From: a virus
DNA: 64,000 bases
Reading direction: 5' to 3' (one strand)
Virus record (IMG/VR): IMGVR_UViG_3300037339_000405
Coordinates: 1 to 64,000 of that record
Shown here: positions 1-64,000 of the stretch, piece by piece
Position numbering within the stretch: the first letter of the stretch is position 1
Layout of the letters: the number at the start of each line of letters is the position of its first letter
Translations under genes and position numbers: made by a program
Notes under the pieces: generated by a model
Told to the model about the DNA's origin: nothing
The model's database searches: none
The model's input: the letters and a program-made list of their open reading frames with translations, nothing else

Positions 1-998
1 TCAACAATGATGGCATTGCGACTCGCGTCTCGCACAAGACTCTTAACGATGTGCCCAATCTTGCCGGGCTCGTGATGCATCTTCCGGTACACATGCGTCT
101 GCTGCTGCGGGTCCCACACCCTAACCACGGGGCACTTCCATGCACTCTTCAACTGCAACACCTTCGGTCGCAACGCGACTTGCTTGGCCGAAACCAGTAC
201 CTCACCTATGTGGGCTCGAAAAATGAAATCCTTTCCGTCCGGACGTGAAACAGTGGCCGTGAACCCGATCCTATAGCGGGCCGGAAACATCTGCACCACT
301 TTGGAAAACTTGTCCGCAGCAAGCCGGTGACACTCATCAAACAGCACTAGTCCAAAGCCAGCCAGAAAATCCGGATCGAGATACTTCCCCTTGTAAAGGC
401 TCTGCACCATGCCTATCACCACATCATGGTCTGGCTCATATTGATCCGCTTGCACAATGCCGATGTGTTTGTTTGGCATACCAACGAACTTATTGAACGC
501 GTCGCGCCACTGGTCCCGTGTGTCTGACTTGTTCACGACTATCAGTGTGCGCCGGCCAAGCATCGCGGCCAGCATCGCCCCGATGTAGGTTTTACCCAAC
601 CCCGTGGAAGCCTCAACAATAAAGCTACGGTCTTCGTTACTCAACAAATACCACGCTTGTTCCAGCGCGTCTTGTTGCATGAGGCTGTTGGGCGGGAAAG
701 GCCATGCCCCGTACTGCAGCGTAGGCACGCCGGGCGTTTGCCACACGACACCGTCGCTACGCTGGTCATTCATGCTACCAACAGGTACCTGCGGCGCCAG
801 TTCCCTAGCCAACCCCACCACGCGCAGCTTGCGATCATGGGTAAACAGCCTAACCTCTTGAGATTCCTCCCCCCGCTCCCAATGCACCGTGTATCTCTTT
901 TGGATTTCATTGAGGTGCTCGGACCCTGAGTACCACGCGTGCGTACTCACACCTATGGGCTTATGCCCATAGCGGGGCAAGTCAACAGAAGGTTTCAT
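1..998 (-). CDS. Superfamily 2 (DExH-box) DNA helicase, runs off the window edge
   Basis: Not in the ORF track because it has no stop inside the window. Manual translation from the ATG at 998 (ATGA overlap with the upstream stop) gives MKPSVDLPRYGHKP..., Walker A 'IVEASTGLGKT' and motif II 'LVLFDECH'. Confidence 0.9.
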   Translation of the reverse strand, partial: MKPSVDLPRYGHKPIGVSTHAWYSGSEHLNEIQKRYTVHWERGEESQEVRLFTHDRKLRVVGLARELAPQVPVGSMNDQRSDGVVWQTPGVPTLQYGAWPFPPNSLMQQDALEQAWYLLSNEDRSFIVEASTGLGKTYIGAMLAAMLGRRTLIVVNKSDTRDQWRDAFNKFVGMPNKHIGIVQADQYEPDHDVVIGMVQSLYKGKYLDPDFLAGFGLVLFDECHRLAADKFSKVVQMFPARYRIGFTATVSRPDGKDFIFRAHIGEVLVSAKQVALRPKVLQLKSAWKCPVVRVWDPQQQTHVYRKMHHEPGKIGHIVKSLVRDASRNAIIV

Positions 999-1822
999 AT
1001 ATGCTGATCAACGCTGTCGCTGATAGCAGTCTCTTTACCAATAGCCGCCTTACCGGAACCGAACCCCATCTTGCGAAGCTCGTTGGCACTGCGGTACAGG
1101 ATCTCATCCTCGTAGTTAGCCGGCTTGAACACCGTCTCCACTGTGCCCTTGTCATCAGTGGCCACGAAGAGCTTGCGCAGTACAGCCGGGTCACGCTTCT
1201 CAATGAAATCAAATGCGTTGCCGCAGCGTGGGGCGTTATCCCCTGTGCGCATCACGTCAAACGAGCACCCGACAAGCCCGCCGCGCTTGCTTGCAAGGGA
1301 TTGCAACGTCTTGATCACGGGGCGCGTGGCCGCAAACAGCCGGGGACGATCCTTGTATAGCTTGCTCTTCTTGCTGGTGAATTCACGGTGATCAATGATG
1401 GTGAGGAACCCCACCAAGCGGGCGTCAGCACCCTGCTCACAAATAGGGCAGGGCTCAAGCTCCCCGGTACAGACAAAGAAATTGCCCCACTTGCCGCCCA
1501 GCTTGAGATGGTGCTCGCGGATCGTCAGAATATCCAGCAAGCCTTCCGGAGTAAGAGACCCGTCCACGAACGTGATCCGCCCCTCTTCATCATCTTCCAG
1601 CTGGAAGCGCCACATGCGCCCGATCTGCTCCATGCGCTCTTTCACGCGCTGGTCCTCTTCCTCCACCATACTGGCCGAAGCAGCCCCACGCTTGAACCAC
1701 CCGGGCGACTTGATAGCCTGCCCGCCGAACTTCTTCACTTGACTTGGAGTCGCTACGGATACCGTCGAGACAACTTTGGCAGGCTCGGTCTTACCCATCA
1801 GCGCTTTGAAATTGATGGCCAC
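995..1822 (-). CDS. Putative single-stranded DNA-binding protein (T4 gp32-like, Zn-binding)
   Basis: H...C...CPIC Zn-binding signature, OB-fold-like strand pattern, and location among primase and helicase genes. Confidence 0.6.
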   Translation of the reverse strand: MAINFKALMGKTEPAKVVSTVSVATPSQVKKFGGQAIKSPGWFKRGAASASMVEEEDQRVKERMEQIGRMWRFQLEDDEEGRITFVDGSLTPEGLLDILTIREHHLKLGGKWGNFFVCTGELEPCPICEQGADARLVGFLTIIDHREFTSKKSKLYKDRPRLFAATRPVIKTLQSLASKRGGLVGCSFDVMRTGDNAPRCGNAFDFIEKRDPAVLRKLFVATDDKGTVETVFKPANYEDEILYRSANELRKMGFGSGKAAIGKETAISDSVDQHI

Positions 1823-1875
1823 TTTAGTCTCCTTGGACTTGTCAAACCCTGCTCGAAATAAGTCAGGGCGACGCG

Positions 1876-1904
1876 ACAGTACAATCAGATTCGCGGAATG
1901 TCAA
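1876..1904 (-). promoter_or_regulatory. Sigma70-type promoter (TTGACA-N17-TACTGT) upstream of the SSB gene
   Basis: Read directly from the minus strand. Confidence 0.5.
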
Positions 1905-2877
1905 GAGTCACATGAGCCCGCAAGTGTTCTTGTAGTACTCCCAAAAGCATAGCCCCCGGGTCTTTGAACGACTCACGCTTGTAGCGCACAATCTCCACCC
2001 CCACCGAGTGCTGAAGTGCCTCCCCCACAAGGTGCGCCGCCTTGGCTCCCGCCATATCGTTGTCAAAGAACACGACCACGCGAGGATAGTAAATCAGCTG
2101 CTCCAGTTTGATGGCGCTAAGTCCCGTAGACAAGTTCGCCATGACATTGCGGTAACACCGAGACACGTTGATGGCATCGAACTGACCTTCTACCAGCACC
2201 ACAGGCTCAGCCGTTGTAGTGAAATGCTCGCCGTACCACACGTGCGCTGTGTTGCTCACCAAATTCCACTTGTAGTCATGATGGTAACGCCCCTGCACCC
2301 CGCGCCCTCTGGCCCCGGCAAGGTAACCATCTCGATTCCAGAAGGGTGCAACGACAGCCTGCTTGCGCGAATCCCAGCGCAGATCCCACCTACGCGCCCA
2401 CGCGGAACTCACGGGCTGCCGCCTCTGCGCGAGATAGCTACGCGCTGCCGGAATCTCTTCCACCGGGGCAAACTCCTCCAGCCACCACGCAGGCCACGGC
2501 TCAAACTCCGTCTCAGGGGTGTGAATCCTGTAGGCTTCCCAATCCTCCTTCGGGGCAACGAAGCCCGCCAGCCTCTGCTCCTCCAGAAAATCAAACGCTG
2601 CAATCAACTGCACATGACGCGGGCTCGGTCCATGCGTAGACGCGTCATGCATCAACTCCACCAGAAGCGTATCCACCGTCCCCTTGGTGTTACAAGCAAA
2701 ACAGTTGAAGTGAGAAGCGCCCGTGTCAATCGTGACCCCAAAGGAGGGCCGACTATCCCTGCCAGATGAATGACGAGACCAACCGAAGGGGCACGCGCCG
2801 CGCACCCACTCGTCGCCCTCCTCGATCTGGTCAACGTCCAGTAGCCCCAGCAGCTGTTTGATCTGATTTGCTTGCAT
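1885..2877 (-). CDS. dnaG: DNA primase (Zn-binding domain plus TOPRIM)
   Basis: CPF...H...D.RPSF...FNCFAC zinc-binding domain; TOPRIM motifs 'LVEGQFDA', 'FFDND.AG' and 'KDPG'. Confidence 0.92.
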   Translation of the reverse strand: MQANQIKQLLGLLDVDQIEEGDEWVRGACPFGWSRHSSGRDSRPSFGVTIDTGASHFNCFACNTKGTVDTLLVELMHDASTHGPSPRHVQLIAAFDFLEEQRLAGFVAPKEDWEAYRIHTPETEFEPWPAWWLEEFAPVEEIPAARSYLAQRRQPVSSAWARRWDLRWDSRKQAVVAPFWNRDGYLAGARGRGVQGRYHHDYKWNLVSNTAHVWYGEHFTTTAEPVVLVEGQFDAINVSRCYRNVMANLSTGLSAIKLEQLIYYPRVVVFFDNDMAGAKAAHLVGEALQHSVGVEIVRYKRESFKDPGAMLLGVLQEHLRAHVTLDIPRI

Positions 2878-2880
2878 ATG

Positions 2881-2905
2881 AAAAAATCCCCAGTCGCCCG
2901 GGGGT
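2881..2905 (-). terminator. Intrinsic terminator-like hairpin plus U-tract immediately 5' of the primase start
   Basis: Minus strand reads CCCCGGGCGACTGGGG-ATTTTTT-CAT-ATG. Confidence 0.55.
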
Positions 2906-2966
2906 AAATCGCAGCAGCTTACAGTCTCGGAAGGGAGCCCCCGCGTCTAGCGGAGGACAAATCGCG

Positions 2967-3398
2967 CTAATCCTGTTCTTTGGGTTTCCACGCAGCCTTG
3001 CGGGTGCCGGTACGATCAGACGCTACCAGCGCCGCAACTTCTTCCGGGGTGAGGTACTTGTCCACATCGCCCAGAGTCACCTTGGCGACTTCCATGAACA
3101 CCTTCGGCCCCATCGCCTTCTTGACGGCAGCCAGATCGAGGATCTGACGCTCCACCGGCTTCTCGCTGAACTCCAGCACCCCGGTAGTACCCTCGAATGA
3201 AACCACTTCATCCGGAGCCGCCTTGTCCTCAGCCTCGTCGCGCAACGCGCGTTTGATCTCCTCGGCTCGTTTGGAGTACTTGGCCACCGCTGCCACTCGC
3301 GCCACACAATCTGCATATTCATCCACCAACAGCGTAGTGGTGTCCGGCTTGACAGCCTTCTGCTCCTTCTGCTTCTTGCTCGTGATCGTCACGCCCAT
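2967..3398 (-). CDS. Hypothetical phage protein (coiled-coil)
   Basis: 143-aa ORF with an AGGAG RBS and its own consensus promoter. Confidence 0.75.
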   Translation of the reverse strand: MGVTITSKKQKEQKAVKPDTTTLLVDEYADCVARVAAVAKYSKRAEEIKRALRDEAEDKAAPDEVVSFEGTTGVLEFSEKPVERQILDLAAVKKAMGPKVFMEVAKVTLGDVDKYLTPEEVAALVASDRTGTRKAAWKPKEQD

Positions 3399-3428
3399 GT
3401 TCGCACTCCTTGCGTTGGTTGAGAATGT

Positions 3429-3456
3429 ATTATACCACTTAGTTGCCGAATGTCAA
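3429..3456 (-). promoter_or_regulatory. Consensus sigma70-type promoter TTGACA-N16-TATAAT with extended -10 TG
   Basis: Minus strand reads TTGACA ttcggcaactaagtgg TATAAT. Confidence 0.85.
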
Positions 3457-3466
3457 TGAATAGTTT

Positions 3467-4732
3467 TCAGACGAACTTCAGTTCCTCCACTTTCTCCGGC
3501 GCGATCTCGCTGAAATCCACGGAGTTGAAATCCCACTTGACGTGAAACTCTCCCACCTCTCCATGCCGTCCTTTGAGAATGCTGATAGTGCGCCGCTTGG
3601 TAGTCTCCACCGACTCCTCTTCAAACAGCCCGAGCACAATACTGCTGATCTGGCCTATGGCATCGCTGAACGCGATATCTTCCAGCCCACCTTTTTCCTT
3701 GCCCTTCTTTGCCTTCTTGGCAGCCTCGCGCGAAAACTGGTAGGACAGGATCACCGGAATCTGTAGCGCTGACGCAAGCTCCTTGATGCGCTCAATGTTG
3801 GCTTCTACTCGCCCGTATTTGTTCAGACGAGTGTCCGAATGCTTCAACAGGTAGGCACCGTCAATGACGAGCAACTGTGGCCCCATCTGGTGCACCAAAT
3901 CAAACACCTGATTCACTGTAGCACTCAAGTTGCCGTCCACTATCCACAGCTTCTTCTCTGTCTCACGCAAACGCCTGAGCCGCATGGCCATCAAGGCGTA
4001 GCCCTGCTTGGATAGTTCGGCATTTCTGAGGTGACGCGGGTTCACGCCGGAATGCATCGCCGCTAGCCGCTGCACTATTGGCTGGGCCAGCATCTCCATC
4101 GTCACCACTAGAACGTTATGGGCGCCCCCCTTTACCGCCGGCACCCCTTGCCAGCCTGAGTGTGCCGTGTAGAGACTGAACCACGTCTTGCCCATGCTCG
4201 GGCGCCCAACGATAGACACCACATCACCACCCTGTAGCCCGCCGTTTAGCTTGTCAAACGTTGGCCAGCCTAGATGTATACCCTCTTCTTCCTGCATGCT
4301 CTTGCTGCGGTACTCGGCGGCAATCATGTCGTGGGCTTCAGCGCCGAAATCCACAAGTGACAGACGCTTGCCGGAATAGCTCAGATCGTCCACTACCTCA
4401 CGCAGCATCGCTAAAGTTGCAGTGTGATCCTGCTTCTTCATCGTCGTGCTGGCATCGGTCAACACCGATAGCAGCCGGCGATGCTGGTAACGATCTTCTA
4501 CCTGCTTGAGATAGAACTCGGGGGGTTCGGGGGCCGTGGGGATGGTTTTGAAAGCATCCTTAACGGTCTCCATGGAGGGCAACACGTGATGATCGTTTAC
4601 GTGCGTGTCAATAAACTCCCACAGCTTTTCCTCGGTAGCAACAAAGTAGCGCTTGGCCAGCTTCAGCTTTTGATAGCGGAAGACTTCCCCCTGCCGCAAC
4701 AAGGCGGCTAGCAGCCGTGCCCCAACGTCCAT
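3467..4732 (-). CDS. dnaB: Replicative DNA helicase, DnaB-like (SF4)
   Basis: 'GRPSMGKT' Walker A, 'TMEM', 'VIDGAYLL', 'SYQFSR', 'SDAIGQ' and 'KGRHG' match the DnaB motif set. Confidence 0.93.
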   Translation of the reverse strand: MDVGARLLAALLRQGEVFRYQKLKLAKRYFVATEEKLWEFIDTHVNDHHVLPSMETVKDAFKTIPTAPEPPEFYLKQVEDRYQHRRLLSVLTDASTTMKKQDHTATLAMLREVVDDLSYSGKRLSLVDFGAEAHDMIAAEYRSKSMQEEEGIHLGWPTFDKLNGGLQGGDVVSIVGRPSMGKTWFSLYTAHSGWQGVPAVKGGAHNVLVVTMEMLAQPIVQRLAAMHSGVNPRHLRNAELSKQGYALMAMRLRRLRETEKKLWIVDGNLSATVNQVFDLVHQMGPQLLVIDGAYLLKHSDTRLNKYGRVEANIERIKELASALQIPVILSYQFSREAAKKAKKGKEKGGLEDIAFSDAIGQISSIVLGLFEEESVETTKRRTISILKGRHGEVGEFHVKWDFNSVDFSEIAPEKVEELKFV

Positions 4733-4734
4733 GA

Positions 4735-5286
4735 CTATAGGGTGTGGTAGTGCGTGGCTAGATGATCGTAAATGGCGTCACCGTATTGCAGCTTCACAGC
4801 CGGCAGCGCATCTGCCTGCAGGATCGTAAGCCGCTGCTCTGCAAACCTCTCAAACAGAACATCGTAGAGTCGCTGCTGCTGCCATGCAGGCACGGCCTTA
4901 CCATCCGTGCGCCCACAGAACCTCGGCACAATCAGAACGGTAGCGTAGATGTCCTCACCCTGATCCAACAGTTGCAGGATAGCCGTGACAGTAATCACCT
5001 TGGCGTTGATATAGTGACGCAGATACGCCGCAGCAATCGCCAACAACTTGGTTTCCGAGTGGGAGCCCACTAGCATCAAGCCCGCGCAGCCTTCTTCACG
5101 CGCGGCCATGGAATGGCGAACCCATTCCACCTCTTCCTTGCTGCAATAGTCGGCTAGGGGACGCTCAATGAAAGACGCAGGAATACCCGCCGCGCGAGCA
5201 AACTCATCCTTACGGGCAAGTAGCTCCGCGTGAAACGCCGGGTCGATTACTCCGGACGGCTTCTGCCGGGTAGGCAATTTCAGCAT
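4735..5286 (-). CDS. DnaC/IstB-like helicase loader with a degenerate P-loop
   Basis: 'AGIP..F', 'GLMLVG' and 'LYDVLFERF...LTI' follow the DnaC pattern; it sits between the initiator and DnaB; GKT is absent. Confidence 0.55.
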   Translation of the reverse strand: MLKLPTRQKPSGVIDPAFHAELLARKDEFARAAGIPASFIERPLADYCSKEEVEWVRHSMAAREEGCAGLMLVGSHSETKLLAIAAAYLRHYINAKVITVTAILQLLDQGEDIYATVLIVPRFCGRTDGKAVPAWQQQRLYDVLFERFAEQRLTILQADALPAVKLQYGDAIYDHLATHYHTL

Positions 5287-6185
5287 TTGTCACGCAACTC
5301 CCACTCAATCGCGTCGATCTCGGCAACCGTAGCAGGACGTTCCTTTTGCACATGGGCGGCAGTGTAAAGCGTGCCTATCTTCCGTGCAACTGATTTCACT
5401 TTAGGCGCCACTCGCTCCTTCGATCCCAGATAGGCGCTAACCACGTCTTGACTAAACTTTGCCAGATAACCGGGGCTGGGTCTAGGAGGAGTTTTCTCAC
5501 CGTGAGTCCCCGCTATGCCAGCAGACAGGCTGGGCCAGTTTTTGCAGAGATGCTTGAGAGCCTGCAAGGCATGTTCTCCTGCCTTGCGTAGGTACTGCTT
5601 CATGAACACCCGATCCTTGTTGGTCCATGGGTCCACATGGCGTAGGAAGGCGTTCTCAACCAGCTGCTCCTGCAGAACACGTAAACCTTCATGTTCATTC
5701 CTGATGCGTGTCAGGTGTACTGTCTTCGGCTGGGTAGCCTTGTGCAAGTTGCTACGTGAATCCCCCCCTGCATACTTGCTAGGCATCGATTTCTCCAGAG
5801 CGCCGTCAGGCGCCTTTCTCTTACTTCTAGTACTACTTCTATTAGTGAGCGTGTCGCACCGCGACACAGAGCTATGTCGTACCGCGACACAGAGCGTGTC
5901 GCACCGCGACACAGAGACCATCATGCCACGGGTGCTTCCTAGACCGTGTGTTTTCACCACAATCAGCTTCTTTTTCTGTAGCTCCTTGAGCACCGCATAC
6001 AGCTTGGTACGCCCGATGAACGGAAACGTACTACACCACTGCGACAGGGAGTGCTCCCACCACTGAGAGCCATCAATCGTGATGCAGGCGTGCTCCGTAA
6101 CGAGGTAGCGAATGCGCTCCAGCACAATAGCCTCGTGCAAGCCAAGCGCGCTAGCTATGTCACTGTCGAAAAGGAATTGGGCCAT
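5280..6185 (-). CDS. Phage replication initiator protein (lambda O-like architecture), likely start MAQFLFD at 6185
   Basis: N-terminal wHTH ('ALGLHEAIVL...WW..SL..W...FPF...L..L....LI'), internal iterons, and position upstream of DnaC-like and DnaB genes. Confidence 0.75.
   Translation of the reverse strand: MAQFLFDSDIASALGLHEAIVLERIRYLVTEHACITIDGSQWWEHSLSQWCSTFPFIGRTKLYAVLKELQKKKLIVVKTHGLGSTRGMMVSVSRCDTLCVAVRHSSVSRCDTLTNRSSTRSKRKAPDGALEKSMPSKYAGGDSRSNLHKATQPKTVHLTRIRNEHEGLRVLQEQLVENAFLRHVDPWTNKDRVFMKQYLRKAGEHALQALKHLCKNWPSLSAGIAGTHGEKTPPRPSPGYLAKFSQDVVSAYLGSKERVAPKVKSVARKIGTLYTAAHVQKERPATVAEIDAIEWELRDKC
5821..5916. repeat. Putative replication origin: three palindromic iterons plus an adjacent AT-rich stretch
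   Basis: GTGTCGCACCGCGACACAGAG at 5851 and 5896, with variant ATGTCGTACCGCGACACAGAG at 5874; AT-rich TTACTTCTAGTACTACTTCTATTAG at 5821-5845. Confidence 0.75.
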
Positions 6186-6191
6186 GATGTG

Positions 6192-6216
6192 AAAAAAGGC
6201 CGGGACTAACCGGCCT
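6192..6216 (-). terminator. Intrinsic terminator
   Basis: Minus strand reads AGGCCGG-TTAGTC-CCGGCCT-TTTTT. Confidence 0.75.
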
Positions 6217-6247
6217 GAAAAGTCTGCCAAAGGCAGACCCGAGATGA

Positions 6248-6859
6248 TCAGTCGGCTTCTTCGCCCTCGGAATCCTCGTCTTGCTGCTGATCCTTCGCAG
6301 CCTGCGCAGCTGCAAGGGCCTTCTCCTCTTCTGTCAGATACTCCGGAGGCTTCCCACGGATGATCTTCCTGAGAGCCTTCTCACCCACAACGATCTGCGG
6401 CGCGTACCACATTTCTTTCATGTCGGGGATATGGTCAATCAGGAAGTTGCGCAGCCATTCCCCAACCACGCCGGCATCCACGTTGATGGTGGCCCCCGCT
6501 TCAGTGGCTCGATCAATCACCCACTGAGAGAGGGTCTCGATGGTCTTGCACTCCTCCATGCGGCGCCACGCACCGTAGGGACTGGCCATCCCCCAAACGA
6601 TAGGAGTGGAAATCAGAAAACTCGCGTGAGACGCATCCTTTTCAACCCAAGGCAACCCGGGGTACACGTCCTTCAGCACCTGAATGCTAGACGATGAACT
6701 CATCGCTTGAGCGCGAACGCGCAGCCCCACGATAAGAGTGTTGCCTGCCTGTCCACCTTCCGGCTTGACTGAAAACGAAAGCCCCATCTTTTCACCTATG
6801 ATGAGGTAGACGGACTTGTACCCACTGACCAAAGTAGGAACGGGGGTTTGTGTATCCAT
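6248..6859 (-). CDS. Hypothetical protein with an acidic C-terminal tail
   Basis: 203-aa ORF with an AAGGAG RBS, its own promoter and a downstream terminator. Confidence 0.75.
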   Translation of the reverse strand: MDTQTPVPTLVSGYKSVYLIIGEKMGLSFSVKPEGGQAGNTLIVGLRVRAQAMSSSSSIQVLKDVYPGLPWVEKDASHASFLISTPIVWGMASPYGAWRRMEECKTIETLSQWVIDRATEAGATINVDAGVVGEWLRNFLIDHIPDMKEMWYAPQIVVGEKALRKIIRGKPPEYLTEEEKALAAAQAAKDQQQDEDSEGEEAD

Positions 6860-6889
6860 GGGGCACTCCTTTGCTGATGAATGAAGTCA

Positions 6890-6917
6890 AGTATACTCTA
6901 TCCAACTCGATTGTCAA
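6890..6917 (-). promoter_or_regulatory. Sigma70-type promoter TTGACA-N16-TATACT
   Basis: Read directly from the minus strand. Confidence 0.75.
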
Positions 6918-6920
6918 TAT

Positions 6921-8093
6921 CTACTTTTTAATACCCTGCTCTTTCACGTAGTCGTACACAAATTTCAACACGTCTGCATGCGTAATAGCGCGCGGAGTAG
7001 ATGACTTACCCATGCGTTTCTTGAGCAGGCTAATCATGTGCACCCGAACGCGCGTGCTGGCGGTAAATTGCTGCAGCAGAGTGGTGGCCAGCTTGTGGGA
7101 GCCAATAACATCCAGCGAAGCAATCTTGACTACCTCATCAAGGCGCCCTGCACGATACAGTTCCTTGGGCAGCTTCGTCATGTCGTTGCTGGTCATGATC
7201 GTCAGAACCCTACTGCGATGCTCAGCAAGCCACCACAACAGCTGAGACAGAAGGCGCGGGGTTACTCCAGCATCGTCAGACTCAGAAAACACCTTCTCCA
7301 CCTCGTCAATCAGCAACGCACACGGCTCTTCCTGATCAATCGTGGACAGCACCCGGGAAAAGTTGGCTTCGCTCTCACTTACCCATTTGGACAACGCACT
7401 ACTGAGATCCAAACGGTACAGCGTAACCCCCCACGACTGTGAAATGAACTTGGCAGCCGTGCTCTTACCCACTCCCGGCTCACCATAGAGCAGCATCCCC
7501 CTCGGCACGAGGCGCTCGTCAACCGCTTCGATGAAGTACTTGCGGTTACGATGAACCCACTGACTTAGCTGCGCCGGGGGTTGATATACGGACAGTTCCG
7601 TGTTTACTTGCTCAAGGCCGCGCTGCTTACCGATCAACTGGCTGCGCATTGCCATCACTGCCCGCGCGCTAAGAGATTTGGAAGCGACCATGGTGAGCCT
7701 GATCACTTCAGCCGCTTGCTTTAATGTGAGCCCGGAGAAACAGGGCAGGATCTCCGGCATAAGTTTGGTGGTCACTAGCGGTGACAGCTGGTCTCGCATC
7801 AAACTTTGCGGTACCGGCATCTCTCCCGCACTGAACACAAGAGGTGACTCGTCACCGCAATTGACCAGCACCAGCACTTTGTCGTTCTCCACGAACCGCT
7901 CGTACAGATCCTTGTCAAGCCCGGCGGGTTCTTCAGTAGCAAAAAAAAGATCCCCAGTGGGAAAGTTACCCTCTTTCCAGTCCATCACCTTGGACTCGGA
8001 AGCAAGAGCCTCCAACACCTGACGGATATTCAAGGTGTCAGTGGTGGTGCAATGGATGATAGGTATCTGCGCGCGAATTGCCAGACCCAGCAT
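6921..8093 (-). CDS. AAA+ ATPase (Ycf46-like), likely start MLGLAIR at 8093
   Basis: 'PRGMLLYGEPGVGKS', 'SKWVSESE', Walker B 'LLIDEVEK', and SRH 'TSN...LPKELYRAGRLD'. Confidence 0.88.
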   Translation of the reverse strand: MLGLAIRAQIPIIHCTTTDTLNIRQVLEALASESKVMDWKEGNFPTGDLFFATEEPAGLDKDLYERFVENDKVLVLVNCGDESPLVFSAGEMPVPQSLMRDQLSPLVTTKLMPEILPCFSGLTLKQAAEVIRLTMVASKSLSARAVMAMRSQLIGKQRGLEQVNTELSVYQPPAQLSQWVHRNRKYFIEAVDERLVPRGMLLYGEPGVGKSTAAKFISQSWGVTLYRLDLSSALSKWVSESEANFSRVLSTIDQEEPCALLIDEVEKVFSESDDAGVTPRLLSQLLWWLAEHRSRVLTIMTSNDMTKLPKELYRAGRLDEVVKIASLDVIGSHKLATTLLQQFTASTRVRVHMISLLKKRMGKSSTPRAITHADVLKFVYDYVKEQGIKK

Positions 8094-8126
8094 GCTCACT
8101 CCGTTGAAAAAATAAGGGCTGATGGG

Positions 8127-8154
8127 ATAGTACCACATCAGCCCCGAAAGTCAA
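8127..8154 (-). promoter_or_regulatory. Sigma70-type promoter TTGACT-N16-TACTAT
   Basis: Minus strand reads TTGACT ttcggggctgatgtgg TACTAT. Confidence 0.65.
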
Positions 8155-8227
8155 GCGAGGGGGAGCAACTCCTCGCTTGTGCCCCACGCACGCACGTGGA
8201 GCAGTCTGGCAACGAAGTAAATCTAGT

Positions 8228-8521
8228 TTACTCGCATTTCTTGGCTTCGGCCTTCAACAGCGTAATGTAGATGCGCGCCTGTTCCAACTCGGCAAGGGCC
8301 GCTTGCGAAAGCTCAAGGTCGGTTGCTCCAGCGGATACTGCCAGCGTCTGCCACCCGGGCTCCTGCGGCAGCAGCACTTGGCACCTCTCCCGCACAGCCT
8401 TCTCGACCGTCACTGGCTGATACACGGTATGCAATTCCGGTGTGCTCGGAGATGTAGCGCACCCACTGATCATGAGACAGCAGAACATCAGACTCAGCAG
8501 CGGCTTTTGCGCCCGTTGCAT
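8228..8521 (-). CDS. Putative outer-membrane spanin (Rz1-like lipoprotein)
   Basis: From MQRAQKPLLSLMFCCLMISGC: hydrophobic signal ending in lipobox ISG-C; overlaps the 3' end of the i-spanin gene in another frame. Confidence 0.7.
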   Translation of the reverse strand: MQRAQKPLLSLMFCCLMISGCATSPSTPELHTVYQPVTVEKAVRERCQVLLPQEPGWQTLAVSAGATDLELSQAALAELEQARIYITLLKAEAKKCE

Positions 8522-8963
8522 TTTCCCGCTTGCGCTCTTCAACGTAAGCACGGACTTGGCGAGCCCACGTTTGGTGCCACTCTTCGCCCTCACGCTGCTT
8601 CTCCTTCAAGATGTCCGTTATCTTGCGTTCCAACTGCGCGGTTGTCAACCGAGCGTTGGCCTTCTCCTGTTCGTACCGGCGATCAGCAGCCCCTCTCTCC
8701 GCAATGACGGCGTTGAGACGCTTGTTCTGCTCTTCCACCTCGGACTTGAAGCTGGTGTTTGCTGATTGCAGCCCGGCATTCTCACTGTCAAGCTGCCCGT
8801 TACGCTTAGTCAAGGCGGCGTTCTCTTTCTCAGAAGTTCCCAGCCGGGTTTCCAGCCCCTCTACCACACCATAGTGATACACCATGGCTGCGGCCACCGC
8901 CGCAAGCATTACCACGCCGATGATGAGGTAGAGGGCTGCGAACCCAACCTCAGAGCGTTTCAT
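8313..8963 (-). CDS. Putative inner-membrane spanin (Rz-like), start MKRSEVG at 8963
   Basis: Single N-terminal TM helix followed by a long coiled coil; lies in the lysis cassette. Confidence 0.75.
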   Translation of the reverse strand: MKRSEVGFAALYLIIGVVMLAAVAAAMVYHYGVVEGLETRLGTSEKENAALTKRNGQLDSENAGLQSANTSFKSEVEEQNKRLNAVIAERGAADRRYEQEKANARLTTAQLERKITDILKEKQREGEEWHQTWARQVRAYVEERKRENATGAKAAAESDVLLSHDQWVRYISEHTGIAYRVSASDGREGCAGEVPSAAAAGARVADAGSIRWSNRP

Positions 8964-9091
8964 TGGTCGCTCTTCTTGAACCACGTGGACCACGGTTTGG
9001 TGGCCAGCCACGCTAGAATCTGCGGCTGGTATCTTCCGATGAGCCACCCCACTACCCCTGACCCAAGTATGACGCCCAGAGTGCTAATCAT
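8960..9091 (-). CDS. Small membrane protein (43 aa), not in the ORF track
   Basis: GGAGG RBS; MISTLGVILGSGVVGWLIGRYQPQILAWLATKPWSTWFKKSDQ; ATGA-coupled to the i-spanin. Confidence 0.65.
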   Translation of the reverse strand: MISTLGVILGSGVVGWLIGRYQPQILAWLATKPWSTWFKKSDQ

Positions 9092-9118
9092 GATGCCTCC
9101 TTTGCAATCAACTGCAAG

Positions 9119-9526
9119 TTAGTACAACGGTTTATCCTTACGCCGCCTCTTGCGTTTGTCCTTGTTGTCTTCACCCATGTGATCATCCCGGTCATCATCC
9201 CTGCGACGCTTCTGCAGTGGCACCACCCGATCCACACCCGGCGGGTAGAAGAGAGTAGAGCCCACCCCAAGCTCCGTCTGTAACCTCTTACGAGGGGGCT
9301 GACGGGCTTCTAGGACAACAACTTGGGGTGGGGTGAATATAGACGAGAAGGCAGTAGGGGGGTGCTCTAAAGCATTATTGCTCTTCTTCGTGTAGCCACT
9401 TGCATAAGCTGCCTGTGCCTGAGCCACCGCTTTACCCCGGTCAGCGTAGCAAGTGCCTTGGTCACCCCACTTGTAGCCCTGCTCTCCCCCGGGCAAGTTA
9501 CAGCGTTGAATTGGCATGGCTATCAC
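9119..9526 (-). CDS. Hypothetical phage protein
   Basis: N-terminal 'MPIQR...GYKWG..G.CY...KA.AQ..AAYASGY' motif that I recognise from small phage proteins; basic C-terminus. Confidence 0.6.
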   Translation of the reverse strand: MIAMPIQRCNLPGGEQGYKWGDQGTCYADRGKAVAQAQAAYASGYTKKSNNALEHPPTAFSSIFTPPQVVVLEARQPPRKRLQTELGVGSTLFYPPGVDRVVPLQKRRRDDDRDDHMGEDNKDKRKRRRKDKPLY

Positions 9527-9831
9527 ACCCTCGGAAGCTTTGCTTCCAGTTCCCTAATTCTGATTTCCATAGCGTCCACGCGCGGGTCCACAAAACCCTT
9601 GATTGTTTGGGCGCTGCCCGTGAGATCGAGGTCCTTTGCGCGCTGGGCAACCGTCTTTACCCCAGCAGGAACACTCGGATCGGCCAACACCTTGTCAAAC
9701 CAAGCATCCCCTTTCTTTTCCAGTCTCCCGGATTTGAAAGCCGCTTGGAAACCCCACAAAAGTCCGGCCCCCAATAACAGAAACCCAATCAACTGTACCC
9801 AGAAGGGTAGATTCAAGGTTACTTCTTTCAT
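9523..9831 (-). CDS. Membrane protein in the lysis region
   Basis: One N-terminal TM segment; GGAG RBS. Confidence 0.65.
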   Translation of the reverse strand: MKEVTLNLPFWVQLIGFLLLGAGLLWGFQAAFKSGRLEKKGDAWFDKVLADPSVPAGVKTVAQRAKDLDLTGSAQTIKGFVDPRVDAMEIRIRELEAKLPRV

Positions 9832-9865
9832 GGCTATCTCCTATTTAGGTAGTGAGATTACTGCC

Positions 9866-9985
9866 TTACTTCTGGCAGCCCGGCCTTGCTGGATCAGCTT
9901 TGCATTCTTGTGGAGTCGGCTGCTGCGCGAACACGGCACCGGTCCAGATCATTGCAAACAACAGCAACGCGATAACGACTTTCAC
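9866..9985 (-). CDS. Small secreted peptide (39 aa), not in the ORF track
   Basis: GTG start overlapping the upstream stop, GGAGG RBS; MKVVIALLLFAMIWTGAVFA|QQPTPQECKADPARPGCQK. Confidence 0.6.
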   Translation of the reverse strand: MKVVIALLLFAMIWTGAVFAQQPTPQECKADPARPGCQK

Positions 9986-10476
9986 GGCTTTACCTCCTGT
10001 TGGATTGGTGGTGTTGGTAACTGCACAGCTTTCGCTTTTTCCCTCTCCACTACGGCGTATCCAACTGAGTCAATAGCAGCCTTACCGATGAAGATCCCGC
10101 CAATCACGGCCCAGTAGGTGTCCGTCAACCTGTCGCGCCAGTAGAGCGCGAAGATCGACCACAGCGCCGCCTCAAGTAAAAGGAAATACCCAAGCCGGTA
10201 GATGTTCTCCGGCTTACCCTCGATGAAGAAATGCACGAAGTCGAAACCGTTGTCGGACTTCGTCGCACGGTAGAAGATCAGGCCGTTCGTTCCGAACATG
10301 ACCAGCAGCACTAGCTCCGGCCCGAAGTTGGTGATAATCCCGAGGAAAACCTTAGTGTCCGCGTAGGTCCACTCCCATCCTAAGTACTTCTTACTCCAAA
10401 TAATCAAACCAAGAATGGTGAGAAGTCCTACTGTGCGGATCGCACACCGAATGGTCTTGAGTGCAAGTTCGCTCAT
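9982..10476 (-). CDS. Multi-TM membrane protein, holin candidate
   Basis: About four hydrophobic segments; two genes downstream of the endolysin. Confidence 0.55.
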   Translation of the reverse strand: MSELALKTIRCAIRTVGLLTILGLIIWSKKYLGWEWTYADTKVFLGIITNFGPELVLLVMFGTNGLIFYRATKSDNGFDFVHFFIEGKPENIYRLGYFLLLEAALWSIFALYWRDRLTDTYWAVIGGIFIGKAAIDSVGYAVVEREKAKAVQLPTPPIQQEVKP

Positions 10477-10748
10477 GGCCCATCCCCCTTAACTACACGC
10501 TTGAATCCTTCCCAAAGAACGAGCAGCGTAGCCCCAACAACTGTTCCCAGCAAGGCGACAGTTGCCGTGAAGGAAAGCTTGTCCATTCTTACTTTATGCT
10601 CCGCAGCCCAACGCAACCCGGAAATGAGTTCTGGTAATTCATCTTCAGAAATTCCGTAACGGCGACACATCACTGAAATGAAAGCCTCGCACTGAAGCTC
10701 TGCCAGAAGCAGTTTACGCTGTCGCTCTTCGGAGGAATCTTCACTCAC
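10473..10748 (-). CDS. Holin/antiholin-like membrane protein
   Basis: C-terminal TM helix; translationally coupled to the endolysin. Confidence 0.5.
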   Translation of the reverse strand: MSEDSSEERQRKLLLAELQCEAFISVMCRRYGISEDELPELISGLRWAAEHKVRMDKLSFTATVALLGTVVGATLLVLWEGFKRVVKGDGP

Positions 10749-11323
10749 GCACCGGCCCTAAGAACAGTTTTAGCGCGCTCCCAATACCGTTTACGGTCTG
10801 TGTACCCGTTCAGCCCGCCGTTGATCGTGCGGGTGATCGCCTTGAATCCTGCTTCTGTGTTTTTGTCCGCTTGGGCATTAAGTGCATGCACGCTCCAAAA
10901 CCACACCGCAGCCCGGCAGCCGTCGGTCGGGCGCGTCAGGCGCAAAGGATCGTGCAGAAGAATCGTCTCGTCTCCGTAAAGAGCCTTGGAACAATCCCGG
11001 TGGTTGTCGAAGCCTGTGATCTGAATAGGACCGTGCCCCTTCCACCACCGACCGGGACTAGAGCCATGAGACTCCGCAATCTTCACCGCCTCCGGGCGAG
11101 TGTTCCCCAAGTCGGCGCGGTTGTCATAGCGTTCTCCAGTAGCAATTTCCTGCATGTACCTGAATTCCACAGACTCGTGAGCCAGCTGCGCGACGAAAGC
11201 TGCCACTCTCTCGGGAGAATCGATTTCACCCTCGTGCATTGCCTCGTTAAGGGGGTCCAAGAAATCATCCACACGCTGTAGAGCGTGCGGCATGATAAGA
11301 AGAAACTCAGCACGAGAAATCAT
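10745..11323 (-). CDS. Endolysin, glycoside hydrolase family 19
   Basis: 'AAFVAQLAHES..FRYMQE', 'KGHGPIQITG..N' and 'ITRTINGGLNG..DR'. Confidence 0.93.
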   Translation of the reverse strand: MISRAEFLLIMPHALQRVDDFLDPLNEAMHEGEIDSPERVAAFVAQLAHESVEFRYMQEIATGERYDNRADLGNTRPEAVKIAESHGSSPGRWWKGHGPIQITGFDNHRDCSKALYGDETILLHDPLRLTRPTDGCRAAVWFWSVHALNAQADKNTEAGFKAITRTINGGLNGYTDRKRYWERAKTVLRAGA

Positions 11324-11337
11324 TACGCTGTTCCTCC

Positions 11338-11661
11338 TTAGCCAACTTCAGCACGAACCAGATACGGGCCATCGGGATCAGGAGTCGTGAGGCGCTGCGT
11401 GGGGGTAAAGGTTACTTCCCACTCAAAGAAAAGCCCAACCTCGTCTGGCTTGAAATCACCCGCCTGCACTGCGTACTCAACGACCCCATCAGCAGCATCA
11501 ACTACGACAGCAGTGCGCTGTTCGTAAGGCACACGTTTCTGCTTCCATCTAACCATCACAGTGGCGCCACTGAGATCCACCGGATCGCCATTGGGATACT
11601 TGAGGCGGCGCCGGAGTAGCAGACCAACATCGTTGGTGACAAACGTGTATTTGTAAGACAT
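11338..11661 (-). CDS. BppU-like Ig/beta-sandwich virion protein
   Basis: 'ND.G..L...L....G.PVDLSGATV...A.VVDA..G.VEY....GD...EWEVTF' pattern. Confidence 0.55.
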   Translation of the reverse strand: MSYKYTFVTNDVGLLLRRRLKYPNGDPVDLSGATVMVRWKQKRVPYEQRTAVVVDAADGVVEYAVQAGDFKPDEVGLFFEWEVTFTPTQRLTTPDPDGPYLVRAEVG

Positions 11662-11769
11662 CCAGCGCTCCTAAAAACCCATCACCCAGCAGTCAAAACA
11701 ATGCTAAAGCACTATCAGCCTCCTGAGTAGCTTCGTGCCCGCTATGTGCACTAGTTCCTACTCATCCTA

Positions 11770-14700
11770 TCAGGCTAGGCTGCGCTTCAAATACACCGTC
11801 AACGGCTTCGCGTCTTCCTCCACCAAAAGCACCTCGCGCTCGTCTTCCGTGATGAGCGTCACCGTTACTTCTAGCTCCTTGAGGAAAACCAACTCAGCAT
11901 ACTGAACAAACGCGTCTTCGATGTAATCCGATACGGTTGCTACAGGAGGGCTGCTGTTGATCGCTAGCGCAGACACCCCCGTAATCAGTACCACGCTCCC
12001 TTGTGTAAAGGAGACCGAAGGCGCCTTGCCCGTTACGACCAGAACCCCAACTTCAGGGGCAACGATGGCTACGGATAGCGCGGGGGTACGCCCTGTCAAC
12101 ACCAGAGCGGCAACCCCGGTATTGATAACCACACTAGCAGCGACTACCGCAACCGGAGACGGCCCAACAAGAACCAGCAGCCCTACCCCACTACGAACCG
12201 CCTGATCGAGTACCGGAGTTTGCCCGGCAACTACCAGCGCGCCCGTGTCAGCTACAACCGCTCTATCAAGAGACGGAGCTTGGCCTACTAGGGTCAGGAC
12301 ACCTTTTTGGGTAACTACACCACTGTCAAGAGCGGGTGGCGCGCTGATGAGCGTTAGCGTCCCAGCCCCCGTAGACACGGACACGGTTTGCCGCAGCGTC
12401 GGAGCAAAACCAGTGACCAGCAGCGTCCCAGTAGCGACCGTTACTACGACATTGCCGCCGCTAACTACTGAAGGTTCTTGCCCTAGAATCGTTAGAGCAC
12501 CAACCCCAGCTTGGATCGACCAGCTAAACGCTGGCACGTGGCCGGCGAGAACAACCTGCCCAACATTCGTCGCAACAATTACATTCTCGCTCGCGCTAAC
12601 GACCGGTACCTGCCCCGTGAGCGTTAGTTGCCCTGAGTCCGTGGAAACCCCAACCCCTGAAGTCGGGGCCAGCCCGACAAGCGTCAACGCTCCTTCTTGA
12701 GTAGCTACACCCGTATCAAGCGTAGGCGACGCGCTGGCGAGGGTAAGAGCCCCCATCTCTGTAGAAGCCGATAGGGTCTGCCCCAGAGTCGGAGCAAGGC
12801 CAGTAATCGACAGCGCCCCAACATCCGTTGAAACCCCAACCCCCAAGGTCGGAGTCAGCCCGGTGATCGTAAGAGCCCCTGAGCCCGCAGCTACAGCGTA
12901 GTCAAGGGCGGGAACAAGCCCTGTAAGAGTGAGTGCCCCTGCTGCCGTGCTTACAGAATGCCCCAGAACGGCCCCGTAGCCCTCTAGGACGAGGTTTCCC
13001 ACCCCCGGCTGTACGGTGACCAACCCCCCCGTCTGAGCGATAGGGGGATGCCCTGCGACCAGCAGAAGGCCCTGATCCGGAATTACGTAGAACGGCGCGA
13101 TGGAAAGCGGGAGTTGCCCAGCAAGAACAAGAGACCCCAGCCCCACGTCAACCGCTAGACCTAGGCTGGGTGCTTCTCCCGCAAGGGATAGAACTCCCAC
13201 ACCCGGGCGAGAGACCTGATCAATGAGAATCGAAGGCGCGTTACCCGCAAGGTCGAGGGCACCAACACCAGTAGCTACCCCATACCCCAAAGTTGAAACA
13301 GAACCAGTGACCGTTAGCTGACCGAGGCCAGTATCTACCGAGTAAGTCTGCTGAACTCCCGGAACAAACCCGAGAATCGACAGTTGCCCGCAATTAGCTG
13401 CAAACCCAAGATCAAGAGAAGAAACAAGGCCACCAACAACCAGCGCCCCCGTTCCGGGATTGATGAAAGTATTCGTGGTGACCGCTACAGTGGATACTTT
13501 ACCTTCGAGCACCAACTGACCTAGGCCCGAAGAGACAGTAGTAACTACGAGAACAGATGGTGAATTCCCTGCTATTACCAGCGACCCTACTTGTGGCTGA
13601 GAAACAATCTCTGCAAGAGATACCGGTACATGCCCGGTGATGACTAGTTGGCCAAGACCACTGAGTACAGCCTGATCAAGAAAAGGAGCATACCCAGTGA
13701 TAACAACTTGCCCCAGACCAGTAGAAACAGACTGATCGAGGACGGGCGCAAAGCCCGTGAGGACAATCTGCCCAACCCCCGGAGTGATGCTGATTGACAC
13801 CCCAAGAGCCGGAACATGCCCTGTAAAAGCCAGAGCACCAACGGCGGTGTTAAGCCCAAAGTCTAGGGTGGGTACCCTACCGTCAAGAGACAGTTGACCA
13901 ACACTTGATGAAACCGTAGTAGTTACGAGTACGACAGGGAGGAGCCCCGTTACAACCAGCGTGCCTACTTGGGGCAGAACAACAACCGAAGCAAGAGCGA
14001 CTGGTACCTGACCTGTAAGGGCCAGTTGCCCCAAACTTGGAACCACCGCTACATCAATACTCGGTGCGTGCCCTGTGAGTACAAGTCCACCAACACCAAT
14101 CAGGAGTGCATTGCCAAGAGCAGGAGCTTGCCCCGTCAGAACAAGGGCACCAGTCCCCGGTAGTGACGTGACCCCCTGAGAACCCTCTACAACAACGGGA
14201 AAATGCCCGGTGATTACTAAACCACCGACACCCGTTGCAATTAGTTGCATCAGAGTGGGTACATGCCCACTCAGAACAAGCGATCCAACACCAACGTTGA
14301 ACCCGAAATTCAGCGTCGGCTCAAGTCTTGAATCCGGGGTATCTAGGAACCCATCACCCGGGAACAGCCACTCATCGTGCCCAGTTGGCTTCTCAATAAA
14401 GCCATGGCCCGGAAGGAGAAGCTGCTCTAGCGCCCCAGAGGGGCGATCAAAGCTGAGTCTCCCGGTTGCCGGTAACGCAGACCACGTTTGGCCAAGGGCG
14501 GGCGCAAGTCCGGCGAGAGACAAAACTCCCGTGGCTGACACCACCCCTACATTGAGAGTGGGCGCAAGACCGGTAGCAACTAGCGCGCCAACACCGGGGG
14601 AAACAGAAGCGCCAGCAGAAGTAGCAGGAGTGGGGGCTAGACCCGTTAGAACTATGGAGCCAACAGCCGCCGTTAACCCTATGTCGTTCGTTGGGGCTTG

Positions 14701-17118
14701 CCCCGCGACAACTAGCGAGCCTACTCCGGTAGAAACCACTCTATCCAGAGTGGGTGCCCTACCAGTTAGAACTAAGGAGCCAACGGCCGACGCTACCCCT
14801 CTATCGTTCGTCGGGGCCTGCCCAGCGATAACCAACGAGCCTACGCTGGTAGAAACTCCTCGATCCAGAGAAGGGGCTAGACCGGTAACAACTAGCACTC
14901 CTCGACTGACACTCACGCCTACAGCGAGGGTAGGTACCCTTCCCGTTAGCTTCAGAATACCGGATTGAGCATCAATATTATAATCCGTGACAATTGCACG
15001 GTCATTCGTAGAAACCTGACCCGTTAGGATCAACGAACCTACGTTTGTGGACACCCCTCGATCAAGAGATGGCGCAAGACCGGTAACGACTAGCGCACCA
15101 ACACTCGGGGAAACAGAAGCGCCAGCAGAAACAGCAAGAGATGGTGCTAGACCAGTTACTACTAAGGCCCCTGCCCCTAGATTGATCGCTCTGTCTAAAG
15201 TAGGAGCTTGACCTGTTACTACTAAAGCCCCTAGACCAGAGATTACCGTCTTGACCTGAAGTACAACCGGGACCTGCCCGGTGATCGTGAGCGCACCAAC
15301 TCCAATCGCCAAACCAAAATCTAGGGTCGGATTGAATAGGGTTAGAGATTCTGGCCCTTCAAACGCAAACCCCGGGATGAGAAGTGAGTCTCTACTCGCA
15401 CTGGAGGACGCAAAAAATCCTGCCCCCGGGATGAGAAAATTGTCCTTCCTGACACTGATCTCTACTCGCCCAACCCCTGCAACTATGCTCACATTTAATG
15501 AGGGGGCCAGACCCGTTACCGATAAAGCTCCCGCCGCTGGTGAAGCGGACCATGTTTGCTTGACTGTCGGAACAGGGCCAGTTGCAATCAATTGCCCGAG
15601 GGAGGCATTGACCCTCATGCCTTGCTGCAACGTCGGAGCAAGACCCGTAAACGTGACCGCACCGACCCCAACAGAGATCGATCTATCTAGGGTCGGCGCT
15701 TGCCCGGTAACAACCAGCGCCCCTTGTGCGGGGGCCGCTGTAACCGGGCTAACCGATACCGGAACTTGCCCAGTTAAAACGAGACTGCCTACATCCGGTA
15801 AAACAGTTGTTCCCGTTGATTCCTTAATGGCAAACGCAGTCTTACCCGCCTCCGAAGCAGTCGCCCCGTGGGTCCAGCCAAAGGTGTTGTAGGTGTCGGA
15901 GGTCTCGGTGGCGATACCGGAACAGAAAATGTTGCCGGTATCGTTCTGGTAGGTACCGCGAGTCGTCTGATCGCCGTTCGTGGCCTGAAACAACTGCATC
16001 TGCTGCGCGGTCCACGAGACAGGATTCGCCCGCGCGCAGGAGGCGTTGCCAGTACCGGTGCCGCTGGTTGCCACTTCCTTCGTGCTTGTTTGCAACCGCG
16101 CCGGCCCAGTAGCCGAGCCCGCGTCCGTCCGTTCTACGAACGACGCAACTGAATCCGCCGTGACAGCCGAATTAATCCCGCACGCACAGAAGAGCAGCGC
16201 CAGCACATCTGCTGCAGTTGTATTGGCCCCGGTCGTCGTCATCGGCGTGGCGGTGCCGGTGCCCGCCGTGCCGTGGGTAGAGACGATAGTCCCGGACGCC
16301 TTGCAATCCCGGAACAGATTCCTACCGATTATCGCGTCCTGATTGCCCGTCCAACTACAGACTGGGTCAGAGTTCGACCCGTTGTAGATGCGGTAGGCCC
16401 ACGAACTCGTGCTGTTAGTGCCCTGCTGTACCTGCGCCCCAATCTGCGACCAACCCGTTCCAGTCCAAGCGTGCGTTACCGCCCCCTCGGAACGGCAAGT
16501 GGCAATCTCTATATCGCCAATGATCGGGCCAGCCGGAGCGCCGGTTGCGGTGATCGTCGCAATCGCAGCGGTAGCCGTGAGAGTGCCGACTGCAATCCAG
16601 ATCGGAATCCCGTTCCGATTGGTGAGGGCAACGGTGCCAGCACTTCCACCTATCGAAATTGCACCAACAGCCAGAGCATTTGTAAACCCATCGCAGCCCT
16701 GCCATTGCGTCGCTGCGGTGCTCGCGCCACGTGTCGCTGTGACCGTGCCGAAGGCGGTCGCGGCTACATCAGACTGCTCGGCGTTGTAGACCGAGAGGAC
16801 GTGAACCTGAGCCCTCGTATACGCCCCGGCCATCGTCACGGCGATGTTGGCGGGTCCGGCTGCAGTCGGCGCGGTCAGCCAGAAACACGCCTGTCGAACA
16901 ACGGTGGCGTAAACTGCGTTGTAAAGGGCGTTGGCCTTGAAGTCCGATCCGCCGTTCCAAGTGACGCTGGAAACAGCGGGGTTGGTCGCAGAATTGTCGT
17001 AAACCTCGACAAATACAAGAAGCTTACGGGAGGAGTTGTTACCAACCGTAATGCTGACGTTGATTACGCCACTGGTCGCGGTGCCGGAAGCACTGGCGTC
17101 AACGAGAACTTGAGACAT
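11770..17118 (-). CDS. Very large repeat-containing virion fibre protein (1782 aa)
   Basis: About 430-aa beta-rich N-terminus, then roughly 50 copies of a ~23-26-aa G-x-L-x-x-T-G-x-x-P repeat; lies in the tail gene cluster. Confidence 0.75.
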   Translation of the reverse strand: MSQVLVDASASGTATSGVINVSITVGNNSSRKLLVFVEVYDNSATNPAVSSVTWNGGSDFKANALYNAVYATVVRQACFWLTAPTAAGPANIAVTMAGAYTRAQVHVLSVYNAEQSDVAATAFGTVTATRGASTAATQWQGCDGFTNALAVGAISIGGSAGTVALTNRNGIPIWIAVGTLTATAAIATITATGAPAGPIIGDIEIATCRSEGAVTHAWTGTGWSQIGAQVQQGTNSTSSWAYRIYNGSNSDPVCSWTGNQDAIIGRNLFRDCKASGTIVSTHGTAGTGTATPMTTTGANTTAADVLALLFCACGINSAVTADSVASFVERTDAGSATGPARLQTSTKEVATSGTGTGNASCARANPVSWTAQQMQLFQATNGDQTTRGTYQNDTGNIFCSGIATETSDTYNTFGWTHGATASEAGKTAFAIKESTGTTVLPDVGSLVLTGQVPVSVSPVTAAPAQGALVVTGQAPTLDRSISVGVGAVTFTGLAPTLQQGMRVNASLGQLIATGPVPTVKQTWSASPAAGALSVTGLAPSLNVSIVAGVGRVEISVRKDNFLIPGAGFFASSSASRDSLLIPGFAFEGPESLTLFNPTLDFGLAIGVGALTITGQVPVVLQVKTVISGLGALVVTGQAPTLDRAINLGAGALVVTGLAPSLAVSAGASVSPSVGALVVTGLAPSLDRGVSTNVGSLILTGQVSTNDRAIVTDYNIDAQSGILKLTGRVPTLAVGVSVSRGVLVVTGLAPSLDRGVSTSVGSLVIAGQAPTNDRGVASAVGSLVLTGRAPTLDRVVSTGVGSLVVAGQAPTNDIGLTAAVGSIVLTGLAPTPATSAGASVSPGVGALVATGLAPTLNVGVVSATGVLSLAGLAPALGQTWSALPATGRLSFDRPSGALEQLLLPGHGFIEKPTGHDEWLFPGDGFLDTPDSRLEPTLNFGFNVGVGSLVLSGHVPTLMQLIATGVGGLVITGHFPVVVEGSQGVTSLPGTGALVLTGQAPALGNALLIGVGGLVLTGHAPSIDVAVVPSLGQLALTGQVPVALASVVVLPQVGTLVVTGLLPVVLVTTTVSSSVGQLSLDGRVPTLDFGLNTAVGALAFTGHVPALGVSISITPGVGQIVLTGFAPVLDQSVSTGLGQVVITGYAPFLDQAVLSGLGQLVITGHVPVSLAEIVSQPQVGSLVIAGNSPSVLVVTTVSSGLGQLVLEGKVSTVAVTTNTFINPGTGALVVGGLVSSLDLGFAANCGQLSILGFVPGVQQTYSVDTGLGQLTVTGSVSTLGYGVATGVGALDLAGNAPSILIDQVSRPGVGVLSLAGEAPSLGLAVDVGLGSLVLAGQLPLSIAPFYVIPDQGLLLVAGHPPIAQTGGLVTVQPGVGNLVLEGYGAVLGHSVSTAAGALTLTGLVPALDYAVAAGSGALTITGLTPTLGVGVSTDVGALSITGLAPTLGQTLSASTEMGALTLASASPTLDTGVATQEGALTLVGLAPTSGVGVSTDSGQLTLTGQVPVVSASENVIVATNVGQVVLAGHVPAFSWSIQAGVGALTILGQEPSVVSGGNVVVTVATGTLLVTGFAPTLRQTVSVSTGAGTLTLISAPPALDSGVVTQKGVLTLVGQAPSLDRAVVADTGALVVAGQTPVLDQAVRSGVGLLVLVGPSPVAVVAASVVINTGVAALVLTGRTPALSVAIVAPEVGVLVVTGKAPSVSFTQGSVVLITGVSALAINSSPPVATVSDYIEDAFVQYAELVFLKELEVTVTLITEDEREVLLVEEDAKPLTVYLKRSLA

Positions 17119-17148
17119 TTAACTCTTAATGAAAAAAGTTAGATATTG

Positions 17149-17613
17149 TCACTCCCCTGCGGCTACCTCTACCCCGGTTACATCAGCCGCCAAATTTTCC
17201 ATTCGAGTTCGCAACGCATCCCACTCTGACTGGTTCAAATTGAACGCACTGCGTAGCTGCGTTACGGTGATGTCACCTGCAACCACCCTGTTCACGATCC
17301 ACCGTGCCAACCGGCACAAGTCTTCCCTCAAGTAATGACGGTATCTCAGACGTAGGCGCGTGAGAGCTTCCGCCCCAGTTTGAAACCGGAGAGGAACCAT
17401 GCTGTCAGTTTCAATGGCGCGATCAAATTCTTTCTCTGCCGCAGACAACAGAAGGGTCTCCTCTCTGATAGTAGCCAGAGCGTTGTAATCTGCGCCCGCA
17501 GGAGCACTATAGAAAAGATACGCAAACTCCCCCTGCCCATCAAAATGGGTCTCCACCACATGTTGCCCACCATCGAGTTGAACCGCAGGGTCTACGACTA
17601 TTGAGAAGCTCAC
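17149..17613 (-). CDS. Hypothetical protein
   Basis: 154-aa ORF in the operon, with a GGGGG-type RBS. Confidence 0.7.
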   Translation of the reverse strand: MSFSIVVDPAVQLDGGQHVVETHFDGQGEFAYLFYSAPAGADYNALATIREETLLLSAAEKEFDRAIETDSMVPLRFQTGAEALTRLRLRYRHYLREDLCRLARWIVNRVVAGDITVTQLRSAFNLNQSEWDALRTRMENLAADVTGVEVAAGE

Positions 17614-17633
17614 ATTACCCCCTTACAAGTAAG

Positions 17634-17655
17634 CAGGGCCGCTCACGCGGCCCTG
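17634..17655 (-). terminator. GC-rich hairpin after the 150-aa structural gene
   Basis: CAGGGCCGC-TCAC-GCGGCCCTG; the U-tract is weak. Confidence 0.45.
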
Positions 17656-17707
17656 TATCCCATGCCACCAAAGTGACGGCCCGGGACTCTCGCAAAAAGC
17701 GGGCCTG

Positions 17708-18160
17708 TTACGTAACGCCACCCGTGAGAGTCAGAATCCCCAGCGCATTGAACTGAACCGTCAGCGTGTTTCCAGTCGTCACGTCAAACGCCGCCGTGGA
17801 CAGTTTGCACCAGCACAGTGCCTTGCCGCCGGAAATCCCGATCACGGCGTACTGAATCGATGCCATAGTTCCGCCCGAAGCCGAGAACACCGCATTCGTC
17901 GCATCGAACTTGGTCTCCTTCGCGGACACTCCAGTTGACAACGTGATCCCCGTGAGAGACTTCGGATGCGGGGTCTTGATGTTTGCCACCGCATTGCCCG
18001 AACCCGCCGAGGCGAAAGTGGAAACGGTGTAGTTGGACACCGTGCTCGCACCACCACCCTTGACCAGCTTGATGCGCATCAGGGCCGCGTTGATGTCCAA
18101 GTCCGCACCCAGAAGGTACTTCTTGGCCTCGTTGTAAACCCGCCATGCACTTGCAGCCAT
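17708..18160 (-). CDS. Small virion structural protein (candidate fibre subunit)
   Basis: 150-aa beta-rich protein ending 'GNTLTVQFNALGILTL', a pattern typical of phage minor tail or fibre subunits. Confidence 0.6.
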   Translation of the reverse strand: MAASAWRVYNEAKKYLLGADLDINAALMRIKLVKGGGASTVSNYTVSTFASAGSGNAVANIKTPHPKSLTGITLSTGVSAKETKFDATNAVFSASGGTMASIQYAVIGISGGKALCWCKLSTAAFDVTTGNTLTVQFNALGILTLTGGVT

Positions 18161-18164
18161 AGTC

Positions 18165-19553
18165 TTAACTCCTCTCTGACAAAGACGCGGCGTGGTTGAT
18201 GATGTGAGAGATCAGGCCGTCGCCGCGAACGTCCATCTCAAAGTCTTCGATGTGCCCGAAAATGTGCCTCACTACTTTCGGGAATTCGTAAGCCTGAACC
18301 AGCATCCAAGGATGCACCTTGAAAGTCTTCCCACCGATAGGCAGGGTTTCGAGCACCACCGCCTTATCGTTCTCCTTTTGTGCGTAGGCGTGATGTTTGC
18401 CCTCCCGCAAGCAGGAATCCCACCCAAACACCTCAAATTTCCTGAACCCAAGCATGGCCAGAACAGTCAGCCCTCGCAACATCACCGTGGTCCCCCCGGG
18501 AACCGGGTACCACTCGTGATTCGCCCCAGTTTCCTTGGCATAATCCTTGTACTCCTCTTCCACGTAGGACGTTTCCCCAGAGTGCCAAAGCAGTGTCTGG
18601 GCAGGTGGAAGAGATTTTACAGCTTCATGATCCACCTGAGAACAAATCAAATACTTGCAGGTATCAATCACCGGTTTCAGAAAGCGGCCATTGAACTCCC
18701 GGGCATCCATCATGATCTGTGCCGCTGGCCGAATACCCCGCTCTATGAGCCAATTGTAGGTGCCGTTCACCGTCACGATCAGTTCCCCTGCTTTACCTCG
18801 CTCCACGATTTCGTCCTCGTAGTCAAGCAAGGAGGGTCCCCCGGCAAGGACCAGAATTCGGGTATCGGGCTGGCGCTCGTGAGGGCAGACCCCTTTCAAC
18901 CCCAGCCGCAGATTTTTCCTGACGTTCCCACGCAACTCCTCTACCTCGGTATTCACATCCGACCGATCCGCGAAATCCTTTCCTCCGCTATACGCAGAAA
19001 CAAAGAATAAAGCAGCGGAATCTACTTCCTTCTCCCAGAGAACCTTGCAGTAAAACTCCTCCTCCAGCTTCTTCTTCCACCACTCATGGGGGTGAACACT
19101 CAGATGAAGAGGCTCGCCAATCAAGGCCCCCATCACGTCGTCCACGGTAGAGATCGCTAGGTAGACCTTGCCGGCCCCTTTCAAGACGTTCTGGAGCACC
19201 TTGTCCACGTCTTCAGGGGGGATGTGCTCCAGCACGTCAGTACAGTAGCCAAGGTCCACCACGCCCTCCACAGGCTTGGTCAGATCGTGCTGGACGAAAC
19301 GAAGCGTCTCAGACAGAGCACCCCTCACTTGCGGGTCGAGACAGTTCTCGGCGAAGTCCAGCATCTCCACGGTACAACCAACAGAGTGAATGACTTGAGA
19401 CCCGCGCCCGGTGCCGCAGCCAAAGTCTCGCACCGTCTCCGCGTTCACTGGCTTGGCCAGTTCGAGAAACTGAATGGCATGAAACTCCCCCGGAGCAACC
19501 AGACGATACTCTGGGTGATCCCACACCTTCTCGTATTTTTCCCGCTCTTCCAC
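18165..19553 (-). CDS. Fusion of a class I SAM methyltransferase and a Maf/DUF115 (MAF_flag10)-like glycosyltransferase
   Basis: N-terminal 'DFGCGTG', 'LDFA' and 'CTDVLEHI'; C-terminal 'LAGGPSL', 'TVNG', 'MMDA' and 'GGTTV...L..LGF..FEVFGWDSC...HAY'. Confidence 0.8.
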   Translation of the reverse strand: MEEREKYEKVWDHPEYRLVAPGEFHAIQFLELAKPVNAETVRDFGCGTGRGSQVIHSVGCTVEMLDFAENCLDPQVRGALSETLRFVQHDLTKPVEGVVDLGYCTDVLEHIPPEDVDKVLQNVLKGAGKVYLAISTVDDVMGALIGEPLHLSVHPHEWWKKKLEEEFYCKVLWEKEVDSAALFFVSAYSGGKDFADRSDVNTEVEELRGNVRKNLRLGLKGVCPHERQPDTRILVLAGGPSLLDYEDEIVERGKAGELIVTVNGTYNWLIERGIRPAAQIMMDAREFNGRFLKPVIDTCKYLICSQVDHEAVKSLPPAQTLLWHSGETSYVEEEYKDYAKETGANHEWYPVPGGTTVMLRGLTVLAMLGFRKFEVFGWDSCLREGKHHAYAQKENDKAVVLETLPIGGKTFKVHPWMLVQAYEFPKVVRHIFGHIEDFEMDVRGDGLISHIINHAASLSERS

Positions 19554-19606
19554 TATCGTTCTCTCCAGACTGCAATTGATTGCAAGCTACTTATCTAAGG
19601 CACCCC

Positions 19607-21160
19607 TTAAGTCAGTCTCATCTGCGGATCGAAGTACAACGTATAGCTGGCTTTTGCAAAACACACGCGTGCGCGCATCATCCCCACCTCTTGAGGTGTT
19701 AAGGACACTGCAATCTTCTGGCTGTTCGGGTTGGTCATGGACTTTGTCCACGCCGAAGCCCCAGCACCCGCCGCTAGATTGGACCCGGCGGCAAGGATAG
19801 AAGGAGCGGTGCTCACCCAAGTGCTCTTGCAAGAACCCGCCGTTCCGTAGTACTCGTACTCGATCCAAACCTCGTTGTTTTTCAGATTGGTGACCGAATC
19901 GTGGAGAAACTCCAAAGTCAGCGTCTTGGCCACCCCGGTAAGCTCGTTCCATACATGGAGCCACCGAGAACGAATTGGCAGAGTGAAACCAAACGACGGC
20001 TCTGCATTCGTCACTATTTTTTCAGAGTATTTTGAACCTTTCTGTACTGCACCCCCTGTCGTGAAAAAGGTAGCAGTGTCTATAGTAGAGGTGCCTCCGT
20101 AAACCGCACGCTCAAACTTGAGCAAATTCATGCTTGGTCCAAAAACATACCCCTCCACACTTAACTCCGCAGGCAATTGAACCGCTGCATCAATGAGAGT
20201 TGCATTGGCATTTAGGGCACTGTTCATCAGTACCATCACCCCGCCAGACGCATGTGATCCGATAGCTGAATAAACTGCGTTCCCAGTATTGAAAGAAGAA
20301 AAATCCGAAGCAGTAATTTCCATGCGAGCTATTCGACAGTACCTACCAAAACCAGCACTGATAAGTTTGGTCGGAATGGTCCCGGCCCCATCCACACTTG
20401 CATTTACCATCTCCACATAGGTGCCATCGGCGTTGGTTGCAAAGCCAACAGTTTGCCCCGTTGCAGAAAACTTGAAAATCGGGTTTAGCACGTAATTGTT
20501 CTGTGAACCGAAGGTGACCCACTGCGTACCTGTACCAGAGGCCAACGTAAATTTACAGTCGATTACAACTAGATTAGCCCATATAGCCCCGATTTCGATA
20601 TCTGCGTTCGTAGCGACAAAGTAAAGCCCGTAGATATAGACAGAGCAACCTACGCTATTTGCGGTCCACCCTATAGAAAGCGCACTAGCGCCCCCAATTG
20701 TCGCCCCCGCCAATAGAGCCGTGGGAGGCTCAGGGCTGCCCGCCGAATCCACAGAAAGGATTTTTACAGTCGCTTCTCCAATGTTCCAACTTCCCCCCCA
20801 GTAAGACCCGGAACCAGTGGCCACAGATTCGGAATGCGTGGAAGCGACATAGACAACGTCGTTGGCTGCTACCTTCAGGGAGGCAAACAAGTAGTGAATG
20901 AAGGCTGCTGCATTCGCCCACGTGGTTGCCTCACGACACGTCCAGATTACGCCGTTGTCGTTAACCGTATTGCCCGGAGTGGTGGGCCACGTGGGTTCTG
21001 TGGTGGCATGTGTCGTACCACCAGTGGTGCACTCAAACACGTAGCCCTTCGCAGCTACGGTCGCATACGCCTCTTGAGGCACCCTTCGAGCCCCAGTCGA
21101 AACAACCTGAGCCGCAGCCCAAAGGGTTGCAACTCCTGATTTGACGTAATAACTGGCCAT
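19607..21160 (-). CDS. Virion fibre / carbohydrate-binding protein, paralog A
   Basis: N-terminal 'W....V..G.RRVP...GYVFECTTGGTT..TEPTWPTTPG.TV.DNGV.WTCR' module followed by a beta-rich body. Confidence 0.65.
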   Translation of the reverse strand: MASYYVKSGVATLWAAAQVVSTGARRVPQEAYATVAAKGYVFECTTGGTTHATTEPTWPTTPGNTVNDNGVIWTCREATTWANAAAFIHYLFASLKVAANDVVYVASTHSESVATGSGSYWGGSWNIGEATVKILSVDSAGSPEPPTALLAGATIGGASALSIGWTANSVGCSVYIYGLYFVATNADIEIGAIWANLVVIDCKFTLASGTGTQWVTFGSQNNYVLNPIFKFSATGQTVGFATNADGTYVEMVNASVDGAGTIPTKLISAGFGRYCRIARMEITASDFSSFNTGNAVYSAIGSHASGGVMVLMNSALNANATLIDAAVQLPAELSVEGYVFGPSMNLLKFERAVYGGTSTIDTATFFTTGGAVQKGSKYSEKIVTNAEPSFGFTLPIRSRWLHVWNELTGVAKTLTLEFLHDSVTNLKNNEVWIEYEYYGTAGSCKSTWVSTAPSILAAGSNLAAGAGASAWTKSMTNPNSQKIAVSLTPQEVGMMRARVCFAKASYTLYFDPQMRLT

Positions 21161-21173
21161 GTTAGTACATCAC

Positions 21174-22721
21174 TCAAACAAGTCTCGCCTGTGGATCAAA
21201 GTACAACGTGTAACTCGCCTTCGCAAAGCACACTCTCGCCCGTATCATTCCAACTGACTGTGGAGTAAAGGTAACTGCGATTTTCTGGCTGTTCGGGTTA
21301 GTCATGGATTTTGTCCACGACCCTGCTCCGGCACCAGCCGCTAGATTGGCCCCTGCTGCAAGAATCGAAGCGACAGTAGACACCCAAGTACTCTTGCAAG
21401 AGCTTCCCGATCCATAGTACTCGTACTCGATCCAGACTTCGTTATCCTTCAGGTTAGTAACCGAATCATGGAGAAATTCTAGGGTTAGCGTTCTGGGTAC
21501 CCCGGTAATTTCATTCCACACTTGAAGCCATTTAGAACGTGCCGGGAAAATCTTCCCAAGGGCAGGTTCGGCATTCGTTACTAGTTTTTGCGAATACTTA
21601 GTTCCTTGCAGCGACGCACCGCCAGAAGTGAAATAGGTGGCGGTATCAAGAGTAAAGGTACCTCCGTAAACTTCACTCCGATACTTGAGCAAATCTAGGC
21701 TTGACCCGTAGACATACCCCTCCACTCTGAGGCCGATTGGAACGGTTAAAGCCGCATCATTAAGATTCGCATTGACATTGAGGCTGCTGTTCATCAAAAC
21801 CATGTAGCCAGCCGCCAGGTAAGAGTTATTAGCAGAGAAAACAGACTTTCCCGCCGCAAGATTGGAAAAATCAGAGGCTGTCACTTCTTGCCGAGATACC
21901 GTATGCCTGCGACCAAAAACGCTCTGGAAAATGTTCGTGGGGAGGGTACCGGCCCCGTCAATACTCACGTTCACCCACTCCGAATCCCCGCCAGCGTCAA
22001 GCTGGTAATGAGTTACGTACTGGCTCGGGGCAGAAAACTTAAACACCGGGTTCCTCACCCGCAAATATCTGGAATTTAACGTGAACCCTGTATTGCCACC
22101 CCCGCCATTGATGGTGAACTTGCAATCTTCCAGTGCAAGCATAGCCCAACCGGAACCAAGTTCTACTAAAACGTTATTGGTAACGAAATAAATTCCGTAG
22201 ATGTAAACCACAGATTGCGAACCCAGACCAAGCCAAGTAATCCCATTAGACCCAGTTGGCGCAACTATCGCTCCCGCTAGAAGCGTAGTCGGCGGCTCCG
22301 GACTACCTGCCGAATCCACCGACAAAATGGAAAGAGTTCCTTCCCCGACAGTAAAAAGAAACCCCCCACTGGAAACAGCCGCAGGCGCTTCACTGTGAAC
22401 AGAAGCCACGTAAAGCACATCGCCAGAAGCAGCCCTAGCACTGACCAGCCAGTAATGGACGAACGCAAGAGCATTCGCCCACGTAATCGGGTCTCTACAC
22501 GTCCAAATTACACCATTGTCATTGACTGTATTACCGGGAGTGGTCGGCCACGTTGGTTCTGTCGCCGCATCCGTGGTCCCGCCGGTGGTGCATTCAAAAA
22601 CGTAGCCCTTCGCTAGTGGGGTCGCATAGGCTTCGCGCGGGACCCTTCGATCCCCGGATACCACAACTTGAGCCGTCGCCCAAAGTGACGCGACACCAGA
22701 TTTAACGTAATAGCCAGCCAC
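21174..22721 (-). CDS. Virion fibre / carbohydrate-binding protein, paralog B (likely GTG start at 22721)
   Basis: Colinear with 19607..21160 from VAGYYVKSGV to YFDPQARLV. Confidence 0.65.
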   Translation of the reverse strand: MAGYYVKSGVASLWATAQVVVSGDRRVPREAYATPLAKGYVFECTTGGTTDAATEPTWPTTPGNTVNDNGVIWTCRDPITWANALAFVHYWLVSARAASGDVLYVASVHSEAPAAVSSGGFLFTVGEGTLSILSVDSAGSPEPPTTLLAGAIVAPTGSNGITWLGLGSQSVVYIYGIYFVTNNVLVELGSGWAMLALEDCKFTINGGGGNTGFTLNSRYLRVRNPVFKFSAPSQYVTHYQLDAGGDSEWVNVSIDGAGTLPTNIFQSVFGRRHTVSRQEVTASDFSNLAAGKSVFSANNSYLAAGYMVLMNSSLNVNANLNDAALTVPIGLRVEGYVYGSSLDLLKYRSEVYGGTFTLDTATYFTSGGASLQGTKYSQKLVTNAEPALGKIFPARSKWLQVWNEITGVPRTLTLEFLHDSVTNLKDNEVWIEYEYYGSGSSCKSTWVSTVASILAAGANLAAGAGAGSWTKSMTNPNSQKIAVTFTPQSVGMIRARVCFAKASYTLYFDPQARLV

Positions 22722-22725
22722 CCTA

Positions 22726-24708
22726 TCAACTTCCCATCGCTGTGCGCGTGAACATCGTACCAAGTTTGGACATCGCCGCAATGTGCGACTTTGCACGGTC
22801 CGCTGACACGAGCATCGCGGCGCTTACCGCTACCTGCCCGCCAAGCGGGTCCATCGTCCAGAACTGCAACCCGGTATCGCCGTTACCTCCGCGCGCGATC
22901 AGGTTGAGGCACCACCGATACATCCCCGGGGCAAGACGAACCTGAGCGTTCGTACTCCACCCGCGCGCACTGGACACATAGATCGTCTGCTCCCGCGCGG
23001 TCGGGTTAAACAACCCCACAAGCGTCATCATCGCGTTCGCGGTCCCCGATAGCCCGGACCACGAAGCTCCCCCTCGAATCCACGCCCACGCCGTATTCGG
23101 AGCCGTCAAGGCGTCTAGCTGAGCTTGAGTAGGAGCAGCATCAGTACTCGCCCCAGCGAAATTCACGACACGACAGGACCCGAGTATCGGATGCGAAGCA
23201 AGCCCTCCGTCCGTCGCCCCTCCCGAGAATTTGTACCCGGTCGCGCCAGCACGCAGCGTGGGATGAGCCTCGTTCGGCATCGAAGGATCGGAGCGAACAT
23301 CAAAACATCCGGTGTACCAACTTTGCCACCAAGTGCTATCCCCGCCCGCGAACTGCGGCGCCAAGAATGTATCCGGCAACTTGACTACGTTCTGCGCGTA
23401 CCCGAGCCCGCGCCCGCCGTGGCCGTGGAAGTACACGCCCGCCCGCTCACCTTTCGCGCGCGCGATGCAGACCCCCGTGTGCCCGCCCCCGCTGTAGTTC
23501 GTGAGGTTTACGCGCGCTCCATCCTCCAGCGTAATGTATTCCTTCACTTGCGCGCAGGCATTGTCGTGCGACTCAAGCGCGAGCGACGTGCCCGGCGCAA
23601 GATAGAAAGCGGTGTGCGGGATCTTCCACGTGTCGCCGTAGCGATCCTTGAAGTCCCAATCCGGGTTGCCTCCGGTCAGATACTCCCCTCCACCACCAAC
23701 CACACGCACATCCGGCCCCCAGCCCTCGTTGCCACCCCCGAGAAGAGCAAGAAAGCAGTGCCCACTCAGGAACTGCGGACGGTCTAAATGAAGGTCACCT
23801 TGCCCATACGGCCCGCGCTGGTTGACGACCATATGGACGTGGTTCTCGTTCATGCGCGGCGAATAGAACACGTTGGAGTTAGCACCCCCTCCTACTTTGC
23901 CGGCGGTCATCTCGATCCCGACTTTACATTGCTCGACGTGCAGCCCATACATCTGCCCGAACTGCGCCGTGTCAATCTGAAGTCCACGCTCAAGGCCGTT
24001 CAAAGACACGTTCTCAAGCTGCCAGCGTCCGTGCGTCTGGTCGTCCACCGGAGCCCCTACAGGTGCCCCCGGTACCCCACCCAGTTGACCCACACGTAGG
24101 CCAACTACTCCCGGACGATTCCGCCCGGCAATGGCAATGTTCCTGAGTGCAAACTTTCCTACGCCCTGCGCGCCCTCCCACTTCGGGAAGGTGCGGACCA
24201 TCACGATGTTATCCGCCGCCGCCCACAGGCGCGCATCGTGGCCGTCATAGTTTCCGATCTGCGGCAGGACTATGTCCGCCGTGACCTCGATATTGACCGG
24301 CTTCTCGTGCCAGATGGGTCCAGCGTTATCCCATGGCACTGCCGCCGTTCCGGTCCCTGAACCAGCCGGGCCTTGTGGGCCGACAGGTCCAACTGAACCC
24401 TGTGGACCTTGAGGACCGGTAGGACCTGTGGCGCCAGCGGCTCCAGCGGGACCCGTGGCTCCAGCGGGACCTATGGGGCCTACTGGGCCTTGTGGGCCTG
24501 CTGGGCCGGTCCCAGAGCCGCTGCCGGTTCCCGCCGGACCAGTCGCCCCGATTGGCCCCTGTGGCCCTACAGGGCCTGCTGGGCCTACTGGTCCCGCTGG
24601 ACCTACAGGGCCGGCTGGGCCTTGAGTGCCACCCCCGGTGGTGCCCCCACCCTCCACCGCTGCGCGGATCGCTGCTATGTCAACTGCAACCTGTTCAGCG
24701 ATACCCAT
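22726..24708 (-). CDS. Collagen-repeat tail fibre/spike with a probable beta-helix domain
   Basis: Two runs of Gly-X-Y (GPAGPVGPQ) near the N-terminus, then Gly/Asn-rich parallel-beta-helix-like sequence. Confidence 0.75.
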
Positions 24709-24738
24709 TTGGGAACCCTTTCATTAAAAAGAAAAGAG

Positions 24739-24939
24739 TCAAATAATTTGTGGCGGCTTCCCAGAAAGAACCAACCTACACAGCCGAGACTTCACCGTTT
24801 TGTTTACGGGGGGGACTGGAACTACCTCGTAAGGAATCATCACGATCTCACCATCCTCACCAATGTAAGGACGATAGAGGGCTGTCGGGAGGACCACCCC
24901 CGGCTTCAGCATCAGCAGTGACCCGTTGATGACGGGCAT
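24739..24939 (-). CDS. Hypothetical small protein
   Basis: 66-aa ORF closely coupled to its neighbours, with a GAGG RBS. Confidence 0.5.
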   Translation of the reverse strand: MPVINGSLLMLKPGVVLPTALYRPYIGEDGEIVMIPYEVVPVPPVNKTVKSRLCRLVLSGKPPQII

Positions 24940-24941
24940 GC

Positions 24942-25514
24942 TTACCTCTGCGCGAATACTTTGAAGTCGTCAGAATCCCCAACCACCTTTACCTGAGATA
25001 GCGGGGTTTGAAATTCCACGATGATCGGGAAGGGGTCTCCGCCCTCGGCCCAATTACCCAGTTCCAACCATGCGGATTTCTGATGTACTCGGCCATACAT
25101 GATGACCACCACACCACTGGCGGGCGTGGCATCTATTTGTGCATGGGACGCCGCGAACACAATCTGACTTTGAAGAGGGAGTTCTACAACCATGTTGCCC
25201 GCATCAACTGTGGACCCATCCACAATCGCGGCTGGCATGGTAGTCGGAACCCAGTCGAAAAAGGCCCGCCCTGCTTCGTACCCGACAACGGTCACCGTCT
25301 CCCCCGTGGCATCCAGCGCCGGGTACTTGGCACTGGTGAGGTTGATGGCCGCCGCAGTAAGCGGCACATCGAAGGCGTCCGCATACGCGCGTAGCGTAGT
25401 GCCCGTTCGCTTCAGTTGCGCAATCGCGGCTTGGTAGTACAGCGGAGGAGTAGCGGCGGGATCGTAAACCGGGAAAGAGCGGCGCGTCAGGTCATTCGTG
25501 GCAGTCTGTGTCAT
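24942..25514 (-). CDS. Hypothetical virion protein (likely start MTQTAT at 25514)
   Basis: ORF with a GGAG RBS at 25521-25524. Confidence 0.65.
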   Translation of the reverse strand: MTQTATNDLTRRSFPVYDPAATPPLYYQAAIAQLKRTGTTLRAYADAFDVPLTAAAINLTSAKYPALDATGETVTVVGYEAGRAFFDWVPTTMPAAIVDGSTVDAGNMVVELPLQSQIVFAASHAQIDATPASGVVVIMYGRVHQKSAWLELGNWAEGGDPFPIIVEFQTPLSQVKVVGDSDDFKVFAQR

Positions 25515-25596
25515 CTCTATCTCCAAAAACCACGCTTGCAATTGATTGCAAGCTTCACCGGCAACAGCCTACTCCACCTAACGAATCGGGGCAACT

Positions 25597-26724
25597 TTAC
25601 ACGTACATTTTCCATGCACCAGATTTAGTAATAGGCCCATTAGGCATTACCTTGGACCACTGAAAGTCATAGCGTTCATGCTCATAGGTAATTGGATGAA
25701 AGATTATGTGGTTAAAAAACCCAACAATCGAGACTTCTTCCCCGGTGGGCAAAACCCAGAAGTTTCCACCTTCAGCAAACTTTATATAGATTTGCCCGTT
25801 GTAGGGAGCGATAGAGGCCACCACGGAATCCCCATCAAAAAAATTATGAGAAGTAAAATCATCTATCACAGAGTTGTAGACATAATGCCTTTGGAAGTTT
25901 GATTGCAGAACCTCATAGGCCATGCCTATGTTTTCCAAACCAGTGCCACTCACTGTAATTTTTATTGTTACGTCCCCAACAAAACTATGATGCTCGTAGT
26001 AAGGTGGGCCAAAGAACTGATCCGCAAAATGCGCCCCAACATCTAGCAGAACTTCGTCACCCCCGGGTTTCCAAGCCCATACAACAAGCCTTCTACCGTG
26101 AGTGCCAGTCGGAAACCCGGGAGGTGCCGCCCCAAGATCGCCAAATCCCGGATTGAAATCCTGATCCAACGTAATCAATCGTGAAGCAGGTATTTCCGTA
26201 TCTCTAGCATAAATGGTTCCAAATGGTTTCACAGCTACTTCTAAAGCTGAAAGCATGCCCGCTCGGGTCACTTCATTAACCCCAAGGGTGCACAAAAACC
26301 GATCCCCGTTGCCGTCAAAATAAATCCACTGGTAGTACCCCAACCCCACACTGGGGAACCCGTGGACAAACCTTCCTACCCCGACAGCTAGCGCATAGTC
26401 TCTCCACTGGTATCCGCGTTCGACATCCTCTTTTGCCTCCTCGACTGATCTGGGAGTCATTTCCCACCCGGGTCTCTTGATCAGGCGGGATTCATTCCAC
26501 CCGTGCACGGGGATAATACCAATACTAAAGGGGTGAAGAGGATTGACCCAAGACGGGATTACTAGATGATGCATAGGTATCGTCGCTAAGGTAGGTAAAA
26601 TCAATGCTCCGTCCGTGTCATCGGTTCCTTCAACCTTTCCATGATAAGGAGCACCCCAGAACTTCGGCCGCTGTGGACCAAAGCTACCCTTACTCTTGAA
26701 CCCCCGCGACTGATTGATCATCAC
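25597..26724 (-). CDS. Hypothetical tail-tip-associated protein
   Basis: 375-aa aromatic-rich ORF in the tail operon. Confidence 0.6.
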   Translation of the reverse strand: MMINQSRGFKSKGSFGPQRPKFWGAPYHGKVEGTDDTDGALILPTLATIPMHHLVIPSWVNPLHPFSIGIIPVHGWNESRLIKRPGWEMTPRSVEEAKEDVERGYQWRDYALAVGVGRFVHGFPSVGLGYYQWIYFDGNGDRFLCTLGVNEVTRAGMLSALEVAVKPFGTIYARDTEIPASRLITLDQDFNPGFGDLGAAPPGFPTGTHGRRLVVWAWKPGGDEVLLDVGAHFADQFFGPPYYEHHSFVGDVTIKITVSGTGLENIGMAYEVLQSNFQRHYVYNSVIDDFTSHNFFDGDSVVASIAPYNGQIYIKFAEGGNFWVLPTGEEVSIVGFFNHIIFHPITYEHERYDFQWSKVMPNGPITKSGAWKMYV

Positions 26725-27221
26725 GGCTCTTTCTGGAACCGAAACTCAACCAAAGCTCCTTGAGCATCAGTCATCTTCAAGGTCTTGATTGGTTCGTACT
26801 CAAAAGCCAGAAGCCCGTCCGAAGACATCACCACTTCAGCAGGCCAATACGTTCTTTGCACAGTCTCCTGAGCGGCTGGAAGCCCTTCCTTCAGTGGACT
26901 GGCTATCCCCGCAGCGATTGATTTGGTTACAGCTGGATCAGCCGCCTTACCAGTTCCCCCGGGGAGTACCCCGCGAGCAGGAAGAGCCTGTAGCGTCTCT
27001 GTCTTGGTTTCTATGTTCCCCGCGAGCAGCGACCCAACGGCAGTGATAAACCTAGAATCAAGCCGGCTCGGCGTAGCCTCTTCAAACGGCTTGCGCCCCG
27101 ACACGAGATTGCTGGGCGTGGAATCGCTGAACGGCACCCGCGCAGAAACCTGACCCGTTACAGCCGGGGCAGTCCCACTCCCCGGCAGTCCTTTATCGGC
27201 TGGCCGCGTCTGCCCGTTCAT
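26721..27221 (-). CDS. Hypothetical tail protein
   Basis: C-terminal 'GIASPL.E...R.Y....V.SSDGL...EPIK.LKMTDA.G..V.F' pattern resembling siphovirus tail-tip proteins. Confidence 0.6.
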   Translation of the reverse strand: MNGQTRPADKGLPGSGTAPAVTGQVSARVPFSDSTPSNLVSGRKPFEEATPSRLDSRFITAVGSLLAGNIETKTETLQALPARGVLPGGTGKAADPAVTKSIAAGIASPLKEGLPAAQETVQRTYWPAEVVMSSDGLLAFEYEPIKTLKMTDAQGALVEFRFQKEP

Positions 27222-27272
27222 GCGTGCCCCCTGAGATACGTGCGACCGGTTATCTTTGACGTGTAGGCCATA

Positions 27273-27698
27273 TCACAGTGTCTCCAGTACCTCGGGCAGA
27301 TCAATGTGCAGGTTGGTGTACGTTCCCTTGAGAGCACTCAAATCGTTCACCCGCACCCACACTGGAATCGCCCCAGCAACCCCAGAATAGACTGTCACAA
27401 CCTGCAAATCCAAAGGAGCCCCGGGGGTGTTGGTATCCAACTCTGCTTCCGTCAGCGCAAGCGTGATAGCTGGAGCGTCTTGTGGCCCACTTCCCCCTAA
27501 ATCGTCCACAACCGACAGGATGAAGTTGTCCACGCTCGGGGCCGAAACCATCTCATAGATGAACAGCCCTACCGCTCCTAGAAACACTTGAAAATCCGCT
27601 GGGGCCAGTACCCCGTCTTGGTCTTGCAACGCCAACAGCGGGTCCTCCAGCGGTAGTAGAAGCGCCGCATCTGAATACCATTTCAGTGAGATCGCCAT
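27273..27698 (-). CDS. Hypothetical tail protein
   Basis: 141-aa beta-rich ORF with a GGAG RBS. Confidence 0.6.
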   Translation of the reverse strand: MAISLKWYSDAALLLPLEDPLLALQDQDGVLAPADFQVFLGAVGLFIYEMVSAPSVDNFILSVVDDLGGSGPQDAPAITLALTEAELDTNTPGAPLDLQVVTVYSGVAGAIPVWVRVNDLSALKGTYTNLHIDLPEVLETL

Positions 27699-27710
27699 AG
27701 TCTCTCCAGA

Positions 27711-30026
27711 TCAAACCACCGTCGGAACCTGCCCTGTTATCACCATGGCCCCAACATCCATGTGGATACTGTGAACCGCTCGCCACCCAGTCAACACCAA
27801 CACTCCGCGCGAAACGATGATGTTCAAAGCGATCACCGGCACTTTCCCTGTCACTACCATACTTCCCTTGGCGGGAGCTATCGCAAAGCTTAGCTTCGGA
27901 GCGTACCCACGAACAACCAACTGCCCCGTTGCGGGGTAGCTGATGGGAACCACCAAGCCCGGCGCAAAGGTCGTGACTCTCAAGAACCCGGTGCCGGTAG
28001 GCACGCCCAACGCCGACATGGACAGCACATCCATGGGTATCGCAACCAGAATCTCCTGAAACACCTCGTACTCAATCGGATCGGTGTCAACGGCGAGTAT
28101 ATCCGGAGCAGTGACTCGGAACTCTGTCGGATAACTAGCCTCCAACAGGAGAGTCTCCCCCGGGGGCGGTACCGAGTAGTTCCCACGATAACCTTGCCAC
28201 GACGTAGCCAAAGGTCCGGACGCTGCGTGCGCGCCGTACTCCACTGTCATTGCAGGAGGAGGGGGAATGATGGGCGGATCAGGCACAGGAGGCGGCGCCG
28301 GGGCCGCCAACGGCGTGCTCTGCTGAATGCCTACCGCAGAAATGCTCGACAGCGCCAACTTCACGTCCATCGTGGCCGCGCCGGTATCGTTGTCCATCGA
28401 AAACACGAATTGCCGCACCTTGCCCTTGGCCCTGAGTCTGTCGTAATCAATCTCCACCGTGTGCGGCAAATCCAGAACCGGGTTCAACAGAGCTTGGAAC
28501 CGCACCGAGCTTCCTCTATGGCTCGCCTTGATCGTGGTGGAGGCTTTGGCGATGAGCGTCAGCACCGCAGCATCGGATTCCACTCTCCCGTTACCGGCTT
28601 CATAGTGGTAATCCAGAAAGGGCTCACCATTACTCATCTCGCCAAGGTCAGTCGGGGGCACCAGCCTGCTCGATTCCCACGCCTGCGAATCGAACTTCAC
28701 CTCCATCGCCCCGGAATCAGTAGATTGCAGGATGCCCACCTCGGTGATCGACAGGGGGCAGGACACCGTGATGGTGTACTGCTCAGTGATGGGCTGCGCC
28801 CACCGCCGCATCAGCCAAACGCTGCCGCCCCAGCAAAGAGTCTCCCGCAACCCGGGATTGACGTACCAGATGCCTCCGTAGATGGCCTGATTCGCCGGGA
28901 TCTCGTAGAACGAGACCCCCATAAGATCCCAGCCGGAAATGCCCCCCGCACCGCGCTGAATCATCTCCTTAGATGGCAGGGTGAACCCCGAAAATACGAA
29001 CGGATAATTCGGAGCAACCAGCGCATTGATCGCTGGAAGCTGGAACGAGTAGACATAGCTTCTAGCCTTCAACCTCGGAAATCTGAAACCGTACTCGATC
29101 ACCACCTTGTTCACGATCTGCGAGCGGTTGGCTACTTCCACCTCCAGACTGCCATCTATGATGTTGTCCAGTGCAGTGTTGTCGAATTTAAGATCAGCCA
29201 CATCAGACGACGCCCACCCGTAGGAGCGCACCACGCGATACGGGTTCATGTCCACAGACTTGGGCACCGTGCTTGCCTGTGCCTGAAAGTACTCGTAGCT
29301 GTTCATCGTGGGATTGAAAACAAACGGGCTCCAGTGCCCGCCGATCAAAGCGCTGATCTGCTCCCGCGTAAGCTGCCCAACGTAGTTGTTCAGATCGTCG
29401 GTACACTGGAAATTGACCACGTGCAGCACCGGATCATAGGTGGGCACATCCACAAACCCGGTAAACACCCTGACACTGCTTTGCAAGTCGCCATTGGAGG
29501 CGTAGGTTGCAAAGTTGATGGTCACCAGCTTGCCAACCCACGCCGGTATCACCACGTTGGTATCCGGTGGAACCATCTTGAAGCTTGCTATACGGGCTTG
29601 ACCCTCTTCAGCCTCAACCTCAATCGCTCCGGTGCACTGAGTGCTGATGTCCACCCCATCCAGCACTACAATCGATGCCCACCGTGCACCTAGCTGATTG
29701 AAGTCATCAATATCTATGACTTGTATATCTATGTCGTGAACAAACGGCCCGCCGCTCAACTCGCCAACTTTGATTGTCACCGGCAGCGTAACCGGGCTGG
29801 ACCCGAGCAATGCCAACACCGGGCTCACTTCAACCGTGATCAAATCCCCGCTGCTGTTCAACAGCACAAAAGCTTGTGCCGGAATCGGTGCCGCTGTGGC
29901 TAGAACAAGGGTCTCAGAAGTATCTGCAACCGCAAACGAAGAGCCTGTCGCCGCCCCTGCACTTGATTGCACGAGCACCAGACTGCCATCGGCGACAAGC
30001 CCTACAAAGAACTGATCAAGGACCAT
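27711..30026 (-). CDS. Tail tip / baseplate hub-like protein
   Basis: 771 aa; 'IEVEAEEGQARIASF...VTI......RVFTGFVD.P.YD....V.FQCTD' hub-like pattern; downstream of the tape measure. Confidence 0.6.
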   Translation of the reverse strand: MVLDQFFVGLVADGSLVLVQSSAGAATGSSFAVADTSETLVLATAAPIPAQAFVLLNSSGDLITVEVSPVLALLGSSPVTLPVTIKVGELSGGPFVHDIDIQVIDIDDFNQLGARWASIVVLDGVDISTQCTGAIEVEAEEGQARIASFKMVPPDTNVVIPAWVGKLVTINFATYASNGDLQSSVRVFTGFVDVPTYDPVLHVVNFQCTDDLNNYVGQLTREQISALIGGHWSPFVFNPTMNSYEYFQAQASTVPKSVDMNPYRVVRSYGWASSDVADLKFDNTALDNIIDGSLEVEVANRSQIVNKVVIEYGFRFPRLKARSYVYSFQLPAINALVAPNYPFVFSGFTLPSKEMIQRGAGGISGWDLMGVSFYEIPANQAIYGGIWYVNPGLRETLCWGGSVWLMRRWAQPITEQYTITVSCPLSITEVGILQSTDSGAMEVKFDSQAWESSRLVPPTDLGEMSNGEPFLDYHYEAGNGRVESDAAVLTLIAKASTTIKASHRGSSVRFQALLNPVLDLPHTVEIDYDRLRAKGKVRQFVFSMDNDTGAATMDVKLALSSISAVGIQQSTPLAAPAPPPVPDPPIIPPPPAMTVEYGAHAASGPLATSWQGYRGNYSVPPPGETLLLEASYPTEFRVTAPDILAVDTDPIEYEVFQEILVAIPMDVLSMSALGVPTGTGFLRVTTFAPGLVVPISYPATGQLVVRGYAPKLSFAIAPAKGSMVVTGKVPVIALNIIVSRGVLVLTGWRAVHSIHMDVGAMVITGQVPTVV

Positions 30027-30033
30027 GAAGCAA

Positions 30034-31911
30034 CTACGCTTCCGAAATCTTCTCTACACTAGCCAGCACTTCTTCCCATACCTCCCCATTCTGAGACACC
30101 ACCAGATCAGAAACGTCGTTGATTGCGGCGTACATGCCGTCCTTCCACACAAAGTCGGTCAAAGACACAGATAGACCAGCCGGGCGCAACACTGTAGCCC
30201 CCCAGTCGCGGACAATGGCCCCCGCTGCAATTAACTGCATGGCGGACTGATGAGCACTCACAGGGGCCAGAATCATTGCAACGCCCAAATCGCTTGAAGC
30301 CAGAATGTGATCGAACAACACAGCTTCTGGATCAAACGTGTACCCGACAGCAAGCGCGAACACTGTATCCGGCGTGGCTAGTAAGGACAGCCAGACGTGC
30401 CTACGCGGGTAGGAATTCTGATCGTAGTCCCAAGCTTGTCTGACATCCCCGAGGGTATTGGCATCCGTAACCGCTACCTCGGCGTAAGTCGCATCGATGG
30501 TCTTGAACACCCTACCCTTTAGAGAAACCGCGAACAGGTCCATCCCGCTAGTGCGGGAGTCATACCTGACGCAGGTGATCCGATCAGTGAAAGGCTCTTG
30601 CGGGTAAGCAGGCGTTAGCAACTCAACTATCTCCACCTTGGTCAGAGCATCCCCATTCGTAGAATAAAATACGAAACGACCGCCCCATGCAACTACTTGC
30701 CCGTTGGCAATATCAAGATTAAGCTGGGTATCCGCTTGATAGTCTGCGTCCGTTTCCGTGTACGTTGCAAACGTAACTCCGTCCGTACTATGCCTTATCT
30801 GCGTGGCAGAAATACGTGCCGCAAATTCAGATGCAGTCAATGACACGTCGCCCCCAAACACGCTGCCCGGGAAAGACCCAGACGTAGAGAAAGTACTAGC
30901 CCATGAAGAATCCGTTGCTGGGGTAGTAGTCTCATACACGCCCCAATTACTAGCACTTTCATTGACGATTAAAGCTCTGTATTTCGCACTACCTGAATCG
31001 TAACCTACACCACAAACCCAACGGTTAGGTTGCGAAGTTCCTACGGTGTGCTCTACCCAAGTGTCCCCGTTGTTGGACGAATAAACATAGCCAGATAGCC
31101 CATAGGCAAATAGATTCCCGTTGAGACGCCGAATACCTCTACTCGGAAGCACTCCACCGGAAGGCGAAAAACTAAGAGACCACGTCCCGCCATTCTTGCT
31201 CCGATACAAGCGCCCGTTGGACGTAAGAGCAAACCGGTAAATGTCGGTCGCCGTGTAAGCCAAACACGCTATCCCGGTGTAACCCCCCGCTATCCAAAGC
31301 GCAGCCAAGCCAGAGTCGCCATCCCAAGTGGTACCTGCTGCATTGGCAGAGAGAGCCGTCTTGGCCCCCACTGCAAAACCCGTCGAACCATCTTCAGACC
31401 AGTCGTACACCCCTCCTCGAACAAAGGAATGCCTCCCAACAATCGCATCTTCGGCAAGCACTTCCAGAACATGCGTAGTCCCAACTAGGGAAGCAGCATC
31501 AAACCCGCAAATCTGCCCACCCGAGTTGAGGAAGCGTACCGACTCTCGCCCGCTGATCTCCGGATCACCACCACAGTAAATAGAAAACAAGGTGCCCGTG
31601 TTGGTGGTGTCAACGAACGTTTCTGTAATGGTTGTTGGCCCTACTGCAATCTCGTATAGCTCCCCGTCTTGACCGTAGGAATACACGATGCGCTTGGTCA
31701 TCTTGCGCCCGCGCTGGGGCTTGATGAACGCGGGCTCGGAGGTAAGAGGACCAAGATCAGTAGGAGTACCCGCCTGCGTGCCGTCCGTCATCCACACTGT
31801 ACCGTCAGCGAAGACGAAGAACATGCCGTCCGAATTCCTCACCACCCCATAGACCGTGGTCGGAGCCGGGCTGATGTTATGGAATAGCGATGAAATCCTA
31901 GCGAGTGCCAT
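30034..31911 (-). CDS. Beta-propeller (BNR/Asp-box) virion protein
   Basis: Repeated Asp-box-like motifs: SKNGGTW, SNNGDTW, STDGVTF, STNGDAL, SSDLG, SQNGEVW. Confidence 0.7.
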   Translation of the reverse strand: MALARISSLFHNISPAPTTVYGVVRNSDGMFFVFADGTVWMTDGTQAGTPTDLGPLTSEPAFIKPQRGRKMTKRIVYSYGQDGELYEIAVGPTTITETFVDTTNTGTLFSIYCGGDPEISGRESVRFLNSGGQICGFDAASLVGTTHVLEVLAEDAIVGRHSFVRGGVYDWSEDGSTGFAVGAKTALSANAAGTTWDGDSGLAALWIAGGYTGIACLAYTATDIYRFALTSNGRLYRSKNGGTWSLSFSPSGGVLPSRGIRRLNGNLFAYGLSGYVYSSNNGDTWVEHTVGTSQPNRWVCGVGYDSGSAKYRALIVNESASNWGVYETTTPATDSSWASTFSTSGSFPGSVFGGDVSLTASEFAARISATQIRHSTDGVTFATYTETDADYQADTQLNLDIANGQVVAWGGRFVFYSTNGDALTKVEIVELLTPAYPQEPFTDRITCVRYDSRTSGMDLFAVSLKGRVFKTIDATYAEVAVTDANTLGDVRQAWDYDQNSYPRRHVWLSLLATPDTVFALAVGYTFDPEAVLFDHILASSDLGVAMILAPVSAHQSAMQLIAAGAIVRDWGATVLRPAGLSVSLTDFVWKDGMYAAINDVSDLVVSQNGEVWEEVLASVEKISEA

Positions 31912-32517
31912 CTATGCCTCCTCAGCGTGCAGACTCCAGCCGTAGGCTGAGCCTCGCACATCAACGTTCTCTCTCAACGGATCGCAGATCACCGTAAGCT
32001 GTGGCCAATACTTGACCCGGTAACCCAACGCCCCGGCAACCACTGTCAGCGTGGCCAACTGTCCTACCATGCCCACCCCTGTCTCCTGCATCAGCCCGGT
32101 AGGCAAGACGACAAAGCCCTGCAGCGGCACATCCGAGCGGTATACAGGCACTAGAATCACGTTGCCTTCTGCACTCGCCACGCGCGGGGCCACGCACTTC
32201 ATGGTCCATGTCTGAGTGATATCAATGTCGGCCAACGCTGGCGGGACGGTACCGTTGCCGCTCACGTCAGTGGCAATCTTTTGCCATGAGCGCTGCCGGC
32301 GCCCGCTTCCCCCCAGCATCCTATGGCTCGCGTAGCCCCCCAGAGCCTCATAGGTCTGCGACAGGTCTGCGGCCGTGTAGAGGGGTACCACCAAGTCCTC
32401 GGACCCGCTGGTGAGCACTAGAGGAGGTACAAGAGCCATCGAAAGATCCTTTCTAACTACGCCCGGAGTACGCCCAGTTACGGCTAGAGCGCCGGCTGCT
32501 GGAAATACGTCCGGCAT
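31912..32517 (-). CDS. Distal tail (Dit-like) protein
   Basis: First gene after the tape measure; ends in the typical 'YGWSLHAEEA'. Confidence 0.55.
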   Translation of the reverse strand: MPDVFPAAGALAVTGRTPGVVRKDLSMALVPPLVLTSGSEDLVVPLYTAADLSQTYEALGGYASHRMLGGSGRRQRSWQKIATDVSGNGTVPPALADIDITQTWTMKCVAPRVASAEGNVILVPVYRSDVPLQGFVVLPTGLMQETGVGMVGQLATLTVVAGALGYRVKYWPQLTVICDPLRENVDVRGSAYGWSLHAEEA

Positions 32518-35500
32518 TACCGCCCCCGGCGCTTCAGGCTCTCGCGCATCACAGCGGCCTTCAAGGACGCAACCACATCAGTCGCTGCCGACATACCAAA
32601 CGTACCGAAGGGCAGAACCAGATTCACGGGAGCCAGTGCGAGATTGCTGCCCGCCTCGGCATTACCCACGCGCAGCGACGAAGACCGGCCCACCACGCCA
32701 CCCGTGGCGAAGCGCGGCATCCTGCGGCGCGGCAATCTCAGTTCATTGACGGCGTGCATGAATGTCTCGCCGTATTTAGCCACGGCCCTCGGGTTCATGA
32801 CGAACTCGCCGCCAGTCAGCCACCCCAGCACAGCATCCAAAGGCGAACGCGGCCCACGCACCGGGCCACCCTCGGCAAACTTCTTGTCCGACAAACCAGA
32901 CAGCGTAGCCGTTACGTTCTTGTTGGGACCCATCAATTCTTCCGGCACGAAGCGCACCGGGATGTTGATCACCATGCCTTGCAACTCGGTCGTCTTGTCC
33001 ACGATGGCCTTATCGTCAGGCATGTAAGCCACCCGCGTAGTGACGATCTTGGCGGACTGCTGTTTCTCGAATTCCTTCAAGGCAGCAGTGGACTCAATCA
33101 AGTTCTCTTTGTCGATCAACTGCAGCTTCTGGCCCTGAAGGCTGACTATCGTCTTCTGTATGTCTGCCAGCTTGGTGTCAAGAGACTGTATGTTGGCGAG
33201 CGTGCTTGCTTGCTCTTCCTTGGTAACCGCTCTTTCTTTTGCTAACAAGGCAATTCGATTGGCCCTGATGATGTTACCTGCTTCAAACGCGTTGGCAGCC
33301 GCTTGAGCCGCCGTCTGAATGGTTACCTCCCCATCCACCACTTCCTGTGAAAACTGCGGGACCAGCGCCGTCTGCCGCTCTATCAAAGCTTTCGCTGTCT
33401 CAAAATCCTTCTTCTGAATAGCAGCCCGTATCTCGGAGGTACGCCGGTCAAACTCCAGTCTGGCATCCCCGATCTTTTGCGAGGAGCCCAGCTGCTGGCG
33501 CTCAAAATCGACCACACTGAATTGCCCCTCGCGCTTCAGGTCGGCGATCTGCTTATCAATTCCCTTGATCTTCTCGCCATACGCCTTGTAGTCCGCCGCC
33601 ATCTTCTGGCGCTCGGCGAACACCGCCTGACTGAGACTCTGGTTGGCCTTGATCTGCGAGGTGATCAGATCCTGCGTGATCTTCTGCATCTCTAGGGCAT
33701 GTGCCCGCGAAAAGGTCCCGTCGTCTTTCCGTAGCGTTCCATATACGGCTAACAAGCGCTTTGCCTCGTTCTCGGCAACGCGCACCATCTCAAGGCTCTG
33801 CGCTTCGGCAATGCGCACCCGTTCCTGCGCGAAACGGTTCTGCGCCTCTCGCACCTCTCCGGTCTTGTTTCGCAGCGTCAACACGTCGAGAGTGTCAGTT
33901 TCCAGCTTAGCCAGCTGCTGACGCTGCGCATCGAAGTTGATCGTGGAAATCTCGCGCAACGCCGCAGCATGCGCGCGTATCTGCTCAGCAGTTTCCTTCT
34001 CTACGACTATCTGTGCTTTGGAGGATTCAGTGCTGCTCTTCACCAGATCAGAACGCAGCTTCTGCTGCCACCTTACATCCTCTTCCGCCCGACCTAGCTC
34101 TACCAAACGTACCCGTAAAAGTATCGCTGCCTGCCCATATTTGTCCTGACTCTCGGCCAGCACCAGCTTGGCTTCAGCATCTTTACGACTCAGTCTGATA
34201 TCCTCCTCATACTTTTTTAACTGAGCGTCCGTCAAAGCGGATACTTCCGCCAATCCCTTAGTCTCCACTCCAGTTGCAGCAACCCCTGCTACCGCTAGAG
34301 CTTCCTGAGCCTCCTTAACAGCCTTCACCTTTACAGCATGCTGTTCCAGCCTGCTGTTAATGTCCTTGTAGGCCGCTACCAACGCCACAGCGCCAGCCAC
34401 AGCAACTGCCAGCACCCTACCTACCGGGGTGAAAGCGAGCAGTCCTAGGCCCTTCTTGACCAGTTCCAGAGAACTGGCCAGCAAAGTCACTTCCCCCGCA
34501 GCAACGACTGCCGCTTTGCCTGTCGCAGCTGTTGCAGCGGTTGCAGCCGTAAGCAGCGCCGGCAGGGGCCTAAGCACCTTGATCAAGGCGGCGCCAGCTT
34601 TCACTAGACTAAAGATAGCAAGGCCAAACCCCAGCAATGCCGTGATGGTCGGGTGAATTTCGGCAAGATGCTTGATCGTAGTAAACAGGGAATCAAGTAC
34701 TCGTATGGCAGGCAAAATAAACTCAAGCATCGCCGTGCCAATCTGCTCAAAGGCCAGCCGCACCGTGTTAGCCAACAGAACAAATTGCTGGCCCGCCGAG
34801 CTTTGCACCCTTCCAGCTTGGGAATCCATCCGCCCCAAGGCTTCATTAAGCCCCTCCATGGAACTCGTGAGACCCTCGACTCCTTCCTTTGCCAGCGTCT
34901 GAACAGATGCGAAAATCCGGGCGTTACCCGTCAAGCCCGTGAGAGCGGTTTCTCCATTCTTGGCAGCATCCGTTACGATCTTCAGGGCGCCCGCAAGCCC
35001 CCGCGACTTGATCGCGGCTTCCGCACTCTTGAACCCTGCCTGTTCAAACACCTCCACCAACTCTTTGGAGGGCCTGCTAATCGCTACAATCACACTTTGA
35101 AGAGTGGAAAGAGAGCGCTGCGGAGACAGCCCTGAATTGGCCAGAGAGATCAGGCTTCCCTGCAACTCCTCGAAAGAAATACCAAGCTCCTGTGCGGTCG
35201 GTATCAGGTTACCCAGCCCTCTCGACAGCTGTTGAAAGGACAACCCGCTCCGCTGGGAAGTGAGCAACAGCTGATCCGCCACTTTGGAAGCCTGAGTACC
35301 TGCCAACCCATAGCCTTGCAGGACCGTGGTGACGGCTTGCATCGTGGAGGCGTAACCCTCGCCATTTATGATCCCCAGCTTCAATGCCGTGTTAACCACC
35401 TCCTGAGCCTCTGTGGCACTCTTGGCGCCCGCACTGAACGCAGTACCGTAGAGCTTGGCCACCTCATCAGCAGCCACGCCGTAGGCTTTTGAAGAGGCTT

Positions 35501-36092
35501 CTACCGCAGTGGATACTTCCTTGGTGGTTACTCCGAAATCCTCCGCGCGGAGTTGCGCACGCAAAACCTCGGTTTCCAACTCGGCAGCGCCCTTGATGGC
35601 AACATTGAAAAACGCCCCGATGGATACCGCCCCGCCCGTCAACGTGGCAACCGCTGACAGGAATTCACGCATGGTGTCATTCAGCTTCTTGACAGCCAAC
35701 TGAGAGTGCTTAGCCCCGTCCTCAATGGGCTTGAACATGCCCGTGCTCTTTTGCTTTACCTCCTGAACCGTGGAGTCAAGCTCCTTCAACTGCTTGTCGG
35801 CTTCTGAGGCTCCGGCAGAAACGGTTTGGACAGTCTCTCCCTTCAACCGTGCTACCGCAGCCCCAAACTGCTCAACCTTGTTTTTCGTCTCGTCAGTAGT
35901 CCTGCCAACAAGCTTCATGCCGTCCATCAGCGACAGCGCGAATTCTTGCTTAACGTCACGCTTATCTCCCAACTGCTGAAGCTCGGTGATCTTGGCTACC
36001 AAGCCATCAACATCTTCAGTCGTCTGCTTGATGATGCCTTCAGCTAGGTTTTGTACTGCAAGCGTTACCTCAATGCGAGTCTGATCAGCCAT
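32517..36092 (-). CDS. Tail tape measure protein (TP901-like core)
   Basis: 1191 aa, Ala/Leu-rich helical, with a central hydrophobic segment and C-terminal 'FAEGGPVRGP..D.V...LT.GEFVM...AV..YG'. Confidence 0.92.
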   Translation of the reverse strand: MADQTRIEVTLAVQNLAEGIIKQTTEDVDGLVAKITELQQLGDKRDVKQEFALSLMDGMKLVGRTTDETKNKVEQFGAAVARLKGETVQTVSAGASEADKQLKELDSTVQEVKQKSTGMFKPIEDGAKHSQLAVKKLNDTMREFLSAVATLTGGAVSIGAFFNVAIKGAAELETEVLRAQLRAEDFGVTTKEVSTAVEASSKAYGVAADEVAKLYGTAFSAGAKSATEAQEVVNTALKLGIINGEGYASTMQAVTTVLQGYGLAGTQASKVADQLLLTSQRSGLSFQQLSRGLGNLIPTAQELGISFEELQGSLISLANSGLSPQRSLSTLQSVIVAISRPSKELVEVFEQAGFKSAEAAIKSRGLAGALKIVTDAAKNGETALTGLTGNARIFASVQTLAKEGVEGLTSSMEGLNEALGRMDSQAGRVQSSAGQQFVLLANTVRLAFEQIGTAMLEFILPAIRVLDSLFTTIKHLAEIHPTITALLGFGLAIFSLVKAGAALIKVLRPLPALLTAATAATAATGKAAVVAAGEVTLLASSLELVKKGLGLLAFTPVGRVLAVAVAGAVALVAAYKDINSRLEQHAVKVKAVKEAQEALAVAGVAATGVETKGLAEVSALTDAQLKKYEEDIRLSRKDAEAKLVLAESQDKYGQAAILLRVRLVELGRAEEDVRWQQKLRSDLVKSSTESSKAQIVVEKETAEQIRAHAAALREISTINFDAQRQQLAKLETDTLDVLTLRNKTGEVREAQNRFAQERVRIAEAQSLEMVRVAENEAKRLLAVYGTLRKDDGTFSRAHALEMQKITQDLITSQIKANQSLSQAVFAERQKMAADYKAYGEKIKGIDKQIADLKREGQFSVVDFERQQLGSSQKIGDARLEFDRRTSEIRAAIQKKDFETAKALIERQTALVPQFSQEVVDGEVTIQTAAQAAANAFEAGNIIRANRIALLAKERAVTKEEQASTLANIQSLDTKLADIQKTIVSLQGQKLQLIDKENLIESTAALKEFEKQQSAKIVTTRVAYMPDDKAIVDKTTELQGMVINIPVRFVPEELMGPNKNVTATLSGLSDKKFAEGGPVRGPRSPLDAVLGWLTGGEFVMNPRAVAKYGETFMHAVNELRLPRRRMPRFATGGVVGRSSSLRVGNAEAGSNLALAPVNLVLPFGTFGMSAATDVVASLKAAVMRESLKRRGR

Positions 36093-36282
36093 CGTAGTGG
36101 TCCTTGATGAATTTCAAGAAGCTTTTCTTGTCCGCTTGGGTAGCGACGCGCATCATCAACAGCTGATCGTAAGCCTCGTTACTGTGTCGCGCCCGCGCGA
36201 GCGTGTGAAACATCCACAGCTGACGCAGGGTATACCCCATGATCTGTGGCAACAAATGGCCGTTTGCGCACAGGTATTCCAC
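36085..36282 (-). CDS. Tail assembly chaperone, C-terminal (gpT-like) part
   Basis: Lies between the chaperone and the tape measure, in the -1 frame relative to 36291..36743; that frame stays open well upstream. Confidence 0.65.
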   Translation of the reverse strand: MEYLCANGHLLPQIMGYTLRQLWMFHTLARARHSNEAYDQLLMMRVATQADKKSFLKFIKDHYDG

Positions 36283-36290
36283 CGCAGTCC

Positions 36291-36743
36291 CTAGTGCCCT
36301 TTGCCAATCTTGATCACCTTCTTGGCCGGTCTCATGACTTCGTTCACGGCGCCTGCGGCGATCTCGTCCAGCTTCATTCGGGCTGCCATCCTTCCCGCGC
36401 CTGCCGCGAGACTGCGGAGCATCTTTACAAACTCATCCTCATCAAGAACCGTCAACTCCCACACATCCTGCAGTGCCTTCAGCTGCACTTGCAGAGGCAG
36501 CTTACTGACCATGCCAGCCTCGCCCGGCTCGTCGGCCGCGTAGGCGATGATTGACGCACAGAACTCCGGGGAGTTAACCAGAATCTGCTCTATCGTGGTG
36601 GCGCCGCTGAACAGGGCATTGGTAGTCTCCGGATTCAGCTTCAACAGCATCACAATGTCGTTAAGTGTCAACCCCCGCACCTCAAACTTGCCAGAGGGGG
36701 CAACAATCTCGCGCTTCTCTATCTTCAGATCCTTCAAACCCAT
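36291..36743 (-). CDS. Tail assembly chaperone (gpG-like)
   Basis: Between the tail tube and tape measure genes; 'FEVRGLTLNDI..L' pattern. Confidence 0.75.
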   Translation of the reverse strand: MGLKDLKIEKREIVAPSGKFEVRGLTLNDIVMLLKLNPETTNALFSGATTIEQILVNSPEFCASIIAYAADEPGEAGMVSKLPLQVQLKALQDVWELTVLDEDEFVKMLRSLAAGAGRMAARMKLDEIAAGAVNEVMRPAKKVIKIGKGH

Positions 36744-36810
36744 GGCTCACTCCCTTGGCCTAGTGTTAACTGCAACCGCCTGCAACTAACTGCACGCCCT
36801 CCATGGCATG

Positions 36811-36837
36811 AAAAGAAGGGGGCCGAAGCCCCCTTTT
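36811..36837 (-). terminator. Intrinsic terminator after the major tail gene
   Basis: Minus strand reads AAGGGGGC-TTCG-GCCCCCTT-CTTTT. Confidence 0.85.
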
Positions 36838-36870
36838 CAAAACTACCCCACCCTCAACAACACCCCATTC

Positions 36871-37896
36871 TTACCTGATGGTACGCACGTTGAAGAACTT
36901 GCTCCCGCTGGTGCGCAAAGAATCCGCGAGCGCATTGCCCTCGATCTGGAACTGCGCAAGATCCTCGGTGATGAGCGCCAGTTCCTGCAGCGGGCTCGCC
37001 TGCAGCCTGAACACATCCACAACCACCGGGCTATTGCCGTCCGCAGTGTTGAGACCCTCGAAACGCACGTACTTCTCAAGCGTGCCTTGCGTCAGGGCAT
37101 CCATCCTCTGCTGCGCCGCATAGCTGTAATCAACGTCCAGCGTGAAACCATCCGTCTCAAGCTCACCCCCAGACGTGTAGGCAAGGGCCACCGTGGAAGT
37201 GTTGATCGTGACAGACGTGTTGGCAACGAACGACACAACCAGATGCCGCCTGTCATTAAGCACGGTGCTCATTGTGCCCGTGACAGCAGTAATGCCGACA
37301 TAGCCCCCCACCACTACACCTGCGGTGTTCGCAATAGAAACCACTGCGTTGGTAGCCACTGACACAGCAGTAATTGCCACGCCGTCATCAGCCAGCTTGT
37401 CAAACAACTGCGCCCCCAACCCATCGTTGAAGTACAGCGAGCCCGCGTCGGTATTGGTCTTGTAATCCCACGGCGTATTGTCATCCACATACGGGGTGAG
37501 CGTTACAGCGTTGATCCCAACAACTACCGTAGAAACCCGGAGGTTCTCCAGCGGAGTCACCTTGCCGAAGTAGCCAAGAGGAGACTCGTTTGTGACACTG
37601 CCAGCGTTCTTGATCGTCACGTTGCCGCGAAGCGCCACCGCAAGGTTCTCCGCGATCACGTTCTCGACTGTGAAAGCCACCGTCACGTTAGTCTCCTGAT
37701 TCAGCCGGAGATCAATCGCGCGTTGGCCTGACTGAGACTCCTTGTGCTCAAGGTTGGTCTCATCCACGCTTATGGTAAGTTCCGGCACGTTGCCAACAGG
37801 CACAAGACCCGCCGGAGCCCCAAGGGCATCCCGGTCCCCTATCATCAGCACGCCTTGGCCGGAGTAGTAGTAGCTCTGGCGGTCCCAAGTGCTCAT
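36871..37896 (-). CDS. Major tail tube protein
   Basis: 'YYSGQG.LMIG......G...VGNVPEL.I....EHKESQSG.R..D' and 'RFEGLNTAD...VVVD' patterns; followed by a strong terminator. Confidence 0.85.
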   Translation of the reverse strand: MSTWDRQSYYYSGQGVLMIGDRDALGAPAGLVPVGNVPELTISVDETNLEHKESQSGQRAIDLRLNQETNVTVAFTVENVIAENLAVALRGNVTIKNAGSVTNESPLGYFGKVTPLENLRVSTVVVGINAVTLTPYVDDNTPWDYKTNTDAGSLYFNDGLGAQLFDKLADDGVAITAVSVATNAVVSIANTAGVVVGGYVGITAVTGTMSTVLNDRRHLVVSFVANTSVTINTSTVALAYTSGGELETDGFTLDVDYSYAAQQRMDALTQGTLEKYVRFEGLNTADGNSPVVVDVFRLQASPLQELALITEDLAQFQIEGNALADSLRTSGSKFFNVRTIR

Positions 37897-37933
37897 TTCA
37901 TGTCTCCTTGATTATGCGTCTGGCCTAAGATGG

Positions 37934-38578
37934 TTAGCGCTTGTTGAACCAGACCAGAAGCAACTGATCCGTGCTGATGTCGGTCCCGGACTTCACACCG
38001 CCAGTCGCGTTTCCACCGCTAAGGACGGCCCCGGATACGGCAGTGGTGGTGGCAGATTCCGCAAGGGTAAACGCATTGCCACCGGTACCCTCGGCAACAG
38101 CCGTGATGGTAACAACCCCTGCAACCGCAGCCGCTCGTACCTGCTGGCTTCCGTCCCACGCCTCGACTTCGTTGACCACCGCAACAACATTGGCAGCAGT
38201 AGTATCTTCATCAGTGCCAAGGTTGATCTGCCGGGAACCCGGCGTGCGCACGGCAACAGCGGCGATGAACGTGTAGATTTTGGCATTGACCGTAATGGTC
38301 TCGGCAGCAATCGGGACCCCGGTAAACGTAATCGTGCCAGAGGCTCTCAGATCCACAATGGTCACGTCGGTAAGCAGAGCAAGAGTACCCGCCGTGTTAT
38401 GGACTGCAGCGATAACGGTATCTTCATCCCGAATCGCGGCCAAATCCATCTTGGTGGAAGCGGTGGCGCCCGCGAGAAGAGAGATCGTCAACCCCTGTTG
38501 TTCCACAAGGATCGCGCGCAAGAGCTTATCCAGCCCAGAGCCACCCTTGCCAAAATTGGAAGAAATCGTGGTCAGCAT
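37934..38578 (-). CDS. Virion structural protein (decoration/neck candidate)
   Basis: Ala/Thr/Gly-rich beta protein between the head-completion and tail tube genes. Confidence 0.55.
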   Translation of the reverse strand: MLTTISSNFGKGGSGLDKLLRAILVEQQGLTISLLAGATASTKMDLAAIRDEDTVIAAVHNTAGTLALLTDVTIVDLRASGTITFTGVPIAAETITVNAKIYTFIAAVAVRTPGSRQINLGTDEDTTAANVVAVVNEVEAWDGSQQVRAAAVAGVVTITAVAEGTGGNAFTLAESATTTAVSGAVLSGGNATGGVKSGTDISTDQLLLVWFNKR

Positions 38579-38608
38579 TTCAATGTCTCCATGTAAGTAG
38601 TCGCGGCT

Positions 38609-38947
38609 TTACTTGTCGGCGCGCGATTTGCCGAAGCGACTCAGAGTGTGTCTACGCTCGGAAGCGCCTTTCTCATTTAGATCCTTCTCTACTGCCACTT
38701 CAGCATCGTAAGAAGATTTGAAACTCACCTCTTTGCTCGGTTCCGGAGCAGTCTCTTTCACGGGGGTACCTTCAGGCACTGCAATCGAAGCGCGAATGGC
38801 CTTGAGGATCTCTCCCTTGGGTAAGGCAACCCCCCGCTCCACAAGCCACTTCGCCTTGTGCGCCGGAAGAACTAGAACCGATCCAGCGGAGCACAGCAGC
38901 CCCTTGTGGATGTGATCCCGTATGAGAGTGACTTCTACCTGCTGCAT
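38609..38947 (-). CDS. Hypothetical small head-tail region protein (likely start MQQVEV)
   Basis: GGAGGT RBS; 'V.L...H.H.G.....G....L....A.WL...GV' motif common in phage neck regions. Confidence 0.6.
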   Translation of the reverse strand: MQQVEVTLIRDHIHKGLLCSAGSVLVLPAHKAKWLVERGVALPKGEILKAIRASIAVPEGTPVKETAPEPSKEVSFKSSYDAEVAVEKDLNEKGASERRHTLSRFGKSRADK

Positions 38948-38990
38948 ATCACCTCCGATTCTAGGGCTCACAGCGCCTCCTAACAAGCTG

Positions 38991-39488
38991 CTATGAGTGA
39001 TAGCCGAAATAGGCCGAGTTGTCCTGACGCTTCACGGTGAGCATCATGGGTGTCAGCCAGCGCACCACGTGCACATGGTTGTTGCCCATATTGGGGGCGG
39101 GCACTTCACTGACGAAGCGCCATGGGTGCCCCGTGGGGGCTCTCTGTTCAAGCATCGCCAGCCGCAGCTGGTCCAGAATGTTGATAACCATGTTCTTGCG
39201 CTCGGCGCCAGCTATGGAATTGGTGTCGCTGATGACCGCTATGGCGACCTGTAGGCGGGCGCTGATGCCCTCGGGGCCACCCTGCCCACCTTGGATGAGA
39301 CCCTCGTAGAAGACGCCACAGCACGGTTTCTGGACCTGCACAGCGGCATCCAACAAATCCTTCTCGCTGTAGACATAAAACGTGCGGGTTTTGAACTGTG
39401 CAATTGACTGCATGCGCTCAATCACATGATCGAGACAAGACTGCACCACCGTCCCGGGCTCGACATTGAGAGGCACACTAGAGGGCAT
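38991..39488 (-). CDS. Tail terminator-like protein
   Basis: Assigned from position and size (165 aa) after the tail completion gene. Confidence 0.55.
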   Translation of the reverse strand: MPSSVPLNVEPGTVVQSCLDHVIERMQSIAQFKTRTFYVYSEKDLLDAAVQVQKPCCGVFYEGLIQGGQGGPEGISARLQVAIAVISDTNSIAGAERKNMVINILDQLRLAMLEQRAPTGHPWRFVSEVPAPNMGNNHVHVVRWLTPMMLTVKRQDNSAYFGYHS

Positions 39489-39924
39489 TCACAGCCTCCT
39501 TTATCCGCTTGTTGATCAGCTTTTCCACCAGCTGGCTATCAGCGTCGCTAACCCCCATGAATCGTCGCACTGGAAGAATGCTCGTGCCCTGCTGATGAAA
39601 GATCCCATAGGGCGTATCACTGAAGATTTGCATCTCGGCGTACTCACTGTCTCCCACCACTTCTGTCAGCTGGATAGAGCGGAACAGATCGCCAGTATCA
39701 AACAGCGTCCCAGTACCCCCCTGCTTTCTACGTTTTATAGCCGCTTCACTCGGGGGCCACGGCTCCTCATCCGGGTCCACCTCACGCAGAAACCGCGCTC
39801 TGATTCTGTCCAACAGCAGCGCCCCGGCTTCCTCCAATACCTTGCGGGGGTCAAACGCTTCAGACAAGCTCCCCAAGAGCTTGGTGACGGTGTTGTTGAC
39901 CGTTACCTTGACAGCTACAGTCAT
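39478..39924 (-). CDS. Phage virion morphogenesis / tail completion protein (Mu gpG-like)
   Basis: 'RF..E.DPD..PW.PS......L.DTG.L..SI...YG.FHQ.G...LP.RRFMG'. Confidence 0.85.
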   Translation of the reverse strand: MTVAVKVTVNNTVTKLLGSLSEAFDPRKVLEEAGALLLDRIRARFLREVDPDEEPWPPSEAAIKRRKQGGTGTLFDTGDLFRSIQLTEVVGDSEYAEMQIFSDTPYGIFHQQGTSILPVRRFMGVSDADSQLVEKLINKRIKEAVNAL

Positions 39925-40553
39925 CAGAGGCGCGGAAGAAATGCGAAGGGAATGTTGTTGCGCAGGTACGGGCGCACCACTTCAAACCCGTGTGCTTTGG
40001 ATTCATCCGTGAGAGGCTTGGCATCCGGCGCCCGGTTAGTGGTCTGCTGCGTGTTCAGCACCCCCGGCACATAGCTGAGCACCGCTTCCAGCAGCCAATC
40101 TGGAGGCACCTCGTCAACAAACTCCCCATCACCATCGCGCTCGAAACCGTAGTCATACGATACCTTGATCCACGCCTCATCATAGGTATCGGTAGGCAGC
40201 GTGATGATCCCTCGCACCGGGTCCACCTCGGCGTCTGCCAAGATATCCGTTACCACCCCCGCGCGCATGTCAACATAGTTTTCAGCCATCACGATGCTGA
40301 GTACCGGGTCTCCTCGCATGAAACCCATCTTCAAACGCAACCGGGCCAGCCCGCTGGGAAGCGTGTCCCAGAACTGGCTGACCCGGATATTGAAGACATC
40401 AACTGAACTACCTTTGGTGAACTGGGTATTCAGAACCCCTTCGTAGTACAGCTGAGAGCCCTTCATACCGCTCTCCATGCTGGCCTGCAAGTCAGGATTG
40501 GGAGGCATCCCCAACCGCTGGAAAATCTCGGGTCCCGTAAGCAGTTCAACCAT
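39924..40553 (-). CDS. Head-tail connector/adaptor protein
   Basis: 'GII.......IKVSY.YGF......P.WL.EAV' pattern and gene position. Confidence 0.65.
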   Translation of the reverse strand: MVELLTGPEIFQRLGMPPNPDLQASMESGMKGSQLYYEGVLNTQFTKGSSVDVFNIRVSQFWDTLPSGLARLRLKMGFMRGDPVLSIVMAENYVDMRAGVVTDILADAEVDPVRGIITLPTDTYDEAWIKVSYDYGFERDGDGEFVDEVPPDWLLEAVLSYVPGVLNTQQTTNRAPDAKPLTDESKAHGFEVVRPYLRNNIPFAFLPRL

Positions 40554-40566
40554 GGCCGCTGTCTCG

Positions 40567-41037
40567 TTACACCCCTACCGCGCGTCTGCGGGAGCTTACA
40601 GCCATCTTGCGCCCTGCACCACTCTCCGGAAGGCTTACAACCCCTTCGGGCTCCACATGCTCACGACGTTCAGCAGCCGATGAAACCTTGCGGCGTGGAT
40701 CGGCAACAGCCGTGTCGATTTCATCTTCACGAGCCTGCTGAGCATGTGTTTTCCCCTCAGCATCTTGGGCGCGGGGACCTTCACCCTCCGAGTTTCGCAA
40801 GGGGCGCTTCGCACGCTTGACATACACGCGGAAGATAGGCAGATCACGGTCATCCACCCGAGAAAGCAACGCTTCTGCTTCATCACGTGGACACTTGTAA
40901 ATCATGTCAGAGCGGTAAATCTTCGCGCTGGGGCCGATCCCCAGCATGTAGGTCTTCGCCTGAACAAGCTCAATCTGCATCTCATCCGCAACAGGTGTCG
41001 CAGCCTTGGCTACGCGCTTCACTACCATGGGGGTCAC
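40567..41037 (-). CDS. Hypothetical protein
   Basis: 156-aa ORF after the capsid terminator, with an AAGGAG RBS. Confidence 0.65.
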   Translation of the reverse strand: MTPMVVKRVAKAATPVADEMQIELVQAKTYMLGIGPSAKIYRSDMIYKCPRDEAEALLSRVDDRDLPIFRVYVKRAKRPLRNSEGEGPRAQDAEGKTHAQQAREDEIDTAVADPRRKVSSAAERREHVEPEGVVSLPESGAGRKMAVSSRRRAVGV

Positions 41038-41054
41038 TCCTTTGGGTCCAAAGT

Positions 41055-41084
41055 AAAAGGGCCACCGGGATCTCCGGTAGCCCT
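41055..41084 (-). terminator. Intrinsic terminator after the major capsid gene
   Basis: Minus strand reads AGGGCTACCGGAGATCCCGGTGGCCC-TTTT. Confidence 0.75.
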
Positions 41085-41124
41085 ACTACTCTAGCACAGC
41101 GTCTCCGCTGCGGGATGGCCCCGA

Positions 41125-42063
41125 TTACCCAGTAATGTTGATGTACTTCACAACCGCATCCTCTTCCTCGATCTGGAAGGCCACGCGCGCCGTCAGAACA
41201 ATGACAAACACCCGGGCACGGATATCCTTGTCGTACTCCAGTGTGATGCGGCGTTGGATACCCATGATCAGGTTGAGCGGGTTGGTGAAGAGCCCGGTAG
41301 TGCTCGGCATGAGCGGAACTCCGGACACCTGCGAGCCATACGCATACATCGGGGACGTGCCCTGCAGCATCGAGTCGCCCAGCGCCGTCTGGCGGTTCGC
41401 ATAGGTGTCACGGTACTCGGTCTCGTTGTCCACCGACACATAATGACTCAGGGCTGCCCGGTTACGCAGGTACTTGTCGGGCATCGCCTTCACGCCGGCC
41501 TTCAGCACATCCTTGCTGATCGTAGCAGCCGAAGCATCCACCACATGTGAAGTGGCCCGCTTCAGGAAGCCGTCCTGCAGAGCGATGTAGTCATCGCCAG
41601 ACAGGGTATCGCCTTTCAGGCCAAGCTCTTCCAGATCCAGCGAAGCGCGTTCAGCAAGCAGCGTGATGATGGTGTCCATCATGCCGCCGGCACTGGAACC
41701 CATCGAGGCATTGATGTTGCCACCCTCAACGTTGTCTTCCAGCACATCGTATGGAATCCACACCTCGGCGATCACCTCGGACGTGTTCAGCACGACTTGG
41801 CCAAGATCCGGCTTGACACGATCCCCGGGGTCAAGCGCAACAGCCGACACACCCGCACGCAGTACGCGCGAGCCAAAACCGATCTTGTTGATCTTGCGTT
41901 CGGGGGCGTTCATGGTCACCACCCGAATGCTGTTCAGCAGCGTTGGCGTATCAATGAGGGTCCTAACGAACCGGTCGGTTTGCTCCGGGTTCAGCAGGCC
42001 ACCATCTGCTACGAGATCAGCAAGCGCGATATCCGCTTTTCGGACGATCTCTTGATTGGTCAT
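41125..42063 (-). CDS. Major capsid protein (HK97 fold)
   Basis: 'GGLLNPEQ.DRF......P.LL..IR', 'KIGFGSR.LR', 'I.YDVLEDN.EG' and 'DLEEL...GD'; followed by a terminator. Confidence 0.92.
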   Translation of the reverse strand: MTNQEIVRKADIALADLVADGGLLNPEQTDRFVRTLIDTPTLLNSIRVVTMNAPERKINKIGFGSRVLRAGVSAVALDPGDRVKPDLGQVVLNTSEVIAEVWIPYDVLEDNVEGGNINASMGSSAGGMMDTIITLLAERASLDLEELGLKGDTLSGDDYIALQDGFLKRATSHVVDASAATISKDVLKAGVKAMPDKYLRNRAALSHYVSVDNETEYRDTYANRQTALGDSMLQGTSPMYAYGSQVSGVPLMPSTTGLFTNPLNLIMGIQRRITLEYDKDIRARVFVIVLTARVAFQIEEEDAVVKYINITG

Positions 42064-42096
42064 CTCAGGTCTCCTTAGTATCTCGGGTTAGTACGT

Positions 42097-43347
42097 TCAG
42101 CTGGCGAAGCCTTGCCGGCGCCGGAATGCCTCGCTCTGCTTAGTAGCAAAACGAGAGTTCTTGCGCACGTCATGGAGTGCGGTGTCAATTGCCCCACTGG
42201 AGAAATTGTCACCCTTTTCCACGCGCTGCTGCTGGCGGTCGTCAGCTGGAGCACCGCCGATCAGCTTGCCTTTCGCGGCGGCTTCAGCCTTGAGAGCCGT
42301 GTCCGTCGCTTCTTGCACCTTAGTAGCCAGTTCACCTTGAGACTTGACCACGCCATCCACCTTCTCCACAAGCCCGGTGATCTGGCCCGTCACCTGAGTG
42401 ACAAACCCCTGCAGCGCCTCGTTCATGACACCACGTGCCTGCTCAAGGATCTGTTTCATTGGGTCGGCCTCACTCTCTGAGGCTTTCTTCTTGGCAGCCG
42501 CCTCTTCCTCGGCCTTCTTGGCCGCTTCGGCTGCCGCCGCATCGTCTGCCACTTTCTTGGCAGCGGCTTCGTCAGCGGCCTTCTTCTTGTCGTCCTTCAT
42601 CACGACACACTTGCCGTCCATGAGTTCGTAACCCGGCTTGCAATTGCCGTCTTCGCCCATGTTCTTGTCCATCTCATCGGCCTTCATGATGGCACGGATG
42701 TCCCGATCCACCTTGAACGCCTTGGCGGGGATACCCTTCGCCATGCCCACCACGTAGTTGTGAAACTCGGTGAGTACCCCGTCAATCTTGGACACCGCGT
42801 CCTGCTGCGTCAGCGGATCGATGGTGTAGAGCACCGAAGAGATCGCATCGGCGAGCGCTTGCGAAGCCATGCTCAGCCCGGGGATGAAGCTCTGGGCTTT
42901 CACCAACTCGGTGAATGACCCGCCCTCCGGCCCCACTTGGTAAGGGCTAAACCCCTTGACCACCGCCAGCAGGCTGTCCGACATGCGAACCACGATGGCG
43001 TCCTTCACCTTCGAGAGATCCTCGTCAATCTGGCTGAAGACCACCGTGCCGTCTTCCATCTCCTGCGCCTTGTCCACCACGAAGCCACCGGCCACAATCT
43101 TGGCCTTGATTTCTTCCAGCTTGGCGGACTTCTCGACCACAAAAGCAAGAATCGAGGACGTAACAGCCTCGTCTGCCGCTTTCTTGGCGGCACGCATATT
43201 CAATCCGATTTTTCCGAGATCCAGCATGCCGTTCTCCGTGGATTGTTTGATGATACGAAAAGGGATGCGATTGGCACCCCGGTCCACCAGCGAAATGTGG
43301 GTCACATCGCAGTTGTCCAGCTTGTTTGCAACCAGTTGCAGTTTCAT
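42097..43347 (-). CDS. Capsid scaffolding protein
   Basis: 'ISLVDRGANRIPF.IIK' N-terminus and Ala/Lys/Glu-rich coiled coil; directly upstream of the capsid gene. Confidence 0.75.
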   Translation of the reverse strand: MKLQLVANKLDNCDVTHISLVDRGANRIPFRIIKQSTENGMLDLGKIGLNMRAAKKAADEAVTSSILAFVVEKSAKLEEIKAKIVAGGFVVDKAQEMEDGTVVFSQIDEDLSKVKDAIVVRMSDSLLAVVKGFSPYQVGPEGGSFTELVKAQSFIPGLSMASQALADAISSVLYTIDPLTQQDAVSKIDGVLTEFHNYVVGMAKGIPAKAFKVDRDIRAIMKADEMDKNMGEDGNCKPGYELMDGKCVVMKDDKKKAADEAAAKKVADDAAAAEAAKKAEEEAAAKKKASESEADPMKQILEQARGVMNEALQGFVTQVTGQITGLVEKVDGVVKSQGELATKVQEATDTALKAEAAAKGKLIGGAPADDRQQQRVEKGDNFSSGAIDTALHDVRKNSRFATKQSEAFRRRQGFAS

Positions 43348-43398
43348 AGGAGGGGAGTGTAGAGCCTCCCCAGCCTCCTAACAAGACGTGCAAAACCC

Positions 43399-43794
43399 TT
43401 ATCGCAAGAAACGAACATCTTCACCGGTCAACGCAAGCAGATGGCCACCAATACCCCGGACGAATAGACCTGATCCTTCATCAAATCCCACCTTCAAAGT
43501 CTTGGTCTTGCCCTTCAAAAAAGCCGTGATCTCTTTGCCTGACACCTCTACCGTGTTTCCCCCTTTGTCTTTAACCTGATACACAGTTGCATTGGTCTTC
43601 ATAGAAAAACGGGGAGTACCCACCACATAGTAGCCGCGCTTTCCAAGTTCTTTGGCGGCCTCCATAACAGTCAGCTTCTTGTGCGGCGGTACCGGTGGAA
43701 TGGACTCACTTCCACCACCCCCCTCATCAGTGTGCTGATTGCCCCGAAAAGGATGCCCGGGGGGCTCACCGCGCAAAATTTTCACGTAACTCAT
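43399..43794 (-). CDS. Hypothetical head-module protein with a GHPFRGNQ motif
   Basis: 131 aa, ATGA-coupled to the protease gene. Confidence 0.65.
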   Translation of the reverse strand: MSYVKILRGEPPGHPFRGNQHTDEGGGGSESIPPVPPHKKLTVMEAAKELGKRGYYVVGTPRFSMKTNATVYQVKDKGGNTVEVSGKEITAFLKGKTKTLKVGFDEGSGLFVRGIGGHLLALTGEDVRFLR

Positions 43795-44399
43795 GTGGAC
43801 TCCTCCATCTCAACCGCTTTAATACCCTCTATGTAGCTGAACCTGTGGGCGTGCTTGTCTTCGCCGGCTTCCTCGGTGGTGGTGCCGCGCTTGATCAGAT
43901 GGGCATGACCTTCCACCACATCCGTGCGCCCACCCAAGAACTTGCCGGCCTCGTCGTAAGCGACGAAGAAGCGGTGTTCATGGTTGTCGGACTTGCTCGT
44001 AGTGCCCTCAAGAATCGGAGGCAGTTCCATCTCGATGATCGTGGGAGCCCGAGTCACCAGCGCTTCCAGACTGAAGCCGTTGATCACGCCCTTCTTGATC
44101 TTGCCCCATACATCGTCATTGTTGACGTGCATGCCCACGACCCACGCACCTTCGATGAAATCCGGATCACCCTTGCGGGCAATGAAGGACTCCACGATAG
44201 AGGCACCTTCGACCAGCTTGTTGTCGTGCTGCATGTCGATTGAATCGACCCGCTTGTTGCGCAGGAACCCGTAGGCCATCTTGCGGATCGTCGCGGCGTT
44301 CATGAAATCCCCCTCGGTGTCGGGGATATCGGGTGCGTATACCTCAGCCCACACCATGCGCTGCTCGTCGTCCGCAGCCAGTTTTCTTTCGCGCGTCAT
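43791..44399 (-). CDS. XkdF-like prohead serine protease (likely start MTRERK at 44399)
   Basis: 'VWAEVYAPD..D..GD.M....I...AY.F.....D.QH...VES..A...D.DF..G.WV.......W..IK.G..NGFS.E'. Confidence 0.88.
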   Translation of the reverse strand: MTRERKLAADDEQRMVWAEVYAPDIPDTEGDFMNAATIRKMAYGFLRNKRVDSIDMQHDNKLVEGASIVESFIARKGDPDFIEGAWVVGMHVNNDDVWGKIKKGVINGFSLEALVTRAPTIIEMELPPILEGTTSKSDNHEHRFFVAYDEAGKFLGGRTDVVEGHAHLIKRGTTTEEAGEDKHAHRFSYIEGIKAVEMEEST

Positions 44400-44442
44400 G
44401 GGTTCCTGCAGTTGATTGCAAACGCCCAAATGGTATCGCTTC

Positions 44443-44625
44443 CTAACGAGGTGGGTCAATGCTCCTGATAGGAAGCTTTTGCATCTGTAACCATCCCTTG
44501 GCCTGAGAAATGGCGGCATCCCTCTCCGGAGTATGCGTCTGCTGCTTCAGCTTGGCTATGTAACGCCGTATCTGCTCAGCAGGGGAATACACGGACACTT
44601 CCGGGTCAATCAAGCTGGCGATCAT
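44443..44625 (-). CDS. Small protein downstream of the MuF polyprotein (possible immunity or accessory)
   Basis: 60 aa, ATGA-coupled to MuF, with a GGAGG RBS. Confidence 0.55.
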   Translation of the reverse strand: MIASLIDPEVSVYSPAEQIRRYIAKLKQQTHTPERDAAISQAKGWLQMQKLPIRSIDPPR

Positions 44626-47600
44626 GCGATAGCCTCCAAGGGCTCGTGAATCAAGAAGGACGGGTTTATGGGAGGCATCTGCAGGCTCTTCAACACATCA
44701 ATTCGTGCCTGCACTGCCTTCACATCGATCAACCCTTCCACCATAGCCACATCATGCAGGAAACCGGGTCCTGCCTTCTCCACCACATAATCAAGCAACC
44801 CGTACCGATGCATCACCTGATTCACGAAATGCGTATGAGCAACAGCTGCCACATTCTCATGCACCCTTCCAGCTTGCACAAACGGGCGTATCGCAGAATA
44901 AAATTCTGCCGCAGCTTTCTGGTACACATCCCGATAGAGAAGGTTAAATTCACGCATCGCATCGATATTACCCATGAATTCTTTCACCCTCCCGGCATAC
45001 GTCGTGCCTTCAGAAGTCAGCGCGAGCATCTTGTCAATGCCCCAATTGGAGGCCAGCAGCATGTCCATGTCACTCAAGCTCCTCCCCATCGGGTGATTGT
45101 GGTACACCGTGGTACCTGACAGGCGCGCGGCCTCCTCCATCGTGAAATCCACGTAAGATTTGGTGCCCCCCTTAGTCAGCACCTCTTCGCCAGACCGATT
45201 GAACGCATAGAGGTATTCGCGTTCCGCGCTATCGGGCTGGTTGAGCACGTACTTGGAAGCTGTCTCATGAGCTTGCTGTACCGCGCTACGCCCGGTAAGA
45301 GGAGGCGCGGAAGTAATCTGCTCTATGCCTAGATCCGTGTGCACCGGCTGCTTGATGCGATCTGGAAATGCGGCTTGAAAACTGGGAGTGTCTTCAATGT
45401 TTGGAACCTGCCCGAGCGGTACCAGCTGCCCCCTGCAAAACGGATGAAATGGGGGGATATGCCAATTGCGGGCCACCACTTCTTCTTCGGTCATGTTGCG
45501 CAGCTTCTCTACGTCACTGGCTCGCTGACTAGGCCACGACTGCAACGTGCGAAGCTCCTGCGGATCGTCCACCGAGAGCACTACGTCCAACGTGTTGCGC
45601 GCTGAGACCACCGTGAAGGTGCGTCCATGCATCGCACGGCACACCGGACAAATCTTGTTATCCAGCTGCTCGTTTATTGCGTAGCGTTCCACCCCGAGAA
45701 TCTCTGCCTCGGACGTGAACCCATACGCGGCCACGCGCGTAGTGTGCAGGGCGCTCACCATCTGCATGTAACCGCGCCCACCATCACGGAAGCTTACGAA
45801 AGGTTGGATCAAGCTCTTGGTAAGCTCTTTGCTTACACGCCGGAGATGCAGGGGGTAGCGCGGCTGCCCTTCTTCTTGCCATTCCGCGCGCCAAATCACC
45901 GTCTTTCTATCCAGTGTGCGCACGGTCTCTACCACATCCCCAGTCCACGCACGCCATTCCCCAAGAGAAGATACCTTGTACCCACGCGTGCCTTTCTTGG
46001 GAGACACTTGCAAAACCTTTATCTCTTGGCGCCCTATATTCTTGAGAGCTTCAGCATCCGTCATGAAGAACAACGGATCTAAAGCGCCCCCCGCATTCTC
46101 GCGCCCTGCGAGGAACCGTTGAACAAAACGCATGCGCGTTTCCGTCTGCTCTACTTCGGTAGCAGGCCGTGAATAGAAACCTTCCCCCTCGCTCTGCCAG
46201 CTACCACCCAGTTTCCCCGCAACAATCTTGGGATCAGTAGAGAACGGGGTGTCTTTGGGCCAGCGCTTGTCAAGTGGGCCGATAAACATCACTGTACGAT
46301 TACGTGTCGATGCATCTAATTCCAATGGGATGCCGCGTTTTGAAACAGCGCCTCCCCAGATCCTAGTGATGAAATCCATGTAAGGCTGTTTGGCCTCTTC
46401 GCCCAAAGTGGCTTTGCCGATCAAGTCTTCTAGGCTCACTTTCTCGTTGAGAACATCGTGCATCAACAGCATCGCATTCTCGATTGCAACAGCCGTGCCC
46501 TTGTCTTCAGTGAAGCTGATAGTGTCCGAAGTCCCCCCACCTAGCCCGCGTCCAAGACCCTGACCTAGCTCCTCGCGCGTCTTTAGCCCGTGCTCCATGA
46601 CAGCAGAGACTGCCGTAGTAACGTGGTACAACTCATCGGGCAGGTTTTCTAGCTTCTCAGCCCCCGACAGGTTTGCCTGCAGAAAAAACCCCTGCTTCGC
46701 TGCGCTCTCCGGAGTTATGGTACCCATGGCAAGCGCTCTCATCATCTGCGCATCCCACGCACGCTCCTTCACGCGCTTCTTGTCAAAGAGTTCATGCACA
46801 GCCTCTGCGCTACCTAACCTTTCCACTATCTGATCGTAGTTCAAGCCCGCGACACCAGCATCTTCCATCATACTAGCGTCAAACCGCTCTCGTTTACCTT
46901 CCGGCGGCTCATTGCTGCGCGCCCACTGACCCCCCTCCGAAGTACCTGCAGGACTACGCGGCTGGTCGGGATCGTATTTTGTAGTGGCTCTACCCCTTGA
47001 AAACACCACATCGGAAGCCCGCCATACAAAGCGCTGCCCGATCCTTTTACTCGGTGCGGCTGATTTCAATGCACGCTGCTCCTGAGAAACTATCTCAAGC
47101 ATCACCATTTTGCGCTTGATGATCTCGTCCTCAGTAACCCGCATGCTCACGGGTACATCCTCCTGCACGGACAACACCCTGAACTTTGTCCCACGTGCAA
47201 GGATGAACTCATTCTCTGTGCCAGCGCCCGTGCCCAACCCTTTGTAACCTGCGGGCACAATAATACGGGCAACCACTTCTCCCGGAGTAAATGCGAAGTC
47301 CGCTGCCTTGCTAGAAGAAAGACTAGTGGAGGTGAAGCCGTTGTCTACAAACTCATCTCCCGCAGCAACTGCCTTCGCAAGCGGACCCCCCATGCCACGG
47401 TACACGGCAAGAGACTCTTTAAGAGGGGGTGCGCCTTCTATCGCCTTGTCTAAGGCCGCAACGTGCTCTTTGGTATAGCTCAAAGTTTCCTCTGACCCTA
47501 ATCCACTTCTCAAATACTCGTTAATCACTCTGTAACCAATGCCAGTGTAGTTGCCCAGAGCAATACCTTGTGCTGCTGGCAAGTTGGCTGTGTAGTCTCC

Positions 47601-48770
47601 ATAGTTGTCGGAAAGAAACTCTCGGGCTTTCTCCCTCTGGTCCCCGGGATCAGGCCCCACCTGCTCCAGAACATCCATTACACCTGTGTCAGTCCAGCGC
47701 CCTGCTTCATCACGCGGTTGGTCGGGGTCGTATTTTGTGATGCTAGGATTTTTTGGGTCAAACGCTCCGGTGTTACCTAGTGCAGACTTGATCTGCTCGG
47801 GCTTGAATACTCCCCAAGTCCAAGATTTACCCTCTTTCACCTTGATCCCATCGTAACCAGCCTTCTGTGCCGCTTCAACAAATCCCGGAGAGGCGATGAT
47901 TTGATAAGCCTTGAACTTCTGCGGCACCCCGTCCACTTCCTCATCTCCGTACTTGCCGACAGTGAACTCCAACCCAGTCGCCTTTCTGGCTTCCGCATAC
48001 GTCATCTTGTCGTTCATGTTGAACTTCAAGGTGATCGGCTTCTTCACGGAGAGCCACACCGGATAGACCGTCGGGTACTGTCCTTCATTCCACGACTTTG
48101 CCCCCGAATACTGGTCAGCGAGAACGGAAGTCACTCCGAACCACGCCACTGGATCTGTTCTGAACTCCTCTATCCCCGTCTCTCCAGTACCGTGTAAAAC
48201 CACCAACGGGGCTCCTTTGGGATCACGAACCTTGCTTTCCCCAAACCACTCGCGGAACTCGGGAGTGCCGGTGACAGTCCAGCGCCCCTGCTCGTCTCTC
48301 GGCTGATCTGGATTGAATTTGGTGATCCGCAACTGAAATGGATCAACCTCGGTGGGACCGAAATTGGTGGTGTCGTCACTGGCTTCCACGTCTGCAATCA
48401 ATTGCAGCATATCGTCCCGCAGCAGTTCCTCAGCATCCTGAAGGATCTGCCTGACGAGCAGCAGGCCCGCCTTGTTGACGACATCGTTGAGCTTGCCTGA
48501 CCCGGCCGCTGTGCTGCTCGCGCGCTCGGTCACGCGCGTGGCACCCACAAGCAGGGCCGCGCGTGTGTAGTACTCGATGGACTTGAGATTCTCGTCTACA
48601 ACTGTCTGCAGGCTGATTGAATTGGCGATCTGCGTTGCCAGCGCGTAGTCGCCCTTCTGCAGGGCAGACTTGACCTTACGTCCGATCTCGTTGGAAACCG
48701 TGAACCAGCTGCGGGTCAGCTTGTTGGCAAGCCCCTGCTCAACCGACAGGTAGGCTTCAATTGACGCCAT
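44622..48770 (-). CDS. MuF (minor head) polyprotein carrying two clear and one probable ADP-ribosyltransferase domains and a C-terminal JAB/MPN domain
   Basis: MuF motifs 'D.KICPVC..MHG' and 'PPFHPFCR'; ART-PolyVal-like 'F.EWFG.SKV.D..G.PLVV.HGT...GYDGI...F.P.QIKS..GN.G.FD'; VIP2-like ART 'VYRG..FTSTS..ENEFIL'; 'LYHVT' ART-like domain; JAB 'E...HNHP...SLSDMD'. Confidence 0.85.
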   Translation of the reverse strand: MASIEAYLSVEQGLANKLTRSWFTVSNEIGRKVKSALQKGDYALATQIANSISLQTVVDENLKSIEYYTRAALLVGATRVTERASSTAAGSGKLNDVVNKAGLLLVRQILQDAEELLRDDMLQLIADVEASDDTTNFGPTEVDPFQLRITKFNPDQPRDEQGRWTVTGTPEFREWFGESKVRDPKGAPLVVLHGTGETGIEEFRTDPVAWFGVTSVLADQYSGAKSWNEGQYPTVYPVWLSVKKPITLKFNMNDKMTYAEARKATGLEFTVGKYGDEEVDGVPQKFKAYQIIASPGFVEAAQKAGYDGIKVKEGKSWTWGVFKPEQIKSALGNTGAFDPKNPSITKYDPDQPRDEAGRWTDTGVMDVLEQVGPDPGDQREKAREFLSDNYGDYTANLPAAQGIALGNYTGIGYRVINEYLRSGLGSEETLSYTKEHVAALDKAIEGAPPLKESLAVYRGMGGPLAKAVAAGDEFVDNGFTSTSLSSSKAADFAFTPGEVVARIIVPAGYKGLGTGAGTENEFILARGTKFRVLSVQEDVPVSMRVTEDEIIKRKMVMLEIVSQEQRALKSAAPSKRIGQRFVWRASDVVFSRGRATTKYDPDQPRSPAGTSEGGQWARSNEPPEGKRERFDASMMEDAGVAGLNYDQIVERLGSAEAVHELFDKKRVKERAWDAQMMRALAMGTITPESAAKQGFFLQANLSGAEKLENLPDELYHVTTAVSAVMEHGLKTREELGQGLGRGLGGGTSDTISFTEDKGTAVAIENAMLLMHDVLNEKVSLEDLIGKATLGEEAKQPYMDFITRIWGGAVSKRGIPLELDASTRNRTVMFIGPLDKRWPKDTPFSTDPKIVAGKLGGSWQSEGEGFYSRPATEVEQTETRMRFVQRFLAGRENAGGALDPLFFMTDAEALKNIGRQEIKVLQVSPKKGTRGYKVSSLGEWRAWTGDVVETVRTLDRKTVIWRAEWQEEGQPRYPLHLRRVSKELTKSLIQPFVSFRDGGRGYMQMVSALHTTRVAAYGFTSEAEILGVERYAINEQLDNKICPVCRAMHGRTFTVVSARNTLDVVLSVDDPQELRTLQSWPSQRASDVEKLRNMTEEEVVARNWHIPPFHPFCRGQLVPLGQVPNIEDTPSFQAAFPDRIKQPVHTDLGIEQITSAPPLTGRSAVQQAHETASKYVLNQPDSAEREYLYAFNRSGEEVLTKGGTKSYVDFTMEEAARLSGTTVYHNHPMGRSLSDMDMLLASNWGIDKMLALTSEGTTYAGRVKEFMGNIDAMREFNLLYRDVYQKAAAEFYSAIRPFVQAGRVHENVAAVAHTHFVNQVMHRYGLLDYVVEKAGPGFLHDVAMVEGLIDVKAVQARIDVLKSLQMPPINPSFLIHEPLEAIA

Positions 48771-48774
48771 GGAG

Positions 48775-50946
48775 CTATTGCATCATCGTGTCGCCGCAAC
48801 ATGCCGCGATCTCGGCCAGTCCAGCGGGATCTCTACCAATAGCCGGGAACGTCTTCGCCGCCAGCAGCTGATTCAATAGCTCGCGCTCGTGTGGCGCGCA
48901 CAGATCCACCTTGTGAAGAATGGAGGCTTTCTCGATGGAGGAGTACTCGCGCGAAGGCTCATCCAGTTCCATCACCTCGGCCCACTGATTGGCGAGCACC
49001 AACAGATCCGTAGCAGTGTAGCCGGCCCGCTTCACCCCCGCTACCGGAGAGCCCACACCCGGCTGCACCGCAACTCCAACCCCGGCGGGCTTGGGTGGGG
49101 CAATCTTGCCATCAACAGCCGCTTGCGCAAATGGCACCAACTGCGGCGGAGCGTTCAAAGCCGCAGCCTGCGGATCGTACTCAAGGGTCAGGTTGGCAAC
49201 CTGATTAAGGTCCTTCATAAAGCTCTCAGCGCTGGCCTTGTCCTTGCCCATCTCAAGCCCTTTCAGTTGGGCATCGATGTTGCGCAGAGTGAGAGGCTTG
49301 CTGACCATCTTGAATTTGAAAGCCCCTAGCGCCCGGGAAATCGTGCGGTTAATGATCTCGTCAAACTCCTCCCGCTCAGGCTGAAACACCTGAGCCTCAG
49401 TCACCATGTAGCTCGTCATCGCCGTGGCAAACGAGTAGTCCTGCGCCTCTCCTAGAAACAAGGGGTGCAGTCTGAAGCCACGCCTGACACGGTTCTCGGC
49501 ATTCTTGTCGTACTCCTGAAACATCGCATCGTTCTGGCGTGAATCCCCAAAGCGCTCCACCTTCACATCCACCTTGCCAGCCGCATCAAGAGAGCCACTA
49601 CTACTCTGAGCCTCTACTACCGCCGCGCGCTGCTTACTCTTGGCGCCACCTGACAAGTAGTGCAACAGCTGCTCGCGCATGGTCTCCACCACTGACCCGC
49701 CTTGAATGAAAATAATCGCTGGCGGGATGCCCCCCGCGTCAAAAAAATCTAGGTTGAACAATTCACTCTTGCGGGAACCAACCACACTGGGCATCTGATT
49801 GATCCATCGCGGCATGCCGTAGTGAGTGCGGTAATCCAGATCCACTACAAAATGAATGACCTCGCTCGCCATGTTATCCACGGGTACCGTTTCACCCGTT
49901 ACAGCCCAGTCACCCTCTTTACGCTTTAGCACGCGCGAAGCACCAAACTCCTTGTAGAAAATCTGTTGGCTGCCGATGATCTGCACATAGCGGCGCTCCC
50001 GCTTGAGCATGCTGACCGTGCTCTCTTTACCAGAGCGTTCAATTTTCACCTCCACTTCCACAGGCTGATCAAGCTTGACCAGCCGCAGTGAAGGTGATTC
50101 CAGACTGCGGCACAGCACCACGTCATTGGCCGAGTTACGAATCACTTCCAGATAGCCGTTGCCGGTCATCTCCAGATCAAAGCGCAATGCGCGCCTGATA
50201 GTAGTCATGCTCATCCCGGGGTATGGCTCACCGTAGAAGTCCTTGAGCATCTGCTCTTCAGGATCGACAAACGGCGGGCGCACGTCTGGGGGAGGCTCTG
50301 CGCCGGGGGCGCCCGGCAAGCTTTCCGTTGTGGCCCCTATACCTTCTGGCCCGGGGTTCTGCCCCGCAGGGTCCTGCCCCGCAGGGTCCTGTGGAGGTTT
50401 CTGACCGTTCCCAGCGGGCGGGAAGGCTTTGGTGGCGGGCAGCCCCGGGATCTGATCCTGACCGTCTACAGGCGGCTGCTTGAGGCTCTCAGGAGTCTTG
50501 GAGCCCGGCGGCAACTTGATCGGTTTGCCTTCCGAGTCCTGCGGGCCATTAGCCAATCTATCCTGTACTTCCTGCCACTTTCGCAGCTTCTTTTCCCTGT
50601 CTGCCTTCTCTTGGTCAACCGGCTCGACTGTGAAGCCCGTGCCATCAATGTTCACCTCCATGGCCTGCACACACTGGAGCAGTGTGTTGTTCGCGTAGCA
50701 CAGCGCAATCAACGTCTCCGGATTGAACGGAGGCTGTATCGCCATCTTGTTAGACTGCGCGCTGGTATACAAGGATGAAAACTGATCCTCGTATGTCAGA
50801 GGTTGATTGGCAATCAACTCGTTCTCGGCGGAACGTTTGAATGCCTTGGAAAAGTGAACCGCAATATCGGCCGAACTACTACCGGATTTGCGGACGGGTA
50901 TTGCTTTGTGTGCTTTAGCCATAGTGGCCCCCTGAATAGCCAGCAC
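48775..50946 (-). CDS. Portal protein, with a Pro/Gly-rich insertion
   Basis: 'IQPPFNP..L......N..L..CV.AM..NIDG.G', 'D.E.TGNGYLE.IR', 'YG.PRW' and 'N..FF..G.IP'. Confidence 0.9.
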   Translation of the reverse strand: MLAIQGATMAKAHKAIPVRKSGSSSADIAVHFSKAFKRSAENELIANQPLTYEDQFSSLYTSAQSNKMAIQPPFNPETLIALCYANNTLLQCVQAMEVNIDGTGFTVEPVDQEKADREKKLRKWQEVQDRLANGPQDSEGKPIKLPPGSKTPESLKQPPVDGQDQIPGLPATKAFPPAGNGQKPPQDPAGQDPAGQNPGPEGIGATTESLPGAPGAEPPPDVRPPFVDPEEQMLKDFYGEPYPGMSMTTIRRALRFDLEMTGNGYLEVIRNSANDVVLCRSLESPSLRLVKLDQPVEVEVKIERSGKESTVSMLKRERRYVQIIGSQQIFYKEFGASRVLKRKEGDWAVTGETVPVDNMASEVIHFVVDLDYRTHYGMPRWINQMPSVVGSRKSELFNLDFFDAGGIPPAIIFIQGGSVVETMREQLLHYLSGGAKSKQRAAVVEAQSSSGSLDAAGKVDVKVERFGDSRQNDAMFQEYDKNAENRVRRGFRLHPLFLGEAQDYSFATAMTSYMVTEAQVFQPEREEFDEIINRTISRALGAFKFKMVSKPLTLRNIDAQLKGLEMGKDKASAESFMKDLNQVANLTLEYDPQAAALNAPPQLVPFAQAAVDGKIAPPKPAGVGVAVQPGVGSPVAGVKRAGYTATDLLVLANQWAEVMELDEPSREYSSIEKASILHKVDLCAPHERELLNQLLAAKTFPAIGRDPAGLAEIAACCGDTMMQ

Positions 50947-50975
50947 AGCCTACCGGATTTTGGCCCTGCTAACAA

Positions 50976-53324
50976 TCAATCCAGTGTGAGCTTCTTCAGT
51001 TCCGCAAGATTCGACCCCACTTGGCAATCCACCTTGAAGGTCAGCTGAGGATGCCAGCCCACTTCATGGAACGGCAGATTCTCCATGATCTCCTTGGACA
51101 AGCGCGCGTAGTACTCAAAATTGTTCTCGGGGAAATAGAACAACAGCTGATCGTGCACCATGCCCCACACCGGCATCACGGGAAACAGTCTGCGCTGATC
51201 CACGATTGCCGTGGCCCACAATGCCATGTCACTAAGGGTTCCCTGCACCGGGCTATTGATCGCCTGCCGCCCCGCCTTGCTGTTCATGTACCTGTCAGCG
51301 GAATGAATCAGCGGCAAATGCCGCACGCGCCCCAACGGGCTATAAACCTTGCTGTGCATGCGAGCGAAAGCCTTCTGCTCCTCATGCCACGGCCCCAGCC
51401 TACTATATAGGCTGAAGAAAGCATCTCGGGCTACAGTAGCCTCCTCCAACGTCATCGCCACGCCATACACGTACCACGCGTAATCCTTGAAACCCTCGGC
51501 GCTCATTCCATACAGAAGCCCAAAATTACCCGCCTTAGCCTTCTGCCGGACCAACTCGAACAGCGCGGGATTGGTGCGCGCCAGTTCCAGAAACTGCTCA
51601 AAATTCTTGTACCCTGCAAGCTTGGCGCCGGTCATCGCATGCAAATCGATGCCCTTGCGATACGCAGACAGCATGGTGGGCTCCTCGGCCAGACACGCCG
51701 CGATGCGCAGTTCCCCTTGACTGTAATCATTGGACCCGATCAGCCAGCCTTTCGGCGCCACCAAGCAACGCCGGATCTTCCCGGCCCACTTGGTGTGCTT
51801 GGGCACCGTCTGCCCGGGTGGGTCCTTGACACTGATGCGCCCGGTATTGGTCCCTCCCGCCGATTCATGATCATCCCCAGCGAACAGGAAATGCGTCGGA
51901 TGAAACCGGCCATCGGAACGCAGATGTTCCAAGAAGCCAGTGACATAGGTGTTCAGTGTCTTGGTGGCCTCACCGTACTCATCCAGCAGCTTGATAAACG
52001 GCCCTGCCTCCTCGTGCTCGCTGAACATCTCCAGATGTTTCATCGCCGTGGAGGGCTTGTTGGTCTGCGCTGTCTTCATCTTGGGGCGCAGGTTGAACCC
52101 CGTGGGACTGAACATCACATCGTGCAGGAAGCTTGGCTTGGTGAGATTGATCTCCCCGTCTTTATCGGTGTGCCGCAGAATCAAGCGCGGGCTCACCATC
52201 GACTTCACCTCTTCAGTCTTCTTGGCGATAAACGCGCGCACGTCGGCCTCAAGCTCACGATAGGCTTCGCGGTCCACACACCAGCCTACCCGTTCAACCT
52301 TCTCGTAAGCGCGTGCAGCCGGATGCAGAATCGTGGTGTAGAAACGAGCCAGCCTAGGCTCCTGCAGCAACTCCTGCCTGAGTGGCTCTATGACGCGGTA
52401 ACAAGCATCTGTGTCGCCGCCGGCATACATCAGAAACCGGTCAGGATCTGCAGCTAGCGCAAGATCCATGCGTGACTTGTCCACCATACGGTTGAAGCCA
52501 TCATCGTAGCCGCCAAGATCCGTGTATATCTTAGCGTGCACGTTGAGACTGTTGCTGCGATTCTCATCCACCAGTGAACCTACGAGCATGGTATCCATGC
52601 GAAACGTGGTGCACTCGGTGATCAGCCACAGCTTGGCAATCCAGTTCAAATCAAACTTGAGATTGGCGCCATACAACGCCACGCGCGGGTCAGTGAGTAT
52701 GAAATTGAAGTCGGCGCGCAGCCCCCACCCGATGCGCCGGCACGCCTTGCGATTAGCGAACTTGACCGCATCAGCCGTGCCTGCCTTGACAGTAACCTGC
52801 GCACTGACGATGTACCCAAGTGGATTGTAGGGGTCAACTCCCCGTGTTTCCAGATCCAGAGTGGTACGCACCGGTTTGCCCGTGCGTGCAAACTCGGCCT
52901 TGATGAAATCAATTGCATCGGTGAAATCTTCCACCCAGCGGTACTGACCCATAGGTGGTATGACAGTGCCCGTGTGCACCAGCCTGATCGCCGTGCGCAC
53001 GTCCATCATGGTGTCCACCGCCAACGCGTGGTCCACATCGATGATCTGTGCCGCATAGGTCAACAGGCATTGCGCCCCACACGGCAGCGCAATCGGCTGC
53101 GTGCGCAGGCTGCCTATCGTGCGGTTACGCGGCTTGATTACCCCTGCGTCAGAGATCAACTGACGCGCGTTAGCGCCCATGGCAAGCACCACGTCTCCCG
53201 TACCAAACTCAGGGAGGTGATCGCCTACGGACTCGAATCTATGTGGAGTGCTGGTCCCACTCAACGCTGGGGCCACCACCTTCTTCAGGTGGTGCGGCGT
53301 ATCCGGGGTCCACACTATGAGCAT
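50976..53324 (-). CDS. polA: DNA polymerase family A with 3'-5' exonuclease and an N-terminal UDG-like remnant (likely start MLIVWTP at 53324)
   Basis: Exonuclease motifs 'LDLET', 'NLKFD' and 'YAGGD'; polymerase motifs 'TGRIS', 'DYSQGELR', 'R..AKAGNFGLLYG', 'N.PVQG' and 'VHDQL'. Confidence 0.95.
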   Translation of the reverse strand: MLIVWTPDTPHHLKKVVAPALSGTSTPHRFESVGDHLPEFGTGDVVLAMGANARQLISDAGVIKPRNRTIGSLRTQPIALPCGAQCLLTYAAQIIDVDHALAVDTMMDVRTAIRLVHTGTVIPPMGQYRWVEDFTDAIDFIKAEFARTGKPVRTTLDLETRGVDPYNPLGYIVSAQVTVKAGTADAVKFANRKACRRIGWGLRADFNFILTDPRVALYGANLKFDLNWIAKLWLITECTTFRMDTMLVGSLVDENRSNSLNVHAKIYTDLGGYDDGFNRMVDKSRMDLALAADPDRFLMYAGGDTDACYRVIEPLRQELLQEPRLARFYTTILHPAARAYEKVERVGWCVDREAYRELEADVRAFIAKKTEEVKSMVSPRLILRHTDKDGEINLTKPSFLHDVMFSPTGFNLRPKMKTAQTNKPSTAMKHLEMFSEHEEAGPFIKLLDEYGEATKTLNTYVTGFLEHLRSDGRFHPTHFLFAGDDHESAGGTNTGRISVKDPPGQTVPKHTKWAGKIRRCLVAPKGWLIGSNDYSQGELRIAACLAEEPTMLSAYRKGIDLHAMTGAKLAGYKNFEQFLELARTNPALFELVRQKAKAGNFGLLYGMSAEGFKDYAWYVYGVAMTLEEATVARDAFFSLYSRLGPWHEEQKAFARMHSKVYSPLGRVRHLPLIHSADRYMNSKAGRQAINSPVQGTLSDMALWATAIVDQRRLFPVMPVWGMVHDQLLFYFPENNFEYYARLSKEIMENLPFHEVGWHPQLTFKVDCQVGSNLAELKKLTLD

Positions 53325-53799
53325 CGTCAATCCTCTTCCACTTCTTCTTGATGTACTCGTAATGTGCCAGCAGACACTGCGGCACTTTCCAGATGATGTT
53401 GCGGTATATGTCGGCAAGCGAGCGATTCGTTATGTCCCGATGCCCAGACAGGAACATGCCCCCTTCAGGAAACACGGCGTCACTGTCCCGGATTTTAGCG
53501 CCGTCCAACACCAACACGGACTGACGATCAGTAGCCTTACTGTGCACGACCAACAGAAACAAATCCACGCCCACATGCACCAGCATCCATAGTTGGGACC
53601 CAAGAATACTGGAAGCCTTTACCATCAACGTAAACTCCAAGTCTACCTCTCCCGGAAGGCTCTCCATCTGCACAGTAAGCGCCCCTGAGATCGGCAAGCT
53701 CACAGCACCTACATTCAGCTGATTGCGATCCACCGTCAACGGCATCTGCAAAACGTCAGACATCTTCTTAATGTGCTCTAGGATCACAGGAGTGCTCAT
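53239..53799 (-). CDS. Hypothetical protein
   Basis: 186-aa ORF, ATGA-coupled to the upstream gene. Confidence 0.6.
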   Translation of the reverse strand: MSTPVILEHIKKMSDVLQMPLTVDRNQLNVGAVSLPISGALTVQMESLPGEVDLEFTLMVKASSILGSQLWMLVHVGVDLFLLVVHSKATDRQSVLVLDGAKIRDSDAVFPEGGMFLSGHRDITNRSLADIYRNIIWKVPQCLLAHYEYIKKKWKRIDDAHSVDPGYAAPPEEGGGPSVEWDQHST

Positions 53800-53993
53800 G
53801 CCTTCACCACACGCGTGTGCTTGCCGATCTTCACGCCCATGTAGATCACGTCATAGTGCAACAGCTTGCCACCCGGCACCGCCACACTCTCTTCCTCCAA
53901 ACACGGCACCAGAATCACCGGCTCAGGGCTCAGCCCGAGAAACAACGGACCCAAAACAATAGTGTCTTCTTTTCGCACGGCTACCCGTGGCAT
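53796..53993 (-). CDS. Hypothetical small protein
   Basis: 65-aa ORF overlapping its neighbours in the operon. Confidence 0.5.
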   Translation of the reverse strand: MPRVAVRKEDTIVLGPLFLGLSPEPVILVPCLEEESVAVPGGKLLHYDVIYMGVKIGKHTRVVKA

Positions 53994-54817
53994 AGCTGGC
54001 GCAACTTCTTCATGGACGGCATCGGGGTATCAAATTCAACCCCGCTGCCCACCAATACGGCACCGAGAATCTTGTCCACCGGAGCCTTCTCGGTAGCATC
54101 AAAATGCCCACTCAAGTATTTACCACCGCCGCTCCCATGGCCGACCGCTACCTTCTTCCAATCTTGCGCATCGAAGTCCCCTTCAACACGCACACTCAGC
54201 CGGGCACCTCCCAACTTAGCAGCAACAGCTACTAAAGGCGCCGTTGCCATGGCCACAACGTAGTAGTAACTTTCCGGAGACGTGCCCAGCACTTTCTGAT
54301 ACAGGTGCTGCGCTTGCGCAAGCTTGACCGGCTGATAGTTCTCAGTGGAAACGTAAGCCTTCTCTACTGCAGACGCCGCAGCTGTTAGGCCAACACTGAT
54401 ACCGCTTCCATCCTCTTTTTTGATAGCCTGTACTACGGACTCATCATCAGAAAGAATGTTTTTGATTGAAGACAGCACAGCCTTCTCAACCCCCGTTGGG
54501 TTAAAAACAGCCTGCACCGGGAGGGTCGCCTGTTTATGCACTAGGTTTACGAGAAGCTTGGAGATCACCGGCACCAGAGAAAGAACCACAGTCTTACTGG
54601 CCTGCCCGGCAAGGTAATCCATAATGCTAAATCCGAGAGAGATCCCCGCCGGCACACTGGAGCCTTGCAGTGCCTTGAATTCAAGCCCATCCGGTAGCAC
54701 TAGTTCAACAGAAATGCCGTGATCCTTGGCAGACTGGATCAACTCCCCGTCAACCCCAAATTTATGCAGTAGCTCCCACGGGTTACTCAGACTCTTAACT
54801 TTCAGTTTGATCGCCAT
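53981..54817 (-). CDS. Hypothetical protein (likely start MAIKLKV at 54817)
   Basis: GGAG RBS and its own promoter at 54847-54874. Confidence 0.7.
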   Translation of the reverse strand: MAIKLKVKSLSNPWELLHKFGVDGELIQSAKDHGISVELVLPDGLEFKALQGSSVPAGISLGFSIMDYLAGQASKTVVLSLVPVISKLLVNLVHKQATLPVQAVFNPTGVEKAVLSSIKNILSDDESVVQAIKKEDGSGISVGLTAAASAVEKAYVSTENYQPVKLAQAQHLYQKVLGTSPESYYYVVAMATAPLVAVAAKLGGARLSVRVEGDFDAQDWKKVAVGHGSGGGKYLSGHFDATEKAPVDKILGAVLVGSGVEFDTPMPSMKKLRQLCHG

Positions 54818-54846
54818 TGTCCCGCACTCCGTTGCTCCATATGAGT

Positions 54847-54874
54847 ATGGTACTACATCTGGCTCAAATGTCAA
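54847..54874 (-). promoter_or_regulatory. Sigma70-type promoter TTGACA-N16-TACCAT
   Basis: Read directly from the minus strand. Confidence 0.65.
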
Positions 54875-55527
54875 CCCCAGATGGATAGCTTACTAGTCTC
54901 CTCCGGAGTGCACTTGTCTAGCGCCAGCCGCCGAGCGGCAGCACTAGGCTGATTGAGGGTGAAATCTTTCAAATAGGAATACGGCCCCATGCGCACCGAA
55001 TCCAACTCACGGTTGATCTCCTTAACACTGGCGCGGCTTCCCAGTACGTCTTTGGCCCCATAGTTCTTGACTAGGAAATCAACCTGAGCCCGAGACTCCA
55101 CAGCGCGTGAACAATAGTTCTCCCGCACCCAGCCAATCGGGTCCACCTCCTTGTTCATGATGAACACCAGCGCCGCCAACACCATGCCTGTGCGGCCATG
55201 CCCGCCTAAACATCCCACGTGCACCCGCTTGCCCTGACGCAATAGCTCGGCCAGCCATTCAATCATCTTGCGGAACTCTGTCAGGTTCTTTGGCGCCTGC
55301 ATGTCAGAGATTCCAAAGAACACAAAGACCGGCCCACTCTGCGCATGATTCCACGGATACATGCTCGGATGGCTCGCGGTACCCCAGTCCAGCGACACAT
55401 ACACGTCCAACTCGTCTTTCGGGTCTGCCGCGATACCACCATGGAACTCACCCGCCCCCAGCTTGACTACCGGATGCGAATGCGCACACCTGCTCTTGTC
55501 CTTTCCGAATCCCAATCCGAACTTCAT
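54871..55527 (-). CDS. Cys-based (CX5R) protein-tyrosine / dual-specificity phosphatase 1
   Basis: 'HVGCLGGHGRTG' P-loop, 'ISDMQAP' acid loop and 'AVES.AQ' Q-loop. Confidence 0.9.
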   Translation of the reverse strand: MKFGLGFGKDKSRCAHSHPVVKLGAGEFHGGIAADPKDELDVYVSLDWGTASHPSMYPWNHAQSGPVFVFFGISDMQAPKNLTEFRKMIEWLAELLRQGKRVHVGCLGGHGRTGMVLAALVFIMNKEVDPIGWVRENYCSRAVESRAQVDFLVKNYGAKDVLGSRASVKEINRELDSVRMGPYSYLKDFTLNQPSAAARRLALDKCTPEETSKLSIWG

Positions 55528-56603
55528 GCCACCGGCCTCTCTGTCACGTAAGCGTAATCTGTGCCATTCACGAAAAACTTCTTGTTCTCCAGCAAAGCCT
55601 CCTGCAACAGCTTGGCTGCCTGCGCCTGTTCGTGCTTTGCGGCAAAACTACTAATCCCATGCTTAGCCACCTGCTTAGTCTTCTCCGCTGCATAATGACC
55701 GACTGCCCCAAGAGCTTCCACAGCAAACCAGTCCACATACCCGTTGAATCCTTCCACTCCTGCAGCCTGAGCACAATTAAATGCTGTTAACACCCTCGGG
55801 CTCATCCAGTAGGAATACGCAGGTACGTTTGCATTTTTCGAGTCATTGACCAACTCTGGAACCTGACCAGAGCGCTGCACGTCCAGAATCTTGCGCAGAA
55901 CAAGGTTGTTCTGCGCCACCACGAACATGCCCTTGTTGAAGATAGGTCCACCGTTGTGGACAAGGGTAAACACGGTATCCAGCAGGATCTCCGCGCTGAT
56001 CTCCCCGAACACGTACTTACGCAGCGTCTCAGCAACGCTGCCCCACTTGTGCCCACCAAAGGACCCCGAAAAATTGGCATTGAAAAATAGATCGGTAACC
56101 CCCGCCACATACGGACCTAGGCACATGTCCGGTGGCGTCTGCAAAAAATACTCCGCCGTGTTTTCACTCCCCAATCCTCGGATATTACAATTGAACGCTT
56201 CAAAAGTATTTCCGTACTTCATACATACGTCATGGCGCGTGGTGTTGTGGTACGCATGACGAGACTCGCGCGTAATGATCAACAGCAAATAGTTGATCAT
56301 GTACCGTGCAATAAGATTGGCCTGTATCACGTAGTCTTCACAAATGGCGCACTCTGCTGCCGTGAGAGGCATATGCTGATCACGCTTGGCAGCTATCTTG
56401 GCGAAGGCGTGGTTCAACATGTAGAAACACACCGCAGCTTCATCTGGATTGATCCACTGGCCTGCCGCGCCATAGCTACTCCTGAAGTGCCGCACGGCCC
56501 CTGCGACCGCCGGCACACGAGAATCCTCTACGCTGCGTTTCATGAACAGGGGCCGGGATCTGAACCCTGCTATCGTGTCCTGTCGCTGGTGATACATCCG
56601 CAC
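55524..56603 (-). CDS. Enzyme-like hypothetical protein in the dikinase/phosphatase operon
   Basis: 359 aa with motif-like segments 'RESRH', 'FGGHKWG' and 'D..F.LVHNGGPIFNKG'. Confidence 0.75.
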   Translation of the reverse strand: MRMYHQRQDTIAGFRSRPLFMKRSVEDSRVPAVAGAVRHFRSSYGAAGQWINPDEAAVCFYMLNHAFAKIAAKRDQHMPLTAAECAICEDYVIQANLIARYMINYLLLIITRESRHAYHNTTRHDVCMKYGNTFEAFNCNIRGLGSENTAEYFLQTPPDMCLGPYVAGVTDLFFNANFSGSFGGHKWGSVAETLRKYVFGEISAEILLDTVFTLVHNGGPIFNKGMFVVAQNNLVLRKILDVQRSGQVPELVNDSKNANVPAYSYWMSPRVLTAFNCAQAAGVEGFNGYVDWFAVEALGAVGHYAAEKTKQVAKHGISSFAAKHEQAQAAKLLQEALLENKKFFVNGTDYAYVTERPVA

Positions 56604-56634
56604 TCCGTTGCAGTTGATTGCATCAGACTACATA

Positions 56635-57171
56635 CTACACCAGATCAGCTAGGATTGTCAATCCACGATCACGCAGCCATAGCTTGAGACGCAGCTTGCG
56701 AAGGCCCCACTTCATAAGCTCCATCGGAAAATCCCTCACGTAGATTTCCTGCTCAGGGGTCTCCACCGCCGCCGGCCGAAACGACTGCCTAACGTATTCA
56801 ACCGGAGTGGGCTCACCACAAGCCCGCGCCAGAAGCGCTAGGAAGGTCCCAGTGCGCCCCAGACCCCCAAGGCACCCCACGAACACCTGCTGCCCATCAA
56901 TCGCCCTGCGCAGGGCCTGAAGGATCGTACAAGCCATGTGGTCAGGATCGGACGGAATCCCCATATCCCTGATAGGCACTTCAGCATCTGACGCCTTGGG
57001 CTCCTCCGGAGCAAGCTTGATCATCCAAACCCCACTCAACGGGGTAGGACCACTCTTGTAAGGCCCTCCCCAAAGCCGCAGCTTGGCGCTGCCAAACATT
57101 ACATCCATCGGGAAGGCTACACCCCCCGCTAGGACCCTAGCCCTATTGGGAGGGGATTGCACCTTTGCCAT
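56635..57171 (-). CDS. Cys-based (CX5R) phosphatase 2
   Basis: 'FVGCLGGLGRTG', 'PIRDMGIP' and 'AVETPEQ'. Confidence 0.9.
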   Translation of the reverse strand: MAKVQSPPNRARVLAGGVAFPMDVMFGSAKLRLWGGPYKSGPTPLSGVWMIKLAPEEPKASDAEVPIRDMGIPSDPDHMACTILQALRRAIDGQQVFVGCLGGLGRTGTFLALLARACGEPTPVEYVRQSFRPAAVETPEQEIYVRDFPMELMKWGLRKLRLKLWLRDRGLTILADLV

Positions 57172-57535
57172 TGCCGGACTCCTTTCCTAACTGGCACATT
57201 GGACAGTATATCATCCGACTGACCAACCCTTCGTCACAAAAGTCGCAGCCGTCACCATTACAGTTCTCACAGCCGTCAAACACGGCCAGCTTCCCTAGAT
57301 CCCGACAGGTTTTACACGTGTACCCGGGAGCCCAGCCATCAACCACCTTCAGATCCATCACACGATTCCCCTCCACTCTGAAGAGAAATTCGTGCCATCG
57401 GCGGTTGCCCTCCGGATGTGTAACCCGGGCTGAAGCAACTACCGCAGATTGCAACTGGCCTGCGTCCAACCCAAATTCTTTAGCCCGGCGCAGCAGATGC
57501 AAAGGTATCGTAAAGCCCCGCTTTGCGTAGAGCAT
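57143..57535 (-). CDS. Zn-finger protein (four CxxC pairs, DnaJ-CRD-like CxxCxGxG)
   Basis: CKTC, CENCNGDG, CDFCDEG and CPMC. Confidence 0.65.
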   Translation of the reverse strand: MLYAKRGFTIPLHLLRRAKEFGLDAGQLQSAVVASARVTHPEGNRRWHEFLFRVEGNRVMDLKVVDGWAPGYTCKTCRDLGKLAVFDGCENCNGDGCDFCDEGLVSRMIYCPMCQLGKESGNGKGAIPSQ

Positions 57536-57827
57536 ACAGCGATTCTCGCAGAATCTTGATCTCCCGTGGGGCTTCAATCAGCAGTCTGGCCAAGACAGAC
57601 TCGTTGGGCCTTGGATCACCACTTGACTTGTAAACCCGCTCCCTCGGCCTGCCCATGCTGATGAATACGCCGGGGTACACCTCCACCGACTCTTTATCAG
57701 TGATCGTGTAGAACGCGGGACCACACTTCAGAATCGCGTGCTCATGCCCTTTCAACAGCACCACGTGCACTTCTTCATCATCAAGATAGAGTTTGTCTCC
57801 CTCATGAATTCCTAGAGCGAGTGCCAC
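57480..57827 (-). CDS. CsrA/RsmA-like RNA-binding protein (extended)
   Basis: C-terminal 'ARLLIEAPREIKILRESL' matches the CsrA signature VR(L/I)GIxAPxx(V/I)xI(L/H)REE; the N-terminal strand pattern is also CsrA-like. Confidence 0.6.
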   Translation of the reverse strand: MALALGIHEGDKLYLDDEEVHVVLLKGHEHAILKCGPAFYTITDKESVEVYPGVFISMGRPRERVYKSSGDPRPNESVLARLLIEAPREIKILRESLYALRKAGLYDTFASAAPG

Positions 57828-58272
57828 GGCGGGCTCCTTTGGAAAAGATCAAACGATGCGCAGCTTGGGTCAGAGACCATGTGCTACCACCCGACACTCC
57901 TTTACGGGCTTGCACAACCATAACCAACCCTCGAATGCGCAGCACAGTCAACTGGGACGCCACTTCACTTGGCGTATGCTTGTCGCGCCGCCGCAAGTTT
58001 AGCATTTCGGTGATCTCGCCGGTAGTCGCCGCCTCCAACGCTGCCAGCTGCATGATGCACCGATGCAGATTGCTGCCAGCTTCCGGCAGCCGCACCTGCA
58101 TGCTGGTGTCAAAATGCTCGATGATCATCTCTTTCAGTCTAGTCTGGACCACGCGACGATACCCACAGAGACATCGCAGCCACACGTCCTGATGGTCTCG
58201 CTGAAACCACGCAGACAAACTTAAGCACTTCGGGCACTCTACTTTTTCCCGCATGCCATCCGCAGTCCCCAT
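57802..58272 (-). CDS. Zn-ribbon plus winged-helix putative transcriptional regulator
   Basis: CPKC...CLCG ribbon, then 'ATTGEITEML......SEVASQLTVLR.RGLV......G..GGSTW.LT' wHTH. Confidence 0.7.
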   Translation of the reverse strand: MGTADGMREKVECPKCLSLSAWFQRDHQDVWLRCLCGYRRVVQTRLKEMIIEHFDTSMQVRLPEAGSNLHRCIMQLAALEAATTGEITEMLNLRRRDKHTPSEVASQLTVLRIRGLVMVVQARKGVSGGSTWSLTQAAHRLIFSKGARRGTRSRNS

Positions 58273-58305
58273 GGGACCCGGATTGTAACCCGCTCCTTTT
58301 TGCAG

Positions 58306-60495
58306 TCAACTGCACGAGAGCACCGATGTGGCCAATTGCCTACGCGACACGCCCACCGTAACCACCGACGCATACTTTCCTTTGGGCAACCCTCTCGCGG
58401 GGGAAAACAACGTCAGCTGCTCGGCAGCACTCTGCTTCAGTTCCAGTACTTTAGTAAGGGCGCGCGGATCAAATTTCACACCGCCCTCTTGGTAGTCAAG
58501 CCACACCAATCCAGTCTGACTCACAAGAGATCCAATATCCTCCACCACGTCCATCACGCGATACCCCATGGCACTCAGTTTCGCAACCAGCGGAGGCGTG
58601 AGCAGATCGTGCGGCAGAATCCAGAAATTCTTCACCGGGTGACTTTTGGCGAACTCAATCAGAAACTCAATCTTCTTTATGAACACGTGCACTGAATTCG
58701 GCAGAATCTTAGGCTCCAGTGTCTGCAACAGATCGTAGTCACCACCACCGTTAACTTGCAAGCACAACAGAGTCATATCAATCACCATGGTGCGATTGCC
58801 AGCAGCCTTCAGCACCTCCAGAAAATTCGTGCCCCGGAACCCGTCGATCTCCATAGCATATGAAGCAAAAAGCACCTTGTCACCTGCTGCAGCCACTTCA
58901 GCTGCATTGGTGCACGTCTCGAATACGCCATACCGGGTGAACAGCATCGAATAAAACTTGTCCACCTCACTACTCATGCCTGCCAACACCGGAACCTCAA
59001 TATCCACCCACACGCGCCCAGTGTCACCGCACAGTGTCACCTTGCTACCCTTAGTGATCGCGCTTATGTCACCGCATCCCACCACGCACGGCAGATTCAT
59101 ATCACGCGCAACCACAGCAGCGTGCGCTGTTGAACCCCCAGTGCGGGTGACGATCCCGCGCGCTGCGCGCATACCCTTGATATCGTCGGGGTTGGTTTCG
59201 TCAGTGACCAGAATCACGCCTTCAGCACTCCTCTGCTCAGCTTCTTTGGAAGAGAAAACCGCGAACCCCGTTGCTACGCCACCGGAAGCAGCAATACCCT
59301 TCAAGGTCTCCTTGCCAGTGAACGATGCCGGGATAACAGGCTTGGCAGCCTCAAACAACTGTGCAAGTGTCACGTGTTTGACTGCCATATCCAGATCGAT
59401 CAGATTGGACGCCGCCATCTCAGTAGCGATACGCAGCGCAGCCCTCGCAGTACGCTTGGCAGCACGGGTCTGCAACACATAGGTGAGCCCTTTCTCTACA
59501 GTAAGCTCCACATCCTGTGCATCACCGTTGAAAGCCTCCAATTTCTTGACCGTGGTGAACACTTCTTCCGCCACGTACTGATCCCACACGGCTAGCTGAT
59601 CGATTGGCATGGGAGTCTTGATGCCCGCCACCACATCCTCTCCCTGTGCCATCGGAAGAAACTCCCCCACCACTTTGTTTTCGCCGGTAGAAGGATCACG
59701 CGAGAATGCGACCACGGTACAGCTGTTCACGTCCAAATTGCCGAAAACCATCTGCTGGATCACCACCGCCGTGCCAAGATCATGCGGGATGCCATTCATA
59801 TCACGGTAGACTTTTGCGCGCTCGTTACCCCAACTGGCGAACACCGCGCATATGGACTGAATCAACTGGCCCTTAGCCTTCGGAAATTTCTGGCCGGTCT
59901 CCTTCTCGAAAAGCTTGAAGCGCTCGCGCAACCCAAGGTTCTGAAACTTGTGGCGCTCGATGCCGAATACCACACTGCCGAACATCTCAACCAGCTTGCC
60001 ACGCACTTCGTCAGCGCAACTCTGCCCCAAACTGGCTCTCCAATGACTAGCGTTGGTTTCATCGATGCCCACGTTGAGAATTGTGTCCATCATGCCGGGC
60101 ATAGAAAACTTGGCGCCGCTACGCACGCTCACCAGCGGCATCACGTCACCCACCCCCTGCATGGTATTGATTATTTGCGGCAGCAGTTCGTTGAGAAGTG
60201 AGACTACCGCATCAGGGTCCTGCATATAGAGCTTGCAGGCCGTCACCGGAATGATTATGGCAGGAGGAACTCGAAACCCAGCCCGGTGCATACGCACCAG
60301 ACCGTAACCCTTACCCCCAAGTAAATCCAGATCCTCGGGAGCGTTATCCAACGTGTAGAACGGGAGCCCTTGCATCTCGCACTCCTTTGCCAGACCCATG
60401 CCTGCAATGATACCAGATTGGTACTGCTTGTCAAGCTCCTCCGCGTAAGCCTGCTGCCATGATTTAAGTGACGCCGGCAGCTTCTTCTTGACCAC
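58306..60495 (-). CDS. PPDK-derived dikinase: ATP-grasp plus phospho-His swivel domains, with an unrecognised C-terminal domain instead of the pyruvate-binding barrel
   Basis: 'LGGKG', 'VSVRSGA..SMPGMMDTILN.G', 'QQMVFGN', 'AQGEDVVAG..TP', 'LQTR..KRT' and catalytic 'GGSTAHAAVVAR'; 729 aa, and no barrel motifs in the last ~225 aa. Confidence 0.9.
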   Translation of the reverse strand: MVKKKLPASLKSWQQAYAEELDKQYQSGIIAGMGLAKECEMQGLPFYTLDNAPEDLDLLGGKGYGLVRMHRAGFRVPPAIIIPVTACKLYMQDPDAVVSLLNELLPQIINTMQGVGDVMPLVSVRSGAKFSMPGMMDTILNVGIDETNASHWRASLGQSCADEVRGKLVEMFGSVVFGIERHKFQNLGLRERFKLFEKETGQKFPKAKGQLIQSICAVFASWGNERAKVYRDMNGIPHDLGTAVVIQQMVFGNLDVNSCTVVAFSRDPSTGENKVVGEFLPMAQGEDVVAGIKTPMPIDQLAVWDQYVAEEVFTTVKKLEAFNGDAQDVELTVEKGLTYVLQTRAAKRTARAALRIATEMAASNLIDLDMAVKHVTLAQLFEAAKPVIPASFTGKETLKGIAASGGVATGFAVFSSKEAEQRSAEGVILVTDETNPDDIKGMRAARGIVTRTGGSTAHAAVVARDMNLPCVVGCGDISAITKGSKVTLCGDTGRVWVDIEVPVLAGMSSEVDKFYSMLFTRYGVFETCTNAAEVAAAGDKVLFASYAMEIDGFRGTNFLEVLKAAGNRTMVIDMTLLCLQVNGGGDYDLLQTLEPKILPNSVHVFIKKIEFLIEFAKSHPVKNFWILPHDLLTPPLVAKLSAMGYRVMDVVEDIGSLVSQTGLVWLDYQEGGVKFDPRALTKVLELKQSAAEQLTLFSPARGLPKGKYASVVTVGVSRRQLATSVLSCS

Positions 60496-60817
60496 GCCCC
60501 CACCCCCTCATGGCTACGCGCAGGTTGGGATTAGGATGCAACCGCCTCCATTCGTCAAGCACGCTAGGTGGGCGCTTCATCATGGGAGATCCCGATTCTG
60601 CGCGCCCCGCGCGTGGGTAGAGCACATACCTGTCACCCAGAAAAGACACGGCCTGCTGGCGACGCTTTTCCATCCTCTCGCGCGCTTCGTGCACCCGCTG
60701 CTCTTCCTCGTCAGGATCAGGCACCGCCACCGCCGCGTTCACTGGGACATACTCTTCCCGCTGAGCAAACGCGCTACCGGCTTCCCCTTTCATTACAGCC
60801 GCAATCCAGCTGAGCAT
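60464..60817 (-). CDS. Hypothetical protein (likely start MLSWIAA at 60817)
   Basis: GGAGG RBS at 60823-60827. Confidence 0.6.
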   Translation of the reverse strand: MLSWIAAVMKGEAGSAFAQREEYVPVNAAVAVPDPDEEEQRVHEARERMEKRRQQAVSFLGDRYVLYPRAGRAESGSPMMKRPPSVLDEWRRLHPNPNLRVAMRGWGRGQEEAAGVT

Positions 60818-60843
60818 ACCTGCCTCCGTGCAATCAATTGCAA

Positions 60844-61071
60844 TCAATACAGATGGTACAGATGCACCAGACGATTCAACAGTGCCTCATCAGACGACAG
60901 TAAGTCGTAAGAGGCGTCAGCAGCTGTGCGCACAATGCGCTCATCTCGCGCCGTCATCTGCCCAACGAACTGTAGCAAATGCGTGGCCATCTCCCGCAAC
61001 TGATCATCACTGAAAGCCAAACTAGGTCTCATTTTGGCTACTGTTCTGTCAGGCATATGTATTGCTGACAC
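60844..61071 (-). CDS. Hypothetical small protein
   Basis: 75-aa ORF in a tightly packed operon. Confidence 0.55.
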   Translation of the reverse strand: MSAIHMPDRTVAKMRPSLAFSDDQLREMATHLLQFVGQMTARDERIVRTAADASYDLLSSDEALLNRLVHLYHLY

Positions 61072-61292
61072 TCGCTCGGGGTCACCGTATTGAAGTAGTA
61101 CGCGTATTCTTCTCGCGCATCCCCCCGCTCGATCACCACTTCTTCACGCACCAGCGGATGCCTGCCTTTGCACTGACAAACACAGCCCGCATACTCGATG
61201 CCCGTGCGTAGCCCCAACACGTACAGCTGCACGCACCCGTGCTCAGGGTACACGTCCAGAACCTTGCCGTACTCGATCACTTCGGTAATCAC
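61038..61292 (-). CDS. Hypothetical small protein (Cys-rich)
   Basis: 84-aa ORF. Confidence 0.5.
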   Translation of the reverse strand: MITEVIEYGKVLDVYPEHGCVQLYVLGLRTGIEYAGCVCQCKGRHPLVREEVVIERGDAREEYAYYFNTVTPSECQQYICLTEQ

Positions 61293-61332
61293 GATTAGAT
61301 TCTAGCCCGGGTATCCCCTCCTGAGCAGGGAG

Positions 61333-61605
61333 TCATGCCTCATAAGAAGCGACGCGGGCAATGCGAGCCCCATTCTGCAGAATGCACGCGGTAACAACTC
61401 TGGACCCAGACCCCAGATGGCTATTGGCACCACCCGGTTCCAGCGACTTGTTGAAGTGGTCCACCCACTTCTTGAGGTTGTTGTTGGTGGGTTTGCCGTA
61501 GCCGGGGATCTGGTAGCGCTGACCCACCCGCCATTCCATAGGGGAGATGTATCCCGCGACTGGTTTCACTTGAATCACGTACTTCGGAGCGTAAGAGCGT
61601 CCCAT
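61333..61605 (-). CDS. Hypothetical early protein
   Basis: 90-aa ORF with a GGAGG RBS. Confidence 0.7.
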   Translation of the reverse strand: MGRSYAPKYVIQVKPVAGYISPMEWRVGQRYQIPGYGKPTNNNLKKWVDHFNKSLEPGGANSHLGSGSRVVTACILQNGARIARVASYEA

Positions 61606-61619
61606 GATCCCTCCACTAG

Positions 61620-61958
61620 TTAATCATCATAGATCGAGTTAAGTCCAGCACGATTAAACGCCACACCCACAGCCTTCGCAGCACGCTTAATACTCACACT
61701 ACTACGGTAGTCTATGCGCGCAAAGTCTGGGAACCACTTCACCGAACCCGTCGCAAGTATTCTTACGTACTCCACAGCCCTACGCATCTTCGGCGCCACC
61801 TCTGCAGCGTAACCCTCGGCCGTCTCACCGTCTCGCATTTTTGGAAATGCATCTGGTGGGGCACGCTTCGCGCAAACAGCCTTCGCAAGTTCACGCTCAT
61901 AGACACTCCAAAACACGGCCACCCGTTCCTTAACCTCCGCTACGCCCTTATCGCTCAT
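61620..61958 (-). CDS. Hypothetical early protein
   Basis: 112-aa ORF with an RBS. Confidence 0.65.
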   Translation of the reverse strand: MSDKGVAEVKERVAVFWSVYERELAKAVCAKRAPPDAFPKMRDGETAEGYAAEVAPKMRRAVEYVRILATGSVKWFPDFARIDYRSSVSIKRAAKAVGVAFNRAGLNSIYDD

Positions 61959-61968
61959 CTCAGCCCCC

Positions 61969-62388
61969 TTAATCCATCCGGCTCATTGAATAGGCATTGA
62001 GCCCGGCAGCATTCAGCACCATCGCAAAAGCACCGGCATACGCTTCTTTGCGAGCGAGAGACTGATTGAACTCACTCACCCAGAGCATGTACCCGCCCTC
62101 ATAGGAATCGGCCTTGCCCATCCCGCGAGACTTCAGGTAACTGACAAACGGGCCACGCGCGGGGCGAATCTTGATCCACGCAAACCCGCACACGCCATCC
62201 ATAATGGGAGCGTATTTGCGCATGATCGGGCTTGCATCATCCAGCGGGTTGGCCCGCTCCACCACGATCATCGGAATCGGCACCACCTCTGCCGCCGCTT
62301 CCAAACCCGCCGCTCGCGCACGCGCGAACAACTCGCCCATCTCCTTGCGTTCCGCAGCTTTCATTTTTCGCCCTCCTTGGCTAAACAC
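61969..62388 (-). CDS. Hypothetical phage protein (probable start MKAAERK)
   Basis: 'GVCGFAWI.I.PARG.F......G......GG......F.QS..RKEAYA.AFA.VL...G..A...SR.D' pattern familiar from phage early genes. Confidence 0.75.
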   Translation of the reverse strand: MFSQGGRKMKAAERKEMGELFARARAAGLEAAAEVVPIPMIVVERANPLDDASPIMRKYAPIMDGVCGFAWIKIRPARGPFVSYLKSRGMGKADSYEGGYMLWVSEFNQSLARKEAYAGAFAMVLNAAGLNAYSMSRMD

Positions 62389-62397
62389 TACAGTCTT

Positions 62398-62425
62398 ATG
62401 ATACCACGTACAGCAGGATTGTCAA
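62398..62425 (-). promoter_or_regulatory. Sigma70-type promoter TTGACA-N16-TATCAT driving the early/accessory operon
   Basis: Minus strand reads TTGACA atcctgctgtacgtgg TATCAT. Confidence 0.75.
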
Positions 62426-62430
62426 GCATT

Positions 62431-62452
62431 AAAAAAGCGGGCCTAGCCCGCC
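62431..62452 (-). terminator. Intrinsic terminator
   Basis: Minus strand reads GCGGGC-TAG-GCCCGC-TTTTTT. Confidence 0.8.
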
Positions 62453-62473
62453 TTTACAGATACCCGGAGACCC

Positions 62474-62677
62474 CTATTTGGAGGGGGCCAACGGGTTTGC
62501 CTTCAGCCAGTCTTCATAGGCTTTGCGCTCATCAAGATCACGCAGAGCCTCCAAAGGAACCCCTTGGCGAGCAAGCGAGCCATAGAACTCATCTGGGCTA
62601 AACTTGCGTACTTCACCCGGGTCATTCTCATACACGTCCTGCCTGTGCGGCGGGATAAACACCTTGTCGGCTGCCAT
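62474..62677 (-). CDS. Small acidic protein downstream of the zeta toxin (antitoxin candidate)
   Basis: 67 aa, AGGAG RBS, co-terminated with the zeta gene. Confidence 0.6.
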   Translation of the reverse strand: MAADKVFIPPHRQDVYENDPGEVRKFSPDEFYGSLARQGVPLEALRDLDERKAYEDWLKANPLAPSK

Positions 62678-62685
62678 GCTGTCTC

Positions 62686-63813
62686 CTAACCCAATGGGGC
62701 CTTTCTCACTGAAATCCTCGGCAAGCGGGTCGTCACCGGCTTGGCTCTGACCCCTTTACCAGTAGCGCTGTCGTACTCAGCAACTTTAATCGCCGGCTTG
62801 TCTCTTGCCACTTCGTTGTTGAACACAGACCATTTCTCAAAGTGAGTAGACAGCTGCTCAAAATTCTTCTCATTGTTGAAGCCACTTAGAATTGCTGAAG
62901 GAGGAACCAGCCTCCCACGCTGACCCGGTCCCTTGCCTCTCCACCTTTCCACCGCACGCTGCGCCGCTAGCTGCGGGGGCAAATGGACGAAAGCCCCCTG
63001 TACACTGTAACCAGCCTTGGAAAAACTGGTTATCCTATCTAAAGCTGGGTCATAGCTCTTCATCGTAGCGTCAAGAACCACGTTATACCCGGCAGCTTTT
63101 GCTCTTCGTGCCGCCATATCAAAAAGATGCCCGCTTTCCTCATGGTAAATGGCAGCCTTGGATTCCCAACCCTTGACTTTGTCACGCTCGGCCAGCCTCT
63201 CCTTGAAGTGATCGGCATCAATCACAAGAGTCTTAGCCGGATCATACAAATGCAGAGACACTGGCCGAGAATCACTGCGTGCACCGCTTTTTCCACTGCC
63301 TCCACGCCCCCCCAATACCAAAGCCGTTGGTGCAACACCCACCGGCGGTATAGCGTTAGCGGCACCCTTGAAGAACTCAACAAGGATCTCATCATGCACC
63401 TTCGTGCGTTCCGCACTAAAAGAATCTTTCGTGGCCCCGGCATGAACCATGTGAGTACTTTTGCCGGCAGCTATATCTGCGTCCACTGCGGCCATTTCAC
63501 GCAGAAACTCCGCATGATCCGCCTTGCTTAACGTAGCAAAGAGGATCTCGTCTTCTATTTCAGCCCTCCCAGACTGGGTTTCTACTCGCGGGTCGGCGGA
63601 CTCATTGAATAGAGAAGACGCGGAACCTCCGGGGGTGACCCTCTCTCCCGGCCGCGCATTGATGGCTTCTCGTACCTTTACCGGGCGCTTGCGCACCATC
63701 GCGCCACCAACACTGGCGCCTAACGATTTAATCCACTTACCATATTCATCCCTAGGCTGGCTGGGGTCGAATTCCTTACGGACGTTCTGGAAAATGGAAG
63801 GGATGTTCAACAT
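62686..63813 (-). CDS. Zeta-toxin-family P-loop kinase with an N-terminal DPxQPRD tag
   Basis: 'LGGRGGSGKS', 'VIDAD.FK', 'HEES', 'NVVLDAT' and 'A..RA..R....GR.VP'. Confidence 0.85.
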   Translation of the reverse strand: MLNIPSIFQNVRKEFDPSQPRDEYGKWIKSLGASVGGAMVRKRPVKVREAINARPGERVTPGGSASSLFNESADPRVETQSGRAEIEDEILFATLSKADHAEFLREMAAVDADIAAGKSTHMVHAGATKDSFSAERTKVHDEILVEFFKGAANAIPPVGVAPTALVLGGRGGSGKSGARSDSRPVSLHLYDPAKTLVIDADHFKERLAERDKVKGWESKAAIYHEESGHLFDMAARRAKAAGYNVVLDATMKSYDPALDRITSFSKAGYSVQGAFVHLPPQLAAQRAVERWRGKGPGQRGRLVPPSAILSGFNNEKNFEQLSTHFEKWSVFNNEVARDKPAIKVAEYDSATGKGVRAKPVTTRLPRISVRKAPLG

Positions 63814-64000
63814 CAGGCAATCTCCATAGGACTGCCCGCCATTATACGCAGCCAGCGGCTCCTAACCAGCGCTGCTAGAAGGCTCCCCTGCCAACATTTG
63901 CACTTGCTTGCACGCTAGGGGCTTGAGTGCTGTGCGCTGCACAAGTGCATCGTCCTGTTTAGCCTTTCGGCATCAAGTCCAGCAGCCGCTTTCGCCGCAA

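What the first reader, a model, noticed from the sequence alone, without database searches (positions are those of the whole stretch)
53981..60495. Phage operon pairing a PPDK-derived dikinase of unknown acceptor with two CX5R phosphatases and enzyme-like unknown proteins
Seen: 58306..60495 keeps the PPDK nucleotide-binding motifs and the catalytic His (GGSTAHAAVVAR, His codon 59122-59124), but the pyruvate/PEP barrel is replaced by ~225 unrecognised residues. Nearby are two intact Cys phosphatases (CLGGLGR, CLGGHGR) flanking a 359-aa protein with motif-like RESRH, GGHKW and HNGGPIFNKG segments, followed by another unknown protein. Known: the same ATP-grasp plus His-swivel chemistry is redirected to non-pyruvate acceptors in rifampin phosphotransferase and glucan-water dikinase, and the latter works opposite CX5R glucan phosphatases. 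Inference: this is not a central-carbon auxiliary gene but a writer/eraser phosphorylation system or a His-to-Cys relay. It could act on a nucleotide, nucleic acid end, sugar or host protein, and the 359-aa protein may supply the acceptor site in trans.
Basis: partly seen in the sequence, partly recalled or inferred. Interest (0 to 1): 0.82.

Follow-up and report, generated by a model that had tools for sequence, protein, structure and literature searches.

The report
Phage dikinase–phosphatase cassette beside polymerase
A widespread lineage of ~80-100 kb phages always carries, next to its own DNA polymerase, a pyruvate-phosphate-dikinase relative with a decayed substrate barrel, one or two cysteine phosphatases and a new-fold enzyme-like protein; this is a conserved cassette of unknown function, not the "PPDK metabolic gene" it is annotated as.

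Summary
ORF 58306-60495 keeps the PPDK ATP-binding and phospho-histidine domains (PDB PPDK E 4e-83). Both CX5R phosphatases look catalytically intact. The 359-aa protein carries the quoted motifs.

One correction: the last ~230 residues are not an unrecognisable replacement. They model, at moderate confidence, as a small acidic TIM barrel. PPDK, PEP-synthase and Enzyme I barrels are among the tied best structural hits. No catalytic residue is conserved in it, so PEP/pyruvate chemistry is very unlikely.

The order dikinase, Zn-ribbon/wHTH protein, Zn-finger protein, PTP-A, 359-aa protein, PTP-B, 297-aa protein, PolA, portal recurs in about 30 divergent phage genomes. All 39 complete phage records with the 359-aa protein also have the dikinase. 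All belong to one phage lineage, so co-occurrence does not prove a shared pathway.

The 359-aa family has over 2,000 clusters and no Pfam hit. It folds confidently (pLDDT 94) into an all-helical structure with no PDB match.

Function is unresolved. My best guess (0.33) is phosphoryl transfer in trans onto a nucleotide or DNA substrate, serving the adjacent polymerase. The published "modified DNA" of the relative DLP3 is mostly explained by missing restriction sites.

The parts
58306..60495 (-). PPDK-derived dikinase, 729 aa (whole gene)
   Evidence: Pfam PPDK_N and PEP-utilizers. PHROG 18609 'kinase', E 3e-135. Solved PPDKs E 4e-83 over residues 57-490. More than 100 invariant positions in the N-terminal two thirds across orthologues.
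59311..60327 (-). ATP-grasp nucleotide-binding part (residues ~57-395)
   Evidence: Aligned to PPDK residues 17-390. GGKG, SVRSG, MPGMMDT, QGEDVV and TR..KR are invariant.
59005..59310 (-). Phospho-histidine swivel domain (residues ~396-497); catalytic His458 is codon 59122-59124
   Evidence: PF00391 E 2.8e-24. GG.T.HAAVV.R is invariant.
58309..59004 (-). Decayed, acidic TIM-barrel-like C-terminal domain (residues 498-729)
   Evidence: AF2 pLDDT 67. TIM barrels only among the top hits, PEP-utilizer barrels tied. No Pfam hit. hhalign probability 0.1%. Only D573 and P599 reach about 81% conservation. Median pI 5.0.
57802..58272 (-). 156-aa Zn-ribbon (CPKC...C.CG) plus winged-helix-like protein
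   Evidence: Alignment A8: invariant C13, C16, C34, C36 and a C-terminal GGSTW motif. Weak Replic_Relax hit. Syntenic in most loci. pI about 9.
57143..57577 (-). 144-aa protein with a THPxGNRR motif and a DnaJ-like CxxCxGxGC zinc finger
   Evidence: Alignment A9. Syntenic. No Pfam hit.
56635..57171 (-). PTP-A, DSP-type Cys phosphatase (VGCLGGLGRTG)
   Evidence: PF22784 PTP-SAK, 32.9 bits against cut-off 27. Conserved Asp, C-x5-R-T and AVET..Q. The profile is closest to archaeal minimal PTPs and DUSP23.
55524..56603 (-). 359-aa enzyme-like protein of a new family and fold (u359). The true start is probably 56603 or 56597, not the database's Met21.
   Evidence: PHROG 20946, unknown function. No Pfam, NCBIfam or PADLOC hit. 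2,206 clusters at E<=1e-3. 23 invariant columns in 62 sequences, including R, E, R, H, H, N, K, D and Q. AF2 pLDDT 93.8, all-helical. No PDB match: Foldseek best E 0.43, VIA best Z 4.3.
54871..55527 (-). PTP-B, DSP-type Cys phosphatase (VGCLGGHGRTG) with an N-terminal C..SHP motif
   Evidence: PF22785, 32.8 bits against cut-off 27. Alignment A5. Absent in SIO-2-type Vibrio phages.
53981..54874 (-). 297-aa protein: variable N-terminus and a conserved ~115-aa C-terminal domain
   Evidence: Alignment A2, invariant residues from L185 to P286. No Pfam or PDB sequence hit. The same domain ends a 729-aa protein in Rhizobium phage TM16.
50976..53417 (-). Family A DNA polymerase with 3'-5' exonuclease; constant downstream neighbour
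   Evidence: PF00476 E 2.5e-60 and PF01612. Adjacent in every locus, yet about 50 kb from the primase and DnaB genes.
56609..56622 (.). TGCA-RYYRRY-TGCA palindrome just upstream of u359
   Evidence: 14 copies in the window against 0.05 expected.
58301..58314 (.). The same palindrome between the dikinase stop and the 156-aa gene
60829..60842 (.). The same palindrome upstream of the dikinase

Best explanation
This is a conserved phage cassette for phosphoryl transfer onto a nucleotide or DNA-linked substrate, working with the phage's own family A polymerase.

Shown: the dikinase keeps everything needed to load its swivelling His458 from ATP. Its own barrel has lost every conserved catalytic residue.

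Inferred:
- The phosphoryl (or pyrophosphoryl) group is delivered in trans.
- The most likely acceptor site is a substrate held by the 359-aa new-fold protein, whose invariant Arg/His/Lys/Asp/Gln residues look like an anion-binding active site.
- The two CX5R phosphatases either strip phosphates from competing canonical nucleotides or remove the activating phosphate afterwards.
- The Zn-ribbon/wHTH protein regulates the system or directs it to DNA.
- The outcome would be a non-canonical nucleotide pool or a DNA modification. This parallels the logic of the T4 hmC, SPO1 hmU or Z-genome clusters: synthase, kinase, canonical-nucleotide phosphatase and own polymerase.
For: - The N-terminal and His domains are intact and strongly conserved.
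- The barrel has decayed and is cut to about 135 aa in L022.
- u359 is highly conserved, with a polar invariant set and a confident new fold.
- The cassette always abuts PolA between the terminase and portal genes, while the other replication genes lie far away.
- Vibrio phage PG28 has a dCTP deaminase directly upstream of the dikinase.
- The genome has no other nucleotide-metabolism genes.
- DLP3 DNA reportedly resisted SmaI, ClaI, EcoRI and NdeI, for which sites do exist. Only 4 of 36 enzymes cut DLP5.
- No cassette protein was found in DLP3 virions, so it acts inside the cell.
- From established knowledge: PPDK relatives activate hydroxyl or enol oxygens by phosphorylation (rifampin phosphotransferase, PigC/RedH; both appear). 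PTP-fold enzymes such as baculovirus BVP hydrolyse nucleoside and RNA triphosphates.
Against: - No substrate is identified and nothing was tested biochemically.
- No thymidylate-synthase-like or TET/JBP enzyme is present to make a hydroxylated base.
- This genome and DLP3 both avoid 6-bp palindromes strongly. That suggests their DNA is exposed to restriction enzymes and not blanket-protected.
- 10 of the 15 enzymes behind the DLP3 'modified DNA' claim have no site in its genome.
- DLP3 and DLP5 carry separate sugar-nucleotide and glycosyltransferase genes that could explain any modification. This phage lacks them.
- The phosphatases are closest to minimal protein tyrosine phosphatases.
- Synteny within a single lineage does not prove a functional link.
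Confidence: 0.33

Rival explanations
1. Protein-directed phosphorelay or writer/eraser for host takeover. The dikinase acts like an ATP-driven Enzyme I, passing phosphate from His458 to a host or phage protein. The two phosphatases reverse this mark or erase host phospho-signals.
For: - The PEP-utilizer His domain is the module that phosphorylates HPr in the PTS (matches to Enzyme I).
- The barrel is acidic and evolves fast, as expected for a protein-contact or dimerisation surface.
- The phosphatases are closest to archaeal protein tyrosine phosphatases and DUSP23.
- The phage invests heavily in protein-modifying effectors: ADP-ribosyltransferases, an ADP-ribosylglycohydrolase and a Zeta-like kinase.
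Against: - No HPr-like acceptor was found.
- The cassette proteins lack the capsid-cargo peptide carried by the ADP-ribosyltransferases and were absent from DLP3 virions.
- It does not explain the strict adjacency to PolA, nor the conserved enzyme-like u359.
Confidence: 0.2
2. There is no joint pathway. The genes are neighbours only because this phage lineage inherits a fixed gene order. The dikinase, each phosphatase and u359 have separate roles.
For: Every locus found has the same flanks, PolA and portal, and belongs to one lineage. No fusion of u359 with any partner was found. PTP-B can be lost on its own.
Against: - Order and tight spacing are kept at only 30-45% protein identity, across hosts from Vibrio to Rhizobium to Helicobacteraceae.
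- 39 of 39 complete genomes with u359 keep the dikinase about 3 kb away.
- The decayed barrel implies that the dikinase needs a partner.
Confidence: 0.15
3. Counter-defence enzymes. The kinase and phosphatases inactivate or rebuild a small-molecule immune signal or cofactor. Examples are phosphorylating or dephosphorylating a signalling nucleotide, or recycling ADP-ribose to NAD+ by activation and displacement, as in NARP1.
For: The NARP1 logic (pyrophosphorylate, then displace) fits a dikinase plus a transferase-like unknown protein. This phage encodes five ADP-ribosyltransferase domains and an ADP-ribosylglycohydrolase that would consume NAD+.
Against: There is no match to any PADLOC family or to known anti-defence families. 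Relatives without the ADP-ribosyltransferase load keep the cassette. This is pure analogy.
Confidence: 0.1
4. Polysaccharide phosphorylation as in plant starch. The dikinase phosphorylates host glycogen or another glycan and the two DSP phosphatases remove the phosphate (a GWD with SEX4/LSF2 analogue).
For: This is the only known natural pairing of a PPDK-type dikinase with CX5R DSP phosphatases, and two phosphatases are present as in plants (established knowledge; domains).
Against: No carbohydrate-binding module or glycoside hydrolase domain is found in any cassette protein. u359 matches no glycosidase fold. The context is replication and packaging.
Confidence: 0.05
5. A genuine pyruvate-phosphate dikinase used as an auxiliary metabolic gene, as annotated in published phage genomes.
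For: The annotation appears in DLP3, DLP5, Virtus and other records. The C-terminal domain has a TIM-barrel fold like the PEP/pyruvate domain.
Against: - The barrel is about 120 residues shorter than in PPDK.
- There is no PF02896 match and hhalign probability is 0.1%.
- No conserved Arg, Cys, Glu or Asn is present.
- It scores below both PPDK equivalog cut-offs.
Confidence: 0.03

Closest known systems
Pyruvate, phosphate dikinase (e.g. Clostridium symbiosum, PDB 1KBL/1DIK)
   Same: The ATP-grasp nucleotide-binding domain and the phospho-His swivel domain align over residues 57-490 at E 4e-83. Domain order is the same, and a TIM-barrel-like domain follows the His domain.
   Different: The barrel has about 230 residues instead of about 340. 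It has no detectable sequence relation and none of the PEP/pyruvate/Mg ligands conserved. It scores below the equivalog cut-offs.
Glucan, water dikinase with SEX4/LSF2 glucan phosphatases (plant starch)
   Same: A PPDK-family dikinase paired with CX5R dual-specificity phosphatases.
   Different: No carbohydrate-binding modules. The genes sit in a phage replication and packaging context, with extra conserved unknown proteins.
Rifampin phosphotransferase and prodigiosin ligases PigC/RedH
   Same: PPDK-derived enzymes that redirect the His-borne phosphate to a non-pyruvate oxygen. The shared His domain is detected.
   Different: Those enzymes carry their own dedicated substrate-binding domain. 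Here the cis domain has decayed and a separate protein is the candidate acceptor site.
Phage thymidine hypermodification (5-HMUDK kinase plus amino-acid:DNA transferase, formerly aGPT-Pplase; PMC8989533, PMC13229309)
   Same: The logic 'phosphorylate a DNA-borne oxygen, then act on it', with phage-encoded genes clustered near replication or packaging genes.
   Different: That kinase is a P-loop enzyme. No hydroxymethylase or TET/JBP enzyme is present here, and u359 gives no aGPT-Pplase Pfam hit.
Archaeal minimal protein tyrosine phosphatases (Tk-PTP 5Z59, SsoPTP 2I6I) and human DUSP23
   Same: Best sequence matches of the phage phosphatases: D-loop, C-x5-R-(S/T) and the AVET..Q motif.
   Different: Identity is only about 25-30%. 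PTP-B has an extra Cys/His N-terminal motif and a long tail. The substrates are unknown.

Membership tests
Pyruvate, phosphate dikinase (PPDK, EC 2.7.9.1) | N-terminal ATP-grasp nucleotide-binding domain (PF01326) | tested here: met
   E 4.8e-36. Aligns to solved PPDKs.
Pyruvate, phosphate dikinase (PPDK, EC 2.7.9.1) | Swivelling phospho-histidine domain with the T-x-H motif (PF00391) | tested here: met
   E 2.8e-24. GGSTAHAAVVAR, with His458 invariant.
Pyruvate, phosphate dikinase (PPDK, EC 2.7.9.1) | PEP/pyruvate-binding barrel recognisable by sequence (PF02896), with conserved Arg/Glu/Asp/Asn/Cys ligands | tested here: not met
   No hit. hhalign probability 0.1%. No residue after 496 is 90% conserved or more in 21 orthologues.
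Pyruvate, phosphate dikinase (PPDK, EC 2.7.9.1) | C-terminal domain has the TIM-barrel fold of PEP-utilizing enzymes | tested here: inconclusive
   The model has only pLDDT 67. TIM barrels fill the hit list, and PEP synthase, PPDK and Enzyme I barrels (Z 7.9-8.8) are tied with unrelated barrels (Z up to 9.6).
Pyruvate, phosphate dikinase (PPDK, EC 2.7.9.1) | Reaches the NCBIfam equivalog cut-off | tested here: not met
   TIGR01828: 408 bits against 843. NF004531: 397 against 456.
Cys-based PTP/DSP phosphatases | C-x5-R-(S/T) P-loop and an upstream general-acid Asp | tested here: met
   VGCxGGxGRTG is invariant and the Asp is at least 90% conserved in 19 sequences. Pfam scores are above the cut-offs.
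GWD/SEX4-type glucan phosphorylation system | Carbohydrate-binding modules on the dikinase or phosphatase (CBM45, CBM48 or CBM20) | tested here: not met
   No such Pfam domain at E<=0.01 in any cassette protein.
Thymidine hypermodification pathway | A source of 5-hydroxymethyl-pyrimidine (thymidylate-synthase homologue or TET/JBP dioxygenase) | tested here: not met
   PF00303 is absent from the complete genome. PF12851 is absent here and in five relatives at E<=1. Divergent phage dioxygenases could escape this model.
Thymidine hypermodification pathway | aGPT-Pplase / amino-acid:DNA transferase domain | tested here: inconclusive
   u359 has no Pfam hit at E<=0.01. No solved structure of that family was available for fold comparison.
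PTS Enzyme I-type protein phosphorelay | An HPr-like phosphocarrier partner | not tested
   None was recognised among the neighbours. The conserved His of the 144-aa protein is not invariant.

The most novel reading that the evidence does not exclude
The cassette is a previously unknown kind of enzyme system. A PPDK-derived 'free' phospho-histidine donor has given up its own substrate barrel. It feeds a new-fold enzyme (the 359-aa family, over 2,000 sequence clusters) that makes a new nucleotide or DNA modification, or a new phospho-metabolite. Two Cys phosphatases act as editors. The system would be universal in a large, globally distributed phage lineage.
Probability: 0.25. Interest if true: 0.85.

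Novelty: new variant of a known kind. Interest (0 to 1): 0.62.

Why it matters
Dozens of published phage genomes call this gene a pyruvate phosphate dikinase and discuss it as a glycolytic auxiliary gene. The evidence here says that reading is almost certainly wrong.

The gene belongs to a fixed cassette with a very large, unannotated protein family of a fold not seen in the PDB. That family is a good target for structure determination and enzymology. If the cassette feeds the adjacent polymerase, it would be a new route to non-canonical phage DNA. If it acts on proteins, it would be the first ATP-driven Enzyme I-like relay in a virus.

The work also shows that the published 'modified DNA' of Stenotrophomonas phage DLP3 rests largely on enzymes that have no site in its genome.

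Tried and rejected
- **Megablast** of the 6.5-kb region against phages found nothing.
- **C-terminal domain, word-index search** found only the query itself.
- **u359 and u297 profiles against PDB sequences** gave nothing below E 0.3.
- **ESM Atlas** for u359 and u297 returned only low-confidence models and no usable hit.
- **Fused forms of u359**: none among longer proteins, which is weak evidence.
- **BFVD fold search for u359** returned only unnamed members of its own family.
- **PADLOC and NCBIfam** gave nothing beyond the dikinase and weak PTP hits.
- **Capsid-cargo peptide K[YF][DN]PxQPR** is not present on any cassette protein.
- **Glycosyltransferase, epimerase and ParB**, as found in relatives, are absent from this genome.
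- **TET/JBP** is absent.
- **The NAR 2026 paper on 'DLP3'** (PMC13326640) concerns an Acinetobacter phage of the same name, not the Stenotrophomonas relative, so I rejected it as evidence.
- **Literature searches** for a described function of the cassette found only 'PPDK auxiliary gene' statements.
- **HPr-like role for the 144-aa protein**: considered and dropped, because its His is not invariant.

Full report
**What is there.**
- The window is the first 64 kb of a complete 95,622-bp phage genome with direct terminal repeats. Almost all genes are on the minus strand.
- Between the portal gene (48775-50946) and a Zeta-toxin-like kinase gene (62686-63813) the order is: family A DNA polymerase (50976-53417); small ORFs; a 297-aa protein (53981-54874); PTP-B (54871-55527); a 359-aa protein (55524-56603); PTP-A (56635-57171); a 144-aa protein (57143-57577); a 156-aa protein (57802-58272); and the 729-aa dikinase (58306-60495).

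**The dikinase.**
- Pfam finds PPDK_N and the PEP-utilizers mobile domain but no PEP-utilizers_C.
- Residues 57-490 align with solved PPDKs at E 4e-83, with all nucleotide-binding motifs and the T-x-H catalytic motif present.
- NCBIfam scores stay below both PPDK equivalog cut-offs.
- In 10 and then 21 orthologues the first two thirds hold over 100 invariant positions. After residue 496 nothing reaches 90% conservation; D573 and P599 reach about 81%.

**The C-terminal domain.**
- It gives no Pfam hit in any of 12 orthologues.
- hhalign against a true PPDK barrel gives probability 0.1%.
- It is acidic, with median pI 5.0, and is cut to about 135 residues in one relative.
- Folded alone with a 12-sequence alignment, it gave a moderate model (pLDDT 67, pTM 0.67) of alternating strands and helices.
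- Foldseek and the exhaustive VIA search both return TIM barrels only. PEP synthase (9dae, Z 8.8, 208 residues aligned, the longest alignment), maize PPDK (Z 8.0), Enzyme I (Z 7.9) and pyruvate kinase lie within one Z unit of the best hit, Z 9.6.
- The simplest reading is a shrunken, decayed descendant of the PEP/pyruvate barrel that keeps a structural role and has lost its active site. The barrel was not replaced, but PEP/pyruvate chemistry is very unlikely.

**The phosphatases.**
- Both pass the Pfam cut-offs for DSP-type PTP domains.
- Across 19 orthologues the general-acid Asp, VGCxGGxGRTG and an AVE(T/S)..Q motif are conserved, so both look active.
- Their joint profile is closest to archaeal minimal protein tyrosine phosphatases (Tk-PTP, SsoPTP) and DUSP23.
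- The PHROG name 'thymidylate synthase' for this family, copied into DLP3, DLP5 and SIO-2 records, is a misnomer.

**The 359-aa protein (u359).**
- It has no Pfam, NCBIfam, PADLOC or PDB sequence hit.
- The family is very large: 448 hits in the word-index search and 2,206 50%-identity clusters at E<=1e-3 in the exhaustive search. All members are 330-390 aa and single-domain. No fused forms were found.
- In 62 sequences, 23 columns are invariant: R92, E93, R95, H96, GG..W, H196, N197, G, P, K204, D221, Q223 (numbering of the 339-aa database form).
- The AF2 model is confident (pLDDT 93.8, pTM 0.88) and all-helical.
- It matches nothing in the PDB. Foldseek's best E is 0.43 and VIA's best Z is 4.3, where unrelated helical proteins usually score higher. 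In BFVD it matches only unnamed relatives.
- It is a conserved, enzyme-like protein of an undescribed fold.

**The other cassette proteins.**
- The 156-aa protein is a four-Cys zinc ribbon followed by a winged-helix-like segment, and is basic.
- The 144-aa protein has a THPxGNRR motif and a DnaJ-like CxxCxGxGC finger.
- The 297-aa protein has a variable N-terminus and a conserved ~115-aa C-terminal domain. That domain also ends a 729-aa protein in Rhizobium phage TM16.

**Co-occurrence.**
- The same order, usually ending in PolA then portal, is found in: Stenotrophomonas phage DLP3; Rhodobacter phage RcZahn; Vibrio phage PG28; Rhizobium phage TM16; 13 IMG/VR contigs; and 9 contigs binned with Alpha-, Beta- and Gammaproteobacteria, Helicobacteraceae and Acidobacteriaceae. 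Protein identity across these is 30-50%.
- Vibrio phage SIO-2 keeps the order but has only one phosphatase.
- In the 50,697 phage records, u359 occurs in 40. All 39 complete genomes among them also carry the dikinase about 3 kb away.
- Full-length PPDKs on unverified 'Listeria', 'Enterococcus' and faecal contigs lack the cassette.
But every case has the same flanks and belongs to one lineage, so linkage by descent cannot be separated from linkage by function.
- One structural argument does point to function. PolA and the cassette sit together between the terminase and portal genes, far from the primase, helicase and RecA genes.

**Is it DNA modification?**
- DLP3 DNA was reported resistant to 15 restriction enzymes, and only 4 of 36 enzymes cut DLP5.
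- I counted sites. 10 of the 15 enzymes have no site in DLP3, and 25 of the 64 hexamer palindromes are absent from its genome. Only SmaI (68), ClaI (18), EcoRI (7), NdeI (4) and XbaI (1) could report on modification.
- The genome studied here also avoids palindromes: 14 of 64 are absent, and the median observed/expected ratio is 0.76-0.78 against 1.00 for non-palindromes, p 2.5e-12. Such avoidance argues that the DNA of this lineage is exposed to restriction enzymes. This weakens the case for blanket hypermodification.
- DLP3 and DLP5 also carry sugar-nucleotide and glycosyltransferase genes that could account for a modification. This phage has none.
- No thymidylate-synthase homologue or TET/JBP enzyme is present.
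- Cassette proteins were not detected in DLP3 virions. They also lack the cargo peptide carried by this phage's ADP-ribosyltransferases.

**How it most likely works.**
- Shown: a conserved machine for ATP-dependent loading of a swivelling histidine; a decayed cis barrel; two intact Cys phosphatases; a conserved new-fold protein; and fixed linkage to PolA.
- Inferred: the phospho-His (or pyrophospho-His) is delivered in trans.
- I rank a nucleotide or DNA-directed role first (0.33). The reasons are the PolA linkage, the dCTP deaminase next to the dikinase in PG28, and the lack of any other nucleotide-metabolism genes. A kinase, canonical-nucleotide phosphatases, a synthase-like unknown protein and an own polymerase also mirror known non-canonical-DNA clusters.
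- The rivals are: a protein phosphorelay or writer/eraser (0.20); no joint pathway (0.15); small-molecule counter-defence (0.10); glycan phosphorylation (0.05); and a true PPDK (0.03).

**Regulation.** The palindrome TGCA-RYYRRY-TGCA occurs 14 times in the window against 0.05 expected. Three copies lie in the cassette: upstream of the dikinase, of the 156-aa gene and of u359. The others precede structural genes, which suggests shared regulation with them.

**Novelty.** The papers I found treat the gene as a PPDK auxiliary metabolic gene. No paper found describes the cassette, the decayed barrel or the u359 family. The enzyme families are known, but the arrangement and the partner protein are new. 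I class it as a new variant of a known kind, with a real chance (about 0.25) that the system as a whole is new.

Noticed in passing
whole genome (window 1-64000 and beyond); DLP3 record MT110073 (L039, L040, L001): Extreme avoidance of 6-bp palindromes. 14 of 64 are absent here and 25 of 64 in DLP3. 10 of the 15 restriction enzymes used to claim modified DNA in DLP3 have no site in its genome.
   Followed up: yes
window 2599, 9103, 14236, 19571, 25537, 30226, 36781, 39399, 43327, 44407, 48393, 56609, 58301, 60829: The 14-bp palindrome TGCA-RYYRRY-TGCA occurs 14 times against 0.05 expected, often just upstream of gene starts. It is a candidate operator or promoter element, possibly for the Zn-ribbon/wHTH protein.
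   Followed up: partly
window 56635-57171 and 54871-55527; PHROG 17568: PHROG 17568 is labelled 'thymidylate synthase' but its members are DSP-type Cys phosphatases. The wrong name has spread to the DLP3, DLP5 and SIO-2 records.
   Followed up: yes
window 62686-63813: A 375-aa protein with a Zeta-toxin-type P-loop kinase domain (PF06414, E 3e-19) lies upstream of the cassette.
   Followed up: no
genome 81125-83965 (L012:17125-19965); L022:15043-19374; L018:8547-11723: The large terminase carries an intein with an HNH endonuclease. PolA genes of two relatives carry inteins with LAGLIDADG domains or are extended.
   Followed up: partly
window 18165-19553: A fusion of a SAM methyltransferase domain with an MptE-like domain (6-hydroxymethylpterin diphosphokinase-like), of unknown role.
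   Followed up: no
L034 (Thalassobaculaceae chromosome OZ001190, 4.65 Mb): Only a dikinase fragment, PTP-A and u359 are detectable inside a bacterial chromosome, with no PTP-B, PolA or portal. This could be a decaying prophage or a reduced cassette.
   Followed up: no
L008 (Vibrio phage PG28), L027 (Rhizobium phage TM16), L040 (DLP3): A conserved block of glycosyltransferase, ParB-like protein, small unknown protein and terminase lies upstream of the cassette in three branches of the lineage but is missing from this phage. It resembles the ParB-linked DNA-modification neighbourhoods described in PMC13229309.
   Followed up: partly
literature: Name collision: the 'DLP3' of the NAR 2026 paper on arabinosyl-5-hydroxycytosine is an Acinetobacter phage, not Stenotrophomonas vB_SmaS_DLP_3.
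   Followed up: yes
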